A stretch of 64,000 nt of DNA. Source: Bacillota bacterium. GTDB taxonomy: Bacteria; Bacillota; Clostridia; Christensenellales; CAG-138. The stretch covers positions 106 through 64,105 of the forward strand of contig JAEWUO010000012.1 of the NCBI GenBank assembly GCA_023459335.1, in the 5' to 3' direction. The notes beneath the pieces were generated by a model, which made no database searches, was not told the origin of the DNA, and was given only the letters and a program-made list of their open reading frames with translations. This document shows, in pieces, positions 1 to 64,000 of this stretch. Numbering within the stretch: position 1 is the stretch's first letter; the number at the start of each line of letters is the position of its first letter. Made by a program: the position numbers and the translations under genes.

Positions 1-564
1 ATTAAAACTAACTTCTAATCCAATATTTCTCTCTATCATCTAAATCTTTATTTTCAACCTCTTCTATTGGCTCAAAAATAAAATTTTCAACTCCGTATTT
101 TTTAAAAGCCTTGTATAAAACAATTTGAGAAAAATATTCTTTATTATAGTTTAATAAATGCTGACGAAATCTAATCTTAAAGTCTTTAATAGTTTGCCCA
201 ACGTAAGATTTTCCATTAATTTTATTTGTAATTTTATAAATATATCCCATAATATCTCCTCCATATTTTAATTATTAAATATTATGAGAGCTTTTGCACT
301 TCGGATAGAAAATATATCCTACTCTACTTAGATTAATAATATTATTATTATCTTTTCGATAGTCGATGCACCTTCAACCTCTATATTAAATGTAGAGGAA
401 GCTTGGCACAGGATTGTCTCTTATAATAAGATAAGAGATTTCCCTGTTAGCTAATTCACTATTCATCATTTCCTATGAATCCTTGCGTTGAATTAACACC
501 TTAAATTAATAAGTTCACAAAATTGTTTTCTTTTATATCGCTATAAAAGGGAGACTTTTAATCC
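1..564 (-). mobile_element. Group I intron, partial. It comprises the 5' ribozyme segment 564-251 plus a GIY-YIG ORF and runs off the window start; it interrupts the DnaE-like gene.
   Basis: The DnaE-like frame breaks just after ...DPIKYRLPYWRF, with U as the last exon nt. 251-540 is non-coding and shares the boxes TTTGCACTTCGGAT, ATCCTACTCTACT and TTTCGATAGTCG with the PhoH intron (9275-9571). Confidence 0.6.
8..250 (-). CDS. GIY-YIG homing endonuclease, N-terminal part (partial, no stop in window)
   Basis: MGYIYKITNKINGKSYVGQT...RFRQH...YGVENF...REKYWI matches GIY-YIG motifs. The RBS GGAGGAGAT lies upstream. Confidence 0.8.
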   Translation of the reverse strand: MGYIYKITNKINGKSYVGQTIKDFKIRFRQHLLNYNKEYFSQIVLYKAFKKYGVENFIFEPIEEVENKDLDDREKYWIRS

Positions 565-1917
565 AAATCTCCAATAAGGCAGCCTATATTTAATTGGGTC
601 TAATTGAGTTATTCCTAATAAATAATCACTTAAAAATCCAACACTACTTCCTCGCCCCGGCTCTATAATAGAACCACACGCAAGAATAGTTTTAAAAATT
701 TCCCTTAGTGTATTAAAATAAGAAACCAAAGTTACGTTTAATTTATCCGAAATAAATAATATTACCTCAGCTTCAGTTTCCAATCTCTTTAAATATTCTT
801 CATTATTTAATCCCTTTTTATTTAATTGAATTAAACAATTATTAACCCAATAACGTTCTTGAGGATTATCACTTTGAATTAATTTTTCTAAGGCGTGATA
901 AGAACCAATAACCATATAATCACTAAGATTAGCTTTTGGATAGTCTTCGACATCTCTAGTTGGTATATTTTGAGGCTTACTTAATGAGTAGTTTTCTATT
1001 TTCTCATATATCTCCATTGAATTATTACAAAACTCAATAAATTCTTCTTCTGTAAATAGATTTTTAAAATAGGTATTGTAGCACTCTTCGTTATCCATTA
1101 GGTAAGTAGAAGAATAAAAATCATCAACTTCTCTTTCACCATCTTTGGAGTTTAAATAAGCTTTATGAATAGGCTTATCTTCTTTTGTTGCATAATGAGC
1201 GTCAGTTCCAATAACGATTTTTAAGTTTCGACTTTTCGCATATCTAAAGGCGGCTTTATTATATTCTATTTGATCTTTTGTATTGCCAGGAGCAATCTCT
1301 ATGTAAAAATCTTCTCCAAACAATTTTACAAAGAAACTAATCCTCTCATCAATTTCTTTTAGTTTTAATTCTTTTTCTTCTACTTTATTTTCTCTTACTA
1401 ATTTTATATACTCTAATAATAATTGAGAAAAGACAGAACCTAAACAAGCTGATGTGCAAATTAAAGAACCCTTATATTCTTCTACAACAGCCTCTAGTTC
1501 AGAGTACAGAGTTGGTACTCTTCTCATTTTTCCTCTTGAGGCATTATAACTTAGAAGCCAAGCAATAGAGCTAAGTTTTTTCAAAGCCTCGTAACCATCG
1601 GCATTTTTAGCAATAAGAATTAAGTGATAATATTTAATACTCTCTCTGGTTCTCTTTTCAATACAGTAAATTTCATTTCCTATTGCACACTTGAAATCTT
1701 CTGAAATTTCACCTTTTTTCTTTAATTCTTTTTCATTTTTCTTAAAGACTACGCTCCCGGATAGGCATTCATGATTTGTTAAACAACAACCGCTTAGTCC
1801 TAATTTATAAGCGGTTGCAATTAACTTTTTACTAGTATTTATAGAGTCTAATAGTCTAATATTTGAATATTCATCATGCATATGAATTTCAAATCTTTTA
1901 ATTTTATTTAAATCCAT
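565..1917 (-). CDS. dnaE: DNA polymerase III alpha (DnaE-like), exon 1 with PHP domain
   Basis: HMHDEYSNIRLLDS...LTNHE are PHP motifs. GRGSSVGFLSDYLLGITQLDPIKY resembles the DnaE motif GRGSAAGSLVAYxLGITxxDP. The exon end is approximate. Confidence 0.75.
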
Positions 1918-1936
1918 CAGAACCCCTCTTTCGTTT

Positions 1937-2140
1937 TTATTGATATATTCTAACTACCTTTACAGCATACCACTCCTCAACTATTTCACCCTTCTGTTTC
2001 TTTTGTTTCTTTGTAGATTGATATGAGCCAACAATATATTCTTTTGATTTCTTTTCTTCCTCAATCAAAGCTTTTGCTTGCTCCTCTGTATCAACAATAT
2101 ATTCCATTGTTGATTTTAGTAATTCTGCTCCCATTATCAT
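1937..2140 (-). CDS. hypothetical protein
   Basis: 67-aa ORF between a promoter (2182-2210) and the polymerase gene; no recognisable motifs. Confidence 0.4.
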   Translation of the reverse strand: MIMGAELLKSTMEYIVDTEEQAKALIEEEKKSKEYIVGSYQSTKKQKKQKGEIVEEWYAVKVVRIYQ

Positions 2141-2181
2141 GTTACATTCTCCTTTAATAATTATTTTTACTTTCTATATTA

Positions 2182-2210
2182 ATTATACCATAGCTTTCAA
2201 CTAAAGTCAA
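2182..2210 (-). promoter_or_regulatory. phage consensus promoter (TTGACT-17-TATAAT; TTAATATAGAAAGTAAAA downstream variant)
   Basis: Reverse complement of 2205-2210 is TTGACT and of 2182-2187 is TATAAT; spacer is 17 bp. Confidence 0.7.
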
Positions 2211-3986
2211 CTAAAAACTATCGCTAATAAACTCAAAAAATTCTACTTCTTTCATTAAAATTTGCGGCGAAAATACACCCATAAAATTATTAATACTACA
2301 AGTACCTATAATTGAAATTTTCACTTGTTCAAACTTACAAATTTCATCATATTCTTCTTCAGAAAAGAATTTTATAAAGTCAACAGAATTATGTTTAAAA
2401 ATATATGTTCCTTTTGATCTTAATTTTATTTCTTTTGGATTTATTATAATATCTTTTATATGAATTATTGGCTCTGGATTTCCTTGTCCCCATAAGAGAC
2501 TATGTTCGCATATATTAAAAATTATATTAAATAAATTATCTTCATTGTTAAAAGAAAAATCAACTTCATAGAAATTCGTTTTAAAATCAATATCTTTTAA
2601 TTTTTCATTTGCATATTTGGTGAGTTTTTCCAAATTTGATGTTTTTATGGAAAAACCCGCAGCGGCGGCGTGCCCCTCAACATATTCCATTAGTTTGCTA
2701 TCTAACAAAAATTCTCTAAAGTTTTTTAATTCATTGTTATCACAATTTCTAATAGAGCCACTTAATACTCCATTATTTTCTCTACCTAATAATGTTGGAA
2801 TTCTAGTTTCCGCACAAATTCCCATTGCACATAATCCCGTTATTGAGCGAGGGCAAGATAATTCATTTCCATTGAGTATTAAAATTTTATTCTCGTCAAG
2901 ACAATTTTCTACAATTTGTATTTTTAGTTGCTCTATGGCTTTCTCTTTTTCTCTATTTTGCTTATTTTTACAGTTAATGCAATTTCTGGCATTTTGCTCA
3001 CCAACCGTTTCTACTTCATCTTCAGCTGCGCCTCTTTTATTGCTAATAATACTTTCCTCACCATTAATAAAGGCTTGCAACAAAAAATCTTTTTGTTCCA
3101 TAGTTCCAACTCTAATTAATCCATTTATTAGAGGTGTGATATAAAAAGCAATTGTTAATGGGGTTAGATTTCCCTTAGTTGAAAATTCTTGAGCTTTCAA
3201 CAGGGCCGCAAAACCACTGTTGCGAATATGTTTTAAACCGTATTTAATAATATAAGCGTTCTCTGGAACCACAATTTGCATCATATCAGAGATTATTGAA
3301 AGTGCCGCCAAGTCTATAAACTCTCCAGCATTGACAGAGAGTTCTTCATAATCTAGAGCCTGAATAAATTTTAATACAACGCCGCCGCCGCTAAGATGAG
3401 GATTTTCATATTGCCCATCAGTACAATTTACAATAACAGCATCTTCATATTGTTCTATATCTGGAATTAATTTATCATTTATGATATGATGGTCTAAAAC
3501 TAATATATCTATTCCGTGCTCTTTTAAGATTTTATGATATTTTATATCATTACTTCCAGCGTCTGGAAGTATAACCAAATTAAATTGTTCATCAATTATT
3601 TCTAAATAGTGACTCTCTAATCCATGGGCTTTACTTTCGTGAATTTTATAAGAAACCTCTCTGTCATAAAAATTTTTTATAAGATTAATCATCATTGCGG
3701 CCGAACATAATCCGTCGGCATCACTATCTTTAATTACAACAATTTTAGAATTATTTTCGATATGTTTTTTAAATAAATTAACTGCTCTTTTCATATTTTT
3801 CATTGTAAAGGGATCTGGACAACATTCAACTCTATCTTGAGGATTGTTTACTAATTCGTATTCACCTAAGTCTTTTATTAAACCTCTAGCCTTCATTAAG
3901 TTGAAGGATATATTGTTTTCCTTATTTTTGATTATTTGCTCATTTTCTTCTTGGGTATATTTTACTTTTACTTTCATCGAAGTCAC
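2211..3986 (-). CDS. recJ: RecJ-like DHH/DHHA1 single-strand DNA exonuclease
   Basis: DSDADGLCSA, LPDAGSND, LVLDHH (DHH motif) and GHAAAAGFS (DHHA1 motif). Confidence 0.8.
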   Translation of the reverse strand: MTSMKVKVKYTQEENEQIIKNKENNISFNLMKARGLIKDLGEYELVNNPQDRVECCPDPFTMKNMKRAVNLFKKHIENNSKIVVIKDSDADGLCSAAMMINLIKNFYDREVSYKIHESKAHGLESHYLEIIDEQFNLVILPDAGSNDIKYHKILKEHGIDILVLDHHIINDKLIPDIEQYEDAVIVNCTDGQYENPHLSGGGVVLKFIQALDYEELSVNAGEFIDLAALSIISDMMQIVVPENAYIIKYGLKHIRNSGFAALLKAQEFSTKGNLTPLTIAFYITPLINGLIRVGTMEQKDFLLQAFINGEESIISNKRGAAEDEVETVGEQNARNCINCKNKQNREKEKAIEQLKIQIVENCLDENKILILNGNELSCPRSITGLCAMGICAETRIPTLLGRENNGVLSGSIRNCDNNELKNFREFLLDSKLMEYVEGHAAAAGFSIKTSNLEKLTKYANEKLKDIDFKTNFYEVDFSFNNEDNLFNIIFNICEHSLLWGQGNPEPIIHIKDIIINPKEIKLRSKGTYIFKHNSVDFIKFFSEEEYDEICKFEQVKISIIGTCSINNFMGVFSPQILMKEVEFFEFISDSF

Positions 3987-5101
3987 CTTATCCTTTTTTC
4001 TAATAATTTTTTAAATACATCTCCGCCTTGATCTATTGGAGAGTCTTTTTCTTTTGTTAGGTCGCAAAAATCAAAAATAAAACTAGTTGGAATAATACTA
4101 TCTAACTTGTTTTTCATAAGAGTCATTTTTTTAAAATACTCTTCTCTCTTTTTACTGCCACCATTTGGATACTCTTTGTCAAAAGCTATCACTATTTCCA
4201 TCGGATTACAATGTTTTTTTATTAGTCTTATCTGCGGAATACTAATAGATGAGCCGCAAACAGCAACTGAATTATCTATTCCATAACTTTGAGCCTTTAA
4301 AGTACTCTTTTCCCCTTCAAAGATAATACAATATTTTCTATTTTTTATGTTTTCTTTATTTATATTTAAACCATAACAATTTAAACCCAATGGATGTGCA
4401 CACTCTATGGAATTTATCTTTGTTGGCAGATATTTTCCAATTTTATCTGATAACTCTTTATTTATTACTCTTTTCCTTATTCCGATTAGTCGTCCATTAA
4501 CATCATAGTGTGGAATTATTATGTCACCAGAAATTTGTTCTAGTTTTATGTTGAATTCTTCAATAACCTTATCTGAAATTCCTTCCTGTCGCCATTCAAA
4601 ATTATCATATTTTACATAACCAGAAAGTAATTTTTCATTAAGTTCAGATAAAGTCTTTTGAATATATTGGTCTCTATATTCTGGAAAAGATTTTTTGAAG
4701 TAATTTTCATTTTCAAAATCACTTTTCCTAAAAGTTTTTCCATTCAATATAACCTTCATCATATCTGAAAAAACAAATTCTTTCCCTAGTAAATTCATTC
4801 TTTTTTCAAATAAATCAAAAATATCATAAGACTTAGAACAATCAGTATAACATACAAATTTTTGATTTTCTTCATAATAATAAAGCTTAAAAGAACCATT
4901 ATCAGCCTCTACATTATGACATATTGTTTTGAAAACTAAAAACCCTTTAAATTCATTTCTTTGGTATTCCTTAGCACCTAAAAAATCCATAACTCTAATT
5001 ATATCATTAATCGTTAAGCTTTCTTTTATTTTTTCATATTCCAACAAATTCGTAGTTCCTTTCTGCTTTACTTTCCAAAGATTTTTCAACCATTTTATCA
5101 A
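3983..5101 (-). CDS. DNA primase (zinc-binding plus Toprim)
   Basis: Cys/His cluster CHNVEADNGSF...VCYTDC. Toprim-like IIFEGEKSTLKAQS and IAFDKE. Lies between the helicase and RecJ genes. Confidence 0.65.
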   Translation of the reverse strand: MIKWLKNLWKVKQKGTTNLLEYEKIKESLTINDIIRVMDFLGAKEYQRNEFKGFLVFKTICHNVEADNGSFKLYYYEENQKFVCYTDCSKSYDIFDLFEKRMNLLGKEFVFSDMMKVILNGKTFRKSDFENENYFKKSFPEYRDQYIQKTLSELNEKLLSGYVKYDNFEWRQEGISDKVIEEFNIKLEQISGDIIIPHYDVNGRLIGIRKRVINKELSDKIGKYLPTKINSIECAHPLGLNCYGLNINKENIKNRKYCIIFEGEKSTLKAQSYGIDNSVAVCGSSISIPQIRLIKKHCNPMEIVIAFDKEYPNGGSKKREEYFKKMTLMKNKLDSIIPTSFIFDFCDLTKEKDSPIDQGGDVFKKLLEKRIR

Positions 5102-7352
5102 TAACTCTGGTATGATCTACTAAACATTCTTTTTTGCAAATTGTATTTATTACATTATTAATATAAATACTATCGCTTTCTAATAATTCTCTTTCTATTA
5201 GTGCAATATTATCAACAGGATTATAATTAGCGTCTGTTACAATTATATCCTCTCTTCTGCAAGTCCCTAAATCTGAAAAGGACCAAATTCTAATATCTTT
5301 AAATTGTCCCCTTCTATTTTTATAAATATCTAAAACTTGATTTGGCATTTCAGAAAAACCGTTAGTAAGTAACCCAGACAACATTTCCTTGTCTTTATCA
5401 GTAACCTTAGAAAGAATACCGCCTATATCAGCCTTGTCTACGATTGATTTTGAACCTCTGATATATCGGTAGTCTTTTATTCCTTCACTCTTGTCTGGCT
5501 CGCCGCTTATCTGAGTACCTGTTTCGACGAAACAATCGAGTTCTACGGCTAAATCTTTTAGTGCCGTAGATAACAGCATTAAAGCAACGTCTTCCCTTAT
5601 CTTAATATCTCTGAATTCTGTTAAAAGATTTGGAGATGAAAAAATATAATCAAAAATAATATTTCCGATATTTTCTTTAATTACTGTGCGGCGGCACAGG
5701 CTTTTAATTAAAGAAACTGATGGATCTGACATTTTTGTAATTATAAAATTATCTTTAAATTTTTCGACTATATTAATTGCAATATTAAGCCTTTCTTTTT
5801 CTTCTTCAGTTAAAAATTTTAATTTCAATAAAAGCTTTTCTTCATTAATGTCTGATAAATAAGCCAAAATTAAGGTTTGAATTTCGGAAATGTCTTGCTC
5901 TGTGGCTATATAAAAAACTTTTTCATTTGAACCTTCTTGAACCCAAGTTTTTAAACTAGAATTATATCTTATTGGGAATGCCATATAACAAGCATCTCCA
6001 ACCAAATTACGAGTATTATGTGTTACAATAAAGTCATTCATTTGAAATAGGTGCTCTTTATTATCAACATAAAAACATCTCATTTTTGTTTTTATATTGG
6101 TTTTTTCAATTTTTAGAATTTCGTTAAAATCTCTATAAATATCTATATACACATGATAATTAGCACTATGGTAATCATAATAATTTTTTACATAATACCC
6201 GAAGGCTCTTGCTATTAACGTAATTTTATAAACATCATCTTCCTCACAAGAAATTGTTGTAGAGCAATTGAGATACTTTAGGTCGTTTATAAATAGTTCG
6301 TAGCTACTATCTAATTCTAAAAAGTCTAACATCTCTTGGGTGTCAAAGTTTTTATAAATCCCGTTTCCAATTGGGATTTTATAAAATTTAAAGCTATCAA
6401 TATCTTCTGAGGCTTTAAAAATGTCTTCTATGGTTGCAGTAGAAAGTTGTTTATTTCTACCGTAATAGAATGACCATAAATGTTCACCACAGCATTCAGC
6501 TATTCTGCCATCAGAGAAAAATATCCTATAAATAGTTTTCTCATTTTTTTGTGGATAAACACCAAGAACTTCGGTTAATTCTCCTTGTCTGTCGAATAGG
6601 TATTCACCTATAACTATTTCGTCAGCCCTTTTAAATCCTTCAGCTGTAGGTATTAGTGTATTATCTGGTATAGCTTTTCCAATACCTGAGCCACCAGACT
6701 TTATATACATTTTCCCTTTGCGGCCGCCCCTAGTAACAGCATTAAAAAATTGTCCTTGTAATGGTGAACCAACCTCTGGATTTAATTTCAATTCTTCTAC
6801 TAAATCTGTTAATCCTTCAAATATAGAGACAGGTTCAAGAGACTCATTTTGAAGATTACTATATTTACTTTCTAGTGAAACTAAATCATTTTTGTAGATT
6901 TTCATTATATCCTCTATTTTGTAATCATCAAATCTACTATTAATCTCTAATGAATTATCAGCAGTTAAATCTTCACAATAAATATTATTAGTATTGAACC
7001 CCATAGATTTTAAATCTTGAATTAATTTAATCTTTTTAAATTTTTCATATGCTGAATTGAAACTAGTTTCGGATGCATACTCAAAAATTTCATTAAGAAT
7101 AGCTACACCATTTTGCTTTTCAAAAGAACCTTTAATTCTTTCATCAAGAACTATTTGATTTATTACTTGAGGTACAGCAATCTTTTCAGCACCTTCAATA
7201 TAAGCATTATATAGTGCGGCGAAGATTTTTTTATGTACTATATTTGAAAATTCTGTATGACATAAGCAAACCTTACTTGAATCAAAGATCTTTAGATTTA
7301 ACATTAAAGCACCTAATATGCTCATGGCCGCTTGGTTCTCTAATAATAGCAT
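5034..7352 (-). CDS. dnaB: DnaB-like replicative helicase precursor containing an intein
   Basis: N-terminal AAMSILGALML. The Walker A GGSGIGK is interrupted and resumes with T after ...VTHN. C-terminal YKNRRGQ. Confidence 0.85.
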   Translation of the reverse strand: MLLLENQAAMSILGALMLNLKIFDSSKVCLCHTEFSNIVHKKIFAALYNAYIEGAEKIAVPQVINQIVLDERIKGSFEKQNGVAILNEIFEYASETSFNSAYEKFKKIKLIQDLKSMGFNTNNIYCEDLTADNSLEINSRFDDYKIEDIMKIYKNDLVSLESKYSNLQNESLEPVSIFEGLTDLVEELKLNPEVGSPLQGQFFNAVTRGGRKGKMYIKSGGSGIGKAIPDNTLIPTAEGFKRADEIVIGEYLFDRQGELTEVLGVYPQKNEKTIYRIFFSDGRIAECCGEHLWSFYYGRNKQLSTATIEDIFKASEDIDSFKFYKIPIGNGIYKNFDTQEMLDFLELDSSYELFINDLKYLNCSTTISCEEDDVYKITLIARAFGYYVKNYYDYHSANYHVYIDIYRDFNEILKIEKTNIKTKMRCFYVDNKEHLFQMNDFIVTHNTRNLVGDACYMAFPIRYNSSLKTWVQEGSNEKVFYIATEQDISEIQTLILAYLSDINEEKLLLKLKFLTEEEKERLNIAINIVEKFKDNFIITKMSDPSVSLIKSLCRRTVIKENIGNIIFDYIFSSPNLLTEFRDIKIREDVALMLLSTALKDLAVELDCFVETGTQISGEPDKSEGIKDYRYIRGSKSIVDKADIGGILSKVTDKDKEMLSGLLTNGFSEMPNQVLDIYKNRRGQFKDIRIWSFSDLGTCRREDIIVTDANYNPVDNIALIERELLESDSIYINNVINTICKKECLVDHTRVIDKMVEKSLESKAERNYEFVGI
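6015..6674 (-). mobile_element. Intein (220 aa, no recognisable endonuclease domain) in the DnaB P-loop, with a class-3-like signature
   Basis: Starts with Ala (GK|AIPDNTLIPT) and ends ...NDFIVTHN|T. Block B is CCGEHLW, block F has Cys (MRCFYVDN), and +1 is Thr. Confidence 0.8.
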
Positions 7353-7360
7353 TTATTTCA

Positions 7361-7930
7361 TTACTCCATTTCTGATATTTTTATTTTCTTCTTATTCCTT
7401 TTTGAAGAATAGGCATAATGTAAAGAAGGATTTGTTTTTATAATTTCTCTCTTTTTCTCAACATATTCAGCAATTTCTTTTTCTATATTTATTTTTTTAT
7501 ATTCATTAGAACTATAATGTCTTTTTGCCTCTTCATATACATATGGAATTATACCTATTGTCCCATTAGCTTTTTCTTTATTTCCTTTTTTGATTTCATA
7601 AAAATATTTTAAAGTTAAATACATTCCACGATATGTATAACCTTTAGCTATCAGTTTATTTGCTTGAAAAAAGCAGGCTTCTAATACAGGAATTCCAAAT
7701 AAATCCGCAACATAGTAAAAAAACAAATCTTTATCAGCACCCATTTTTTCACTTAACTCTCTTATTTCTTTTGCAGTTTTATTATCAAAAATCTTTTCAC
7801 CATTCTCAATAATCTTATTTAAACTACCTAAGCTAATTTCAAAATTCCTGACTGTTGCAGCTTTATTCCTGGTTTCTCTATAGAAGAGAAGAATTCTCTT
7901 CTTCTCTTCATCTGTAAAATTTTTTGACAT
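7361..7930 (-). CDS. hypothetical protein (N-terminal HTH-like segment)
   Basis: 189-aa ORF directly downstream of promoter 7962-7990. RNKAATVRNFEISLGSLNKII is HTH-like. Confidence 0.45.
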   Translation of the reverse strand: MSKNFTDEEKKRILLFYRETRNKAATVRNFEISLGSLNKIIENGEKIFDNKTAKEIRELSEKMGADKDLFFYYVADLFGIPVLEACFFQANKLIAKGYTYRGMYLTLKYFYEIKKGNKEKANGTIGIIPYVYEEAKRHYSSNEYKKINIEKEIAEYVEKKREIIKTNPSLHYAYSSKRNKKKIKISEME

Positions 7931-7961
7931 AATAATAATTCAACCCCTTTCTTATATTATA

Positions 7962-7990
7962 ATTATATCATATTTTGCGAAAAAAGTCAA
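7962..7990 (-). promoter_or_regulatory. phage consensus promoter
   Basis: Reverse complement gives TTGACT (7985-7990), a 17-bp spacer and TATAAT (7962-7967). Confidence 0.7.
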
Positions 7991-8395
7991 TTATATTTCA
8001 TCAAGGTATTCCGCCGCAGTTGCAGTAAATGAGCGTTCACCTTGTTTTAGTTGAATTTTTCCAAATATTTTGGAATATTCATTTGATTTTGATAATTGAT
8101 TTAATAATTTCAAACCAGAGCGATTTCTAAATAGTTGAGAGTCAGCCTGCTTAATATCTCCGTCAAATATAATTTTACTCCCCTCGCCGCAACGTCCAAG
8201 AAGTAATTTCATATGCTCTTCGGTTATATTTTGAGCTTCATTTATTAAAATCGTTGAATTATTAAACGAACGCCCTCTAACCGAAGAAATAGGGACAATC
8301 TCTAAAGACTCTTCTGAAATTAATCTATTTATATGGTCAATTCCAACTATATCTACTAAAGGTCCAGCTTGACCTATTAATTTCGATATTATATC
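7991..8395 (-). CDS. phoH: PIN-PhoH (YlaK-like) ATPase, exon 2
   Basis: DIISKL...ILINEAQN (Walker B-like)...IIFDGDIKQADS continues the PhoH consensus after GFLPG. Confidence 0.75.
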   Translation of the reverse strand, partial: DIISKLIGQAGPLVDIVGIDHINRLISEESLEIVPISSVRGRSFNNSTILINEAQNITEEHMKLLLGRCGEGSKIIFDGDIKQADSQLFRNRSGLKLLNQLSKSNEYSKIFGKIQLKQGERSFTATAAEYLDEI

Positions 8396-9571
8396 CATTT
8401 ATCCTATAGATTTCTAAATAGGATAGACTATATCTTATTTGCTTTATTTAGATTTAGATTTAAGATTTTTATAAAATAAGTTTTTTCTATCTAAAAAGAT
8501 TGTAGCATCACTATATAAATACTCTAATATTTTTAAACAAATTATATTACCCTTCCATCTACAGAAATAAGCGTTTGCTTTAAAAATGCTATTTGTACTA
8601 TTTTTAGAAATAGCTTTATCAATTTCATTTTGAAAACTTTTTACGAAAAGTTCATTATATCCAGTAAAAGAAACCACAACACTATTACTGCTCTTGTCAA
8701 TATAAATAGAGCCATCTCCATCTAACAAACCTCTTAAATAATGTCTACGTAAATGCTCTGGAATAAGGTTTATTTGAATGTCTTCTAAAGAGTAAGTTTT
8801 ATTTGGAATAATTTCATATTTCCTTAAATCTTCACACATTTTTCTACTATAAACGGCAAATTGATATGAATGCTTTTTATCTCTTTTATCATAGGTTAAT
8901 TTATTATCACTACCAACAATTTTTTGTATTTTTTCTAATAATTCTCTATCTGATTCTTTTAAACAAATCCCCCAACAGGCTAAAGCGTTCCCATTTTTAT
9001 TATTTTTCACATAACCATCAGTTTTTAACAGTCCCACAATATAAGCTTGTTCTTCTGTTGTTATTTCATTAAAAAAATCTTCTTTCAAGTAATGGTTAAT
9101 TTTTTTACTTTTTGTTTTTTCTATATTGAGTTCTTTCATAATTCTTCTTACTGTATTTTGATGACAGTTTATTTTTTCACCTATTTTTTTAAATGAATAG
9201 AATTCATTGTTCATTTTTATAACTATTTCCAATTCTTCTTGAGTTAAAACTCTTTTCTTCATTTTAATAATCACCTCCTTTTAATAAAATTTACTTATAT
9301 AAATCTAAATCTAAGTATTAAAACAAATCTTTGCACTTCGGATTTAAAAAATCCTACTCTACTATTATAATTACCTATAATTTCGATAGTCGTTGAACCT
9401 TGCTCTTTATTTTTAAAGAACCTCGGCTGCGGATTGAACAATCTTTTGATTTTTTACTATACCTTAATAATTAGTTAAGCCACAATAATATCGCTATTAT
9501 TGTTTAGTATCAAAAGCTCTAAGCTCTTCCCCGTCAATTCACAAAGTTTTAACCCAGCCATTTAATATCTA
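8396..9571 (-). mobile_element. Group I intron with LAGLIDADG ORF, splitting the PhoH-like gene
   Basis: Exon 1 ends ...GFLPG (ggt, U last). The intron ends ...AAATG (G last) directly before GAT ATA (DIISK). Shares sequence boxes with the DnaE intron. Confidence 0.7.
8444..9274 (-). CDS. LAGLIDADG homing endonuclease (double motif) with N-terminal HTH
   Basis: YIVGLLKTDGYV and YLRGLLDGDGSI motifs. Located inside the intron. Confidence 0.8.
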   Translation of the reverse strand: MIIKMKKRVLTQEELEIVIKMNNEFYSFKKIGEKINCHQNTVRRIMKELNIEKTKSKKINHYLKEDFFNEITTEEQAYIVGLLKTDGYVKNNKNGNALACWGICLKESDRELLEKIQKIVGSDNKLTYDKRDKKHSYQFAVYSRKMCEDLRKYEIIPNKTYSLEDIQINLIPEHLRRHYLRGLLDGDGSIYIDKSSNSVVVSFTGYNELFVKSFQNEIDKAISKNSTNSIFKANAYFCRWKGNIICLKILEYLYSDATIFLDRKNLFYKNLKSKSK

Positions 9572-10384
9572 ACCGGGTAAGAAGCCTAGCTCCATAGCAT
9601 TTTCCGTATATGCATTATTAGGAATATAAATAATCTTTTTCCCTTTCTTTTCATATTCTTGTAAAGCATAGTTTAAAGAAATAAATGATTTTCCTTTTCC
9701 AAAGCCGCCGCTTACACTAATTATTGTGATGTCTTCATCACTTAATAAATCAAAATAAAATAATTGTTCTAGAGATTTTGGCTTTACCGTATTACAAAAT
9801 GAATTTTTTATAAAATTTTTATAATTTTTAGAATTAATTGTTATAGGTTCACCATTTTTTATTTTAAAAACACTATGTTCAACGCCTTCGGCTTTTAGAA
9901 TTAGAAATTCATTATTGTAAATTTCTAAATCTCTTGGGATTTCCCCTTTCATAAGATCACCATATAGAGTATCACATTCTTCCATAGGACCATTAAATTC
10001 AACAACTCCAGAGTGGATTTCATTAAAAGAGAATTTTCCAGTTTTTATACCAAAAATATTAGCCTTCAAAGACAAACATAAATCGTTTGTTATAATAATT
10101 GAGTTGTTGATATCTGCTTTTGCAATTTCAATTATTTCATTATCTACGGTTCTTGTAGACTCGAAAAATTCTAAATCGCCAAAACTAATTTCTGTGCGAT
10201 ATTTTTCTATTTGTGTCGCAGCACGTCTAGCTGACATTGCCACCTCTCTATTTTGACTATCTTTTAATTTTTCTAATTCGTGAATTACCCCGTATGGAAT
10301 AACTATTGTAGATAAATCTTTTTGTCTTGTAAAAAAAGATGGATAATCTAATAATACATTTGTATCTATTACTTTTACTGTCAT
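9572..10384 (-). CDS. phoH: PIN-PhoH (YlaK-like) ATPase, exon 1 (PIN domain plus Walker A)
   Basis: VIDTNVLLD (PIN), VSGGFGKGKS (P-loop), ends ELGFLPG. Confidence 0.75.
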
Positions 10385-10404
10385 TTTTAAACTCCTTTGT
10401 TTAA

Positions 10405-10442
10405 TTATAAAATAAAACCCCTAGTTTGTAGACTAGGGGTTT
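10405..10442 (-). terminator. rho-independent terminator
   Basis: Hairpin AAACCCCTAGT/ACTAGGGGTTT followed by a T-rich tract on the minus strand. Confidence 0.7.
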
Positions 10443-10446
10443 ATAG

Positions 10447-11454
10447 TTATACTATCCCCTTTATTTTAATAAGGGTCTCTTTTAGTTTATCTTTATCGCT
10501 CTCAACTAAGTGAGAAAATTTTATGTCTTCTTTTTGGAATACTTCTCTCAATATGTTTGTAAATTGCTCTGTAATTTCCTTGTCACTAGAATATTTGACA
10601 AAAAGACTTTTCGCCTCAGTCAACATTGAATCAAAACTCTGTTCAGAATAAAAATTACTATTACTCTCTTCAGCGATACCGCCACCGCCGGCCGCAATTT
10701 GAGCATCCACAGCATCATTAACTGCAGTTAAAAAATTCTCATAAGAAAATTCTATACCCTTTTTAATGTAGTGATATCTTGAGCCAGCCCAGAATGTTGG
10801 TGTCTCCCTAAAGAACAACAATGGTTTTTCGTTTGGACGCCTGTGAATATAGCATATGTTATCTACTAACTTATTTACGATATCAAATGGTTTATCTTGC
10901 AATGACGGTTTTATCTGGTATATCGGTTCGACTGTTTCTTTTGAGCCATTTTGTTCAGCTTTGGCTTGAGCCGCCGCTGTTGCTTCTTTATTTATTTTTG
11001 TCTGACTGTGTGTAACAAAATTAATACCATATCCAGCATTAGCTAAGTCTGAAAGTGTTGATCTAAACTCTTCTTCAGACAAAGAATAGCCTTGTCCATA
11101 TGGAATATCACCTATTTTTGTGACAGAATGATCGTTCATTACTTTTGCCAATACATACTTCCAAAGAATATCTACTGTATCTATGGCAATAGTTGCATAC
11201 TTCTCCTTCAGTTCTGGCATAAGACACAACTGTTTTTTGATTGATATAAAATCCTCCCAATTGTGAATAGGAACAACCATTATATTATCAAGAGCATTAT
11301 AGCCGGGTTCACACGCAAGTAATAAACTCTTTGGAAATTTTGTTACTAGGGTTGTCTTTCCTATTTTTGGCAGACCATAAAATAGATTGTATTTTCCCTC
11401 GGTAGTTTTAGTTATTCGTCTTGGTGTTAATTCTTTTAAATTTACAAATGCCAT
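10447..11454 (-). CDS. P-loop ATPase (Sak4/AAA_24-like recombination-associated)
   Basis: YGLPKIGKTT (Walker A) and IAIDTVD (Walker B). Lies in the replication/recombination module. Confidence 0.55.
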   Translation of the reverse strand: MAFVNLKELTPRRITKTTEGKYNLFYGLPKIGKTTLVTKFPKSLLLACEPGYNALDNIMVVPIHNWEDFISIKKQLCLMPELKEKYATIAIDTVDILWKYVLAKVMNDHSVTKIGDIPYGQGYSLSEEEFRSTLSDLANAGYGINFVTHSQTKINKEATAAAQAKAEQNGSKETVEPIYQIKPSLQDKPFDIVNKLVDNICYIHRRPNEKPLLFFRETPTFWAGSRYHYIKKGIEFSYENFLTAVNDAVDAQIAAGGGGIAEESNSNFYSEQSFDSMLTEAKSLFVKYSSDKEITEQFTNILREVFQKEDIKFSHLVESDKDKLKETLIKIKGIV

Positions 11455-11484
11455 TAATCTAAACTCCTCCTTATTAAATAATGT

Positions 11485-11521
11485 TAAAATTAGTCGAACC
11501 TACAATTTTATAGGTTCGACT
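11485..11521 (-). terminator. rho-independent terminator
   Basis: Hairpin AGTCGAACCTA/TAGGTTCGACT plus a T-rich tail on the minus strand. Confidence 0.6.
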
Positions 11522-11533
11522 TTGAATTAGATT

Positions 11534-12496
11534 TTAGAAGCCCAAATCTAAATCATTATCATCAATTTTAACATTCTTTGGAGTTTCGACTGTTTTTGTT
11601 TTAGATTTTTGAGACATTTTATTTTTCTGTTCCTCTATATCTTTTATTCTTTCTTTTAATCCTTGCTCTAACTCTGTTGGATCATAAGATAATGAAGGTT
11701 CTAACCCAATAGCTGAACCAGATGTGATTATTAATTCTTGAATAAATTCTCTTTTTGTTTTCACAATTGGCTCACCGAAACCAACTTCTTCTTTTGTAGT
11801 TGTCACGGTTTCATTACAATTTATTAGACCTTTGGAAACTTTTACTGTATCATATTTCTTCCAAGATTGTTTTACGTGAGCGACTTTTTGAGGGGCTATT
11901 AAATACATCGTGAATACGCTTACCTTACCACTATATCCAACCGATGCCATTTTTAATTTTAATCTGCCAGTTAATGTTATTCCATCCTCTTTTACCTCTT
12001 CAGCGGTTGATGGATCATTTAAAATAATAAACACACCTTCAAAATAAGCTTCAGATTCATCATTTTCTCTCATTGGGTTCATGAAATTCATTTCGATAGT
12101 AAATTCACCATCTTTTTTTGTTGATAAAGCTTGTTCTTTTAGTATCGTTCTGTTCGACCAAAATGATACCATGTCGCCTCGACCATCTGGTTTTATAGAC
12201 GCCACTCTAGGAATAAAAGTTTCTTTGTATTTTTGAATTTTTTCAAATACTTGACTTATATTTTTATCCTTCGTATATTTCATTGAGAACATTCTGACTG
12301 GAACGAGTTGTTTCTCAACTTTACCTTCGACATCTTGTATAACTTCTATTTTTGCAAGACCAGAAATATATTCTCTTCCATCTGTGGTTTTCTTTTCTTC
12401 TATTATTAATTCCACTAATTCGCCTTGAATCCTCCCTTCTTGAATAGATTCATTTCCGATACCTTTTTCATTTTTTAATTTTAACATATAATACAT
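11534..12496 (-). CDS. hypothetical protein (possibly ssDNA-binding, judged by position only)
   Basis: 320-aa ORF with an acidic C-terminal tail (DDNDLDLGF) typical of SSB-type partners. Confidence 0.4.
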   Translation of the reverse strand: MYYMLKLKNEKGIGNESIQEGRIQGELVELIIEEKKTTDGREYISGLAKIEVIQDVEGKVEKQLVPVRMFSMKYTKDKNISQVFEKIQKYKETFIPRVASIKPDGRGDMVSFWSNRTILKEQALSTKKDGEFTIEMNFMNPMRENDESEAYFEGVFIILNDPSTAEEVKEDGITLTGRLKLKMASVGYSGKVSVFTMYLIAPQKVAHVKQSWKKYDTVKVSKGLINCNETVTTTKEEVGFGEPIVKTKREFIQELIITSGSAIGLEPSLSYDPTELEQGLKERIKDIEEQKNKMSQKSKTKTVETPKNVKIDDNDLDLGF

Positions 12497-12532
12497 ACTC
12501 CTTCATTCAATTTAATTTAATTTTAACTAATA

Positions 12533-12575
12533 AGACAAAAAAAGAAAACTATAAGAGGAGCTATGAGCTCCTCTT
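12533..12575 (-). terminator. rho-independent terminator
   Basis: Hairpin AAGAGGAGC/GCTCCTCTT followed by a T-run on the minus strand. Confidence 0.7.
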
Positions 12576-12594
12576 TATTTTCTAAAAACTTGGT

Positions 12595-12876
12595 TTAAAC
12601 TACAGGCTTAAATTCCATACCAGCAGAATTCAAAGCGAAAGTCTTGAACTCTTTATCTTTGCCGTCAATATTCACTGTTTTTACGCCTTTTTCAATTAAG
12701 CCTCTTTTGTTAAGACCTTGTACAGACCCTGTTACAGCCGCCGCTGATACACCCGCCGCTGACGCTAATTCAGCTGTTGTCATTGGTTCAGTTGTTGCTT
12801 TTAGAGTCGCTAAGACTTTTTGAGCATTTTCGCTCATTGGTTTAGTTGCTGTTGCTTTTGGTGTTGTGTTTTCCAT
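12595..12876 (-). CDS. small winged-helix-like DNA-binding protein
   Basis: MTTAELASAAGVSAAAVTGSVQGLNKRGLIEK is an HTH-like segment. The gene is unusually GC-rich for this window. Confidence 0.45.
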   Translation of the reverse strand: MENTTPKATATKPMSENAQKVLATLKATTEPMTTAELASAAGVSAAAVTGSVQGLNKRGLIEKGVKTVNIDGKDKEFKTFALNSAGMEFKPVV

Positions 12877-12950
12877 AATTAATTACCTTCCTTTTCGCCA
12901 CTATGGGCGTTATTTTATTTTTTTGTTAAGTAGTTATGCTACTCAACTAA

Positions 12951-13020
12951 GCTAATACTTGGAATCGAACCAAGAACCAATGCTTACAAGGCATTTGTTT
13001 TACCACTAAACTATATTAGC
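12951..13020 (-). tRNA. tRNA-Thr (UGU)
   Basis: Manual cloverleaf: acceptor GCTAATA/TATTAGC, anticodon arm AATGC-CTTGTAA-GCATT, T arm CTTGG-TTCGATT-CCAAG. Confidence 0.85.
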
Positions 13021-13036
13021 ATTTTACTATAATATA

Positions 13037-13065
13037 ATTATATCATATATTTTGAAAAAAGTCAA
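13037..13065 (-). promoter_or_regulatory. phage consensus promoter (drives tRNA-Thr)
   Basis: TTGACT-17-TATAAT on the minus strand, followed by TATATTATAGTAAAAT. Confidence 0.7.
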
Positions 13066-13075
13066 TCTAAAGAGC

Positions 13076-13130
13076 TTTTCTTTTGTTCTCTTTCTTTTGT
13101 TCTCTTTCTTTTGTTCTCTTTCTTTTCTTC
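13076..13130. repeat. Tandem 14-bp repeat TTTCTTTTGTTCTC, 3 copies plus a partial copy
   Basis: Direct reading of 13076-13130. The repeat lies between two near-identical promoters. Confidence 0.85.
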
Positions 13131-13139
13131 ACTATAATA

Positions 13140-13168
13140 ATTATATCATATATTTTGAAAAAAGTCAA
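13140..13168 (-). promoter_or_regulatory. phage consensus promoter (duplicate of 13037-13065)
   Basis: TTGACT-17-TATAAT on the minus strand. About 40 bp are nearly identical to the neighbouring promoter. Confidence 0.65.
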
Positions 13169-13170
13169 TA

Positions 13171-13695
13171 CTATAAATAAAATGGGTATATTATAATTGT
13201 TTCGTCTTTTTTCTTTAAAAAACAACCATGAATAGAATTTGCAAATGGGCTTTCTTCATTTTCTACTATTGGAAAAAAACAAAAACACTCGTTTTCAATT
13301 TTATAAGCAATTAATTCTATTATTGGTAATTCTTCTTCTGACTGCTCATTTTCAAATTCATCGCCACTAATAAAATCTTCTTGTTTAACAAGAAAATCAT
13401 TTAACTGCTGAACATCTTCGTCTATTTGGGCGACAATGTTCTTAATACTTTCATTATTTGATAAGGATATTTTTTGATATTCTTCAGCATTAATATTAAT
13501 TATACAATTAACAGCCATAAATCTACTAGCACTATCCCATAGATTATTCTTTTCTACTATATTTTGAATATGATATCCGATAAATTTACCAAATTCCTCC
13601 ATTTCACAGGTTTGAATATTAACAAATCCATCTCTCTGTAGAACAAATTCTTTTATATAATCTAACATTGCTGGTAATATAACTACATTACTCAT
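13171..13695 (-). CDS. hypothetical acidic protein
   Basis: 174-aa ORF with an acidic stretch FENEQSEEELP. Tightly follows the helicase gene. Confidence 0.45.
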   Translation of the reverse strand: MSNVVILPAMLDYIKEFVLQRDGFVNIQTCEMEEFGKFIGYHIQNIVEKNNLWDSASRFMAVNCIININAEEYQKISLSNNESIKNIVAQIDEDVQQLNDFLVKQEDFISGDEFENEQSEEELPIIELIAYKIENECFCFFPIVENEESPFANSIHGCFLKKKDETIIIYPFYL

Positions 13696-13710
13696 TTTTA
13701 CTTCCTTTCT

Positions 13711-15855
13711 TTAGAAGAAATCATTTGTTTTTTTTGGAACAAAAAATTTCTCATTCATACATACGAACAGTTGTTTTCTCGCTCTCGTCGCCGCCACATA
13801 AGAAACATTTCGCTCCTCAGTATTATAATTTTTCATTCCAATCATTATGACATTATCGACTTCTAGTCCCTTCGCCGCATGGGCGGTCAAAACCTTAACT
13901 TTATCACTATTTGTTAACTGTTCTATTTCAGATAAAGTTAAATCTTTCTTCTTAAAAGTCACATTTGGAATGCCCGCACGTCTTAATAAATCAACAGTTT
14001 TATCTATTAATTTATTAGTTCTACAAATAAAAAACCAATCTTTAAAATTTCCGTTTTTAGAAATAATTTCAATCGAGTCGCTTGGTTCTATCTTATAGAC
14101 TTCACCTTTATCTTTTGAACATATTTCTGTATTTTTTGGTATTCTATTATCTCTATTCGATAACAAACTCTTTGCAAAAGAAAGGATTTCTTCCCCATTA
14201 CGATAATTTTCATTTAAAAAATATTTTTCAAAATAATAATCATCATACATACTGAGAATTATTTTTGTATTACCGCCTTTAAATCCATATATAGCTTGGT
14301 CATCATCACCAACTACGAATAAATTCTTTGGCTGTAGTTTTTCAATAAATTTATATTCATTGTCGCATACATCTTGTGCCTCGTCTAGCAACAAGTGTTC
14401 GACATCTGGGAGCAACGTATAGCCAAGTTTCATTACCTCAGATAATAACCAATCGAAATCTTCATCATTAATTTTATCATCAGTTTTAATACCTACTGAT
14501 TTACAAATTGAATTAGCCAAAGAGTGAATTGTTCCTATAAATAAAGACCCCGGAACAGCATCTAGTCTTTTCTTCATTTCTTCAGCAGCTAAGTTCGTGA
14601 AGGTTATACATTTGATTTTCGATGGGTCAACACCGATACTTAATAAATATCTTACCCTTTCTGTTATTACTGTGGTATTATGAGTAACAACAAAGTCATT
14701 TACTAAAAATAGATTCTCTTCATTATCTACTTCAAAACAAATCATTTCTTCTTTATAATTAAGAGGTTTAATCTCAATTATTTCTAATTTATCGTTTTCC
14801 CATTTGTCTATCATTGTTTCTTTTGCTATTGAGGCTATATTTTTTTTACAATGAATTGAAAAAATTTGTTCTATTCTGTCTTTTTTAACATACAGTTGGA
14901 TTACAGTCGAATTTAACTTCACACTATAATTATTATCAATAGAAATAACTTCTTCTATTGGATGAGCTGTTGCTTTTATCCCAATAGACTTACATAATTT
15001 TGAAATCATTAATTCCACTTCGGTATCATATGTCTCTAATGATACTGTAAAATCAATTGGGTCAATATTACCAATAGCGTCTGCAATGCCTTTTAAAACA
15101 AGACTTCTATTTTGAAAAGTATTTGCTACGCACAATTTTTTTCTCAATAAATGCAATTTATTTTTAAAGACATCAGCAACTTTAATAATTTTATTATCTT
15201 TATCTTTAAAATATATATACCCTAATTGGTCAATTTCCCAAACTTCGGAATTAATTAATGGTTTTAAAATTTCAGCCATTTCTGGTTTATTATAAATATG
15301 AAAATAATTACTTTTATCTTCTTCTGGAAACAATGAAGAAATTGGAGCACCTATCGCTAAATAAACCCCAAATACATATGGATTTACATCACCAAAATAG
15401 TCTTCTTCATATTCTAGTTCTGTTGCTCCTATTGGTAAAAAGAATTTATTTCTTCTAAAATTATTAATTAAATATCTAGTATTTGACGTATTTAGAACAT
15501 CTTCGTCTCTATTGTAATAACTCCAGAGATGTTCTTCGCAACATTTTACTGTTGCATTATTTGCAAGTGTTAGTTGTATTACTTGCTTTTTCTCACTTTG
15601 AGGATAAACTCCTAGAACTTTTGTTGGCTTTCCTATTCTATCGAAAATAAAATCACCAACTTTAATATTTTTTGCTAAAACTACACCATTTGGTGTTGGA
15701 ATATTGGTTTCCATAGGAATAGCCTTACCAGAACCAGCACCAGCTACAACTAACACCCTATTTTTGTCGGTTTCTACCGCCAACTTTTGATTTCTGTTCA
15801 TTTGCTTATTTTTTAATATTTGATCCATTCTTTTACCCCTCTTCTTATTTACCAT
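13711..15855 (-). CDS. UvrD/PcrA-like SF1 helicase precursor containing an intein
   Basis: AGAGSGK|...|TTVITERV (motif I split), LLLDEAQD, VGDDDQAIYGFKGG, NYRNG, HAAKGLEVDNV, YVAATRARK. Confidence 0.85.
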   Translation of the reverse strand: MVNKKRGKRMDQILKNKQMNRNQKLAVETDKNRVLVVAGAGSGKAIPMETNIPTPNGVVLAKNIKVGDFIFDRIGKPTKVLGVYPQSEKKQVIQLTLANNATVKCCEEHLWSYYNRDEDVLNTSNTRYLINNFRRNKFFLPIGATELEYEEDYFGDVNPYVFGVYLAIGAPISSLFPEEDKSNYFHIYNKPEMAEILKPLINSEVWEIDQLGYIYFKDKDNKIIKVADVFKNKLHLLRKKLCVANTFQNRSLVLKGIADAIGNIDPIDFTVSLETYDTEVELMISKLCKSIGIKATAHPIEEVISIDNNYSVKLNSTVIQLYVKKDRIEQIFSIHCKKNIASIAKETMIDKWENDKLEIIEIKPLNYKEEMICFEVDNEENLFLVNDFVVTHNTTVITERVRYLLSIGVDPSKIKCITFTNLAAEEMKKRLDAVPGSLFIGTIHSLANSICKSVGIKTDDKINDEDFDWLLSEVMKLGYTLLPDVEHLLLDEAQDVCDNEYKFIEKLQPKNLFVVGDDDQAIYGFKGGNTKIILSMYDDYYFEKYFLNENYRNGEEILSFAKSLLSNRDNRIPKNTEICSKDKGEVYKIEPSDSIEIISKNGNFKDWFFICRTNKLIDKTVDLLRRAGIPNVTFKKKDLTLSEIEQLTNSDKVKVLTAHAAKGLEVDNVIMIGMKNYNTEERNVSYVAATRARKQLFVCMNEKFFVPKKTNDFF
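14677..15723 (-). mobile_element. Intein (349 aa) in the UvrD-like P-loop; class-3-like signature with a degenerate LAGLIDADG-like insert
   Basis: GK|AIPMETNIPT...CCEEHLW...MICFEVDN...NDFVVTHN|T. Paralogous to the DnaB intein. VFGVYLAIGAP and VLKGIADAIGN look like decayed LAGLIDADG motifs. Confidence 0.8.
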
Positions 15856-15861
15856 AATATA

Positions 15862-15890
15862 ATTATAACATATTTTTTTAAAAAAGTCAA
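15862..15890 (-). promoter_or_regulatory. phage consensus promoter
   Basis: TTGACT-17-TATAAT on the minus strand, upstream of the helicase. Confidence 0.7.
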
Positions 15891-15950
15891 CAATATCAAC
15901 TTATATTCATGTGAAATAATAACTAACTAACTTACTAATCTTCTATATTA

Positions 15951-15979
15951 ATTATATCCTAAGAAAAGAAAAAAGTCAA
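15951..15979 (-). promoter_or_regulatory. phage consensus promoter (TTAATATAGAAG variant) overlapping a terminator hairpin
   Basis: TTGACT-17-TATAAT on the minus strand. The -35 box lies in the 3' arm of the hairpin at 15971-16000. Confidence 0.6.
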
Positions 15980-16000
15980 GCATTTTAACACTTGACTTTT
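15961..16000 (-). terminator. rho-independent terminator after the 914-aa gene
   Basis: Hairpin AAAAGTCAAG/CTTGACTTTT followed by TTCTTTTCTT on the minus strand. Confidence 0.65.
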
Positions 16001-16005
16001 TGAAA

Positions 16006-18750
16006 TTAAAAATCACTTAGTAATTTGGGGAAGTAAGGTGGTGCATTTTCACCATCAATAAACATTCCACCAATACCTAATTGTCCTCTGGATTTTTGAT
16101 ATACTGAACCATCATCTTTATTTCCAATTATACAGTAATTATAAAAATATCCCATTTGCAAATTTCCAGTTTCTATAACAAAGCTATATTTATCACTAAA
16201 TGAATGATTACTCCATTTATTTATTGGTTGACTATTATAATAATTTGTATCGGCCTCATCTATTGTCGCCGCTGATATATTGTTTTTTGTTGATGTTGAT
16301 AAAAAAGGTCCATCACCTGTATCACCTACATCATTATTAAATCTTTTTATTCCTTCGGCGACAGACTGTGTAATTGTTGAATCTAATGTGCCGCCGCCTA
16401 TTATACCAACAACTTTTAGAGAGGAGAAACATCTACTTCTTTCATCTGTGGAAGTTAAGATAATATTATTAATCTTCATACCCTTTTGAGCATATCTCGC
16501 CGGCTCACCACCAAAAATAACCATCATAGGTAATTCGGCTTCGCCAACACTTAATTGCCAATCTCCACTAACTGTTCTAGCCGCTTCAATTTTTTGAATA
16601 TAAGAGAATGGTGTTATCTGTGGTAATGAACTAGACACATTTTCAAAATAATATGGAGAATTTGTACTACTTGGGTCTATAAAGTCAGTAAACCATTTTC
16701 CAGAACCGACCCCACTAGTTTTACATATGTGGGTTTCTTGATTATTTTGATTAAATAATCCATAACCTTCTAAAACTGGTTTACCCTCACTATTTGTTAA
16801 TGGATAAGGGGTAGAAATATACGCCATTCTTGTCCCGCTTTGTGATGAATTTTTTACAGATAGATCTCCTGTTAATAAATTACCAGTAGATAATACAGTA
16901 GTTGAAATATCACTACTATTGAAGGTTGAAAAAAATACATCTATTGGAATTATATCTTGAAAATACTGCTCTGTTAATTCACTTGACTGTGGTCTAAAAA
17001 TTTCAACCAATATATTATTTCTTGGTGTTGATACTATTTCTCTTATTATTTTTCCGTCAGTTGAGGATATTTTTTGAGATGTGTTTAATTGATTTGTTTT
17101 CTTAAATACTATTAAATTTGGATATTTACTCCAAGTGTCCTCATATAATTGATAATTTTGCTGAATACCTAAGCCTTTGTAATCAGGATCTTTATTTATT
17201 GTCGTAGTATTTTCTTTAATATTATAAAGAACATTTGCACCCATGTGGTTATAAGTTGCGTCATTTTCTCCTAAGTGAACAAACATTAATTCGCCGCCAA
17301 TTAACAATTGAGATGGAATAAAAACTAATTTTGGTAAAATATCGTCATAATTGCCGCCATAGAGGTTTTCAAGAACTTCACTATTTTCACCATATAATAT
17401 TCCTCCAGAGTAGTCGTAATATCGTTCATCAAAAAAGACGTAAATATTTTCATTACTTTTATCTGCTGTTGTTATAACATCACCATTGTTTTTAATAAGT
17501 GTCGAAATATTAATATCACTAAGGGAAATTGATCTAGAACCATGAACACCATTAATTTTAATTTTTACGTTTTTTAAACTTACAGGCTCTTTTATAGAGA
17601 ATGTTGGAGCTTCTATTTCAAACCCTACTGTTGAGCCGCCGGTCACTTGTCCAACTAAAGTAGAAACTTCACTTTTTAATTGTGAATATCCATCCCAAAT
17701 ATTCCAAATATTTTGCCATAAATCTCCAATTTCATTAAGCGTATCTGAAAAAATATTCATAATACCATTTGAATTCCATAATGAATTGGTTACAGCATCA
17801 AGAACATTTGCGATTACCCAAAAGTTTTTATTTAAATCTTCTATCTCTACTCTTCTTGAATACTGCGGCATTAATAAATTAATTCCATTTGTTTCAAAAA
17901 ACCAACCATTTGCATAAAGAGCATCTATCAACTCATCATATGTTAAATATGGTTTTGAAATGGATTCAATTCTATTTAAAATAAATATATATAACTGAAG
18001 AATTCTGTTTTCAAATTCTTCAGGAATTTTTGCTAAAAATTCATTTTGAAAATTGGTATATGTAGCATTTTCTATTGATTCCACGGCTTGTTGAGTGTAT
18101 TTTCCAGAGTATATAATTAAATTTCCATTAAAGTCTCTAACGAAATCGACTTCATTATTTACATATTCTATCCCATAGTATTGCGAATTAATTAAAACTG
18201 GGGTTCTAAGAGGATATGCTTCATCAGAGTTAATTCTTAGCACTTCCACATACTCATTTTTTAATTCAAACGTTTCAAATCCCGTTCCCAACATTGAATT
18301 TGTATAGTAATTTAATAAAATACAAGCATCATCAATACCAACAACGCCGTCTCCATTAAAATCACATATCCCAACCGCTTTTAAGTCAAGTCGCCTTTGG
18401 GCATCAAGTTCAGATGCAATTATATTTGTATAATCCATATTCAATAAGTTCATATCTTTTTCATCTGTTCTTGCGGCCGTATACTCTTGTCCAGATTTAT
18501 TACTTAATGGCTTTGGATTTAAATAATTACCACTAATTGTTCCTCTAGCGTCAGCTTTCAGAAGTTCATTTATCGAAATTTGTGGATTTGTACCTTTTGA
18601 ATTTTTTATTTCATTATATTTAGTTTTAAGAGTTGCTAAAGATATATTCCACGAAATTGCTTTATTTAAAACAGAACTTATTGGGTCTCCAAACTGTTTA
18701 TTTTCAGCTGGTATTTGTTGCAATAAGGCTCTTACATCAGCTATTGTCAT
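16006..18750 (-). CDS. large late/virion-associated protein (914 aa) with a dockerin/EF-hand-like Ca-binding loop
   Basis: Long ORF downstream of the lysis genes. Contains DFNGDGVVGIDDACILLNYY. No other recognisable motifs. Confidence 0.5.
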   Translation of the reverse strand: MTIADVRALLQQIPAENKQFGDPISSVLNKAISWNISLATLKTKYNEIKNSKGTNPQISINELLKADARGTISGNYLNPKPLSNKSGQEYTAARTDEKDMNLLNMDYTNIIASELDAQRRLDLKAVGICDFNGDGVVGIDDACILLNYYTNSMLGTGFETFELKNEYVEVLRINSDEAYPLRTPVLINSQYYGIEYVNNEVDFVRDFNGNLIIYSGKYTQQAVESIENATYTNFQNEFLAKIPEEFENRILQLYIFILNRIESISKPYLTYDELIDALYANGWFFETNGINLLMPQYSRRVEIEDLNKNFWVIANVLDAVTNSLWNSNGIMNIFSDTLNEIGDLWQNIWNIWDGYSQLKSEVSTLVGQVTGGSTVGFEIEAPTFSIKEPVSLKNVKIKINGVHGSRSISLSDINISTLIKNNGDVITTADKSNENIYVFFDERYYDYSGGILYGENSEVLENLYGGNYDDILPKLVFIPSQLLIGGELMFVHLGENDATYNHMGANVLYNIKENTTTINKDPDYKGLGIQQNYQLYEDTWSKYPNLIVFKKTNQLNTSQKISSTDGKIIREIVSTPRNNILVEIFRPQSSELTEQYFQDIIPIDVFFSTFNSSDISTTVLSTGNLLTGDLSVKNSSQSGTRMAYISTPYPLTNSEGKPVLEGYGLFNQNNQETHICKTSGVGSGKWFTDFIDPSSTNSPYYFENVSSSLPQITPFSYIQKIEAARTVSGDWQLSVGEAELPMMVIFGGEPARYAQKGMKINNIILTSTDERSRCFSSLKVVGIIGGGTLDSTITQSVAEGIKRFNNDVGDTGDGPFLSTSTKNNISAATIDEADTNYYNSQPINKWSNHSFSDKYSFVIETGNLQMGYFYNYCIIGNKDDGSVYQKSRGQLGIGGMFIDGENAPPYFPKLLSDF

Positions 18751-18777
18751 TGTTACCTCCTATAAAGAGTAGAGAGA

Positions 18778-20004
18778 CTAAACTCTCTCTACTCTTATTT
18801 GTATACGATCAATTACCTTTGTAAATACGCCGGCATATCCATCGCCATTTATCTCATTATAATTTTGTACAAATGGTAAATAAGGTCCATTTAACGTAGA
18901 AACCCTATATACAATTTTATAATTCTTATCTATTGAATCTATTTGAATTGCATCTATCGGAGATCCATTTATACCAGCATATCCATTATTAAAATCATTA
19001 ATGTTATACCCGTTAACCCAAGGTAACCATCGACCTTGTGTTCTAACTCTATATCTAATTTCAATAGGTGATTTAATTCTTATTAAACTTATTGGTTGCC
19101 CTATTATGCCGGCATATCCGTTATCATTATCATTTTGCATATCTGTAATTTCACCAAGCCACCTATTTTGACTATTTACTTGATAAGTTATTGATGGAAT
19201 TGGACTAAAAGAGTTTTGGATATTTTCTGTTAACTTCTCTCCTTTAGAATTGAATACATAATGTTCATTAGTTGCGGCGGCTTTTACTGCATTTGAGAAG
19301 TTAGCAAAAGCTCCAATTTGAGACCTTTCATTATTCCACGACTTTCTAACTCTAAATAATTCATCATTCTCTGGTTGAGTGGACTTAGTAACTACAACCT
19401 CACTATAAAGATTCATATATGACTTAACTTTATTTTTAAAATTGTTCCAATGTGGTAATATATATAATGGACACATTTTATATGGGTGCCTCATTTGATT
19501 TAGAGTATCAGTATTACCAACTTTACCATCTCTTACATTTAGCCAATGAGTGTGTGTATACAATTCGTTTATTGTTAAGTTATTGCTCACAAGTAGAGCT
19601 GCCGCCAACTTAGCCGTCAAATCTTCAGATTTTAAACTTTGAACGTCAACACTATTTCTCATAATACATTCAATTGAGATGGTCTCCATATTTCCTCTTC
19701 CATTACCGTCAGTGGCGTGCCAGCTACTTAATTCTAGTGGTAGGTTTTGCCATATAGAAACATCATCAACATAGAAATGAACCCTAACATCTCCCATATT
19801 ACCATTTACAGTAGCTCTCGTATACTGTTCGGCAGGGGTTGTTGTTGTCGCCACATTTATCCAATCAGTATTATGAATAGTTATGCCGCTTAATCTTCTT
19901 AATCCTCGACTTGGCAATTCTATATTGTTTGGATTTGATACTGTTAATAAATACTGATTTATTTTTAAATCTTTTAATAAATATTCTTTTTGTGGTATTA
20001 ACAT
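18778..20004 (-). CDS. Endolysin: N-acetylmuramoyl-L-alanine amidase (amidase_2/PGRP) plus ChW-type cell-wall-binding repeats
   Basis: ITIHNTD...HFYVDD...WHATDGNGRGN..ISIEC. Three C-terminal repeats of the form RWL..W.N......GYAG..G.PI..I.I. Start moved to ATG 20004, behind the RBS GGAGGGGGA. Confidence 0.8.
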   Translation of the reverse strand: MLIPQKEYLLKDLKINQYLLTVSNPNNIELPSRGLRRLSGITIHNTDWINVATTTTPAEQYTRATVNGNMGDVRVHFYVDDVSIWQNLPLELSSWHATDGNGRGNMETISIECIMRNSVDVQSLKSEDLTAKLAAALLVSNNLTINELYTHTHWLNVRDGKVGNTDTLNQMRHPYKMCPLYILPHWNNFKNKVKSYMNLYSEVVVTKSTQPENDELFRVRKSWNNERSQIGAFANFSNAVKAAATNEHYVFNSKGEKLTENIQNSFSPIPSITYQVNSQNRWLGEITDMQNDNDNGYAGIIGQPISLIRIKSPIEIRYRVRTQGRWLPWVNGYNINDFNNGYAGINGSPIDAIQIDSIDKNYKIVYRVSTLNGPYLPFVQNYNEINGDGYAGVFTKVIDRIQIRVERV

Positions 20005-20005
20005 A

Positions 20006-20221
20006 TTAATGTCCCCCTCCATTATGCATGGAATTAATTCGACACTCACTCTCTATACTTTCAACACGAGAATTTAAAGTGCAAATCTTTTCTTCAATTG
20101 ATTTATTCTTTTGAATAATTAATTCTAACTCCATTTTTGAAACTGAATTTTTTTCAAGTTTATCTAAACTTTTAGACATCGCCTGTAGATTAGATAACAA
20201 TTCTTGATCTTTCTTACCTTC
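20006..20221 (-). CDS. small lysis-cassette protein, predicted exon 2 (coiled-coil tail)
   Basis: Open frame EGKKDQELLSNLQ...NGGGH begins directly after the predicted 3' splice site. Its stop lies 1 nt before the amidase ATG. Confidence 0.45.
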   Translation of the reverse strand, partial: EGKKDQELLSNLQAMSKSLDKLEKNSVSKMELELIIQKNKSIEEKICTLNSRVESIESECRINSMHNGGGH

Positions 20222-20285
20222 CTGTTATGTTATTCAATTATTCGTTAGATAATTAAAGAACTGCTTATTTAATAAGCTATAAAGG

Positions 20286-21368
20286 TTAACAGAATCCTCT
20301 TGAGACTATATTGCGAGCCGCATTAATGTCTCGATCTAATTCCAAACTACAACTACACTTGTAAACTCTATCTTTTAATGTCAATTCAAGGTTTCTCTTT
20401 CCACATCTTGAACAATCCATTGAAGTATATGCTGGATTAACTTTAATGAAAATTCTTCCAAATTTCTTACATTTCCACTCTAAGGCTATTATAAACATAC
20501 CTAGTGGAGCAATAATTCTTAATCTTCGACGATTTTTATTTGACATTAAAATTTTACCATTTGTTAAATCTTCAATAGCAATATTATTTTCTATTGCTAA
20601 TTGAGTAGTTGTTTGTTCTATAAAATCTTTCTTTAAATTTTCTAATCTAAAATAAGCTTTGTCAAGTTTTTCTTTCAATTTCTGATAATTGTTTGAACCT
20701 TTGGTTTTCTTGCTTAATTTAGACTTTAAAGAATTAATTCTATAAAATTGTCTAAGAACAGTTCTTGGATAGTTTATTTTAATTCCATTTGATGTCGTCA
20801 TGAAATCTTTTATTCCCCAATCAAGACCTAATTGATTTTCTGTTTTTTCTAATGGTTCAATATTTACTTCACAAGAACCGCTAATATACCATTTTCCATA
20901 GGAGCAAGTATATCTTGGCTCTGTTATTGTTTTAATATTGTATTTGTTTAGAAATGTCATATCAATTGGACACTTTCTTCCTTTTTTAACACCAGAAAGA
21001 TTAATTGTATTGTCATCATTTATTTTAATTGTTTGACTAGCAATACAGAATGATTGTTTATTTGGATTATATTTGTGAAATTTTGGCGGTCTCCCGTTCT
21101 TGTTGTAAACTCTTTTCCAAGTTTGAGAATATTTCTTTGCAATATCATTATATATTCTTTTTGGAATATCTTCTCTAATGAATTCCTTCATTAAATCTTG
21201 AGGAGAAGAACCTTTGATGCTATATGTTCCACATATAATTTTTTCTCCAGAGTTTTTATATTTTTCAACAACATAATTCCACATTTCATGAGAACACTTA
21301 CAGAAGTAAAATAATTTTTCTTCTTGTTCTTTGTTTGGATAGATTCTGACTTTGAATCCTATTTTCAT
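20286..21368 (-). CDS. tnpB: TnpB (IS200/IS605-family OrfB, RuvC-like RNA-guided nuclease)
   Basis: LGLDWGIKDF, IAIEDLT and DRDINAARNI form the RuvC triad. Zn ribbon CSRCGKR...YKCSC. NPAYTS motif present. Confidence 0.85.
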   Translation of the reverse strand: MKIGFKVRIYPNKEQEEKLFYFCKCSHEMWNYVVEKYKNSGEKIICGTYSIKGSSPQDLMKEFIREDIPKRIYNDIAKKYSQTWKRVYNKNGRPPKFHKYNPNKQSFCIASQTIKINDDNTINLSGVKKGRKCPIDMTFLNKYNIKTITEPRYTCSYGKWYISGSCEVNIEPLEKTENQLGLDWGIKDFMTTSNGIKINYPRTVLRQFYRINSLKSKLSKKTKGSNNYQKLKEKLDKAYFRLENLKKDFIEQTTTQLAIENNIAIEDLTNGKILMSNKNRRRLRIIAPLGMFIIALEWKCKKFGRIFIKVNPAYTSMDCSRCGKRNLELTLKDRVYKCSCSLELDRDINAARNIVSRGFC

Positions 21369-21390
21369 TTATATCACCTCCTTTTAATTA

Positions 21391-21419
21391 ATTATACCAC
21401 AAAATTAATTAAAAGTCAA
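21391..21419 (-). promoter_or_regulatory. phage consensus promoter driving tnpB (inside the intron)
   Basis: TTGACT-17-TATAAT with extended TGTGG, followed by the RBS AAAGGAGGTG. Confidence 0.65.
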
Positions 21420-21779
21420 TAGGTGAATGTTCTCTTAACCTCTCGGCTAAGCACAGGTCATATCACAATCTTTCTTTTAGTAATTAAAAGTTAAGATTCC
21501 CTCCGCTACCTAGACTACTAGGATACATGACCGTCGAACTTTACTCATATTACCTAAGATAACTTAGAGTCTTAGCTGCTGATTATCTCTACCTAATAAT
21601 TTTTAAACATTCACACTTGAAATTTCTTTCTATGTTGTAGTTTATTAGTCTAATAAGATTTTCCAGCAATTCAAAGGGTTTTCGACATACATTTCTGTAT
21701 GAAGTGACTATTTCCTTAATTATATTAAAATATATTAATGCAGTCTATAGCGAAACGCATATATGATAATTAAGTTCTA

Positions 21780-21887
21780 ATCATAAGATTTTTTGCCAAG
21801 TGCATTTTTGACATTGAATATTGTAACCAGCATACCTATTAAAGTTGCTGATGTAGAAATTATTAAAGTTAGTAAATTAGTAGACAT
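21780..21887 (-). CDS. small lysis-cassette protein, predicted exon 1 (single TM helix)
   Basis: MSTNLLTLIISTSATLIGMLVTIFNVKNALGKKSYD with GGAGG upstream. The start codon choice is uncertain because an overlapping 5-codon ORF uses the better-spaced ATG. Confidence 0.4.
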
Positions 21888-21984
21888 TAGACATTTTAAC
21901 CTCCAATTTTCTTTTTTATATTGGATAAAGTTTCTTTAAGTTTTATTTGTGCTAATTTTAGTTTAGCAAGAAAATCATTCATTA

Positions 21985-22263
21985 TCAATCACTCTCCCCT
22001 TCCTTATCGTCTACAGCAGTAGTTGTTTTTATTGTTGGATTATCTATAACTATTGTATCCGTTTTATAAAAAATAAAGAATAGTAGAAAAATTACAATAA
22101 TTGTTATACAAATCGTTCTACACATTGTTATTTTGAATTTTTCCACACTCCTTGTATTTTTTTCACTTAAATTGTCTTTAGTAATTTCAATTAAAGTATT
22201 ATTGATTTTACATAAAGTTTCCAATGTTTCTTGGGCTAATTGGAGTTCTTTTTCAGTTGCCAT
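21985..22263 (-). CDS. small membrane protein
   Basis: TM segment ICITIIVIFLLFFIFY. Lies within the lysis cassette. Confidence 0.5.
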   Translation of the reverse strand: MATEKELQLAQETLETLCKINNTLIEITKDNLSEKNTRSVEKFKITMCRTICITIIVIFLLFFIFYKTDTIVIDNPTIKTTTAVDDKEGESD

Positions 22264-22333
22264 AAACTCACCCCCCTCTTTAAATAATGTAATTATTTGG
22301 ATAGAGGTTTGTTTATTTTTTGTCTAAGTTTAT

Positions 22334-22687
22334 TTAGTCTTCTTTATCTAGATTTTTAGTATTTTTTAGTACAATGTCTTTTAATTTTCCCAATGCTTGG
22401 GTTGCATAAAAAATACTAGTTGTACCAAACAATCCAGCAATAACCTTATTTGTTATTTCAATTTCTATATTTAAGTCTAATCTTTCTAATATTATTGGGA
22501 ATAAATAAGATGCAACCGACAGACAAGTTAACCCAACAATAAAAGAAATTAGCTTTAGTACTGTGTTTTTTAGTTTTGTCTTACTGATTTTTTCATATAA
22601 TACTTTAGTATTATAATATAATCCAAATGAAAAGTTTGAAATATAGCACAAAACAAATATAACGATTGATATCAATAAAATATACAT
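22334..22687 (-). CDS. holin-like protein (3 predicted TM segments)
   Basis: Three hydrophobic helices and a charged C-terminus (KNTKNLDKED). Lies between the tail fibre and endolysin genes. Confidence 0.6.
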   Translation of the reverse strand: MYILLISIVIFVLCYISNFSFGLYYNTKVLYEKISKTKLKNTVLKLISFIVGLTCLSVASYLFPIILERLDLNIEIEITNKVIAGLFGTTSIFYATQALGKLKDIVLKNTKNLDKED

Positions 22688-22699
22688 TGTATCACCTAC

Positions 22700-25234
22700 T
22701 TAAGTTATATCTTTAGTTAAATCTACAAATTGTTTTTTGTAGATTGTTGTTGGCTGACTAGTAGACTGTGTCCAAATTGTATTGTTTTTATCGCCAACTA
22801 TATATCCGCTTGTTGTCGTAGTCTCGTAAAAATCCCACATTTTTATATAGTTCAAATCTAAATCATACAACATTATTTTTGATGTATTGGTTTGTAATAA
22901 TATGTAATTATCGTCGATTAACACAATGTTGCGGATAATCGCTGCCTCAGAAATTTGTGTTTCTGCTGCTATTGTGTTTGTTGATATTTGGTATTTCACC
23001 AAAACTCCGCCATCATTGCCAACATATAGATAGTCATCTTTATAAAATCCATTTCTAAAAAGGTTAGCGGATAATGTTGTTTGTGGAAATGTTTGTATAA
23101 TGTTCAAATCCCAATCTAAAAACTCTACTCGTCGATATTTGATATCACTACTTAACATAGTGTTGATACCAGCAACAAAAAAACCGTTTTCGTGCTCTAT
23201 TATATTTAATGGGGTATTCCAAACAATTTCGGAAACAGAAGAAAAATCTTCTTTTTTGATTTTTCGTATTTTGTGAAATTCTCCTACCGTCTGCATAATC
23301 TGGATACACGCTAAATATAGATATTCTCCGTTTTCTGTTATCCCAAAGATATTGGAAGAGTTTGTAGTGGATGCTCCACTTACCCCCGTGTATAAAATGG
23401 GGCTTTCTGACACCAAATCTAGAGTACATCTATCGTATTTACGTACGTATACATCTCTATATTTTTTATCAGTTATTGTTTCCACACATTTTGTAATATA
23501 TATATGATTATTGTCAAAACATATACCTACAGTTGAAACATTTGCACCATCATTTATGGTTTTTAAAAGAGCATTAGTTTGATAATCTCTAACTTCTATC
23601 GTTCCAGCACTTGTAGTGTTTGGTAATACAAATAATTTACCATCGATTATTACCATTTTATAGATAGATATAGTATCTGTAATTGTTGATAAATCTTTAA
23701 TCAGATAAGGTCCTTCACCTTGTTCATACGTTATACTGCTAGGCACCATAGAGGGTATATTATTATATAAAGAATTCGTTAGGGTTACGCCAGACTTAAT
23801 CACTATCTCTATTTTGTAATATAGATAATCGTCATTAGCAGCTATAAATACTTTAAAATCGCCAGCTTCTTTTTCAATAATTTTGTTTAGACCACTACCG
23901 TCTGGATTTTGGTATTGGGTTAGTCTTATAAATACAGTCGATAAACTGTCTGTTGACTTTACGCCATTTAATATATATGACTTGTTCGGTGTTAGTTTAT
24001 TATTTGCACCAGGTACAGCTAACACAAACTCACTATCAGCCGTTGTTGTACCTGTAAATGATAATTGTCTTAAATAACCATTTTCCAACGTGTTACAAGT
24101 CATACTCATACCATTTAGTGTGTAAACGGTGTCTACCCATGTTCCTGACGTATTTAAACTGATTAAGTCTGTCGTTTTTATAACTGTTGTTGATGTACTG
24201 TTTTGTAAATTGTCTATTATCTGATATTTTGCAATAGTACCATCATCCATTGCATTACGATATAATATTTGATTACTCTCATCAACCTCTAAGACAAAGT
24301 TTATGGACTTTGTTGTTTGTAACTTAGCTAACAAATTCCCAGTTTCGGACACTCTATATATAGTACCAAAATAATCACCGACCCAAAAATTATTTAAAGC
24401 TTTTTTAAAAGTATAAATTGCAATATTAGTACCAGTTGTAAAAAAATCGCTTACATAGCTCAAATCAGCTAACGACCATTTTTTTACAACGCCTCCAGTA
24501 GATACTGTATATAAATAATCACCATCTATCAGTAATCTTGTCGACTCTATGTTGTTGTTTGCTGTTGCTACAACCGTGCTTATATCAGTCGTGGATACTT
24601 TTATAATATTGCCTAAATTTGGGGAATTACCTAAGCCCGTGATATATATATATCCGTCTTGACACAACAAATGAGATGGTTGGTTATAAACCGATGGCCC
24701 CGTTGCCTGTTTTGTTATTGTCTCTTTGTCTATCTTATATATTTTCCCTGCTATGTCAACTGTATACAGGTAATCATCATCCATGCACATTCCTCGTGTG
24801 CCGCCTATTGTCAATTGTTTAGATATTAAGACCTCCCCTGTTTCCAGTAACCCTTTAACTACCCATCCACCACTCGTTGACGTTAAATAATAATGCGTAT
24901 CATCGCTTATTATTATTTGTATATTCGCAGAGCCAACATACAAAAACACCTGCTTGACAATTTCCATGGTATTTATGTCAATGATTACTAAACCACAACC
25001 AGTGTTATGTACACCACCCACGTACAACCAATTTTTGTACAGTAAAGTAGGTCTCGTTGACGATATTGGCAGTGTGCCAGTTTCACCTACTTTTTTAAAT
25101 GTATATCTACTATCTGTTATTTTGTCAACTATTGTAGATAGTCTACTATCACTGGGTATAATATTTAAATTATCCTCAAGAGCTTTTCTAATCTTATTTA
25201 AATTAGCTGGCTTGTTTTCAAAAATTACTGCCAT
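22700..25234 (-). CDS. tail fibre / receptor-binding protein with beta-propeller-like repeats
   Basis: Recurrent (D/G)DYLY(T)V and GxIYK repeat units. 844 aa, adjacent to the tail fibre gene. Confidence 0.55.
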   Translation of the reverse strand: MAVIFENKPANLNKIRKALEDNLNIIPSDSRLSTIVDKITDSRYTFKKVGETGTLPISSTRPTLLYKNWLYVGGVHNTGCGLVIIDINTMEIVKQVFLYVGSANIQIIISDDTHYYLTSTSGGWVVKGLLETGEVLISKQLTIGGTRGMCMDDDYLYTVDIAGKIYKIDKETITKQATGPSVYNQPSHLLCQDGYIYITGLGNSPNLGNIIKVSTTDISTVVATANNNIESTRLLIDGDYLYTVSTGGVVKKWSLADLSYVSDFFTTGTNIAIYTFKKALNNFWVGDYFGTIYRVSETGNLLAKLQTTKSINFVLEVDESNQILYRNAMDDGTIAKYQIIDNLQNSTSTTVIKTTDLISLNTSGTWVDTVYTLNGMSMTCNTLENGYLRQLSFTGTTTADSEFVLAVPGANNKLTPNKSYILNGVKSTDSLSTVFIRLTQYQNPDGSGLNKIIEKEAGDFKVFIAANDDYLYYKIEIVIKSGVTLTNSLYNNIPSMVPSSITYEQGEGPYLIKDLSTITDTISIYKMVIIDGKLFVLPNTTSAGTIEVRDYQTNALLKTINDGANVSTVGICFDNNHIYITKCVETITDKKYRDVYVRKYDRCTLDLVSESPILYTGVSGASTTNSSNIFGITENGEYLYLACIQIMQTVGEFHKIRKIKKEDFSSVSEIVWNTPLNIIEHENGFFVAGINTMLSSDIKYRRVEFLDWDLNIIQTFPQTTLSANLFRNGFYKDDYLYVGNDGGVLVKYQISTNTIAAETQISEAAIIRNIVLIDDNYILLQTNTSKIMLYDLDLNYIKMWDFYETTTTSGYIVGDKNNTIWTQSTSQPTTIYKKQFVDLTKDIT

Positions 25235-26415
25235 TTTTTCACCACCTCCAAAGTTATGTTTAAATTAACCGTAGGTTTATATTCAAAACACGTTATTTTC
25301 AACACGTTTGTAGCCGATATTTCACCCTTACTAAAGTAAGAGTATGCTTCTTGTTCTTGCCTAGCAATGTTTATATCACTAGATAATACAAGAGATACTT
25401 TTATATCGTGAGTTATGTTTGTTATTTGTTCTCCTTCTATTACCACAGGTATGGTATCCTCATATGGTCCCGTACCAGTCCAGTCGGTGGATAATATAAC
25501 CGCTGGTAATTCACCTATTATAGACTTTGATGTATTATTTAAAAGAGTTCTTTGTATATCATTAACAAATCTTTTATTTTCACTATCTGTTATATTAGCG
25601 GTTGTTGTTGTGTCAACATTAACCACATTACTCAAGCCTACTTGCGATTTAGTGACACCATGTGGATTGCTAGTGTTACTTGTATGTGTTGTCAAATCTA
25701 AGTTATCAGCCTTAAGATTTAAAGCTGTTTGTGTTAAAGTTGAAATAGGTTTGTTTAAGTCACTGGTGTTATCTACATTACTCAAGCCCACATCAGCTTT
25801 ATCAATAACAACAATCCCAGTTTTGCCATTAACTGAAACAACATCATCACTATTATCGGACTTTTCCGCCACGCCATCGGCATCATATATTAACCAATCT
25901 CCAGCTTTCCAAGTAATTCCAAACTGTGTGCCATCATGAGATACAACATACACATGACTTACTTTAGTTAAGTCTGTAGCGGTTAAGCTGGGTGTATTTG
26001 TTTCGGCATTCCAAGTACCAATATATTTTAATAAAGTCGAGGGTAGATTTTGTAGCGGAACTTTACCACCACTATCTAAGCCGCAGTATCCATTATTAAC
26101 ATCTTTATTTAAGGTATTTTCTGGCGTATACCCTATTTTACTAATAATGGTTGTGTTTGTCTCATCTCCTGTATTAGTTCCAGATGTATTGGATAAGGTC
26201 GTTAAGTTTGTGTCAGTTACAAACCTTTTATTTTCGCTGTCAACAATATTTGATGTAGTTGTTGTGTCTACATTTACAACATCGCTTAAACCTACTTGGG
26301 CTTTAGTTACAGAATGCGGATTGTCGACTCTAAGTGTATGTGAACTTATTGCGGCTCTTGCTATTCCATCAATAGTACCACCGCCGCCAGAGCCGCCAAA
26401 TATATCATATGCCAT
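25225..26415 (-). CDS. tail fibre protein with phage tail-fibre repeats
   Basis: Duplicated NPH(S/G)VTK(A/S)QVGLS(D/N)VVNVDTTTT..I.DSENKRFV block plus DKADVGLSNVDNTSD. Gly-rich N-terminus. Confidence 0.7.
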   Translation of the reverse strand: MAYDIFGGSGGGGTIDGIARAAISSHTLRVDNPHSVTKAQVGLSDVVNVDTTTTSNIVDSENKRFVTDTNLTTLSNTSGTNTGDETNTTIISKIGYTPENTLNKDVNNGYCGLDSGGKVPLQNLPSTLLKYIGTWNAETNTPSLTATDLTKVSHVYVVSHDGTQFGITWKAGDWLIYDADGVAEKSDNSDDVVSVNGKTGIVVIDKADVGLSNVDNTSDLNKPISTLTQTALNLKADNLDLTTHTSNTSNPHGVTKSQVGLSNVVNVDTTTTANITDSENKRFVNDIQRTLLNNTSKSIIGELPAVILSTDWTGTGPYEDTIPVVIEGEQITNITHDIKVSLVLSSDINIARQEQEAYSYFSKGEISATNVLKITCFEYKPTVNLNITLEVVKKWQ

Positions 26416-26428
26416 TTTATATCACCTC

Positions 26429-26713
26429 CTAGATAATATAATAAATATTTTGTGATGAAATTCCATTGGGAAAATATAAGCTATATATTTTTAGATAAAA
26501 ATCTCCTTCAAATGGCGTTACGAATCGTCCACTTTGTGGTATCTCTATTAACTCCCCGTTTATTTTCATCTCTGTTCCCGCAGTCGCTTCTATAGCTAGA
26601 TATTTTAAATAGAATGGATTATTTCTATTTTTTTCTCTAGCTTTAAAAACATCAACCAGATTGGTTGTTCCATTAGCTGTAACATTTTTGCCATTCTCAA
26701 TTCCATTATACAA
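26429..26713 (-). CDS. hypothetical protein
   Basis: 94-aa ORF translationally coupled to its neighbours. Confidence 0.45.
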   Translation of the reverse strand: MYNGIENGKNVTANGTTNLVDVFKAREKNRNNPFYLKYLAIEATAGTEMKINGELIEIPQSGRFVTPFEGDFYLKIYSLYFPNGISSQNIYYII

Positions 26714-26951
26714 CCTCCTCTTCTTTTAGAATAGATATTATTATATCAATATTATCTATATTCGATACTATGGAAACTTTGTCATTGTACTTTAAATCTA
26801 AGGACAAAGTTCCTACTAATGATTGTAAATTAGCCTTCCTATCGTCTTTTATTAAATAATAGGAATATTTTAATTCTCTTATCTTTTCTACTATTTGAGC
26901 CGCGGCTCTACCTTTTAAATCTTTTCTTAGAATTATTTCTTTTTTAAACAT
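26706..26951 (-). CDS. HPr/Crh-like phosphocarrier-fold protein (His15 replaced by Lys, Ser46 region retained)
   Basis: Aligns by eye with B. subtilis HPr: DLKGRAAAQIV against GIHARPATVLV, and ANLQSLVGTLSLD against VNLKSIMGVMSLG. Confidence 0.55.
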   Translation of the reverse strand: MFKKEIILRKDLKGRAAAQIVEKIRELKYSYYLIKDDRKANLQSLVGTLSLDLKYNDKVSIVSNIDNIDIIISILKEEEVV

Positions 26952-27012
26952 TCTATTTTCTCCTCTCTTTTAATGAATTTAAGTTTGAAGGACTTTTTCA
27001 TTCATTAATATA

Positions 27013-27041
27013 ATTATATCATATAATCGAAGTAAAGTCAA
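27013..27041 (-). promoter_or_regulatory. phage consensus promoter for the leftward late operon
   Basis: TTGACT-17-TATAAT on the minus strand. Confidence 0.7.
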
Positions 27042-27078
27042 TATAATTAATTTAACCTAGAATACGAATTGCTACATA

Positions 27079-27107
27079 TTGACTTTTTTAATATTATAGT
27101 ACATAAT
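27079..27107 (+). promoter_or_regulatory. candidate promoter (TTGACT-17-CATAAT)
   Basis: Sequence match only. No ORF follows for about 400 nt. Confidence 0.4.
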
Positions 27108-27226
27108 AATATTATTGTTTTAATAATTTGGCTACCACAATCTATTTCTAACGAAATAGGTAAATCCTTACTCGCTACGCTCGAAAAGATTTACAATAAG
27201 TTGTTAATATTAAATAGTTGTTAATA

Positions 27227-27255
27227 TTGACTATAGTTTCTATGTTTGATATAAT
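27227..27255 (+). promoter_or_regulatory. phage consensus promoter
   Basis: TTGACT (27227-32), 17-bp spacer, TATAAT (27250-55). Confidence 0.65.
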
Positions 27256-27278
27256 TATATTATGGGGTTGGGGCGATA

Positions 27279-27345
27279 AATAAGTCTTTAATAAGTCTTT
27301 AATATTACTTTAATATTACTTTAATATTTCTTTAATATTTAAATT
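27279..27345. repeat. Six phased 11-bp repeats (ATAAGTCTTTA x2, ATATTACTTTA x2, ATATTTCTTTA, a degenerate sixth)
   Basis: Direct reading. Located in the divergent intergenic region. Confidence 0.8.
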
Positions 27346-27410
27346 TATTAACTATTTATATAATATAATATAAAGTAACTTATATTATATTACTCCGCAA
27401 CTTAATTATA

Positions 27411-27439
27411 TTGACTTATTTCATTAAGTGTGATATAAT
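27411..27439 (+). promoter_or_regulatory. phage consensus promoter
   Basis: TTGACT-17-TATAAT followed by TATATTATAG. Confidence 0.7.
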
Positions 27440-27500
27440 TATATTATAGTTTGAAGGACTAGCATACGTACATACTTATATATAAGAAAGGGAGAAAACA

Positions 27501-28181
27501 ATGAATTATTATTCTACAACATTTCTTACAAAAGAAAATCTTCATATATTATTAAAATCTTTATATGAAATAAAATTAACTACTATTTCTAATTTCATAA
27601 AAAAAGGAGGTATAAAAACCTTTTATTTTTATAAAACCAAAAGTATAGAATATTATTTAATAAAGAGATTACTTTATGAAGTAAAGAGCTTGTATCCAGA
27701 AATACAAGTAGTAGAAATCACAACAAGAGCATTTATTAAAAACAAAAAAAGTTCAATACTAATAAAAGAACTTTCCTCTACAATAAATGTAAAAAAGAGT
27801 ACCTTTATTGATAGAAAAAAAATCTATAAAGAAAATATCCTTTTTGAAGATGTAAATATTAAAACAATTAAAGAGCTATTTTCTTGGGTAGCAGATTTAA
27901 ACAAAGTTAACAAAAAGAAATATAAAACAGATAAATTAGATCTACTTTATTCCGAAAGAGAGCACTCAAAATTTACAAATCAAAATATTGATAAAGAAAA
28001 ATTAGTTGTACCGAAGGAAGAAAAAGAATTTGAAGAATTTTTTAATAAATTGTTTTATTTAGCTGAAAATGGACAATCTTTTAAATTAGACATCTCTCAA
28101 ATTACTATGCAAGACTATATTGAATTTAAAAATAAATATTTGTCGGCTTTTATTTATATTAATGCTGACTATATATTATAG
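27501..28181 (+). CDS. hypothetical protein
   Basis: 226-aa ORF with the RBS AAAGGGAGAA. First gene of the rightward arm. Confidence 0.5.
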   Translation: MNYYSTTFLTKENLHILLKSLYEIKLTTISNFIKKGGIKTFYFYKTKSIEYYLIKRLLYEVKSLYPEIQVVEITTRAFIKNKKSSILIKELSSTINVKKSTFIDRKKIYKENILFEDVNIKTIKELFSWVADLNKVNKKKYKTDKLDLLYSEREHSKFTNQNIDKEKLVVPKEEKEFEEFFNKLFYLAENGQSFKLDISQITMQDYIEFKNKYLSAFIYINADYIL

Positions 28182-28190
28182 GAGGGACTA

Positions 28191-28289
28191 ATGTTACCCA
28201 TAGTACAAATAATTGTTTCTAGTTGTATTTTAGTAGTAAATATAATGCAACTTATAGTTCAAATAAAAAGTAAAAAAGGGGGAAAATAA
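28191..28289 (+). CDS. small hydrophobic peptide (32 aa)
   Basis: MLPIVQIIVSSCILVVNIMQLIVQIKSKKGGK, behind the RBS GGAGGG. Confidence 0.4.
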   Translation: MLPIVQIIVSSCILVVNIMQLIVQIKSKKGGK

Positions 28290-28290
28290 A

Positions 28291-28839
28291 ATGAGACAAA
28301 AACCAATATTAATTAATCTTTATGGTGGCCCGGGTAGTGGAAAATCATCAGCGATGTATGAAATAACTGGTAGATTAAAAACTATGGGTGTGGCAGCGGA
28401 GATGTCACCAGAGTTTGTAAAGACAAAGGTCTATAGTAAAGACAAGAAAACTTTTGAAAATCAATTATATATATTTGGAAATCAATCATTTCGACAAAGC
28501 ATACTAATAGGGGAGGTTGATGTTATTATAACAGATGCCCCACTTCTATTGAATGCCTTCTATGGTAAAAATGAAGATTATGCTAGAGAAATGTTATTAA
28601 TAGCTAAAAAATTCAATAGCTCTTTCCAAGAGTTTCATTTCTTCCTTAGGAGAGTAAAACCGTTTTGCCAAAACGGGCGTATTCATAATGAAGAACAATC
28701 TAGAGAGATTGATAAAGAATTATTTTCTTTATTAACAACCAATGTTGGTAAGGATGATTTTGATATTGTTAATGGAGATAGTAGCGGGACCGAAGAAATA
28801 ATCAAATTTATATTAAAGGAGCTCAAAAATGGTAGATAA
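28291..28839 (+). CDS. P-loop nucleotide/polynucleotide kinase-like protein
   Basis: LYGGPGSGKSS Walker A. Small size; DAPLL resembles Walker B. Confidence 0.55.
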   Translation: MRQKPILINLYGGPGSGKSSAMYEITGRLKTMGVAAEMSPEFVKTKVYSKDKKTFENQLYIFGNQSFRQSILIGEVDVIITDAPLLLNAFYGKNEDYAREMLLIAKKFNSSFQEFHFFLRRVKPFCQNGRIHNEEQSREIDKELFSLLTTNVGKDDFDIVNGDSSGTEEIIKFILKELKNGR

Positions 28840-29455
28840 AGTTTTTAATACATTAGGTGCATCAAATCATAGTGATAAAGATAGAGAGGTTAATAACTAC
28901 TACTCAACCCCTCCAATAGTTGTAAAACCTCTATTTAATAAAGTTCCAGAATTAATGTTATGTAATGATATATTGGAACCTTGTTGCGGCGAGGGGCATA
29001 TAGCTAAAGAAGTAAGTCGATTAACTGAAAAGACTGTAAAATCTGTTGATTTAATTGACAGAGGATTTGGTGAAGTTGGGAATATTTTTCAATCAGATTA
29101 TAAAAATAAATATGATTTAATTATAACAAATCCACCATATGATAGGTATAGTAAAAAAAATCCAGAGAATATGGTAAATATGATAATTAAAATGTTAGAC
29201 GATGTAAAGTGCGGCGGCTATGTGTGTCTCTTTCTTAAAACTGTAGCTTTGGAAAGCGAGGCTAGATATGAATTGCTTTTCAAAAATATGAGACCAGAAA
29301 AAGTCTTAGTATCAGTAGATAGAGTCTCTTGTCTAAAGAGCGGCGACATTAAGAATGATGGTGGAGCTATTTCTTATTGCTGGTATGTGTGGCATAAAGA
29401 TAAAGATGGTAATTTTTCCAAAGAAACAATTTTAGATTGGTTTAGGGTTAAATAG
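28829..29455 (+). CDS. DNA methyltransferase (NPPY type, probably N6-adenine)
   Basis: ILEPCCGEGHI (motif I) and DLIITNPPYD (motif IV). Confidence 0.7.
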   Translation: MVDKVFNTLGASNHSDKDREVNNYYSTPPIVVKPLFNKVPELMLCNDILEPCCGEGHIAKEVSRLTEKTVKSVDLIDRGFGEVGNIFQSDYKNKYDLIITNPPYDRYSKKNPENMVNMIIKMLDDVKCGGYVCLFLKTVALESEARYELLFKNMRPEKVLVSVDRVSCLKSGDIKNDGGAISYCWYVWHKDKDGNFSKETILDWFRVK

Positions 29456-29460
29456 ACTGG

Positions 29461-29489
29461 TTGACTTGCGGCCGCAAATCTGATATAAT
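29461..29489 (+). promoter_or_regulatory. phage consensus promoter with GCGGCCGC in the spacer
   Basis: TTGACTTGCGGCCGCAAATCTGATATAAT. Confidence 0.7.
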
Positions 29490-29523
29490 AATAATATAAT
29501 AAAAAATTGAGAGGAAGTTAAAA

Positions 29524-30630
29524 ATGATAGATAAAAACTTTATAGAGCAGCCGGCTGAGAAATATTGGTCTTTTCCATCAAATTACCCTAAAGAAAAAAG
29601 AAAAGAAGAGGTTTCATTCTTAATAAAGAATGAAATTACTATGGGGGCAATAAAAAAAGATGGGCACTATTTCCGTTTTTCAAAAACAGATGATGGGGAA
29701 ATGTCCCTAACGTCTAGGGACAAATCAACAGTAACAAAAGAATTCATAAACAAGATTAATTGGGTGCCACATCTATATGATTTCTTTAATTCCTTACCAA
29801 ATGGAACAGTTTTACTAGGAGAAATATATTTCCCAAATAAAGCTGGTTCAAAAGAAATTACTAAAATTATGGGTTGTTTACAACCCAAAGCTGTAGAAAG
29901 ACAAAAGGAAGACAGTAATAAAGTATATTATTATATATTTGATGCTTGGGCGTTTAATGGAAAATCATTGATGAACACTAGGGCTGAAGAAAGATTTAAT
30001 TTATTAAAAGAGATTGACACAAAAGGTTGTCAATTTGTTGAAGTTGCTGAATATAAGCAAGGATTAGAGTTATGGGCTCTATTATGGACTTCATTGGAAG
30101 CCGGCGAAGAGGGTATTGTTATAACAAATAAAGATTCAACACCAGCTCCGGGCAAAAAGACTGCCCGAAAAACACTAAAAATAAAAAAAGAACTAACGGA
30201 TACAATAGATGTCTTTTTTACAGGAAGATACAAACAAAGTAAAAAAGACTACAAGGGAAAAGAAATCGAAACACATAAATATTGGTTAAACTCAAAAACT
30301 AATCAACTTGTTCAAGGCGAGTATTATGATAAGTTTATTGATGGCGGCACGTATGAACCGGTTACTAAAGGATTTTTCATGGGATTTGCGGGGTCTCTTG
30401 AATATGCTGTGGTGGATAAAGAAGGAAAAATTGTCCCCATTGGATGGCTCTCTTCTCTTACTGAGGAAATTAAAATTGCTGTAAGAGAAAATCCAGAGAA
30501 AATAAAAAATAAGGTTATTGAAATTAATGCTATGGAATATGAAGATACGGGCGGCTTTAGGCATTGTAAAATGGTGCAATTTAGACAAGATAAGAATTGG
30601 AAGGATTGTAGTATAGATCAAATAAAATAG
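29524..30630 (+). CDS. ATP-dependent DNA ligase
   Basis: GAIKKDG (KxDG adenylation motif), LLGEIYF, YYIFDAW, EGIVIT, LKIKK. Confidence 0.8.
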   Translation: MIDKNFIEQPAEKYWSFPSNYPKEKRKEEVSFLIKNEITMGAIKKDGHYFRFSKTDDGEMSLTSRDKSTVTKEFINKINWVPHLYDFFNSLPNGTVLLGEIYFPNKAGSKEITKIMGCLQPKAVERQKEDSNKVYYYIFDAWAFNGKSLMNTRAEERFNLLKEIDTKGCQFVEVAEYKQGLELWALLWTSLEAGEEGIVITNKDSTPAPGKKTARKTLKIKKELTDTIDVFFTGRYKQSKKDYKGKEIETHKYWLNSKTNQLVQGEYYDKFIDGGTYEPVTKGFFMGFAGSLEYAVVDKEGKIVPIGWLSSLTEEIKIAVRENPEKIKNKVIEINAMEYEDTGGFRHCKMVQFRQDKNWKDCSIDQIK

Positions 30631-30665
30631 AGAATTCAATATATTTAAAAGAATGGAGGACTAAA

Positions 30666-31433
30666 ATGTTAAATTATGTATTAACACCCATTGCCGGCGA
30701 GCCAGTAAAACCATTAGATAAATTACAGGTAAAATGCTTTACTTGTAGTCATTTCACAATATGTAATCTAAGGTTGGGTTATTTAAAAATAGCAAAATTA
30801 ATTCACAATATGTTTCAGCCGGCGGAGCAGTATTTAATTGCTCCATTAAAACCATTTGGAGATTTTAATAGTGGAACTTTAGTAGACCCAGAATTAGTTC
30901 CAGAAACGATTAAAAAAAGTACTGGTGAAGTCGGGCGGCTATATCAAGCTAGATTTTTTGAAGATACAGATACATTGAAATTAATTTACTTATTTAATGG
31001 CGTAGAATTTTTAATGTGCGAGTATTCCTATATTAATGATATTGTTTCACAATTGAATAATCAAGAGGGCAACAATGAAACCACAATGGAATTAAGCTCA
31101 GAACAAAATATTATTGCTATGGCTATTGAGAATGCTGATGAAATCGAAATTCCTTTTGAGTTAACAAATTCTACTGGAGAATATGTTAATTCGACATATT
31201 TTTCCGCCGCATTAAATTGTAGTTTTTATGCTCAAGTAAGAGGAATAACATATTCAGAAGCAATAAATAAATTGTTGGCTTCATATCCAAATGGAATACC
31301 TATGGAAAATGGCGAATACTACAATCTTGCAACTTATACATACACACCAGAAGGAGAAGGATTATATAATCCTATGGCGGGTGTACCTGTATTAGCACCA
31401 TTTCCATTGCCAAAGTTTCCTAGGGAGTTATAA
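30666..31433 (+). CDS. hypothetical protein
   Basis: 255-aa ORF with the RBS GGAGGA. Confidence 0.45.
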   Translation: MLNYVLTPIAGEPVKPLDKLQVKCFTCSHFTICNLRLGYLKIAKLIHNMFQPAEQYLIAPLKPFGDFNSGTLVDPELVPETIKKSTGEVGRLYQARFFEDTDTLKLIYLFNGVEFLMCEYSYINDIVSQLNNQEGNNETTMELSSEQNIIAMAIENADEIEIPFELTNSTGEYVNSTYFSAALNCSFYAQVRGITYSEAINKLLASYPNGIPMENGEYYNLATYTYTPEGEGLYNPMAGVPVLAPFPLPKFPREL

Positions 31434-31840
31434 TGAGTAGTAGCTATGAAGATAAAATCAATGATATTTTTATTTCCGAAAAAGTGAGTTTTAAGAGAGA
31501 AGTGGAATTTAATAATCTTCGTGGAGTAAGAACTACTCCACTAAGGTTTGATTTTGTTGTTTTTAAGCAAGGGCGAATTGATTACATTGTTGAGGTTGAT
31601 GGGGAACAACATTTTGTTTTTAATAAATTTTTCCATAGGAATAATAAAATCATGTTCCGCCGGCAAAGAGAGTATGATAGACGGAAAAATTCATATTGTT
31701 TAAAAAACAACTATATTTTATATAGAATACCGTATTGGGAAATTGAGAACATCAACAACTTAGGTAATATATTTAACTCAAGGTTCTTGGTGGTTGATAA
31801 GTTCCACAATGACAATATTATTAATGATAAATTTTCATAA
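31433..31840 (+). CDS. PD-(D/E)XK (DUF559/Vsr-like) endonuclease, possibly a free-standing homing endonuclease
   Basis: FDFVV...IVEVDGEQHF pattern with a basic C-terminal half. Confidence 0.45.
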   Translation: MSSSYEDKINDIFISEKVSFKREVEFNNLRGVRTTPLRFDFVVFKQGRIDYIVEVDGEQHFVFNKFFHRNNKIMFRRQREYDRRKNSYCLKNNYILYRIPYWEIENINNLGNIFNSRFLVVDKFHNDNIINDKFS

Positions 31841-31885
31841 AAGTCGTATCATGGACTCTATTTCTTTGAGATAGAGTTCATATTA

Positions 31886-31914
31886 TTGACTTTTTTCGGG
31901 AAATATGATATAAT
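31886..31914 (+). promoter_or_regulatory. phage consensus promoter (nrd operon)
   Basis: TTGACT-17-TATAAT. Confidence 0.7.
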
Positions 31915-31959
31915 TATAATATGGTAAAATTACCAAATATGTAAAAAGAGGTGTTTTAA

Positions 31960-32163
31960 TTGATACTATATACAACAGAAACTTGTCCAAAATGTAAAGC
32001 TTTAAAATTTTTATTAGATAATAAAAATTGTAAGTATGAGGTTGTCACAGACCAAAAAATATTACAAGAAAAAGAATTTACTGTTGTCCCAATGCTTGAA
32101 ATGGATGATGGTAGAGTTTTGAATTATGCGGCGGCGGCAATAGAAATAGGAGGTATTAAATAG
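31960..32163 (+). CDS. nrdH: glutaredoxin-like protein NrdH
   Basis: MILYTTETCPKCKALK contains a CxxC redox motif. 67 aa, directly upstream of nrdD. Confidence 0.75.
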   Translation: MILYTTETCPKCKALKFLLDNKNCKYEVVTDQKILQEKEFTVVPMLEMDDGRVLNYAAAAIEIGGIK

Positions 32164-32690
32164 TGCATATTAATTTTAAATTAAACAAAAACTTTGCAAC
32201 CACATTTAACAAACTCTGTGAAAAATATGGTGAAGAATTTGAATATCTAAATGGTGTTCATAAAACACAATTAGATGACACAGAGTTTATTGATCACTTT
32301 ACGGCTGACAACAAGAATATTTCCGATAATACGGTTGACCCAAATGCTAACCAAAAGTTCAAAGATATAGTTTCCCTAAGGGCTGAAAAGGGAAAGAGTA
32401 GAGATAAACTTCTAGCAATGAACAAAATATTTTATGAAGTTCAAAAAGAATATGGATTCCAGACAGCTAAGGAATTTTTGGAAGATGAGTGGAATGGTGC
32501 TACCTATTTGAATGATTTTGTGACAGCGTCATTCATCCCTTACTGCTTTAGTTATGATCTAACTAGATTATGTACTGAGGGATTGTTTATGCTTGGGGAT
32601 AATTACAATAACTTGCCGCCAAAACACCTAGACACATTTAATGATGATGTGGTGGAATATGTCTCATGGAACGCAAACAGGACCTCGGGT
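32163..32690 (+). CDS. nrdD: anaerobic ribonucleotide reductase NrdD, exon 1
   Basis: N-terminal NrdD-like region. The frame degenerates after ...NANRTSG (ggt, U last). Confidence 0.7.
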
Positions 32691-33785
32691 AGAAATATGC
32701 TGTGCCCTTTTATTTCTTTTCCACTAACCAGTGGTGTTGCTTATGCAGCTAACGGGGAAAACTAAGTATATGAATAATATATATGTCAATCCCGTGGGAA
32801 TTATTAAAAAGAGTATTTATATTATAACAAATAGTTTAAACAATAAAGTTTATATAGGACAATCAACCGAACCCGAGAGAAGATTTAAAGAACATTGTCG
32901 CAAGGGAGAGAGTTTGATTTCAAAAGCTATTAAAAAATATGGAGTTGAAAATTTTTCTTTAAATATATTAGATTGTGAAATTCTTAATTATAATGAAAGA
33001 GAAAAATATTGGATAAAATATTATGATAGTAAAGTACCATTTGGATATAATATTTTAGAAGGTGGCAATTGCCCTCCTAACTATAGCGGAGATGAACATC
33101 CAAATGTAAAACTTACAGAACAAATTGTTCTTTGTTTAAAAAATGACTTACTAAAAACAACTATTTCATTATCTCAATTAGCAGAAAAATACAATATCTC
33201 AAAAAGACAAGTAATTAGAATTAATAACGGAAGCAGTAGAGCGAAATTAAATGAAGAGTACCCCATTAGGAGAGTTCCAAATAATAATGGTAAGTTAACA
33301 ACAGAAGATATAGATATTATTATCGAATTGTTAAAATACTCCTATAGAGCTAATGGCGATATAGCTAAAGAATACGGGGTTGAAGTTCATACAATTTCTA
33401 AAATAAATAATGGAACTTGTCATAAGAGAGATAATATCCAATATCCAATAAGAAAATGGAAAAGTTGTGGAGTAACGCTTTTTACTTATGAAAATATTAC
33501 AGAAATTATAGATTTATTACTAAATTCCGAAGAATCAATTCGTAATATAGCAAAAAAGTATAGTGTGAGTCATTCAACTATTAACAATATAAATAAAGGA
33601 GTATCAAAAAGATATTATCGAGAGGGAGTAATTTACCCTTTAAGAACTCTTTAATAAAGCCTGTATCGACTATCCTCGCTAAGAGGAGTACAATTGCTAT
33701 TTGGTATGTAATTGGAAAGAGAAATCCTACAGTAAATACTGTAGTAAAAGATAGTCAGTCTTAATGGAAACATTAAGAGCCTACG
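32691..33785 (+). mobile_element. Group I intron 1 of nrdD with GIY-YIG ORF
   Basis: G at 33785 precedes GCA GTA GGA (AVGLADY...). The 3' part (33655-33770) is homologous to the 3' part of gyrB-like intron 2 (GTATCGACTATCCTCG, GATAGTCAG). GCTAACGG box present. Confidence 0.7.
32771..33654 (+). CDS. GIY-YIG homing endonuclease with three NUMOD1-like HTH repeats
   Basis: IYIITNSLNNKVYIGQS..RRFKEH..YGVENF..REKYWI. Repeats such as LAEKYNISKRQVIRINNG occur x3. Confidence 0.8.
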
Positions 33786-35753
33786 GCAGTAGGATTAGCA
33801 GATTACATTATATGGTCTTATTATTTTTGGAAGAATGATAAGGCAAGTGGATTATTTTGGAAAAAAGAAGATGGTGAGTTTATTGACATCTCTGAAAAAG
33901 CACTAAGACAAAGTTTTCAGAAGATTTGTTATAGACTGAACCAGCCCTTCCTACGCATTGATCAATCAGCATTTACCAATTTTTCTGTTTTTGATAGGTC
34001 TTACTTAGTAGAATTATTTGGTACAAAGGTGTTTCCAAATGGAGAACTCGGCATCACAATGATAGAAGGGTTTTTAGAACACCAAAAAATATTTTTAGAA
34101 GAGTTTTCTAGAATTAAAGGTGAAAATCTCTTTGGTTTTCCAGTTGTAACAATTTCATTGTTATATCAAGATGGGAAATTTGTTGACGAAGATTTTTCCA
34201 GATGGGCTTGTGAACACAATAGAAAATGGAATGATAGTAATCTATTTATTTCTGGTGAACTTGGGATTTTGAGTTCTTGTCCTTTAGATGGTGATACGGA
34301 GATCGTCTATTGGGGAGATAGACTAAAAAGATTTTTCTTGTCATCAATAGAAGACGTTTATAATAATCATAGTAGAGATGGTAAAATACCGTTAATAAAA
34401 ACTTTTTCAAATGGACAAATTATAAACTGTAGAATAAACAAATTTGATATCGCTCCAGAATATGAAATTACTTTAGCAAATAACGCAAAAATTAGAACCA
34501 CTGCAGATCATTTAAATAAAGTTTATGGAAGAGATTATGTTAGAACAAAAGAATTAACAACTGATGATTTTCTTCCTTATGGATTAAATAAATATATTGG
34601 TAGCGATAGTTTATCTTACGAAGAAGGTAAAATTGTTGGGGCTTTTCTAGGGGATGGCTCTTTTATAGAAAATGGGATTGTTCTAAGTCTAAATTCAAAT
34701 ACAGATAGAGATTTTATGGATTGGTTACATGACTATGTTCCAAAATATTTTGGAGGAAAATGTATAGAGGATGAAAAAACCTCAACTATTAGTGGGGAAA
34801 AAAGTTGTATTAATTTTAGAATTATTTCAAAATATTTAAAAGGATTAATAGAACAATGTGTTTTAGGAAAAAACGCTTTAACAAAGGAAATCAACTTGAT
34901 AGTATTAAATTATTCCGAACAATTTAGACAAGGATTAATAGATGGATGGCAAACTGCTGATGGTGGAAACAATAATAGAATTTATTCTTCCTCTAAAAAA
35001 CTTATAGATACAATGGTTGTTGTTTTTACTAGTTTAGGAATTGTAACTAGGATTGATGAAGATAATAGAGAAAGTAGACTTGGGAAAAATACTTGTTACA
35101 CTTTACGATTTTACACTCCAAATAAAAAGAAAATAAAAGATCTTTATATAGCAGAAGAAGATGTTCTGTGGATAAAAATTAAATCTATCACAAGATGTAG
35201 TAGTAAAAAAAGAAAATCTTATTGTTTAGAAGTATTGGATGATGTGGAGCCAGTATTTACACTAGGGAATGGTATTATTACACATAATTGCCGCGTCACT
35301 AACGATACCAAGCAAATGCCGGCGTTCATTAACTCAATAGGAGGAACAGCATTATCAATTGGTTCTGTAAAAGTTAATACTATTAACCTAAAGAGAATTG
35401 CCATAGAAAGCGGCGGCGATAAGGATAAATTTATGGAAATTCTTGAGAAAAGAATGATATTAGTGATGAAAGTTCTCAAAATTGTAAGAAGAATTATAAC
35501 TAGAAATATAGAAAAAGGGCTTTTAACTAACTATGTTGATGGTTGTATTGATATGGAGAAACAGTTTTGTACAATAGGTATTAATGCAATGTACGAAGCT
35601 ATAAATTATTTTAAACTAATCAAAACCGATGAATTTGGTTATAAATCTTATTCTGATGAAGGACTAGTTTTTGCGGCAAATATTTTAGATAAAATGAACA
35701 AATTGAAAGATGAATTTCCAGTAGATTATCAACAAAATATAGAATGTATCCCT
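33786..35753 (+). CDS. nrdD: NrdD exon 2 (includes an intein)
   Basis: AVGLADYIIWSYYFW..., SAFTNFSVFD, ...GILSS|intein|CRVTND..., ends NIECIP (cct, U last). Confidence 0.75.
34278..35288 (+). mobile_element. Intein (337 aa, class 1, LAGLIDADG endonuclease domain) in NrdD
   Basis: Begins CPLDGDTEIVY and ends GNGIITHN|C. IVGAFLGDGSF and GLIDGWQTADGG motifs. Confidence 0.8.
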
Positions 35754-36099
35754 AAAAGAACTGGGGCGTAGTAGTGTAAGCTACTAATGAAAACTTTCTC
35801 TGATTGACTTGGAAAACCTGAGTGGTTGACAGGGCGGAAGGATATATTATAGTCCACCGTGAACGACTAAGTGAGAAAGCGTCTTAAAAAGATGATGCGA
35901 TAGTCTGAACTCTACTGTAACATCAAAGTAGAGAGTAAAGTTTAACGACTTTACCGCCATATGTAAATATAATTATAGGAGAAATAGATTATTATTAATA
36001 ATATAAAAAATTCCAGCAGTAAAATAATTGGTGAGGTTATAAATAAATATAATATTGAATTTAATCAACCAGAACGTATGGTCATAAAGTAACAGATTG
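35754..36099 (+). mobile_element. Group I intron 2 of nrdD (ORF-less, 346 nt)
   Basis: Lies between ...ECIP and GETCAKIFCKKDF (NrdD consensus iPaEs..k.a.kD). Last nt is G. Contains GATAGTC and AACGACT boxes. Confidence 0.65.
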
Positions 36100-36264
36100 G
36101 GTGAAACCTGTGCAAAAATATTTTGTAAGAAAGATTTTCTACTCTATGGAGAAGAGAATAGTGTTCCTGTGTATTCAAACCAATGGATACCACTAGTGGA
36201 ACGCTGCTCAATAAAAGAAAAGTTAAGACTTGGAGCACTTTTAGATAAGAAGTGCGGTGGTGGT
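36100..36264 (+). CDS. nrdD: NrdD exon 3 (55 codons)
   Basis: GETCAKIFCKKDFLLYGEENSVPVYSNQWIPLVERCSIKEKLRLGALLDKKCGGG. Too short to appear in the ORF track. Confidence 0.65.
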
Positions 36265-37266
36265 TTAAGATAATTTGGCTACCATAGTAAATTTAGTGAA
36301 CGCTACCAAGCGGTGTCTTTATTAATTTGAAGGCTAACGGGGGACGTTATTTACCAATCCCGTGCTGAGCTCCATAGAATAAGTTCTAAGGAGAAAGTGT
36401 AACGACTATCGGTGATGAGTGTAACCGAGTACAAGTAGAGATAAGTACTATTTGGAAGTGCGTAACTAGAGGGTGGAGTTTTCTACTGTCTAGAAGATAT
36501 AGTCTAATTAAAGGAGAATTTTGAATGAACTGTAAACAATGTGGAAAAGAAATTCCAAAAACAAATCAATTTAATATTAATTATAATGGAGAAAAAATTG
36601 TTGTGTGTGGTAAACACTATGCACAATATCTAAAATATAATCATTTTTTAGATAGTAATCAAAAAACTTGTTTTGATAGAAATGAGTATGAGATTACTGA
36701 AGACGGGGTATGGATATATACTTTTAATAGAAATCAAGAGGTGTCTGGTAAATTCTTGATTGATGAAGAAGATTTAGAAAGAGTTATTATTCATAAGTGG
36801 AGATTTTGGAAAAATACCTTTTATACTGGGACATATAATCCAGTTTCAATCCATAAATTTTTACTAAATACGCCGGCGGATAAAGTAGTTGATCATATAA
36901 ATGGAAATAGAAGCGATAATCGTAAAGAGAATTTACGAATTTGTTCTCAACACCAAAACGCAATAAACAGGAGTTTATTAAATAAAAATAAGAGCGGCGT
37001 TGCTGGTGTGTATTTTGACAAAATAAGAAGTAAATGGTTAGCTGAAATAAAATTTAATTATGTTAAATGTTTCTTAGGGCGTTTTTCTGAATTTGCTGAT
37101 GCTGTTTTTGTTAGATATTATGCTGAACAAAAGCTCTTTGGAGAGTTTAGAAATACAAGAAATGATTGTAACATTATCCAAATTGTAAATGATTGTAAAA
37201 ATAAAGAAGATTTGAAAAGTAAAATTGATTTGAAATTACAGGAAAAATTTAAAATTCAAGATTAAG
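36265..37266 (+). mobile_element. Group I intron 3 of nrdD with HNH-AP2 ORF
   Basis: Exon 3 ends GGT. G at 37266 precedes CAA ATT ACT CAC (QITHINID). GGCTAACGGGGG box. The ORF stop is 1 nt from the 3' splice site. Confidence 0.65.
36525..37265 (+). CDS. HNH homing endonuclease with AP2-like DNA-binding domain
   Basis: VVDHINGNRSDNRKENLR..HQN (HNH). SGVAGVYFDKIRSKWLAEI (AP2-like). Confidence 0.8.
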   Translation: MNCKQCGKEIPKTNQFNINYNGEKIVVCGKHYAQYLKYNHFLDSNQKTCFDRNEYEITEDGVWIYTFNRNQEVSGKFLIDEEDLERVIIHKWRFWKNTFYTGTYNPVSIHKFLLNTPADKVVDHINGNRSDNRKENLRICSQHQNAINRSLLNKNKSGVAGVYFDKIRSKWLAEIKFNYVKCFLGRFSEFADAVFVRYYAEQKLFGEFRNTRNDCNIIQIVNDCKNKEDLKSKIDLKLQEKFKIQD

Positions 37267-37554
37267 CAAATTACTCACATAAACATAGATAAACCATTCT
37301 CAACACCAGAGCAAGCATGGAGAATGCTCAATACTGTGGCTGAAAGCGGAGTTATTTACTTTGCATTTAATACAGTAATGAGTGAATGCAAAAACAAGCA
37401 CGTATACTATGGCGATATTTGTCCAGAGTGTGGTTGTCCAACATTAGAGCAATATACTAGAATTGTTGGATTTATAACACCAATAAGAACATGGAGCAAA
37501 GAGAGAAGAGAAGAGTTCCCAAAAAGGAATTTCTTTGTGAGTGAAAATCTATAG
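37267..37554 (+). CDS. nrdD: NrdD exon 4 (Zn site and glycyl-radical domain)
   Basis: QITHINID...GVIYFAFN...CKNKH..CPECG...TRIVGFITPIRTWSKERREE. Confidence 0.75.
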   Translation, partial: QITHINIDKPFSTPEQAWRMLNTVAESGVIYFAFNTVMSECKNKHVYYGDICPECGCPTLEQYTRIVGFITPIRTWSKERREEFPKRNFFVSENL

Positions 37555-37568
37555 GAAGAAGGAAAATA

Positions 37569-38033
37569 ATGAAAGTAAGCGGCATAATTATAGAAGATTT
37601 TGTAAATTATAGGAAGCCATCTTTATTCATAGGTTTTTCAATGTGTGACTTTAAGTGCCAAAAAGAATTTGGAGTAGTGTGTCAAAACGCTACTCTTATT
37701 CAACAAAGTCAAAATGTTGATTTAAAAACCTTGATTCAAGTATATAAAGACAATCCAATAACTCAAGCTATTGTTTGCGGCGGCATGGAGCCATTCTATA
37801 ACCCTAAGGAATTATTGGAATTAGTTCAAGCATTTAGAGAAATAACCGAAGATGAAATCGTAATTTATTCTGGATATAATGAAGATGAAATTAAAGAAAC
37901 CATAGAAGTCTTGAAAAAATATCCTAATATTATTGTTAAATTTGGTCGTTTTAGCGGCCGCAAAGATAAGAATTATGATGAAGTCTTAGGTGTAGAATTA
38001 TTTGGCGAACAATATGCTAAAAAAATAAGTTAA
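37569..38033 (+). CDS. nrdG: anaerobic RNR activating protein NrdG-like
   Basis: Position directly after nrdD, size 154 aa, and the Cys cluster FSMCDFKCQKEFGVVCQN. Confidence 0.6.
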   Translation: MKVSGIIIEDFVNYRKPSLFIGFSMCDFKCQKEFGVVCQNATLIQQSQNVDLKTLIQVYKDNPITQAIVCGGMEPFYNPKELLELVQAFREITEDEIVIYSGYNEDEIKETIEVLKKYPNIIVKFGRFSGRKDKNYDEVLGVELFGEQYAKKIS

Positions 38034-38043
38034 GGAGATTGAA

Positions 38044-38271
38044 ATGAAATTTAAAATAAACGATGAAGACAAAGAGCTTGTTGAAGATGTTAAGAAAGGC
38101 TTGAAAGAAAATAAGAAAAAGTTTGGTAAGCCTTACTGTCCATGTATACCAGAGTATGCTTATACAGCAGCAAATGATGGTGATCTAATTTGTCCCTGTT
38201 TAGAATTTAGAATTGACGCTGGTGTTGGGGAAAAATGTCATTGTGGGCTTTATATAAAAACAGAATTGTAA
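38044..38271 (+). CDS. ferredoxin:thioredoxin reductase catalytic-subunit-like (FTR/FDR-like) protein
   Basis: CPC-x15-CPC-x12-CHC cysteine pattern. Confidence 0.6.
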   Translation: MKFKINDEDKELVEDVKKGLKENKKKFGKPYCPCIPEYAYTAANDGDLICPCLEFRIDAGVGEKCHCGLYIKTEL

Positions 38272-38353
38272 TCCCACTCCAGCTCATGGATAAATTCGAT
38301 AAATTGTTCCAAAGAAAAAAGAAAAAGGTAATTAAAAATAAAATATTATTCAC

Positions 38354-38396
38354 AGCTCACACAGACTTTTTTGTTTATGTGAGCTTTCCTTTTTTA
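38354..38396 (+). terminator. rho-independent terminator
   Basis: Hairpin AGCTCACA/TGTGAGCT followed by TTCCTTTTTT. Confidence 0.7.
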
Positions 38397-38453
38397 AAAC
38401 CTAGTTAAAATTATATTTCACAATAATTAGCACTAATCTGACATTGGGTTGTA

Positions 38454-38482
38454 TTGACTTGCGGCCGCAAATATAGTATAAT
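38454..38482 (+). promoter_or_regulatory. phage consensus promoter with GCGGCCGC in the spacer
   Basis: TTGACTTGCGGCCGCAAATATAGTATAAT. Confidence 0.7.
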
Positions 38483-38516
38483 AATATTATAATAAAATTT
38501 AAAGGAGTTAAAAAAA

Positions 38517-38969
38517 ATGAAGATAATACAAGCTGATATTTTAGAAATAGAAAAGGGAATTATCGCTCACCAAGTAAATCAACTTGGAGTTATGAGCGGT
38601 GGGTTAGCACTTCAAATTAGAAAAAAGTACAAAAATCTTTTTGATTTATATAATGAGATGTGTAGAAATCTTGGTAGTCAGTTATATGGGAGCGTTCAAC
38701 CATATCCTGTTAATAATGATTTAATTATTTGTAATCTGTTCTGTCAAAGAGGTGTAAGTAGATACAACACTACTACAGATTATGAACTTATGTATCTAGC
38801 ATTAATTGGAATGGTGAAAACGTATGGAACAGAGAAAAATTATTATTTACCATATAAAATTGGATGTGGGATGGCAAATGGAGATTGGAAGGAAGTTTCT
38901 AGAATTATAGAAACTGTGGAAAAAGAGTTGAATATAGAATTTTATATTTGTAAAAGAGAAGCTGATTAA
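38517..38969 (+). CDS. macro domain protein (ADP-ribose binding/hydrolase family)
   Basis: KIIQADILEIEKGIIAHQVNQLGVMSGGLALQIRKKY resembles the macro-domain N-terminal motif. Confidence 0.55.
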   Translation: MKIIQADILEIEKGIIAHQVNQLGVMSGGLALQIRKKYKNLFDLYNEMCRNLGSQLYGSVQPYPVNNDLIICNLFCQRGVSRYNTTTDYELMYLALIGMVKTYGTEKNYYLPYKIGCGMANGDWKEVSRIIETVEKELNIEFYICKREAD

Positions 38970-38975
38970 GTTATA

Positions 38976-39004
38976 TTGACTTGCGGCCGAAAATATGGTA
39001 TAAT
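38976..39004 (+). promoter_or_regulatory. phage consensus promoter with GCGGCCGA in the spacer
   Basis: TTGACTTGCGGCCGAAAATATGGTATAAT. Confidence 0.7.
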
Positions 39005-39036
39005 AATATTATGATAAAATTAAGGAGGAAAATGAA

Positions 39037-39486
39037 ATGAAAACTGAAATAAAAAAGAAAAAAAAAGAACCACAGCGTTCTCTTAGGAATATCGTAAAAC
39101 TAAAAGTCAAAGATGGACAAAGAGCTATGGATTATGATTTTACAGTTAAATTTTGGAATAAATTGTTGAGAGAAGGAAAGCTATCAACTAAAAATAAGAA
39201 ATGTACTGATGTTTCTTTAAGAGCAGCTATTAACAGAAACTGGGAAGTGTTAAATGCGGCCGCAAATAGTGGTGAAGTGGATGAAGAAACTCTGGGTTTG
39301 ATACTGAGAAAGATTGAGTTATTAAAACCGTTTATGACAAATGAATGGAAATCTTTCTATAAAAATTATGCTCAGGAGAGGTTGGCGGCAACGACACCGG
39401 CAAACCAAGAAAAGCAAAGAAATGCTGAAAAAAGAAAATTGGAAAAACAAGCGTTAAGAAAACAACAATCTCAAAAATTATCTTAA
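39037..39486 (+). CDS. hypothetical basic protein
   Basis: 149-aa ORF with the RBS AAGGAGGA. Lys/Arg-rich at both ends. Confidence 0.45.
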   Translation: MKTEIKKKKKEPQRSLRNIVKLKVKDGQRAMDYDFTVKFWNKLLREGKLSTKNKKCTDVSLRAAINRNWEVLNAAANSGEVDEETLGLILRKIELLKPFMTNEWKSFYKNYAQERLAATTPANQEKQRNAEKRKLEKQALRKQQSQKLS

Positions 39487-39502
39487 GAATGGAGGACTAA
39501 TT

Positions 39503-39850
39503 TTGAATTATAATCATGATAGTATAGTTTCTTTGGGGGCAGGTAGAGCCTTTAGAGAAAAGTTAGGAATGTATCTCTCAGCAGATAAACAAGAAGCTAT
39601 CAATCTTGGATTAAGGGAATTAATAGTAAATGTCCAAGATGAATTTGAGGTATATAAACCAAAAGATCCCACTCTAAAGATTTCTTTAAATACAAATTTA
39701 AGAGAAATCATCGTAGAAGATAACATGAGAGGAATTCCGTGTGGCGTTAGAACCGATGGAATGAACTCTCTTACTGCGGCGTTTATGATACCACATAGCG
39801 GAGGCAAACATTCCGAGGGGGCTTATTCAAGTGCCATAGGAATCAACGGT
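39503..39850 (+). CDS. type IIA topoisomerase subunit B (GyrB/ParE-like), exon 1 (GHKL ATPase start)
   Basis: LRELIVNVQDE (GHKL N-box-like), EDNMRGIP, HSGGK...AIGING. Exon ends in T. Confidence 0.7.
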
Positions 39851-40748
39851 TAGAGTATCCTGAGCCGTTGTAAAAGGACTTTAATTGCTGGAAGAATCTT
39901 AGAGCCTAATAAACTACAACATAAAGAGCGATCTTAAGTGTGAACGTTTGAAAATTATTAGGATTGACTAATCAGCATCGAAGCATCTAATAAATTTCCA
40001 TTGATAAAAAAAGGGGGAAAGTAAAATGACCTGAATTTTATCTTGTGGAGCAGAAATTTTAATAGATACTGAAGATTTTAATAAAATTGATAAAAAAGGT
40101 TGGTATTTATCTCAAGGAACTCATGATAACAACAATAGAAGAAAAACTAAATATGTCCTACATGATGATTATGGCAGATTACATAGGCATATTTTAGGGC
40201 TAAATCTAAATGAACGAAAAGATTTAGTTGTTGATCATATTGATAGAAATGGGTTGAATAACCAAAAAAATAATCTACGAATAGTAGATACATCAATAAA
40301 TAAAAAAAATCAAAGTACAATAAAAAATAACCAATTAAATTTTAATGGCATAAGCTTAGAGTATAATAAAAAAGCTGATTATTTTAGATTTAAAGTTTCA
40401 TATAATGAGATTAAGTACAAACCAAAAACTAAAACTTTCTCTTTTGGAAGTTACGATAATCCTCAAGAAGCTTTAAAGGCAGCTATTTTATTTAGAATAG
40501 AAAAAATGAAAGAAAATGGTTATTTATTAGATGAACGTTCAACGACTATTGAAAATGAATTAATTAATAATGTCAATATTAATATAGAGCAGATATTAAA
40601 TATTGATTTAAAAAAATTAATCATGAGTAAAGTAGGCTCAAGCGAGTCGAAATGGGTCTTAGAAAAGATATAGTCTAAACTCTATAGAATATATAGAGCA
40701 GCACGTAATGGTGCGGGATTGGAGTAGCGAACCAATTTGAAATGTTTG
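39851..40748 (+). mobile_element. Group I intron 1 of the gyrB-like gene with HNH-AP2 ORF
   Basis: The flanks rejoin as AIGING|EGAKIVN (consensus GxHGVGAsvVN). The intron ends in G. Its 5' part is homologous to the IStron ribozyme module. Confidence 0.7.
40026..40673 (+). CDS. HNH-AP2 homing endonuclease ORF with an in-frame TGA at codon 3
   Basis: Strong RBS AAGGGGGAAA, then ATG ACC TGA ATT..., with the frame open from 40035 to 40673. LVVDHIDRNGLNNQKNNLR (HNH) lies upstream of the first conventional start at 40254. Confidence 0.6.
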
Positions 40749-41867
40749 GAAGGAGCAAAAATTGTCAATCACACAGCGAAGTGGTTAGAAGTTCAAGTTA
40801 AAAGAGAAGGAAAAATTCATTTCCAAAGATTTGAATCTAATGACGAGGGAGCATTCTCAGTTACCGAAGTTGAAATAAAGGGGAATACAAACGAAACGGG
40901 AACAATGATTAAATACGTACCAGACTCTAAGGTTTATGGCGATGCTTTTATAAACATTGAAACCTTAAAAGAGATGTTGAAAGAGATGTCTTATTTTACC
41001 AAAGGATTAAAAATAATCCTAAGTGTGGATGAAGAATATGTTATAACTTTCTATTCTAAGAATGGATTAATTGATGGTTTATCTGGACAAAACCCTCTTT
41101 CAAAACCATTCCATTTTCTTTATGAAACTGAAGATTGTAAAGTTGAATTAGCCTTACAATGGGTTGCAAAGGGCGGGCAAATCAAAGGCTATGCCAATGG
41201 ACTTCATATGAGAGATGGCGGTGCTTTTATGTCTGGGTTTAAATCTTCTTTAACTAGAAGCTTTAACTCTTTAATGAAAAAGAAATTTGGTGGCGACCAA
41301 ATTAGAAGTATGTTAGATGGATTTGTTTCAGTTAAGGTTAGAATGGGGGAATTCTCAAATCAAGCTAAAACTGCTTTAGCAAATGCTGAGGCTAGAACAG
41401 CAACCTCAGCGGCAATATCTCAATTATTAAAAGAATACTATGAATCTAATCAAGGTGTTTTAAATACGGTTGCTGAAATATTAACAAAATATGAAAAAGC
41501 AGAAAAGGCGGCCGAAAAAGCCAGAGAAGAAGTTCTTAATATTAATAAGGAAATCACCAAAAAAAGAAAGCAGAAAATTGTTGCTTCTGATAAATTAAAA
41601 GATGCTGAGGTTCTTGGGCAAGATTCAATTTTATTGGTTGTGGAAGGTGATTCGGCGGGTCAAGCCGCTTTATTAGCAAGAGATACTAAAAAGTATGGTG
41701 TCTTAATGGCACAAGGAAAGTTTCTTAACTCTTGTGAAAAAGAAGAAGAAAAGGTTTTAAAAAATAAAATTGTTGAAAGATTAATCCTAGCATTAGGACT
41801 AAATGTTGGGAATTATAATCCAAAAACCCTAAGGTATGGAAAAGTTGGAATTTTTGTTGACGCAGAT
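40749..41867 (+). CDS. type IIA topoisomerase subunit B-like, exon 2 (transducer plus Toprim start)
   Basis: EGAKIVN...; LLVVEGDSAG (Toprim EGDSA); ends IFVDAD. Confidence 0.75.
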
Positions 41868-42738
41868 GAATAACATTGTCTGGAAATGCTTTTGCTCTAT
41901 TTGGAGCGGTCTATTTTAAAATAGGCTAACGGTATCAGAGAAATAAGACCTCCTATTGGAACTACAAGAGATAATAGGAATAATCTAAGGACGAATAATC
42001 TGACTAAGAAACCCTAAACCTGAAAATGGTGAGATAAAGGGAATACCGTACCAATCGTAAATTATTCCTCTTTAAAAGAGGTGATAAATATTTTCAAAGT
42101 ATATTGTATAACCAATTTAATTAATAATCATAAATATATAGGAATAACTTCACGTTCATTAGAAATAAGATTTTCAGAACATTGTTGCCATCCTCGTACT
42201 TTAATTTATTATGCAGTTAAAAAGTATGGAAAAGAAAATTTTATAATAGAACTAATTGAAGATAATGTGCCTAATGATTTAATAGATGAAAAAGAAAGAT
42301 ATTATATTAATAAATATAATACCTTAAAACCCAATGGATACAATTTATCAACAGGCGGGATTAGTAATAAAGGTGTTAATGAAGAAACAAGACAACATCT
42401 TAAAGAAATTAATTTAGGTATTAATAATCCTCGTTGTAATAAATATATTTTACAATACGATTTAAGTAATAATTTTATTGCAAAATATGGCTCAGCAAGA
42501 GAAGCTGGACGTGCATTGGGTAATGAAAATAAACGTGGAGCAATCTTAAATTGCTTAAATAAAAAAACAAAAACTTCACAAGGTTATATTTGGAAATATG
42601 AGGAATAATTAAGCGAAGGGTGTATCGACTATCCTCGTGAAGGGGAGTACCTATACTATTAATATGTATTGGGAAAGAGCATTCTCTCATTAGAGAGTAA
42701 AATATAGTCAGACCCAAGTTGAAAAATTGGATAAGTCG
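41868..42738 (+). mobile_element. Group I intron 2 of the gyrB-like gene with GIY-YIG ORF
   Basis: The flanks rejoin as DAD|DDGSHI (consensus DADvDGsHI). U is at the exon end and G at the intron end. The 3' part is homologous to nrdD intron 1. GGCTAACGG box present. Confidence 0.7.
42081..42608 (+). CDS. GIY-YIG homing endonuclease
   Basis: VYCITNLINNHKYIGIT..IRFSEH..YGKENF..KERYYI. Confidence 0.8.
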   Translation: MINIFKVYCITNLINNHKYIGITSRSLEIRFSEHCCHPRTLIYYAVKKYGKENFIIELIEDNVPNDLIDEKERYYINKYNTLKPNGYNLSTGGISNKGVNEETRQHLKEINLGINNPRCNKYILQYDLSNNFIAKYGSAREAGRALGNENKRGAILNCLNKKTKTSQGYIWKYEE

Positions 42739-43110
42739 GATGATGGAAGCCATATCGCACTTTTAATAATCGCAGCGATTTTCAGAATTTGTCCAGAGCT
42801 AATAAAGGAAAATCGTTTAATGTGGTTGAAAGCTCCACTTTTTTCAAAGTTATCTAAGGGAAAGAAGAAGTACTTTTATACACAGGAAGAGTTAGATGCC
42901 GATGATAGTGTCGGAACAATCCTTCGTTATAAAGGAATTGGTTCTATGAATTCTGAAGATATGGAAGCCTCAATGTTTTCACCAGAATTTCAGAGAATTG
43001 AAACATTAGAATATAATGAAGAATTCGACGAATTATTTAATTCTTTAATGGGAAAAGATGTTGCTTTTAGAAAAGAATATGTTTCTGAAAATATTGACTT
43101 TTCTGAATAG
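42739..43110 (+). CDS. type IIA topoisomerase subunit B-like, exon 3
   Basis: DDGSHIALLIIAAIF...YKGIGSMN (consensus KGLGEM-like). Confidence 0.7.
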   Translation, partial: DDGSHIALLIIAAIFRICPELIKENRLMWLKAPLFSKLSKGKKKYFYTQEELDADDSVGTILRYKGIGSMNSEDMEASMFSPEFQRIETLEYNEEFDELFNSLMGKDVAFRKEYVSENIDFSE

Positions 43111-43122
43111 TAGTGCTATAAT
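43094..43122 (+). promoter_or_regulatory. phage consensus promoter (overlaps the end of exon 3)
   Basis: TTGACT-17-TATAAT. Confidence 0.6.
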
Positions 43123-43159
43123 TATAATAGATTAGAATTGAATAAAAGGAGAATTTGTA

Positions 43160-45499
43160 ATGAATATAATAGATACAGTAAAAAAATCGTTTGAAACATA
43201 TGCCAAAGCTACTATTAAAGATAGAGCTTTGGTTGATGCAAGAGATTTTTTAAAACCATCCGCTAGAATGTGTTTATGGGCACAGTTTGAAGAAAAGATA
43301 ACTCACAATAAGCCATTTGTGAGTTCTCAATCTAGTGTTGGTGCGGCACTAAAGCATTACTATACTCACGGTGATGCTTCATGTTACGCTCTACTTACAA
43401 GATTTTCAAAACCTTTTGTGACACGGTATTGTCTAGAAGATTTTGATGGGAATAATGGAAGTATATCTATGCAGAACTCTGAAGCGGCCGCAAGATATAC
43501 AAAAATGAGATTATCTAAACTTGCATCTTTATTATTTAAAGGAATAGAAAAAGATGGAATTGAGAAGTGGATTGATAATTACGATAACACGGTAAAATTG
43601 CCTTCAGTATTTCCATCTCTAGGATATTATAATATAGTTAATGGCACTACGGGGATTGCTACAGCTGTTAGTAGTAGTATTCCACCTTTTAATCTAAAAG
43701 AGGTAAATCATGCAATGATTAAACTTCTTCATAATCCAGACATTGATTTTGAAGAAATTTATTGTGCACCAGATTTTCCTAGCAATGGGATTATCTTAAA
43801 CGGTGATGAAGTTAAACAAAGTCTTAAAAATGGTACTGGAAAAAGTATCAGAATAAGAGGTAAAATCGAGTATAATGAAAAAGAGCATTGTCTATTTATA
43901 AAAGAAATTCCATTTCAAGTTTATGTTGAAACTATCTGTAAAGAGATAGAAAAATGGGTAAATAGCGATCCTACGTCTGGAATAAGCGGGATGTTAGATG
44001 TATCTAAGGCTACACCAAATGTTAAAGTGTTTTTAGAAAAAGGGAATAAAAATATTGAAGGTACCATTAGACAATTAATGAAAAACACTTCAATCCAAAG
44101 TTTTTTCCCAATTCAACTAAGAATGTTGGATGGTGGAGCTAAACCAAGAATTTTCACTTGGCGAGAGGCTCTACAGGCTCACATCGACCACGAGGTTGAG
44201 GTGAGAACTAGAATTCATAAGTTTGAAATAGAAAAAATCCTTAAAAGAATACATATAATTGAAGGATTTTTAATAGCTATAGCGAATATGGAAGAAGTAA
44301 TTAAGATTATTAAATCTTCCTCTTCAATTGCGGCGGCAAAAGAAAAGCTTTCTGAACGCTTCGGATTTAGCGGACTTCAAGCTACCGAAGTTGTTAATCT
44401 GAAGCTAGGAAAACTAGTTAAGCTAGAAATTCAGTCATTTCAAGAGGAAATGGAAAAACTGAATATTAATAAAAAATATCATGAGAATGTATTAAGCACT
44501 CGCTCTTTATTAAATAAAGAGATAGAGACCGATATGTTGGCAGTTGCTCAAGAATTTGGTGACGAAAGGAAAACAGAGGTTCTAAATCTTTGTAGTGAAG
44601 ATAGTGAGATTGAGGACATAGTTGAGGAAGAAAAACTAATAATCTCTGTAACCAACAGACACAATATATATACAGAGAAGGAGACAACTCTTGTTGCAAA
44701 AAATCGCCGCAATAAAGGCAATATCATCAAGCTCAAAGATGAGTTCCTCATAAAAACCTTTGTTGAAAGTAATCATAGTGACATGATTATAATCACCTCA
44801 GAAGGTAGAGCAAGAACTATTAGAATTGTTGATATTGAAAATGGCTCAAATTTAAAATCATTTATTGACCTAAATCTAAATGAAACAATTGTAGATGTAA
44901 TTGTTATAGATAAAACAATTCCGTATACTGTATTAGTTACAAAGAATGGGATATTAAAAAAGATTGAGACCAAGGAGTTGTTTTCCAAAAGAAAAGCACC
45001 CATAGTAATTATGAAAATAAAAGAGGGTGACTGTATTGTCGCCGCTTGTCAAGTAAGTACTGAGGAATTGGGAATTTTAGCAAGTAGTGGGCACTTTATA
45101 AGGTTTGCATCTTTAGATATAAACCCAATTGGCAGAGCAGCGATGGGAGTTGCGGGAATGAAACTCGACAATAACTCATTCATAAAAACCATTAGACCAA
45201 TTGGAAAAGACTCTAAGTATATCATCTCCTTAACTAAAAAAGGAAAAATAAAGAAAACCGAAAGCAGTGAGTTTAGCGTTTCAAACAGAAACACTAAGGG
45301 TGCAAAAATATGTAAAATAGAAGATGGAGATGAAATTGTCGATTTTATTGCGATAAAAGATGAAGAATTAATATTGTCAACAAATAAAACAAATAAAAAA
45401 ATAGTTTCTACAGACATTAATACCACAAGTAGAAACTCAATAGGAGTTGGATTAGGAGATGAAAGCCTCCAATACAATTCCATAAATATATCACTTTAA
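43160..45499 (+). CDS. type IIA topoisomerase subunit A (GyrA/ParC-like)
   Basis: YTHGDASCYALLTRFSKPF...DGNNGS...EAAARYTKMRLS, which includes the active-site Tyr motif. Confidence 0.8.
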   Translation: MNIIDTVKKSFETYAKATIKDRALVDARDFLKPSARMCLWAQFEEKITHNKPFVSSQSSVGAALKHYYTHGDASCYALLTRFSKPFVTRYCLEDFDGNNGSISMQNSEAAARYTKMRLSKLASLLFKGIEKDGIEKWIDNYDNTVKLPSVFPSLGYYNIVNGTTGIATAVSSSIPPFNLKEVNHAMIKLLHNPDIDFEEIYCAPDFPSNGIILNGDEVKQSLKNGTGKSIRIRGKIEYNEKEHCLFIKEIPFQVYVETICKEIEKWVNSDPTSGISGMLDVSKATPNVKVFLEKGNKNIEGTIRQLMKNTSIQSFFPIQLRMLDGGAKPRIFTWREALQAHIDHEVEVRTRIHKFEIEKILKRIHIIEGFLIAIANMEEVIKIIKSSSSIAAAKEKLSERFGFSGLQATEVVNLKLGKLVKLEIQSFQEEMEKLNINKKYHENVLSTRSLLNKEIETDMLAVAQEFGDERKTEVLNLCSEDSEIEDIVEEEKLIISVTNRHNIYTEKETTLVAKNRRNKGNIIKLKDEFLIKTFVESNHSDMIIITSEGRARTIRIVDIENGSNLKSFIDLNLNETIVDVIVIDKTIPYTVLVTKNGILKKIETKELFSKRKAPIVIMKIKEGDCIVAACQVSTEELGILASSGHFIRFASLDINPIGRAAMGVAGMKLDNNSFIKTIRPIGKDSKYIISLTKKGKIKKTESSEFSVSNRNTKGAKICKIEDGDEIVDFIAIKDEELILSTNKTNKKIVSTDINTTSRNSIGVGLGDESLQYNSINISL

Positions 45500-45509
45500 T
45501 AATAATAAT

Positions 45510-45545
45510 CCCCTAAGCTTTCATTAGCTTAGGGGAAATTTTATA
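45510..45545 (+). terminator. rho-independent terminator
   Basis: 10-bp hairpin CCCCTAAGCT/AGCTTAGGGG followed by an A/T-rich tail. Confidence 0.6.
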
Positions 45546-45562
45546 ATATAAAGGAGAAAAAA

Positions 45563-46339
45563 ATGAAAAAAACAATAGGAATAATTTTATTTATTATGAT
45601 TTTAACTACGGGGGTTTTTTATGCCTGTAGTAAAACAGAGAAAGCAATACTTGATGAGGCTATAACTTCAGAGATTACTGAAAAAGAAGTGACAACTAGT
45701 CTCCTCACCACGATTAAGACCACTAAAACAACTACAACAAGTAAAACTACTACAGGTGAAATTACTACAAGTGAAATTACTACAAGTGATGGTATCACAG
45801 AAATAACAAGCGACTCCACTAAGGATATTGTTGAAACCCATAGTGCCCCGCCGGCTTTAAGTTCGCCAGTTATTGAGGTAGAAATCGTTCCAATAACAAC
45901 ACAGATTAAAGTAATTGAGACTAGCACAGCAACAAATCCACCAGAAACTCAAACAATCAAAGTTATAGAGGCGGTTGGATATAGACCTATAGACAAACTT
46001 GCAATAGAATTGCAAAACCACATTTATAATTTATGCGTTGAGAATAGTATAGAATTTTCCATAGTGATGGCAATAATAGAAAAAGAAAGCGGTTTCAATC
46101 CTAGTGCTAGTAATGGGGTTTGTATAGGACTAATGCAACTTCATTCTAGTTATAACGCCGGCGACTTATACGATCCGTATCACAATACCACTTTGGGTAT
46201 TCAACTAATAGGGCGATTAGTCTCTAGCTATGGGCTATCGCAAGGTTTGGTATATTATAATTGTGGCGAGTATAGTGGAGTTTGTGCTCCGACTTCATAC
46301 TCAAATAGTATAATTGCGGCGGCGGAAAAATATAAATAA
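45563..46339 (+). CDS. lytic transglycosylase (SLT domain) lipoprotein with Thr-rich linker
   Basis: Signal/lipobox ...GVFYAC. TTTTSKTTTGEITTSEITTS linker. EKESGFNPSA...GLMQL. Confidence 0.75.
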   Translation: MKKTIGIILFIMILTTGVFYACSKTEKAILDEAITSEITEKEVTTSLLTTIKTTKTTTTSKTTTGEITTSEITTSDGITEITSDSTKDIVETHSAPPALSSPVIEVEIVPITTQIKVIETSTATNPPETQTIKVIEAVGYRPIDKLAIELQNHIYNLCVENSIEFSIVMAIIEKESGFNPSASNGVCIGLMQLHSSYNAGDLYDPYHNTTLGIQLIGRLVSSYGLSQGLVYYNCGEYSGVCAPTSYSNSIIAAAEKYK

Positions 46340-46346
46340 TATTATT

Positions 46347-46375
46347 AAGGGTAACTATTAAATGTAGTTACCCTT
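46347..46375 (+). terminator. terminator hairpin overlapping the next promoter's -35 box
   Basis: AAGGGTAACTA/TAGTTACCCTT followed by a T-rich tract. Confidence 0.6.
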
Positions 46376-46402
46376 GACTTATTTTTATATTTTTGTTATA
46401 AT
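46374..46402 (+). promoter_or_regulatory. phage consensus promoter (upstream member of a tandem pair)
   Basis: TTGACT-17-TATAAT. Confidence 0.6.
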
Positions 46403-46500
46403 TATTTTATAATATTTTTACAAAAGGTTCTATAAGCACTAAAGTATGTGAGAATACAATATAGTATATTTTACCAACTATGGGAAAACATTTCTTATTG

Positions 46501-46529
46501 TTGACTTTTATCACTAAATGTGATATAAT
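46501..46529 (+). promoter_or_regulatory. phage consensus promoter
   Basis: TTGACT-17-TATAAT followed by TATATTATAGTAAAA. Confidence 0.7.
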
Positions 46530-46553
46530 TATATTATAGTAAAAGAGGGAGAG

Positions 46554-47045
46554 GTGAGAACTATTGAACGATTTGCAGTAGCAAATACTGATTTCTTTAA
46601 TCAAAAAGTTTCTAATAAAAGGAAATTAACAATTGAAGAAAATAACACAATCATAATTGAGAACTGGAATAAAATAGTCTCAAATGAGGATACAGTATTT
46701 CATCTCGGTGGAGTATCATCAAATGTTGGAATAGAAAAAATAAAGCAAATTATTAACCAATTAAATGGTAAAAAAGTTTTAATTTACTCTGAAAGAGATA
46801 GATTTCTTTCAGCAGAAAGATGGTTAAAATTAGGATTTAACGAGGTTGTAAAGTATAATCTTTTCTTTGGTGAGGATGGATTGTACTTGTGCAATAAGAT
46901 AGAAGGTGTCTATGGAAAACTTAAATTTATAGATGCTGATAAAAACAACTATAAAAAACATGAAGGTAGAGTAGTTAGTGCTAATATAGATTATTGGGAT
47001 TTATACCCAGTAAACTTCACCACATTACTCGAGGAGTTTAAATGA
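46554..47045 (+). CDS. hypothetical protein (degenerate metallophosphoesterase-like)
   Basis: 163-aa ORF with a GTG start. NWNKIV...VFHLGG resembles the MPP layout, but the metal ligands appear to be lost. Confidence 0.4.
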   Translation: MRTIERFAVANTDFFNQKVSNKRKLTIEENNTIIIENWNKIVSNEDTVFHLGGVSSNVGIEKIKQIINQLNGKKVLIYSERDRFLSAERWLKLGFNEVVKYNLFFGEDGLYLCNKIEGVYGKLKFIDADKNNYKKHEGRVVSANIDYWDLYPVNFTTLLEEFK

Positions 47046-47437
47046 AAGAAAAAGACAAAGAAAAAGCTTATAAGCATAAAGGTTTAGGTTTCTTATCTAC
47101 GACTAGATTTCCTTTTTTCCTAATTCCATCATTGGTTTTAGATTTCAATGGAAATAAAATACTATTTTTGAAAGTATTACTATGTTTTGCACTTTTGTCA
47201 GTACTTTTAGTTCATGAATATAAAAGATATATTTATGAAGAAAAGTATGATATTATTCAAAGCCTAATCTTCTTATATATATGTGGATTGTCGGCTCTAC
47301 AAATTCATGGTGGTATTATTCCCATAGCTATTGGCTTTGGAATACAGTTAATATTCTTTTTCATAAGATTAAAAATCGAAGATAATATTTTCTATAAAAT
47401 TGAAAGAGAAAGTGAGGAAGAGAATAATGAAAAGTAA
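47042..47437 (+). CDS. membrane protein
   Basis: Several hydrophobic segments. ATGA start/stop overlap with the upstream gene. Confidence 0.5.
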   Translation: MKEKDKEKAYKHKGLGFLSTTRFPFFLIPSLVLDFNGNKILFLKVLLCFALLSVLLVHEYKRYIYEEKYDIIQSLIFLYICGLSALQIHGGIIPIAIGFGIQLIFFFIRLKIEDNIFYKIERESEEENNEK

Positions 47438-47888
47438 AATTAGAGATTATATTATGGAAATGGAGATAGAGACAAAAAGAGAAAACTACAACCCTCTAGA
47501 TAACATAGATTATAGCTTCATAAATTTCTTATTAGTTGAAGGTTTTAATCAGGATATTTTCCTCGACAAGGAGTTTGAATTCCTTTATAAATTAAGTGCT
47601 GAAGACAAACTATTAGAGAATAATTATGAGAAAAAGTTAATTGAAATAATTAATAAATATTGTCTTTTAGAAACTTTAGATTATAAAATAGTTAAAAAAT
47701 GGGTGAAAAAATATGTGCAAATGTTCTATAAAGAATATATAGTATCTGAAAAAATCTATATTAAAGAAGAGATAAAAGAGCAAATAGTAAAGCTCTTACT
47801 AGAATGCGATAAAGTCCAAAAATCTAAAACTGAGAAAATTAGATTTATAAGTTGTTTTGTTCCAGTCCTAAAGAATCTGTGGATATAA
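47427..47888 (+). CDS. hypothetical protein
   Basis: ATG at 47427 behind GAGGAAGAG, preferred over the track's TTG start at 47400. Confidence 0.45.
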   Translation: MKSKIRDYIMEMEIETKRENYNPLDNIDYSFINFLLVEGFNQDIFLDKEFEFLYKLSAEDKLLENNYEKKLIEIINKYCLLETLDYKIVKKWVKKYVQMFYKEYIVSEKIYIKEEIKEQIVKLLLECDKVQKSKTEKIRFISCFVPVLKNLWI

Positions 47889-47917
47889 TTGACTTATTTT
47901 TAGATATGTGATATAAT
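47889..47917 (+). promoter_or_regulatory. phage consensus promoter
   Basis: TTGACT-17-TATAAT. Confidence 0.7.
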
Positions 47918-47959
47918 AATAATATAATAAAAATTAAATTGGATTGAAGGAGAATAATT

Positions 47960-49363
47960 ATGATAAAGAAAACTGAAAATGGAGCTATTGCATTTGAAGG
48001 TCTATGTTCAAAAGTAACAACATTATTCGGGTCGATAGGAGCATCTAGAAACATAGATGAAGAAATTATTGTTGATAGAATTAAAGAGGCTTATAATGAA
48101 TCGGTAGACTTAACTCGTCGTATGTGTCTATATGCCAGAGATATTCGTTGTGGCGGACTAGGAGAGAGAAAAGTAGGAAGAATATTCATAGAAACTATGT
48201 ATAAACTTGATACTGATTTTATATTACAAAATTTAGATAAGCTAGTATTATATGGACGCTGGGACGACATTACTGATTTGTTTGTAAAAACAAAAGATGA
48301 AAAAATTTTAAAATTCATATACAAACAACTACAAGATGATTTTGTTTCAAAAACCCCAAGTCTTTTGGCTAAATGGATGCCAAGCGAAAATACGTCTTCA
48401 AACAAGACTAGGGCGGCCGCAAAGACAATTAGAAAATCTTTAGAGATGAGTTCTAAGGAGTATAGAAAGATGCTATCTGGAATAAGAAAGAAGTTAAATT
48501 TAGTAGAAACAAAGTTAACTAATAAGTCTTATGATGAAATTGAATACTCAGGCGTACCTTCTGTTGCTATGAATATGTATAAGAAGACTTTTATTGAAAA
48601 AGACGGAGAAAGATTCGAGGAATTTATTTCCAAAGTGGAAAATGGTGAAGATACTATTAATGCCGGTGTATTATTTCCTTACAATATAATAGAAAGTTTC
48701 AATAGACGCTACTTAACTAGCGACGAGCTAAGGGTGGTAGAGCAACAATGGAAGGCACTACCAGACTATGTTGATTTCTCGGAAGATGTGCTCGTCATGG
48801 CGGACGTATCTGGATCAATGGAAGGGCGTCCAATGGCAACTTCAATAGGTATGGCTCTATATTTTGCAGAAAGAAATACTGGTGTATTTAAAAATCAATT
48901 TGTTACTTTTACAGATATCCCTAGATTATTTCATTTAGATCCAACGCTATCTCTTGAGGATAGATATAGATTAGTTTCAAAGGAAGTTGGATACAATACT
49001 AACTTAGATGGAGCATTGGGGGCTATTGTTAAATCAAATGGTTCTCCTAAAGCTTTGCTTGTAATATCCGATTGTGAGATAGATTGTTTCGTTGGTGATG
49101 GTAAAAGAGTTCAGACAATAGTTGCTAAATATAAGTCGATATTTAAAGCGGCGGGAAAAACTATGCCCAAAATAATATTCTGGAATGTTGAGGGCGGAAA
49201 GAGCTTTCTATCTCTTGAGAATGAGAATGTTGCATTTACCTCTGGGTATTCCGCATCAATCTTTAATCAATTGGAGAGTTTAATAAAGAAGGGATCAATA
49301 GAGGCGATAATAGAAATATTATCTAAATATGAATATAATACTGAGGAGGATATGCAATGGTAA
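47960..49363 (+). CDS. vWA-domain protein (DUF2828/TROVE-like)
   Basis: LVMADVSGSMEG (MIDAS DxSxS). 467 aa. Confidence 0.6.
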   Translation: MIKKTENGAIAFEGLCSKVTTLFGSIGASRNIDEEIIVDRIKEAYNESVDLTRRMCLYARDIRCGGLGERKVGRIFIETMYKLDTDFILQNLDKLVLYGRWDDITDLFVKTKDEKILKFIYKQLQDDFVSKTPSLLAKWMPSENTSSNKTRAAAKTIRKSLEMSSKEYRKMLSGIRKKLNLVETKLTNKSYDEIEYSGVPSVAMNMYKKTFIEKDGERFEEFISKVENGEDTINAGVLFPYNIIESFNRRYLTSDELRVVEQQWKALPDYVDFSEDVLVMADVSGSMEGRPMATSIGMALYFAERNTGVFKNQFVTFTDIPRLFHLDPTLSLEDRYRLVSKEVGYNTNLDGALGAIVKSNGSPKALLVISDCEIDCFVGDGKRVQTIVAKYKSIFKAAGKTMPKIIFWNVEGGKSFLSLENENVAFTSGYSASIFNQLESLIKKGSIEAIIEILSKYEYNTEEDMQW

Positions 49364-50079
49364 TGACATTTGTTGAATTATTAGCAGAGCAGCCAAATGA
49401 TCCGAAGGTGGATCAAAGTATAAAAATATTGATGGATGTATTGGGAGGAAAAAAAGAAAAGAAAGAGGATGTAAATATGGATAATATCTTAGAAAATGTG
49501 ATTGATGAGATTGTTGCAAATATCGATAGTTTAGATTCGTTAGCATATACAATTACTGTTGATAATAAGGGGAATATTAACATAAAAGAAGGTTTGATAC
49601 TTCCTTCAAAAGAACCAGTAACAGAAGAGCTTGAAGAGCTTAAAGAGACAGAAGAAAGCATAGGAAGTTACGGCTTCTTGGTGCGAGAATATCGAAATGA
49701 ATTAACAAAGGTAAATAATGACATTGAGGTGTTATTGGAAGAATATAAAAAAGCCTCAATGCAAAAAATAAAATTAACCGAAGAAATTGATAATGCAACA
49801 GAAGATTTAGAAGGACTCTCTCTTGAAGCAGTAAGAGCTTTCTATATGTGCACTAATGAGCCATCTAATAGAAATACTCTAGCAGAAAAATTAGTAGAGA
49901 TTAAGTATAAAGAAAATTCTATAAATGATTTAGAGATGGAACTTCACTCTGAAAATGAAATATTAAATTCTATTCCAGAAATTATGGAAGAGAAATATTG
50001 TACAGTAGAAGAGATCGAAGAAATTTTAGAGAACCTCAACGCATCTTTACAGGAAATCGATTCGTCTTTTTATATCTAA
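49357..50079 (+). CDS. acidic coiled-coil protein
   Basis: Glu-rich ORF overlapping the upstream stop. Confidence 0.45.
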   Translation: MVMTFVELLAEQPNDPKVDQSIKILMDVLGGKKEKKEDVNMDNILENVIDEIVANIDSLDSLAYTITVDNKGNINIKEGLILPSKEPVTEELEELKETEESIGSYGFLVREYRNELTKVNNDIEVLLEEYKKASMQKIKLTEEIDNATEDLEGLSLEAVRAFYMCTNEPSNRNTLAEKLVEIKYKENSINDLEMELHSENEILNSIPEIMEEKYCTVEEIEEILENLNASLQEIDSSFYI

Positions 50080-50096
50080 ACATCTTATAACATATG

Positions 50097-50146
50097 TGCG
50101 GCGGCTATATCGAACCCAAGAATAATATTAAGCCGCCGCATTTATT
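50097..50146 (+). terminator. GC-rich hairpin terminator
   Basis: TGCGGCGGCT...AGCCGCCGCA (10 bp) followed by TTTATT. Confidence 0.6.
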
Positions 50147-50173
50147 GATTTTATTTTTACTTTGTGTTATAAT
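50145..50173 (+). promoter_or_regulatory. phage consensus promoter (TTGATT; TTAATATAGAAAGTAAAA variant)
   Basis: TTGATT-17-TATAAT. Confidence 0.65.
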
Positions 50174-50214
50174 TAATATAGAAAGTAAAATAAGGAAAGA
50201 AAGAAGGTATAGTT

Positions 50215-51333
50215 ATGGGAATAAAAGCACTACAAGAAATTATGAAAACGAATAAAGATTGGAGAAATGTCTTCAAAAATGATTTTAACTTAATTGTTAA
50301 TGAAGATGACGATTATATATTAATATATTACACCAATTCTACCCCTAGAGAATATGAATTTCTTCATTGGACTAGAGGAGTAATATTTTCAAAAGTGGAT
50401 TGTTCTATTGTTGCTGCACCTTTTAAAAGGTTCTTCAACTATGGAGAACCATATGCTTCCAAACTATATGGAAAATTAAGATTTTTCGAGAAAATAGATG
50501 GTTCTTTAATAAAAATGTGGTTTCATAATGATGAATGGCACATTTCCACTCAAAAAAATATTGACGCAGGCAATGCCTTAGTCGATTTATCAATATTTTC
50601 TTTCAAAGATTTATTTATGGATGGACTAAAGGCTCAAGGTTTTTCTTTTTATAAGTTAGATAAGGGAGTAACTTATCTATTTGAATTGGTGTCACCATAT
50701 AATCAAGTGGTCGTAGCTCACGAAAGATGTCAAGTGTATCACTTAGCTTCTAGAGAAAATTCTTCTCTTAAAGAAATAGAGGTTGATATTGGAATACAAA
50801 AACCTCGAGAATATGGGTTTTTAAATATAGAAGAGGCTTGCGAGTTTGCTGATAAGTTTGATAACCTATCAATTGAAGGGTTTGTTGTAGTTGATGAGCT
50901 CTATAATAGAGTAAAATTAAAAACAAAAAAATATATAATGGCTCATCATATGAGAACTAATAGCAAATCCTTAAAATCTTTTTTAAGTATCATTGTTAAT
51001 GGTGAAGCTTCGGAGTTTAGAGCTTATTTCCCAAAAGAAGGGGAGATTTTATTATTTTTAGAAAAAACTATTCAACATTTAGAGGATACTGTTTTTCTAA
51101 AAACTAAATATTATAAATCTATATCTAATGGGAAAAAAGATTTTGTCCAAAAAATACAAGAAGAAGATGGTTATATTAAGTCTCTACTGTTAATATCCTA
51201 TGACAAACCTAGAGTCAATCTAAAAGAGAGAGCTAACTATAAAGGTCTAGAGGACTTGATGAAATTATTAACTCTTTTTGATCCTGATTTGAAAGAAAAA
51301 ATGAAAGAAATATTATTATGTTCATATAATTGA
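50215..51333 (+). CDS. RNA ligase (Rnl family, KxDG nucleotidyltransferase)
   Basis: FEKIDGSLIKMWF (motif I), YLFELVSP, EGFVVVD (motif IV), VKLKTKKY (motif V). Confidence 0.7.
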   Translation: MGIKALQEIMKTNKDWRNVFKNDFNLIVNEDDDYILIYYTNSTPREYEFLHWTRGVIFSKVDCSIVAAPFKRFFNYGEPYASKLYGKLRFFEKIDGSLIKMWFHNDEWHISTQKNIDAGNALVDLSIFSFKDLFMDGLKAQGFSFYKLDKGVTYLFELVSPYNQVVVAHERCQVYHLASRENSSLKEIEVDIGIQKPREYGFLNIEEACEFADKFDNLSIEGFVVVDELYNRVKLKTKKYIMAHHMRTNSKSLKSFLSIIVNGEASEFRAYFPKEGEILLFLEKTIQHLEDTVFLKTKYYKSISNGKKDFVQKIQEEDGYIKSLLLISYDKPRVNLKERANYKGLEDLMKLLTLFDPDLKEKMKEILLCSYN

Positions 51334-51358
51334 CTTTCTTCTCATTCTATGATATAAT
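51330..51358 (+). promoter_or_regulatory. phage consensus promoter
   Basis: TTGACT-17-TATAAT. Confidence 0.7.
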
Positions 51359-51369
51359 TATATCATAGA

Positions 51370-51564
51370 GTGAGGGAAGGTGAGTATTTATTATGGAAAA
51401 GCAATTCAAATCATATGAAAAAATGTCAAAAAGAGAAAAAAAAAGATTATAATAATCGCCAAAGAAAAACTTGGGGTACATTATCTCCGATTACTCGAAA
51501 GCCCCAAAGAAATATACATAAGGTAAAAAAACAAAAAGAAATCATTGAATCGTATAATCAATAG
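51370..51564 (+). CDS. small very basic protein; the 5' end is uncertain (possible frame change in an A9 run)
   Basis: The track ORF starts at a GTG about 5 nt from the predicted TSS. A well-placed ATG (51393) is in the neighbouring frame and stops right after the A9 run (51436-51444). Confidence 0.35.
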   Translation: MREGEYLLWKSNSNHMKKCQKEKKKDYNNRQRKTWGTLSPITRKPQRNIHKVKKQKEIIESYNQ

Positions 51565-51584
51565 AGAAGAAAGTTGGTGAGCAC

Positions 51585-52067
51585 TTGGAAGAAGTTAGAT
51601 TGCTATTGGAAGAAATCTTGAATGAAAATAATGTAAAAAAAATAATTACACTTATTCACAATAAACGTTTCTCTAAATGTGTAGCAAGAGCGTCTGTGGA
51701 AAGAACATCAAATACCGAAGAATTTTCTAATAAGATTGAGGTCTCCTCTTTCTTTTTGGCAATGTCTAGAGAAAACCAAAGAGAGGTCCTAATCCACGAA
51801 TTGACTCACATATTACTGATGCCTAAAAACTGCTCTCATAATAAAGAGTTCAAAGAAAAGTGTATAGAGTTGGGCGGCAAAGAGATTATGTTTAAAGTTT
51901 CTGAAGAGATTAATAAAGTTACTAATTTCCCAATGCGATATATATTGAGATGTAATAAATGCGGCGGCATCTGCTACCAATCTATGAAAAAAACAAAAGT
52001 TATTAAAGAGTTTGTTAACTTTAAATCCATGTGTTGCAGAGAAAAATTAAACTTGGAAAGTTCTTAA
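51585..52067 (+). CDS. SprT-like zinc metalloprotease with C-terminal Zn ribbon
   Basis: LIHELTHIL (HExxH) and CNKCGG...CC. Confidence 0.6.
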   Translation: MEEVRLLLEEILNENNVKKIITLIHNKRFSKCVARASVERTSNTEEFSNKIEVSSFFLAMSRENQREVLIHELTHILLMPKNCSHNKEFKEKCIELGGKEIMFKVSEEINKVTNFPMRYILRCNKCGGICYQSMKKTKVIKEFVNFKSMCCREKLNLESS

Positions 52068-52069
52068 TA

Positions 52070-52098
52070 TTGACTTTTTCCTCATTCTATGGTATAAT
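52070..52098 (+). promoter_or_regulatory. phage consensus promoter
   Basis: TTGACT-17-TATAAT followed by TATATTATAGTAAAA. Confidence 0.7.
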
Positions 52099-52133
52099 TA
52101 TATTATAGTAAAAAAGAGAAAAGAGGTTTCTAT

Positions 52134-52409
52134 ATGAAAATAACAAATGACATAATCATAAAAATAAATGAGCTTTACTTAGAACTAGGGGTAAAAACAA
52201 AGGTGGCAAAAGCTATTGGTTGTTCCCCTTCAACAGTAACAAAATATTTAATTAAAGACTTTGTTCCTATAAAAGATATTAATGCAAAAGAGACCAAAAC
52301 AATTGTATTACCTCCAAAAACTACAATAGATTGGGATAATATTTCTTGTGAACTAACAGAACAAGAAATTTTAGATTTAGATGATATAAAAAAGAAAATA
52401 GTTCTATAG
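52134..52409 (+). CDS. small HTH protein
   Basis: VKTKVAKAIGCSPSTVTKYL is HTH-like. Confidence 0.5.
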   Translation: MKITNDIIIKINELYLELGVKTKVAKAIGCSPSTVTKYLIKDFVPIKDINAKETKTIVLPPKTTIDWDNISCELTEQEILDLDDIKKKIVL

Positions 52410-52410
52410 A

Positions 52411-52439
52411 TTGACTTTTAGTAAAAAGTATGGTATAAT
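52411..52439 (+). promoter_or_regulatory. phage consensus promoter (upstream copy of a 50-bp duplication)
   Basis: TTGACT-17-TATAAT. 49/50 identical to 52530-52580. Confidence 0.65.
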
Positions 52440-52534
52440 TATATTATAGTAAAAAGACATTACAGCAAATAATAATTAAAACAATATTTGAATTGATTTA
52501 TTTATAATGTCTTGGTACTGAGAAGCTCTCTAGA

Positions 52535-52563
52535 TTGACTTTTAGTAAAAAGTATGTTATAAT
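52535..52563 (+). promoter_or_regulatory. phage consensus promoter
   Basis: TTGACT-17-TATAAT. Confidence 0.7.
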
Positions 52564-52594
52564 TATATTATAGTAAAAAGAAAGTAGTGATTAA

Positions 52595-52846
52595 ATGTTC
52601 TTTTTAGAACAATTTGAAGGAAAATACAGAATTTATTATGATGGTAAATTTATTATTAAAACCTCTGGCTCATACAATATTTTAGGAGCAAGAATTTTAG
52701 GATTATCGTATGGAGATTACCTAAGGTTCTTGGTTCAGAACGGTGCAACGATAATTGGAAAGAAAAGTAAATATGTATCTTTCTTTTTTGAAAAGAAGGA
52801 AAATGCTATAAAAATACAAAAACTTCTAAATTCTTATTTAGTTTGA
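52595..52846 (+). CDS. hypothetical protein
   Basis: 83-aa ORF behind the promoter. RBS AAAGTAGTGA. Confidence 0.45.
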   Translation: MFFLEQFEGKYRIYYDGKFIIKTSGSYNILGARILGLSYGDYLRFLVQNGATIIGKKSKYVSFFFEKKENAIKIQKLLNSYLV

Positions 52847-52954
52847 GTTTTATTACTAGGGTATCATCGCAAGGATGTAAGTTTCGATACTGAATACCCT
52901 ATAGACACCCCAAGTCCCAGACATGACTATCCGTAAACTGTCTAACCTCTTTCT

Positions 52955-53026
52955 GGAGTTGTAGTCTAATGGTAGGACGCTCGCTTTGGGAGCGAGAAGG
53001 TCACAGTTCAAGTCTGTGCAATTCCA
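52955..53026 (+). tRNA. tRNA-Pro (UGG)
   Basis: Acceptor GGAGTTG/CAATTCC, anticodon arm CTCGC-TTTGGGA-GCGAG, T arm CACAG-TTCAAGT-CTGTG. Confidence 0.85.
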
Positions 53027-53197
53027 TACAGTTAACATAAGACATTTCAGCAACATTTGAACTTTTCTGTTAAAAAAGTATTCAAATGTCTAGCACAACT
53101 AACTGTAACCCATTGTTAGCCTAATCGCAGTTACGCTAACATAACTTGAAACATCAGATAAAAAATTAAGTTAGAATTAAAGCTTAAAAACAACATT

Positions 53198-53276
53198 TAG
53201 ACACATCAGCTACTTAAAAACAAGTTAAAGTTTAACTATTAAGTATGGTAAAAGGAAATTAAAGAGAGTGTCTAGA
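53198..53276 (+). ncRNA. spacer hairpin element b (AGACACATCAGC...GTGTCTAG)
   Basis: The conserved 5' box pairs with the conserved 3' box GTGTCT (53267-72). Confidence 0.3.
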
Positions 53277-53507
53277 GTAAAAACCTTCAATTTTCCTTTT
53301 CTTAGTAGTTATTCGATTAATACTCTTCTTTACACCCAAAGAAAGTATTCCTTAATGGTTTCTAGGTTAAAACGACACGCCGTAAGGTTTTTACCATGGT
53401 TAGTCGTCCAATAATCGGAGTTAGGCTCAAATCCTAGAGTAAAATGGTTAGTCTTGCAACTAAACCGGGCTTGGCACTTTCTCGAAAAGAGAAAGCCTAA
53501 CAAAAAA

Positions 53508-53584
53508 GACACGTCAGCCAGTTAAAAAACAAATTATGAATTATTTCTAGTGAGCACTATTTGTAAAACCTTAGTGTCTTGGAA
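53508..53584 (+). ncRNA. spacer hairpin element c (AGACACGTCAGC...GTGTCTTG)
   Basis: The 5' box pairs with GTGTCT (53574-79). Its start lies 120 nt upstream of tRNA-Ile. Confidence 0.3.
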
Positions 53585-53627
53585 TATTAAGTTTTACGTG
53601 CAAGATTTAGTGTTTGCTAAGAAATAT

Positions 53628-53701
53628 AGAAACATAGTTCAGTTGGTTAGAGCACACGTCTGATAAGCGTGAGGTCGATGGTTCGAGTCCATCTGTTTCT
53701 A
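53628..53701 (+). tRNA. tRNA-Ile (GAU)
   Basis: Acceptor AGAAACA/TGTTTCT, anticodon arm CACGT-CTGATAA-GCGTG, T arm GATGG-TTCGAGT-CCATC. Confidence 0.85.
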
Positions 53702-53708
53702 CTTATAT

Positions 53709-53801
53709 GGAGTAATAAGCCTAACGGTAAGGCGGGCGGTTGCTAACCGTTATTAGCCACAAGATCGTGGTGTGTAGGTTCAAGTCCTACTTACTCCGCC
53801 A
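53709..53801 (+). tRNA. tRNA-Ser (GCU), class II, with encoded CCA
   Basis: Acceptor GGAGTAA/TTACTCC, loop TTGCTAA, long variable arm, T arm GTAGG-TTCAAGT-CCTAC, G-CCA tail. Confidence 0.85.
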
Positions 53802-53804
53802 AAT

Positions 53805-53875
53805 GCGATTATCGTATAATGGTAGTACTCCCGTTTTCCAAACTGGTAGTCTGGGTTCAAATCCCAGTAGTCGCT
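53805..53875 (+). tRNA. tRNA-Gly (UCC)
   Basis: Acceptor GCGATTA/TAGTCGC. Anticodon arm CCCGT-TTTCCAA-ACTGG has one C:T mismatch. T arm CTGGG-TTCAAAT-CCCAG. Confidence 0.75.
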
Positions 53876-53917
53876 TAATCACTTTATTGTGATAACCTCC
53901 TAAGACAATATACATAA

Positions 53918-53998
53918 AGGCACATCAGCAATCTTAATTCTTTTAATTGAAAAGAATATAATTACAACTTGCGGTACGATAAGCTTGCGTGCCTAGAA
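53918..53998 (+). ncRNA. spacer hairpin element d (AGGCACATCAGC...GTGCCTAG)
   Basis: The 5' box pairs with GTGCCT (53989-94), with compensatory changes relative to elements b and c. Its start lies 121 nt upstream of tRNA-Ala. Confidence 0.3.
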
Positions 53999-54038
53999 TC
54001 GCTTATCTACAAGGGCTGTCAAGATTGTAATTATATTT

Positions 54039-54111
54039 GGGGAAATAGCTCAGCTGGTAGAGCACTTGGTTTGCAACCAAGCGGTCGAGAGTTCAATTCT
54101 CTCTTTCTCCA
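54039..54111 (+). tRNA. tRNA-Ala (UGC)
   Basis: Acceptor GGGGAAA/TTTCTCC, anticodon arm CTTGG-TTTGCAA-CCAAG, T arm GAGAG-TTCAATT-CTCTC. Confidence 0.85.
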
Positions 54112-54118
54112 CTTATAC

Positions 54119-54190
54119 TGCGGCGTAGAGAAACGGTATCTCATCAGACTCATTATCTGAAAATAGTTGGTTCGACTCCAGCCGCCGCAA
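54119..54190 (+). tRNA. tRNA-Met/Ile2 (CAU) with U at position 37
   Basis: Acceptor TGCGGCG/CGCCGCA, anticodon arm TCAGA-CTCATTA-TCTGA, T arm GTTGG-TTCGACT-CCAGC. Confidence 0.75.
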
Positions 54191-54284
54191 TAAATTTGAG
54201 GATTAGTCTATACATTGTAATGTGTTGCAATTGCTGTAAGTAAAGCAGCTAATTTGCGATCGTTGGCTATTGCTCAAATTAAAA

Positions 54285-54356
54285 GACCCCTTAGTCAAGC
54301 GGTTAAGACGACGCACTTTCTATGCGTAAACAGGAGTTCGACTCTCCTAGGGGTTA
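54285..54356 (+). tRNA. tRNA-Glu (UUC) with U at position 37
   Basis: Acceptor GACCCCT/AGGGGTT, anticodon arm ACGCA-CTTTCTA-TGCGT, T arm AGGAG-TTCGACT-CTCCT. Confidence 0.75.
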
Positions 54357-54359
54357 TAT

Positions 54360-54439
54360 GCTACTATGATTGAATTGGCGGACCTAAAGTTCGCTGAACA
54401 CTATTGTCCGTATCAGTTCAAGTCTGATTAGTAGCACCA
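54360..54439 (+). tRNA. atypical tRNA-like gene with encoded CCA; isotype unresolved (possibly Leu-UAA-like, or a pseudogene)
   Basis: Perfect acceptor GCTACTA/TAGTAGC, T arm ATCAG-TTCAAGT-CTGAT and an A-CCA tail. No canonical D arm or anticodon arm could be drawn. Confidence 0.5.
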
Positions 54440-54727
54440 AATCATTTTATAGCTTAATTAAGGCTATATAAAATGTATTAATAGAATCTTACGCACCTCT
54501 TAACAATGTGTCCCAGTAAGAACATTTATTATTTATTATATTGAGTTTTTGTTCGTCAGTTAAACTAGGTGAAAAAGCTATTCACTACTAAGAAGTTTCT
54601 TTTGTTGAAGAACACCAGAATAATACGACTGGTATAAAGAGGAACAAAGTAAAACTAAGAAAACAGGAGTTTCTCAATATAATATTTATATTCACTCTTA
54701 GCTCAGACGGTAGAGCGTGTGGCTGTT

Positions 54728-55189
54728 TACCTGACCTCAGATTGTGTTTCTTATGGATACAAAGAGAAAAGGTAACATAACTGAAATGGAAACTATGCTT
54801 GCGTTTATGAAACTCGGTTATAATGTTCTTACTCCGTATGGAGACTGTGAGCGTTATGATTTCGTAGTTGATATAGGCAATAAGTTTATAAGAGTACAGA
54901 GTAAGACAGCATCAACAGAAAACAACGGAGCATCATTTAAGATTAGCACTTCAAGTTCTAATCGAAAAGATGGTGGCGTTGTTCATCACACTTACACAAA
55001 AGAAGATATTGACTATTTTACAACGGTTTTTGACGGCATTGTTTATTTATTCCCTGTTGAAATATGCGGCGGAAGAGATAAGCAATTCAGAATAGAACCA
55101 ACAAAGAATGGACAAGTGAGAGGAATCACTTGGGCGAAAGATTATGTTTTATCAGAGGTGATTAAAACAATCTGAGCTGATGTGTAAGC
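54728..55189 (+). mobile_element. Intervening sequence in tRNA-Asn, 92% of which is a homing-endonuclease ORF
   Basis: Only about 25 nt 5' and 14 nt 3' of the ORF are non-coding. The ends pair with each other: GTTTAC/GTAAGC and CTCAGA/TCTGAG. Confidence 0.65.
54753..55175 (+). CDS. PD-(D/E)XK endonuclease of the I-Ssp6803I / PDDEXK_5 type
   Basis: KGNITEMETMLAFMKLGYNVLTPYGDCERYDFVVDIGNKFIRVQSKTA matches the family signature as I recall it. An alternative GTG start lies at 54744. Confidence 0.65.
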   Translation: MDTKRKGNITEMETMLAFMKLGYNVLTPYGDCERYDFVVDIGNKFIRVQSKTASTENNGASFKISTSSSNRKDGGVVHHTYTKEDIDYFTTVFDGIVYLFPVEICGGRDKQFRIEPTKNGQVRGITWAKDYVLSEVIKTI

Positions 55190-55236
55190 AACCACAGGGT
55201 CGTTGGTTCGAGTCCAACAGGGTGAGCTAGATTAAA

Positions 55237-55314
55237 GCAAAAGCTTTGTGTTGGTGGTATTACGATATTGCCAACGCAAAAGCTTTGTGTTGGTGGTATT
55301 ACGATATTGCCAAC
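55237..55314 (+). repeat. Perfect tandem duplication of a 39-bp unit, each unit forming an 11-bp hairpin with a UACG loop
   Basis: GCAAAAGCTTTGTGTTGGTGGTATTACGATATTGCCAAC x2. Confidence 0.9.
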
Positions 55315-55395
55315 ATTAGACTGTTCACCTGCTGTGCGGGGTTGTGGCGGCCGCTACAATAGCTCATCTACCACGTGTAGAAAGAGATTCTGAAG

Positions 55396-55424
55396 ACGTT
55401 ACGCTTAGTGCGTAGCGTTTTTTG
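55396..55424 (+). terminator. rho-independent terminator ending the tRNA cluster
   Basis: ACGTTACGC/GCGTAGCGT hairpin followed by TTTTTT. Confidence 0.75.
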
Positions 55425-55436
55425 CTTTCTATATAA

Positions 55437-55465
55437 TTGACTAGCGGTGAAAAATGTGCTATAAT
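55437..55465 (+). promoter_or_regulatory. phage consensus promoter
   Basis: TTGACT-17-TATAAT. Confidence 0.7.
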
Positions 55466-55498
55466 TATTGTAGAAAGTAAAATAGAAAGGGTGATTTT

Positions 55499-55723
55499 TT
55501 GGAAGTATATATTAAAGTTTTTAATGGTTTTTTGTTTATAAGTAGAGTAAAAACTTCACAAACAAATGTTAAAATTGTTACACCGTCAACAATCTACATA
55601 AATAGAAAAAGGGAAATTGTTGATGAAAAAGAAGGGTTGCCAGTTTTTATCCCATATGACGAAAACCTTACTTATGGAATAATAGAAATCCCACAGATGC
55701 AAGATACAGAGGAAGAGTTCTAA
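55499..55723 (+). CDS. hypothetical protein
   Basis: 74-aa ORF with a TTG start. Confidence 0.35.
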   Translation: MEVYIKVFNGFLFISRVKTSQTNVKIVTPSTIYINRKREIVDEKEGLPVFIPYDENLTYGIIEIPQMQDTEEEF

Positions 55724-55726
55724 GTA

Positions 55727-55755
55727 TTGATTTATGATAATAATTATGATATAAT
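55727..55755 (+). promoter_or_regulatory. phage consensus promoter (TTGATT), upstream member of a tandem pair
   Basis: TTGATT-17-TATAAT. Confidence 0.55.
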
Positions 55756-55812
55756 TATTATAGTAAATAATTCACATTCATTCATTAAAAATATTGAGTT
55801 AAGTTGAATTAT

Positions 55813-55841
55813 TTGACTTTGGTTCACAAGTGTGATATAAT
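55813..55841 (+). promoter_or_regulatory. phage consensus promoter
   Basis: TTGACT-17-TATAAT. Confidence 0.7.
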
Positions 55842-55888
55842 ATTATTATAGTAAAAATAAAATTTAAAAATTAAAGGAGTTTTGAAAG

Positions 55889-56182
55889 ATGAAAAAGATA
55901 ACAGGAAAAAACACAAATGAAACTAGAGAGATATTAAAAAGCGACATTGTTGAAGGAATAGGCGGTATATTTGAATTAACTCAAATAGGTTCTAGTGAAT
56001 ATGCTATAGCCGTTGACACAGATATGGGTGTACGTTATGTTAAATTAAACATAACCGTTGCCGACATGAAAGGAACAAAAACAACGAAACCTTTCAACTT
56101 AGAAGAAAAAGTTGCTGAATATAATGAGAAACTAGAAGCAGCTATAACAAAGAAGTTAACTCAAAAAGCTAATAAGAATTAA
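55889..56182 (+). CDS. hypothetical protein
   Basis: 97-aa ORF with the RBS AAAGGAG. Confidence 0.5.
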   Translation: MKKITGKNTNETREILKSDIVEGIGGIFELTQIGSSEYAIAVDTDMGVRYVKLNITVADMKGTKTTKPFNLEEKVAEYNEKLEAAITKKLTQKANKN

Positions 56183-56206
56183 GAATTAAGTGAAAGGTGG
56201 CGGCTT

Positions 56207-57058
56207 ATGTATTTAGTAAAAGAATTAATCAGAGAAATAAAAAACAATATAAAATATTCACCACGCAAAGGTGGATATATTGGGAATGACTTAACCTACA
56301 ATATAAAAGCCGCCGCCGATGATTTTAATTTGGATTACGACTTTGGTTTTGCCAAAGGTGTAATAAATATGGGTAATGGATATGTTCTTAAATATGGAAT
56401 GAAAGGGTATCAAATTAGTATTAATGATGTGATCAATATTCCCGAGGAAATTGAAGATATGATGGATAATTCCCCTTACGTAACAGAGGTAGAAAGATAT
56501 CTCACTTGTCGCACATGGAAAGAATTATTTTATGGGTTTAAATATGATGATTATGTTGAAAAAGAAATTGCAATTTATAATTCTTTACCAAAGAAATATC
56601 GACACCTTTTCGCAAAAAATATTAAGGTTAAAAATGAAAAACATTTCTATATTCAACTCGCCGCAAAGACAGGCGGCTTAGAAACGGTTTCAGATGAAGA
56701 AATTCAGCAATTTATAGAAGAAAACCAACAAATTGTTAATGAACTATACACCAGAAGTGAAAGGCGTATACCAATATTTTCTAAATGGTTGGGATTGGTA
56801 CTCTATTACTGGAACAGAGAGGAAATCTTGGATATCTTTAAGTTCCTTATAAAATTGTGTGATAAATATCACCTATATCCAGACCTATTCGCTGATAGAC
56901 AGATGGGATTAATTAATGGAAAACTGGTTTTTATTGATTACTCAGGACTTTTTGGTGGGTTAACTAGAAAAGTTACTGATTATAAAGAACACGAACAATA
57001 TATAGAAGATAATTTTTTAGTGCCATTAGAAGAAAGTGAGAGTGAAAATAATGACTGA
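56207..57058 (+). CDS. hypothetical protein
   Basis: 283-aa ORF with the RBS AAAGGTGG. Confidence 0.5.
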   Translation: MYLVKELIREIKNNIKYSPRKGGYIGNDLTYNIKAAADDFNLDYDFGFAKGVINMGNGYVLKYGMKGYQISINDVINIPEEIEDMMDNSPYVTEVERYLTCRTWKELFYGFKYDDYVEKEIAIYNSLPKKYRHLFAKNIKVKNEKHFYIQLAAKTGGLETVSDEEIQQFIEENQQIVNELYTRSERRIPIFSKWLGLVLYYWNREEILDIFKFLIKLCDKYHLYPDLFADRQMGLINGKLVFIDYSGLFGGLTRKVTDYKEHEQYIEDNFLVPLEESESENND

Positions 57059-57239
57059 TTTAGAAATTGTTTTAGCCGTAGTCGTATTCATTCTAGGGTG
57101 CGGCGGCTTTGGACTACTAGAGGAAAATCGCTCACTAAGGGCGGAAAATAAGAAAATGAAGGCAAAATTGAGGCGTTTTGTCGCATCAGTAGCTGATGAA
57201 TATGGAAGAGGTGATGTGAATGACCGTAAAATTAGATGA
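57036..57239 (+). CDS. small membrane protein
   Basis: TM segment LEIVLAVVVFILGCGGFGLL followed by a basic tail. Confidence 0.45.
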   Translation: MRVKIMTDLEIVLAVVVFILGCGGFGLLEENRSLRAENKKMKAKLRRFVASVADEYGRGDVNDRKIR

Positions 57240-57693
57240 TATAAAAAATGGAGACTATATATTAAAAACTATTGATAATGATGGAGAAATTTTTGAATAT
57301 GGTTCATTCTCAGAGTGCCTGTTTAATCTCCTTAAAAATGGAGAATTCTCAGATCTACTAATGCAACTAAAAACTTGCACCTTTTTAGTTGATGGAGTTA
57401 TCGCTCTAAGAAATTGTGAAGTAATTGGGGAAGTATACATTGATATTCCTGACATTATCACAATAAAGATGGAGCATGGCTCATTGACAATAAATATTCC
57501 TAAGGGAGATATAGATATTTTATATGGTAAAGATGATGAACAACCCCTTATCTTAAAATATAAGAGTTTTGATCAAAGTTTTCTTGTAGGAGGGATAAAT
57601 CAACTCTTTCCGCAAGAACACTCGTTTATTACTATTATTAAAATGCTATTATTATCTTCTTGGGAAAAAAAATTAATAAAGGAGGATTATTAA
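57220..57693 (+). CDS. hypothetical protein
   Basis: 157-aa ORF overlapping its neighbours. Confidence 0.45.
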   Translation: MTVKLDDIKNGDYILKTIDNDGEIFEYGSFSECLFNLLKNGEFSDLLMQLKTCTFLVDGVIALRNCEVIGEVYIDIPDIITIKMEHGSLTINIPKGDIDILYGKDDEQPLILKYKSFDQSFLVGGINQLFPQEHSFITIIKMLLLSSWEKKLIKEDY

Positions 57694-57695
57694 CA

Positions 57696-58373
57696 TTGGA
57701 AGTAAAGCTAAGGAGCATAACAGGGCTAAAAAATGCCTTGGAAAGCCTATTTATCTCAAATAGAAACGAGGCGAAATTTGAAGATATAAGTAAGCTATGG
57801 GATAAAGAGAATAAAACAAAACAAGAATTAGAAGAGCTTGACGGCTATATGAGAACTCTTTTTAAGTGGGGATTAAAACACCCTACAATGCTAAGGTTTA
57901 TAAATATTACATTTAAAATAGACGGACTACATCGTGGAGCCCAAGACGACTTAGATGCCCACGCATATAGAATGCATAACAAAATTATTCGCTCTTCAAC
58001 TAGAACGAATAAGTTTGATGTTGAAGTATCAGATTGGTATAAAGACAAAATTTTGTTTCCAGAGCAGGTTTTAGACTTGCCAGAAAATGTAACCTTCAAC
58101 AGTAAAGATTATGTTAAGACACCGTATGGTTACGTTTTAAAAGAGCTTGCAAATAACAGAGATGTTTTGCGAGGTCTTTATCCCTTAGGAATTCCATCAA
58201 ATTGTCTTTTTGAAATGTGTTTACCAGAGTTTGCACATATATACTCACAAAGATACGAATTGACAGCGGCGGCACCAGAGCTGCAAGCCGCCGTAGAAAT
58301 GATGTTAAAACTAATAAATGAAAAACTACCCCTAGTAGATAGGGAATATCTATTGGAATTAAATAAATACTAA
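57696..58373 (+). CDS. hypothetical protein (only a weak ThyX-like pattern)
   Basis: TTG start behind GGAGG. ITFKIDGLHRGAQDDLDAH...IIRSSTR loosely resembles the ThyX RHR...SxR region. Confidence 0.35.
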   Translation: MEVKLRSITGLKNALESLFISNRNEAKFEDISKLWDKENKTKQELEELDGYMRTLFKWGLKHPTMLRFINITFKIDGLHRGAQDDLDAHAYRMHNKIIRSSTRTNKFDVEVSDWYKDKILFPEQVLDLPENVTFNSKDYVKTPYGYVLKELANNRDVLRGLYPLGIPSNCLFEMCLPEFAHIYSQRYELTAAAPELQAAVEMMLKLINEKLPLVDREYLLELNKY

Positions 58374-58440
58374 GGAGGTTTTTACAATAGAAACAAATGA
58401 TATTATAATAAGTGATTTTACAAATGGTGGAACAGTTACT

Positions 58441-58746
58441 ATGATTGGAGTCGCTTTCAAAGACTCTTCAACTGGAGTTATGCAAGTGCGATTTCCAAAC
58501 TATCAAACATTTGCGGCCGCAGATGTAACTGGTTTAACTACTATATGTAGATTAAAAACCAGTTTAGCTGAAACGGCTTATAGAGATTTATTGGTGAAGC
58601 TATGGTTAACACCACCAGTTGTTAACGATATAAATGATATAAGTGCTGGTGCACAGGGAGCTCGAGCAGTCTGGAAAAACAAGTGGCTCGATCCAAATAT
58701 TACAGACATCATTGGAGATGTTAATCATACAATAACTGTATTTTAA
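58441..58746 (+). CDS. hypothetical protein
   Basis: 101-aa ORF. The frame is also open upstream to the RBS at 58374. Confidence 0.45.
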   Translation: MIGVAFKDSSTGVMQVRFPNYQTFAAADVTGLTTICRLKTSLAETAYRDLLVKLWLTPPVVNDINDISAGAQGARAVWKNKWLDPNITDIIGDVNHTITVF

Positions 58747-58748
58747 AA

Positions 58749-58790
58749 ATAGCCTGCAAATTACAACAATTTGCAGGCTATTGATTTTTT
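58749..58790 (+). terminator. rho-independent terminator overlapping the next -35 box
   Basis: AGCCTGCAAATT/AATTTGCAGGCT hairpin followed by TGATTTTTT. Confidence 0.7.
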
Positions 58791-58809
58791 CTAAGAAGTG
58801 TGATATAAT
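58781..58809 (+). promoter_or_regulatory. phage consensus promoter (TTGATT)
   Basis: TTGATT-17-TATAAT followed by TATATTATAGTAAAA. Confidence 0.7.
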
Positions 58810-58838
58810 TATATTATAGTAAAAAAGGAGATGAGAAG

Positions 58839-59510
58839 ATGAATAGATTATTTATAACTGGAGACTTACATTGTCCACTAGATATAGAGAAGTTAGAGAT
58901 TTTTAATAATAACAATGAACTTGATGAAACTGACATTCTTATTATCTTTGGCGATGCCGGCTTGCTATGGGATGATAATGATGAGAGAAAAGAATGGATT
59001 AAAAAAATTGAAAACTATCCATTCACAACTTTTGTAGTTGCTGGTAATCATGAAAATTACGATATGATTGAAAGGTTACCAAAAGTCTTGAAATATGGGG
59101 CGGCCGCAAGAAAAGTTCACTCAAAACTGTTTTATGATGTTAGGGGTTCAGTTTATAATTTCAATGGAAGAAAATGCCTAACAGTCTCTGGTGGAAACTC
59201 AATTGACAAAGAGAGACGCACAATAGGAGTTAGTTGGTGGCCGCAAGAACAAATAACTCTTAATGATGTAGATATGGCAAAAAGAAGCCTTGGTCTTTAT
59301 AATAATAAAGTTGACTATATTCTCACTCATGTTGGAACAAGAAATGTTGTTGAGAGCTTTGGATTTACTCCAGATAGTTGTGTTCTTGCTATGGATGAAA
59401 TTCTTCGTGATGTTATTTATAAGCATCATTACTTTGGACACTATCACTTAGATGAGAATGTTTCAAAGAAACAAACCATTTTATACGATAATTTTGTTGA
59501 ATTAAATTGA
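58839..59510 (+). CDS. calcineurin-like metallophosphoesterase
   Basis: FITGDLHCP, IIFGDAG, AGNHEN, LTHVG, FGHYH. Confidence 0.75.
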   Translation: MNRLFITGDLHCPLDIEKLEIFNNNNELDETDILIIFGDAGLLWDDNDERKEWIKKIENYPFTTFVVAGNHENYDMIERLPKVLKYGAAARKVHSKLFYDVRGSVYNFNGRKCLTVSGGNSIDKERRTIGVSWWPQEQITLNDVDMAKRSLGLYNNKVDYILTHVGTRNVVESFGFTPDSCVLAMDEILRDVIYKHHYFGHYHLDENVSKKQTILYDNFVELN

Positions 59511-59535
59511 CTTCAATCAAATTATATGGTATAAT
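59507..59535 (+). promoter_or_regulatory. phage consensus promoter
   Basis: TTGACT-17-TATAAT. Confidence 0.7.
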
Positions 59536-59567
59536 TATATTATAGTAAAAGAAAGGAAGTATATTAA

Positions 59568-59768
59568 ATGAGAATTGACAGTTCATTTATAAAAAGAGTT
59601 TCATATAAAAAAGGAAAAAGATTGTTAAAACTGGAGATGATTAGTGGCACTTATGAATACTCTGAAGTGCCAAAGAGAATATTTAAGGATTTTTTAAAAG
59701 CGTCTTCGGCGGGAAAGTTCTATAATTCCTTTATAAAAGGAGAATTTCTAAGCCAGAGAATTCAATAG
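59568..59768 (+). CDS. KTSC-domain protein
   Basis: SSFIKRVSYKKGKRLLKLEMISGTYEYSEVPKRIFKDFLKASSAGKFYNSFIKG. Confidence 0.6.
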   Translation: MRIDSSFIKRVSYKKGKRLLKLEMISGTYEYSEVPKRIFKDFLKASSAGKFYNSFIKGEFLSQRIQ

Positions 59769-59787
59769 ATAGAATAGGAGAACACTT

Positions 59788-60537
59788 ATGTATTTTAAAG
59801 AATTAGAGACAAAATCAATAGTAAAACTAGACAAAAAACTGCCAGTTGTTGTTAGATTGGATGGAAAATCTTTTAGTAGCTTTACAAAAAATTTCAAAAA
59901 GCCTTTTTGTGAAGTGTTCTATCTATCAATGCTAGATACAACAAGATTGCTCTTAAAAAGTGATGTCCAAGGTATTGTCGGTGCTATAGTAGCATCAGAT
60001 GAAATATCTATTTTTCTACGGTCTTTTTATGATAGAAAAGGAAATAGGAGTGGATATTTTGATTTCAATGTTCAAAAACTAGCTTCAACTTTAGCTAGTA
60101 GGGTTACGAGAATATTTAATACGTGTTTTAGAAAAAATGTTGAAATATTCTCTGAAAATAGTTATGATGATATAGAAAGAGTAAAAGCATTGACAGCTGC
60201 AATAGATATGGCTGAATTCGACTGTAGAAGTTTTTCCTTAGATTCAACTGGCGAAATATATGACTACTTACTAAATAGACAATCAGACTTTAGCAGAAAT
60301 GCTATCAATATGGCCGCCAGAGAGGAATTTTCTCATAGTGAACTAGTCGGAGTTCCTAGTGCAGTTGTTGAAAACAGCCTTAATCACTTAGGTAAATTTG
60401 TTGAAGATAAATACAAGTTTGGAGCAATATTTATAAAAAGTGGCGGTGAAGTTTTTGAACTTCCATCTAAAAAAGTTTCAAAATTAAAGCAGAAAATAGG
60501 AATAATAAGTAAAGAATTTGAATATTGGGGTGAGTAA
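59788..60537 (+). CDS. Thg1-like protein (tRNA-His guanylyltransferase family, 3'-5' polymerase)
   Basis: FKELE...LPVVVRLDGKSFSSFTKNFKKPF...ASDEISIFL match the Thg1/TLP N-terminal motifs. Confidence 0.65.
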   Translation: MYFKELETKSIVKLDKKLPVVVRLDGKSFSSFTKNFKKPFCEVFYLSMLDTTRLLLKSDVQGIVGAIVASDEISIFLRSFYDRKGNRSGYFDFNVQKLASTLASRVTRIFNTCFRKNVEIFSENSYDDIERVKALTAAIDMAEFDCRSFSLDSTGEIYDYLLNRQSDFSRNAINMAAREEFSHSELVGVPSAVVENSLNHLGKFVEDKYKFGAIFIKSGGEVFELPSKKVSKLKQKIGIISKEFEYWGE

Positions 60538-60540
60538 ATA

Positions 60541-60987
60541 ATGTATTATCAAATAAGAAGAGGAACATTTGAAACCAATAGTAGCTCAGTTCATTCACTC
60601 ACTTTGTGTAGTAAGTCTGATTATGAACGCTGGTCCTATGGAGAGTTATTTTATGAACCATATGGTAGAGGATTCGTGACATTAGAAGAGGTTGTAAATT
60701 CAGAAGAATTTGAAAAGACGGAAGTGTCTAAACATATTAAAGATAATCTTTCTCTATTTAAAGAAATGGCTTATGCTTATGAAGAGCTATCTTATGATGA
60801 TGATTATATGAGAATAATTAACAAAAGAAGCGAAGAGTTAAATAATACCATCAAAGACGAGATTAGAGACATGGAAGTTTATTCTATAGATTCTTTTTTT
60901 GCAAGAAATGATTATGAAACTTTTATTGAATCGAAAAATATAGATAGTGTTAATGTAGTTGCATTTGGCTATTTTGGACGTGATTAG
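60541..60987 (+). CDS. hypothetical protein
   Basis: 148-aa ORF, closely coupled to the upstream gene. Confidence 0.45.
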   Translation: MYYQIRRGTFETNSSSVHSLTLCSKSDYERWSYGELFYEPYGRGFVTLEEVVNSEEFEKTEVSKHIKDNLSLFKEMAYAYEELSYDDDYMRIINKRSEELNNTIKDEIRDMEVYSIDSFFARNDYETFIESKNIDSVNVVAFGYFGRD

Positions 60988-61002
60988 AAAGGAAAGAGAT
61001 TA

Positions 61003-61893
61003 TTGATGATAGGAAAGTACAAAAATGGTAATTATAAAGTGGCAATTATGCCAGATGGAACAAAAATACGAGCAATTCAAGATGGAACAATTCCAAATCC
61101 AGATTTCCCAGAAAATATGGATGTAAAAATAACCAACTATTGTGATATTGGATGTAGTTTTTGCTATGAAAATTCTACAATAAATGGGTGTCATGGAGCA
61201 ATATTAAATCTACCATTTATTAAATCATTGAAACCTTTTACTGAAATGGCTATTGGCGGTGGCGATCCAATGAGTCACCCACAGTTGAAAGAATTTTTAA
61301 TTGAACTAAAAGAACAGAAAGTTATCGCAAATATAACTGTAAATCAAAAAACATTTGAGAATAAGTATTCTCAAATTAAGGAATTAATTAATAAAGGATT
61401 AATCTATGGCGTTGGTATTTCACTAGTTAATCCTTCTTATAACTTCATTAATTTGGTAAAAACTATTCCTAATGCTGTTATCCATGTAATTAATGGATTA
61501 ATTACAAAAGAGCAACTAGCGAAGTTATCAAATCATAACTTAAAAATATTAGTTCTTGGATATAAATCTAAAGGAAGGGGTTATAAATTCATCGTAGAAG
61601 AAAACGAATTTATATCAAAAAATCAGCATTATTTAAAAAATAATTTAACTAAAATTTCTAAACAATTTAGTGTTTTTAGTTTTGATAATTTGGGAATTGA
61701 GCAGTTGGATGCTTTAGCTCTCATTCCTAAAGAAGAAATTCCAAAGTATTATATGGGTGATGACGGTAAGTTCACAATGTATATAGATCTTGTGAAAAAA
61801 GAATATGCAAAAAACTCAATTTCAGAAGAGCGATATGATTTGAGCGATTTATCAACAGTAGAAGAAATTTTTGCTAAAATAAAAGAATTATAA
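61003..61893 (+). CDS. radical SAM protein
   Basis: NYCDIGCSFCY (CxxxCxxC) and GGGDP. Confidence 0.7.
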   Translation: MMIGKYKNGNYKVAIMPDGTKIRAIQDGTIPNPDFPENMDVKITNYCDIGCSFCYENSTINGCHGAILNLPFIKSLKPFTEMAIGGGDPMSHPQLKEFLIELKEQKVIANITVNQKTFENKYSQIKELINKGLIYGVGISLVNPSYNFINLVKTIPNAVIHVINGLITKEQLAKLSNHNLKILVLGYKSKGRGYKFIVEENEFISKNQHYLKNNLTKISKQFSVFSFDNLGIEQLDALALIPKEEIPKYYMGDDGKFTMYIDLVKKEYAKNSISEERYDLSDLSTVEEIFAKIKEL

Positions 61894-61901
61894 TATAAGT
61901 C

Positions 61902-61924
61902 GCCGCATTATATAATTATGCGGC
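61902..61924 (+). terminator. GC-rich hairpin (weak terminator)
   Basis: GCCGCAT...ATGCGGC. The T tract is poor. Confidence 0.45.
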
Positions 61925-61932
61925 TGCTTATA

Positions 61933-61961
61933 TTGATTTTAATTGTTTTTTATAGTATAAT
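61933..61961 (+). promoter_or_regulatory. phage consensus promoter (TTGATT; TTAATATAGAAAG variant)
   Basis: TTGATT-17-TATAAT. Confidence 0.65.
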
Positions 61962-62008
61962 TAATATAGAAAGAAAAAAGGGGTTGGAAGAATGAGAAAT
62001 GTTGGGTA

Positions 62009-62527
62009 ATTAAACTTAGAAAAGTCGGATTTATTATTGGGAGATTTATGCCATTACATAATGGACATATAGAAATGATCAATTCGGCGGCAAAGCAAGT
62101 AGATGAGCTTATTGTGTTAGTTGGATCTATGGGTGCTCCCGTTGGAGAAAGAAACCCATACTCAATACAAGAAAGATTAAAATGGTTAAATGAATGTAAT
62201 GATTTTTGGGAAAAAGATAAAATTACTTTTATTCCAATATTTGATTTGACAAATGAGAATGACTCTAGTTTAGAATGGGGCAACTACTTATATAATACAG
62301 TTACAAAAATTACAAATTGCGAACTTTTAACATACTTCACAAGCGAAAGTGAAGAGAAAATGATAGAGTGGTTTAGCAATAATAAAAAACTCAATATTAT
62401 TTATTTTGAACGATTTTCTAACATTAGTGCTACCAAGATTAGGGAATCGATAAATGGAGATGGACGATATTTCCTAAATAATTGTACAGAAAATGTTATT
62501 AAATATATTTTAAAAGAGGCTTGGTAG
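62009..62527 (+). CDS. nucleotidyltransferase of the NMNAT/NadR (HxGH) family; a non-AUG (ATT) start is proposed
   Basis: KVGFIIGRFMPLHNGH is the conserved N-terminal motif. Half of it lies upstream of the first ATG (62048), in an open frame with no ATG, GTG or TTG. Confidence 0.6.
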   Translation: MKLRKVGFIIGRFMPLHNGHIEMINSAAKQVDELIVLVGSMGAPVGERNPYSIQERLKWLNECNDFWEKDKITFIPIFDLTNENDSSLEWGNYLYNTVTKITNCELLTYFTSESEEKMIEWFSNNKKLNIIYFERFSNISATKIRESINGDGRYFLNNCTENVIKYILKEAW

Positions 62528-62549
62528 TAATGGGGCATATGAGAAGTTA

Positions 62550-62578
62550 TTGATTTTTTTCAAACTATATGTTATAAT
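62550..62578 (+). promoter_or_regulatory. phage consensus promoter (TTGATT)
   Basis: TTGATT-17-TATAAT. Confidence 0.65.
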
Positions 62579-62609
62579 TATAATATAATAAAAAGAAAGA
62601 AGTGGTTTT

Positions 62610-62996
62610 ATGCTAAATAAAAAAGTAATGTATCTCCAAAGTAAAATAATGAAAATAAAGTTAATAATTGAAGAGTTAAAAACAACAAAAACTCTTTCAC
62701 TAACCAAAGAAAATATATTAAAAGAAAATTTGCTACTGCTATTAAACCAAAGTTTAGACTTCTCAAATAGGTTGTATTCAAGTCCGTTATTTATTATGCT
62801 TAGAATAACAAAGGCTAAATTCAATTTAGCTCAAGACTTTAGGGTTGATGTTAGATTTGCATTTATTGACAGCATCAATAAAATTTTATCTTATTCAGCG
62901 GCAGGAATAAGACTAAATAGAACGCATTTAATCTCAATGATTGAAACTAATATTTTATTAGCTGAAAAAGTATTGACTAAAATATATAGTATGTAG
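62610..62996 (+). CDS. hypothetical protein
   Basis: 128-aa ORF behind the promoter. Confidence 0.45.
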   Translation: MLNKKVMYLQSKIMKIKLIIEELKTTKTLSLTKENILKENLLLLLNQSLDFSNRLYSSPLFIMLRITKAKFNLAQDFRVDVRFAFIDSINKILSYSAAGIRLNRTHLISMIETNILLAEKVLTKIYSM

Positions 62997-62999
62997 TAA

Positions 63000-63028
63000 T
63001 TGACTTTGATTCAATTGTATGTTATAAT
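63000..63028 (+). promoter_or_regulatory. phage consensus promoter
   Basis: TTGACT-17-TATAAT. Confidence 0.7.
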
Positions 63029-63060
63029 TATAATATAATAAAAGAAAGAAGTGATTTTAA

Positions 63061-63396
63061 ATGGGCGTTAATATAAGTGCTAAAAATTTAGTTGAATTAA
63101 ATGAGATTTATTATAGACAGCAGTTAAATCTCCTCTTAGGGTGGCAAGACAAAGACGTAGTTGAAGAAATGTTTTTTCAACTACAAGACGCCGCAAGAGC
63201 TGGGAACAATACTGCAACAGTTTTCATAACAAGTTCCATAGGAAGCCAAGAAATTGGCTATAATGATATGTGCAAAGTGGCAGAATGCGTTGAACGTATT
63301 TTCATTAATGGTGGTATAAAAGTTTTCAAAGAATATTCTAAAAATTATTATTGGGAGGAAAAGCCAATAATAAAACTGAATTGCTCTTGGTCTTAA
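63061..63396 (+). CDS. hypothetical protein
   Basis: 111-aa ORF with the RBS AAAGAAGTGA. Confidence 0.45.
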   Translation: MGVNISAKNLVELNEIYYRQQLNLLLGWQDKDVVEEMFFQLQDAARAGNNTATVFITSSIGSQEIGYNDMCKVAECVERIFINGGIKVFKEYSKNYYWEEKPIIKLNCSWS

Positions 63397-63400
63397 TATC

Positions 63401-64000
63401 ATGATAAATAAATATTATATAAGAGTTTGTTCAGAGCCGACATTATTTGAGTCTTTGGCGGCCGCCTTAATAAGGATATCGGGGACTGGGCGGCCGCAAA
63501 TAATACCAGTAATTACAGATACTGTAGAAGCTTTAAAACTAAAAAAAGAAGATTGTTATATAGAACTCTCATCCTCTGGTGTAAATTATAAAAATATATT
63601 TACAATAAAAACAATATTATCAGAAGTATATTCGATAATGTTAGATTTAGGTTCTGATATAAATTATAATATCTTAAATATAATTCAAAAAGTAGAGGAG
63701 AAAAAATTAGAAGGACTTGAAACAAGGTTTAAAAATTTTTGTAAATGCAAAAGAATGAGAACTCGTGATTTCGATGTATTTTTTAATCAATTAATTGATT
63801 TTGGAGAATGTATTCTACTAGAGCAATTAGAATTGTGTGTCCTAACTGATTGTTTTAAGGAGAAGATTAGTAAAGAGATAGAGAAAAACCTAGATGAGAA
63901 TTACGTTTTTTTTGATACATATATATCATTAGAATTAATAACTGAGGAATTAAAGAGATTTTCTAATTCTCTTATTCGATTTATTATTCTAAAAGTTGAG
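63401..64000 (+). CDS. hypothetical protein, partial (runs off the window end)
   Basis: By my own translation the frame is open for 200 codons from ATG 63401 to the window end. It is absent from the ORF track because there is no stop. Confidence 0.45.
   Translation, partial: MINKYYIRVCSEPTLFESLAAALIRISGTGRPQIIPVITDTVEALKLKKEDCYIELSSSGVNYKNIFTIKTILSEVYSIMLDLGSDINYNILNIIQKVEEKKLEGLETRFKNFCKCKRMRTRDFDVFFNQLIDFGECILLEQLELCVLTDCFKEKISKEIEKNLDENYVFFDTYISLELITEELKRFSNSLIRFIILKVE

Follow-up and report, generated by a model that had tools for sequence, protein, structure and literature searches.

To our knowledge, every intron known from a bacterial tRNA gene is a group I intron that splices itself. 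The homing endonuclease I-Ssp6803I is encoded in a group I intron that occupies the anticodon loop of the Synechocystis PCC 6803 tRNA-fMet (PMC1995217, PMC2677866), and this intron is 655 nt long with a 150-aa ORF (PMC1995217). According to a 2014 review, all phage introns then known were in protein-coding genes, despite the many tRNA genes of phages (PMC3984707). An old idea, voiced in a passage of PMC6125680, holds that introns spliced by proteins arose from group I introns. Here we describe a phage tRNA gene whose anticodon loop is interrupted by a relative of I-Ssp6803I, with very little RNA around it.

A tRNA-Asn gene with an interrupted anticodon loop

The window, by which we mean the whole 64,000-nucleotide stretch of DNA analyzed, contains a tRNA-Asn(GUU) gene in two halves, arranged as follows.

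54692..54727, + strand: 5' exon of tRNA-Asn(GUU), nt 1 to 36 (acceptor, D arm, 5' strand of the anticodon stem, C32 U33 G34 U35 U36)
54728..55189, + strand: mobile intron-like insert of 462 nt between nt 36 and 37 (boundary fixed by the alignment with locus L162 and by the intron-less alleles of Schiekvirus)
54753..55175, + strand: ORF of 140 aa within the insert, for an I-Ssp6803I-like PD-(D/E)XK homing endonuclease (PDDEXK_5; PF11645, PDB 2OST)
55190..55226, + strand: 3' exon of tRNA-Asn, nt 37 to 73 (A37 A38, 3' strand of the anticodon stem, variable loop, T arm, 3' strand of the acceptor, G73)

The sequence-only reading had proposed a tRNA-Asn with canonical halves, split in the anticodon loop by a 462-nt insert, and this was borne out, with the site exactly at 36/37. 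The 5' half at 54692-54727 (TCACTCT TA GCTC AGACGGTA GAGC G TGTGG CTGTT) and the 3' half at 55190-55226 (AA CCACA GGGTC GTTGG TTCGAGT CCAAC AGGGTGA G), as read from the sequence, provide U1:A72, G73 and, once spliced, the loop CUGUU-AA; the gene-encoded 3' end carries no CCA. The spliced window sequence closely matches genuine bacterial tRNA-Asn genes, and its differences in the acceptor and anticodon stems are compensated. When 54728-55189 was deleted in silico, ARAGORN reported tRNA-Asn(GUU), and the exon-exon junction predicted for the phage-type tRNA-Asn, if spliced, is GCGTGTGGCTGTTAACCACAGGGTCG.

The intact locus was called neither by ARAGORN at default settings nor by Rfam. With introns allowed, ARAGORN placed a tRNA at 54692-55227 with an intron of 462 nt, and because its boundary was 1 nt off it labelled the gene Asp. 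This Asp(GUC) label is ruled out by the intron-less Schiekvirus allele CTGTTAACC and by the match of the exons to tRNA-Asn. For annotation, this means that the split tRNA is overlooked by standard tools in this phage.

The insert encodes an I-Ssp6803I-like nuclease

As first estimated, the insert is 92% ORF (423/462 nt), and its non-coding part amounts to 25 nt upstream and 14 nt downstream. The ORF starts with ATG at 54753, with GTG at 54744 as an alternative start. Its early assignment to the I-Ssp6803I-like PDDEXK_5 type is now backed by the match to PF11645 (E=1.6e-29, 103.1 bits against a cut-off of 26.1) and to PDB 2OST, the I-Ssp6803I structure (5.8e-10). The AlphaFold model of the protein, built with an alignment of database proteins, reached a pLDDT of 90.3 and a TM of 0.78-0.80 on the 2OST chains, and 2OST was also its best structural match in Foldseek. 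The protein has 592 homologues. The residues E, D, D and QxK recur in every homologue aligned, whether intron-borne or free-standing, their catalytic role being assigned by homology. By sequence and modelled fold, the ORF product is a bona fide I-Ssp6803I-like nuclease, with putative active-site residues kept across the family.

The insert belongs to a mobile family

About 100 loci share the same layout, mostly on contigs of gut and rumen phages, and because so many homologous loci have it, the arrangement in the window is not a product of chance. The interrupted genes encode tRNA-Asn, Ile, Lys, Asp and Pro and a UUA suppressor. Removal of the insert at 36/37 yields a tRNA in 30 of 31 viral-contig loci and in 75 of 83 loci from metagenomes or MAGs.

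Two comparisons fix the boundary of the insert. The window intron is about 90% identical to the intron of L162, which lies in another tRNA-Asn, and the intron termini are 100% identical, while exons and flanks differ; the identity stops exactly between CTGTT and TACC on one side and between TAAGC and AACC on the other. Enterococcus phage EFP01 has a 463-nt insert exactly between T36 and A37 of its tRNA-Asn, and in 29 Schiekvirus phages with flanks 97-98% identical to those of EFP01 the tRNA-Asn is uninterrupted. By these alignments the element is mobile. The ORF of the EFP01 intron is annotated only as a hypothetical protein, and full-text searches on phage tRNA introns, PDDEXK_5 and EFP01 found no description of the family in the literature.

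The ends of the insert form a covarying RNA structure

The approximately 40 non-coding nt of the insert form a covarying structure composed of a helix Pa, an internal loop with tandem G·A pairs (CUGAC / CUGAUG) and a second helix Pb.

54725..54730, + strand: Pa 5' arm GUUUAC, i.e., G34 U35 U36 and intron nt 1 to 3, with the 5' splice site within it, after 54727
54731..54735, + strand: internal loop, 5' strand CUGAC, resembling box D (CUGA)
54736..54744, + strand: Pb 5' arm CUCAGAUUG, pairing with 55168-55176
55168..55176, + strand: Pb 3' arm CAAUCUGAG, including the ORF stop TGA at 55173-55175
55177..55183, + strand: internal loop, 3' strand CUGAUG plus a bulged U, resembling box C (RUGAUGA)
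55184..55189, + strand: Pa 3' arm GUAAGC, whose terminal AGC pairs with the anticodon, with the 3' splice site after 55189

The terminal pairings GTTTAC/GTAAGC and CTCAGA/TCTGAG, which had been noticed in this one sequence, are present and backed by covariation. Family-wide, the anticodon and the next 3-4 nt pair with the last 6-7 nt of the intron; Pa appears as UAC/GUA, UGC/GCA, CAC/GUG, UUGA/UUGA and UCUU/AAGA, with 99.6% of its cells paired, and Pb shows compensatory changes in 6/9 pairs. Over the whole structure, 93.4% of cells are paired vs 37-43% in slid controls, 10/16 pairs carry compensatory changes, and none of 500 shuffles reached the observed pairing. RNAalifold independently gives the Pa/loop/Pb fold. 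The single-sequence MFE fold of the 535-nt precursor contains neither the cloverleaf nor Pa/Pb and is uninformative (z = -4.2).

Both splice sites lie inside the continuous duplex Pa, 3 bp apart. The last three nt of the intron track the anticodon in the Asn, Lys, Ile and Pro introns (AGC/GUU, AAA or AGA/UUU, AUC/GAU, CUA/UGG), with G·U pairs frequent among them, and in the Asp intron the terminal GUC faces the anticodon with a U·U in the middle. This tracking through G·U pairs is a signature at the RNA level.

In the internal loop, YUGAC was found in 43/63 distinct intron termini, and its C1 pairs with G6 of the facing strand in a pair that covaries as CG/UG/AU. In sequence the loop agrees with a kink-turn or box C/D-like motif, which has tandem sheared G·A pairs next to a 3-nt bulge, since CUGAUGU faces CUGA (CUGAUGA in L085, AUGAUGU in L114), but the unpaired nt are split 1+2, not 0+3. 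The loop varies by subfamily: it is AA / CAUU in the Ile type, unrelated in the Asp subfamily and absent in L152-L154. Because of these differences, it is not a universal recognition element.

These data bear on whether the interrupted gene still yields a tRNA. It could be that the endonuclease gene landed in a dispensable phage tRNA gene and inactivated it, that no splicing takes place, and that the terminal helices act on behalf of the ORF, for instance by stabilizing or processing its transcript or by controlling its translation. Phages can often do without their tRNA genes; EFP01 is viable in culture, and no ligase was detectable in the 150 kb of its genome examined; free-standing homologues adjoin tRNA-Asn genes without an intron; and a few members look decayed (L034 without the 5' half, L006 with C33, L111 with anticodon GCU, and also L023), so the tRNA is not always maintained. 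Against this stands the fact that approximately 90% of about 110 loci keep both foldable tRNA halves, with many different compensating stems, and that the intron 3' end is complementary to whichever anticodon precedes it, a property with no role in ORF expression. Moreover, a single 165-kb contig carries three such introns (Asp, Pro, Asn) among about 15 tRNA genes, all tolerated by one phage. We consider simple inactivation unlikely.

Group I, BHB and hammerhead features are absent

It was argued at the outset that the non-coding RNA of the insert is too short to hold a group I core, and this objection stands: only 39 nt lie outside the ORF, vs roughly 200 nt or more. Self-splicing would then need a compact or cryptic group I-like core within the ORF, or else a new small ribozyme made up of Pa, the G·A loop and Pb together. 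Mobile introns of bacteria and phages are normally autocatalytic, and the CUGAC/CUGAUG loop is strongly conserved. The homologous I-Ssp6803I does reside in a group I intron (PMC1995217, PMC2677866). The group I covariance model of Rfam (RF00028) gave no match at E<=10 in the insert, a negative that is weak by itself, being without a positive control, and the model is equally silent on other split genes, in this phage and in EFP01, whose status as group I introns is itself unconfirmed.

The structural evidence speaks against self-splicing. RNAalifold on 51 diverse introns returned the terminal helices only, with no conserved helix within the ORF, and synonymous sites showed no constraint in any part of the ORF, along which conservation is flat. 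In the window the intron ends in C, and family members end in C or A, so the terminal G of group I introns (omega-G) is absent. There is neither a P1 or internal-guide pairing nor a U·G pair where the 5' exon ends, the pair there being U36-A; instead, the 5' exon end, i.e., the anticodon, pairs with the intron 3' end rather than with a 5'-proximal guide. The conserved loop is itself exchanged for unrelated ones in the Ile and Asp subfamilies and lost in L152-L154. A hammerhead reading of CUGAUG was also rejected, since only two helices meet at the loop, with no stem III and no GAAA. A group I intron is thus rejected for its size, for the missing terminal G and P1, and because no internal structure is conserved; a ribozyme core hidden in the coding sequence, one of the three explanations offered by the sequence-only reading, is disfavored on the same grounds together with the RF00028 result and the flat synonymous sites, and self-splicing in any form seems to us quite improbable.

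The bulge-helix-bulge (BHB) motif was rejected as well. Both splice sites lie in the continuous Pa, we found no alternative pairing that would give a BHB, and the intron-less alleles place the insertion at 36/37, not at the BHB-canonical 37/38. Neither EndA nor RtcB was found among the window ORFs scanned (approximately 40 for EndA), and the intron protein is not EndA-like in Foldseek. Bacterial hosts are not known to encode EndA.

A possible protein-spliced intron without a ribozyme

Protein-dependent removal had been put forward on the argument that the PD-(D/E)XK fold is common with tRNA-splicing endonucleases. This argument found no support, as no tRNA-splicing endonuclease was among the best 50 structural matches in Foldseek; removal by protein itself is nevertheless the best-supported reading, because of the covarying Pa and the splice sites set 3 bp apart in a duplex, a spacing which points to duplex-specific protein cleavage. 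We tentatively favor, while holding it somewhat short of probable, a mobile intron that has no ribozyme and consists of a homing-endonuclease gene plus about 40 nt of structured RNA, excised by protein and then ligated. Splicing itself, the cutter and the ligating enzyme are what we infer here.

At the DNA level, the ORF enzyme would presumably cut uninterrupted tRNA genes at the anticodon region and copy the element in by homing. At the RNA level, the intron ends fold back on the anticodon stem: Pa comes first, the tandem G·A loop is next, and Pb closes the loop that holds the ORF. Cuts at the two splice sites, across the minor groove of Pa, would leave 3-nt 3' overhangs, and excision would be the work of a dimeric, duplex-specific protein endonuclease, not of RNA catalysis. 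A candidate cutter is the intron's own nuclease, which always travels with the element; its substrate would be an RNA helix imitating its DNA target over the left half and the center. Bonocora and Shub reportedly found in 2001 that the DNA cuts made by I-Ssp6803I flank the anticodon triplet and leave 3-nt 3' extensions, and this geometry equals that of the two splice sites in Pa. No consistent similarity links Pa or the loop to the right half of the DNA target; mimicry of that half was rejected, and any mimicry is limited to the left half and the center. We know of no PD-(D/E)XK homing endonuclease that cleaves double-stranded RNA. That the element represents a new intron class in bacterial viruses, in which a homing endonuclease doubles as RNA splicing endonuclease on a pre-tRNA mimicking its DNA target, is a speculative possibility that we would not call likely.

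Alternatively, proteins may splice the transcript, but the cutter may be a host or other phage RNase (RNase III-family, RNase M5 or another) that recognizes the long irregular hairpin, the homing endonuclease acting on DNA only and Rnl1, RtcB or Pnkp/Hen1 performing the ligation. The anticodon stem, Pa, loop and Pb would stack to a helix of about 30 bp, like phage RNase III processing sites, and the splice sites are set by structure without conserved sequence, as expected for helix-measuring enzymes. In the window and in L172, genes for RNA repair also lie grouped with tRNA genes, namely Rnl1 (near the intron in L172), a Ro-like RNA-binding protein, a metallophosphoesterase and an AAA_33/HD kinase-like protein. 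On the other side, the occurrence of the element in many different phages argues for self-sufficiency, and the ORF scan of the window described above gave no EndA or RtcB. RNase III itself leaves 2-nt 3' overhangs, not 3-nt ones, and was rejected as the excising enzyme because no pair of cuts with a 2-nt stagger restores the 7-nt CUGUUAA loop. We find a borrowed RNase of this kind improbable.

In the preferred protein-spliced reading, an RNA ligase would close the nick left in the anticodon loop, and the window offers the following gene as a candidate for this step.

50215..51333, + strand: T4 Rnl1-type RNA ligase, 3.4 kb upstream of the split tRNA (PF09511, 1.6e-13; PHROG 562 'RNA ligase', 1e-36)

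The early claim of a phage-encoded RNA ligase is confirmed by PF09511 and PHROG 562, and tblastn also matched the gene to T4-like RnlA genes. The 'kinase-like' protein named beside it (28291-28839) resembles a thymidylate kinase rather than a polynucleotide kinase. Pnkp was not found in the window, and its lack together with an Rnl1 beside the tRNA cluster fits 5'-P/3'-OH ends. By this association, the Rnl1 homologue may be the enzyme that reseals the anticodon loop here, and elsewhere a host enzyme could possibly do so. As an obligatory partner, the phage Rnl1 is unsupported: EFP01 has no detectable homologue of it (150 kb of the 155-kb genome examined), no ligase lies within 10 kb in L170 or L171, and a viral-contig scan with the window Rnl1 returned no relatives. 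For bacteria without an Rnl-type ligase, we know of no obvious way in which 3'-OH and 5'-P ends within a loop could be sealed. The cultured phage EFP01 and its approximately 29 near-identical intron-less siblings make the system directly testable.

Comparison with known systems

The closest described system, the Synechocystis intron, resembles the phage insert in its PF11645 endonuclease (TM to 2OST of about 0.8), its tRNA host, its site in the anticodon loop and its mobility. However, it has a self-splicing group I core of about 200 nt, whereas the phage insert has only 39 non-coding nt, no core, no terminal G and no P1, and pairs the anticodon with the intron 3' end. The hosts are also different, namely phages of gut and rumen bacteria in one case and a cyanobacterial chromosome in the other.

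The same nuclease family also occurs in a free-standing form. Free-standing PDDEXK_5 genes adjoin tRNA-Asn or tRNA-Ile in Kuttervirus SM5, Vibrio phage River4, Pectobacterium phage My1 and the haloarchaeal virus HSTV-4, and these enzymes likely have the same tRNA-gene specificity as the intron-borne ones. In contrast to the latter, they lie between uninterrupted tRNA genes and do not depend on splicing. Invariant residues set the intron-borne clade apart (PYGDCERYDF vs PFGDNARYD in free-standing members), and this clade has gained the Pa/loop/Pb module. We take T4 SegB to be a functional analogue of the free-standing genes in phage tRNA clusters.

The PrrC/Pnkp/Rnl1 system of T4, which breaks and repairs the anticodon loop of tRNA-Lys, is comparable in that the window encodes, beside its tRNA cluster, a ligase of the Rnl1 type, with the known job of resealing a broken anticodon loop. 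In T4, the break is a host defence and the ends are healed by Pnkp, whereas here the break would be part of the programmed removal of an intron and no Pnkp was found in the window. If the tRNA is spliced, phage RNA ligases would gain a housekeeping role.

Archaeal BHB introns, some of which contain a homing-endonuclease ORF, share with the phage insert the combination of an ORF and a short helix, splice sites defined by structure, and protein-dependent removal, which relies on EndA and RtcB in archaea and is proposed here. The difference lies in the geometry: the BHB sets its splice sites in two 3-nt bulges 4 bp apart, at position 37/38, whereas the phage sites lie 3 bp apart in a continuous duplex, at 36/37. 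Should the insert be spliced, it would bear on the evolution of protein-dependent introns from mobile ones, and if the nuclease truly has the dual role, it would be a living mobile intron without a ribozyme, lost or never possessed, a scenario already put forward for how archaeal BHB introns arose. Splicing would then make this a third route of tRNA-intron removal, after group I ribozymes and EndA/BHB, operating in bacteria and their viruses.

A split tRNA-Asn gene encloses a nuclease ORF

Direct reading of the sequence reveals a class I tRNA in two halves, separated by a 462-nt insert.

Parts of the split tRNA-Asn (a slash in the anticodon loop marks the break)
54692-54727 and 55190-55226: 5' and 3' halves
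Acceptor stem: UCACUCU/AGGGUGA, with U1:A72 and G73
D arm: GCUC...GAGC
Anticodon stem: UGUGG/CCACA
Anticodon loop: CUGUU/AA, broken after nt 36
T arm: GUUGG-UUCGAGU-CCAAC

This gene is called neither by default ARAGORN nor by Rfam. With introns allowed, ARAGORN recognizes 54692-55227 as a tRNA containing an intron of 462 nt, and in silico deletion of 54728-55189 yields tRNA-Asn(GUU), which bears out the sequence-only reading of a tRNA-Asn broken in its anticodon loop. The spliced tRNA is near-identical to many uninterrupted bacterial tRNA-Asn genes, except in the acceptor and anticodon stems, where the differences are compensated.

The insert holds a single ORF of 140 aa, from ATG 54753 (or GTG 54744) to TGA 55175, which occupies 92% of its length and leaves 25 nt ahead and 14 nt behind, as had been read earlier. 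The product matches PF11645 (PDDEXK_5, E=1.6e-29) and PDB 2OST (I-Ssp6803I, 5.8e-10), and its AlphaFold model (pLDDT 90.3) can be superposed on 2OST at a TM of 0.78-0.80; it is an I-Ssp6803I-type nuclease, as first proposed. The next structural matches are Hjc resolvases, and the top 50 contain no tRNA-splicing endonuclease, so the earlier suggestion of a fold shared with those enzymes found no support. An invariant motif, PYGDCERYDF, is peculiar to the intron-borne branch. In two related loci (L032:1501-1920 and L034:1501-1920), the otherwise intact intron ORF carries an in-frame TAG at a conserved position (the Thr of NVLTPYGD), which suggests that these phages read TAG as a sense codon.

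The insert is mobile and widespread

Enterococcus phage EFP01 contains an insert of 463 nt, with an ORF that shares 50% identity with that of the window, while 29 other Schiekvirus phages, with flanks 97-98% identical to EFP01, have an annotated and uninterrupted tRNA-Asn. Alignment with these intron-less alleles places the EFP01 insert exactly between T36 and A37 (...GGCTGTT/AACCAG...). The window intron also shares about 90% identity with the tRNA-Asn intron of L162, a 165-kb contig (GCA_019971235.1, JAHXDZ010000354.1), with 100% identity in the non-coding ends; the exons and flanks are diverged or unalignable, and identity ends at CTGTT/TACC and TAAGC/AACC. At the level of sequence comparison, these two cases show the mobility of the insert and its boundaries.

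A perfect 39-bp tandem duplication (55237-55314; GCAAAAGCTTTGTGTTGGTGGTATTACGATATTGCCAAC twice), 10 nt downstream of the window 3' exon, is absent from L162. In EFP01, the ORF bears no annotation beyond hypothetical protein, and the split tRNA is unannotated. About 270 nt downstream of it lies a ROOL RNA (RF03087, 264.8 bits; L159:6240-6826, EFP01 record 106240-106826), which heads that phage's tRNA cluster.

A protein-guided scan of viral contigs identified 31 loci with ORFs 38-74% identical to that of the window; metagenomes contributed 80 further loci, many labelled human gut, and bacterial genomes only 3, all on MAG contigs. Of 31 sequences tested (the window and 30 of the viral-contig loci), 30 gave an ARAGORN tRNA on deletion of the insert at 36/37, mostly Asn(GUU), with Lys(UUU) once, Ile(GAU) four times and anticodon UUA once. 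The same was true of metagenome and bacterial-genome loci (75/83, a handful of the 75 being placed in the wrong register by the script). In L162 alone, three of about 15 tRNA genes are split by PDDEXK_5-bearing inserts, and their cluster also contains a GIY-YIG gene.

Split tRNAs of L162
256-808: Asp(GUC)
1164-1905: Pro(UGG), with a longer ORF of 208 aa
5939-6477: Asn(GUU)

Additionally, in the 3' exons of three loci (L005, L007, L034), an unusual T arm, GAGA-UAUCGUAAU-UCUC, replaces the usual GUUCRANYC loop.

The intron ends form a covarying RNA structure

The insert ends had been proposed to pair and to extend the anticodon stem; they do, and the helices covary. At the base of the fold, C32 U33 lie opposite A37 A38. 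In the first helix, Pa, G34 U35 U36 and the 3-4 intron nt that follow them pair with the 6-7 nt at the intron 3' end, and an internal loop separates it from a second helix, Pb.

Structure of the intron ends in the window
54725-54730 with 55184-55189: Pa, GUUUAC with GUAAGC
54731-54735 opposite 55177-55183: internal loop, CUGAC opposite CUGAUG and a bulged U
54736-54744 with 55168-55176: Pb, which closes off the ORF and holds its stop codon

Every helix covaries among 17 diverse, hand-aligned termini, and RNAalifold gives the same fold. For 32 distinct gap-free termini, 93.4% of cells are paired versus 37-43% with slid partners, both sides change in 10 of 16 pairs, and none of 500 shuffles reached the observed values. 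Read from aligned sequences, this covariation is strong evidence. The last three intron nt track the anticodon.

Intron 3' ends by anticodon
GUU (Asn): AGC
UUU (Lys): AAA or AGA
GAU (Ile): AUC, including one CUGAC-type Ile intron (L151)
UGG (Pro): CUA
GUC (Asp): GUC, with a central U·U

Several of these anticodon:intron-end pairs are G·U, which points to selection on RNA rather than on DNA.

The CUGAC/CUGAUG loop is present in 43 of 63 distinct termini, its first nt forming a C-G, U-G or A-U pair with nt 6 on the other strand. It resembles a box D facing a box C (with C-G, U·U and tandem G·A), and we term it only kink-turn-like because the unpaired bases split 1+2. In its place, the Ile and Asp subfamilies show different asymmetric loops, AA/CAUU and AAACU/GUAA. 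The same kind of intron in a tRNA with anticodon UUA, a potential ochre suppressor (L033, also L148 and L156), pairs continuously from the anticodon stem without an internal loop.

Known intron types do not fit

The non-coding part of the window insert is only 39 nt; the Synechocystis tRNA-fMet intron has 655 nt with a 150-aa ORF (PMC1995217). A group I covariance-model check, suggested in the sequence-only reading, gave no Rfam match at the locus at E<=10, a result weak alone, the model having been run without a positive control, and likewise nothing in other split genes of the window phage or EFP01. The last intron nt is C or A, not G, and the exon end, instead of binding a 5' guide sequence, pairs with the intron 3' end. 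Among 51 full-length introns (<85% mutual identity), RNAalifold recovered the terminal helices only, and codon-level conservation among same-residue pairs was flat along the ORF. Because of size, end nucleotides and comparative folding, we reject a group I intron, all of whose features fail; the idea of a ribozyme core embedded in the ORF, which has no conserved helices, is disfavoured. A BHB intron is also rejected, the splice sites lying 3 bp apart in a continuous duplex at position 36/37, and so is a hammerhead, because the loop joins just two helices. The RNA might instead be a new small ribozyme.

In EFP01, the annotation splits the genes for terminase large subunit, RecA and DNA polymerase into several pieces each (L160/L161/L159); Rfam at gathering threshold found no group I intron in the 150 kb examined.

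Proposed excision and ligation

Splicing, and the enzymes that would perform it, we infer as follows. Since foldable tRNA halves are kept at about 90% of about 110 loci, with very different stem sequences, and the intron 3' end is adapted to the anticodon, we think that the RNA is processed to tRNA. That the insert stays unspliced and the tRNA is dead is a rival reading, which a few decayed copies support (L034, L006, L023, L111).

The splice sites have no conserved sequence, and their geometry is fixed, one per Pa strand, flanking three anticodon base pairs. Cuts there would leave 3-nt 3' overhangs, as produced by a dimeric nuclease cutting across the minor groove, and among proteins, only the intron's own nuclease is always found with the RNA module. 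I-Ssp6803I reportedly cuts each DNA strand beside the anticodon triplet, giving 3-nt 3' extensions. The pre-tRNA anticodon stem, U33-A37 and anticodon:AGC reproduce the left half and centre of the DNA target duplex at 8 of 10 positions, and the splice sites coincide with where the two DNA cuts are said to fall. Therefore, our preferred model is that the homing endonuclease would cut the pre-tRNA as well as DNA, though cleavage of double-stranded RNA is not known for PD-(D/E)XK homing endonucleases. Alternatively, a host or other phage RNase might cut; the 2-nt stagger of RNase III does not fit the splice sites.

Metal-dependent PD-(D/E)XK cutting leaves 5'-P and 3'-OH ends, which in anticodon loops are joined by T4 Rnl1-type ligases. 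After cutting by the homing endonuclease, such a ligase would reseal the anticodon loop, and the RNA ligase attributed to this phage is indeed a T4 Rnl1-type gene (50215-51333), shortly upstream of the tRNA cluster. No polynucleotide kinase-phosphatase was detected, no Rnl1 homologue was detectable in 150 kb of the 155-kb EFP01 genome, and two further loci (L170, L171) have no ligase within 10 kb; another, L172, has Rnl1 and an AAA_33/HD kinase-like gene nearby.

RNA-repair-like genes surround the window tRNA cluster (47960-51333 and 58839-60537): a DUF2828/DUF7788 protein (PHROG 850 'RNA-binding protein'), the T4 Rnl1-type ligase, a metallophosphoesterase and a Thg1-like member of the tRNA-His guanylyltransferase family. 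A comparable module (308-aa ORF, DUF2828 and Metallophos) comes after the tRNA cluster of L162, and L172 adds the AAA_33/HD protein.

Other selfish elements of the window

The anaerobic ribonucleotide reductase gene nrdD (32163-35771) is also in pieces.

Selfish elements and nrdD fragments
20286-21368 (-): TnpB/IS605 OrfB gene; EFP01 has a homologue
32163-32765: nrdD N-terminal fragment
32731-33654: GIY-YIG/HTH endonuclease ORF following that fragment
34029-35771: NrdD part with a LAGLIDADG-domain intein
36525-37265 (+): HNH endonuclease
42081-42608 (+): second GIY-YIG/NUMOD endonuclease, between gyrB and gyrA

With Rfam, the surroundings of the nrdD GIY-YIG ORF show no group I intron, so this insertion may be another one without a detectable ribozyme.

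Relationship to known systems

Free-standing homologues of the ORF lie beside tRNA-Asn or tRNA-Ile in Kuttervirus, Thalassavirus, T5-like phages and haloarchaeal virus HSTV-4.

Free-standing homologues directly downstream of tRNA-Asn(GUU)
L003:1905-2492: Salmonella Kuttervirus
L004:1801-2369: Vibrio Thalassavirus
L169:1105-1641: haloarchaeal tailed virus

Because such homologues adjoin tRNA-Asn in both, the link between enzyme family and tRNA-Asn, judged by gene neighbourhood, spans bacterial and archaeal viruses. Their position beside tRNA genes suggests a tRNA-gene-specific endonuclease family, one branch of which moved into its target and acquired the Pa/loop/Pb module.

A 2014 review of bacterial group I introns places every phage intron known at that time in a protein-coding gene (PMC3984707), and our full-text literature searches found no description of a ribozyme-less, PDDEXK_5-bearing split phage tRNA. 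We conclude that the insert, with the anatomy, family, mobility and RNA structure shown here, is a real and widespread mobile tRNA intron without a ribozyme, undescribed as far as we could find. By protein and target, its closest relative is the I-Ssp6803I-encoding group I intron of cyanobacterial tRNA-fMet; by logic, it is closest to the archaeal BHB introns with homing-endonuclease ORFs.
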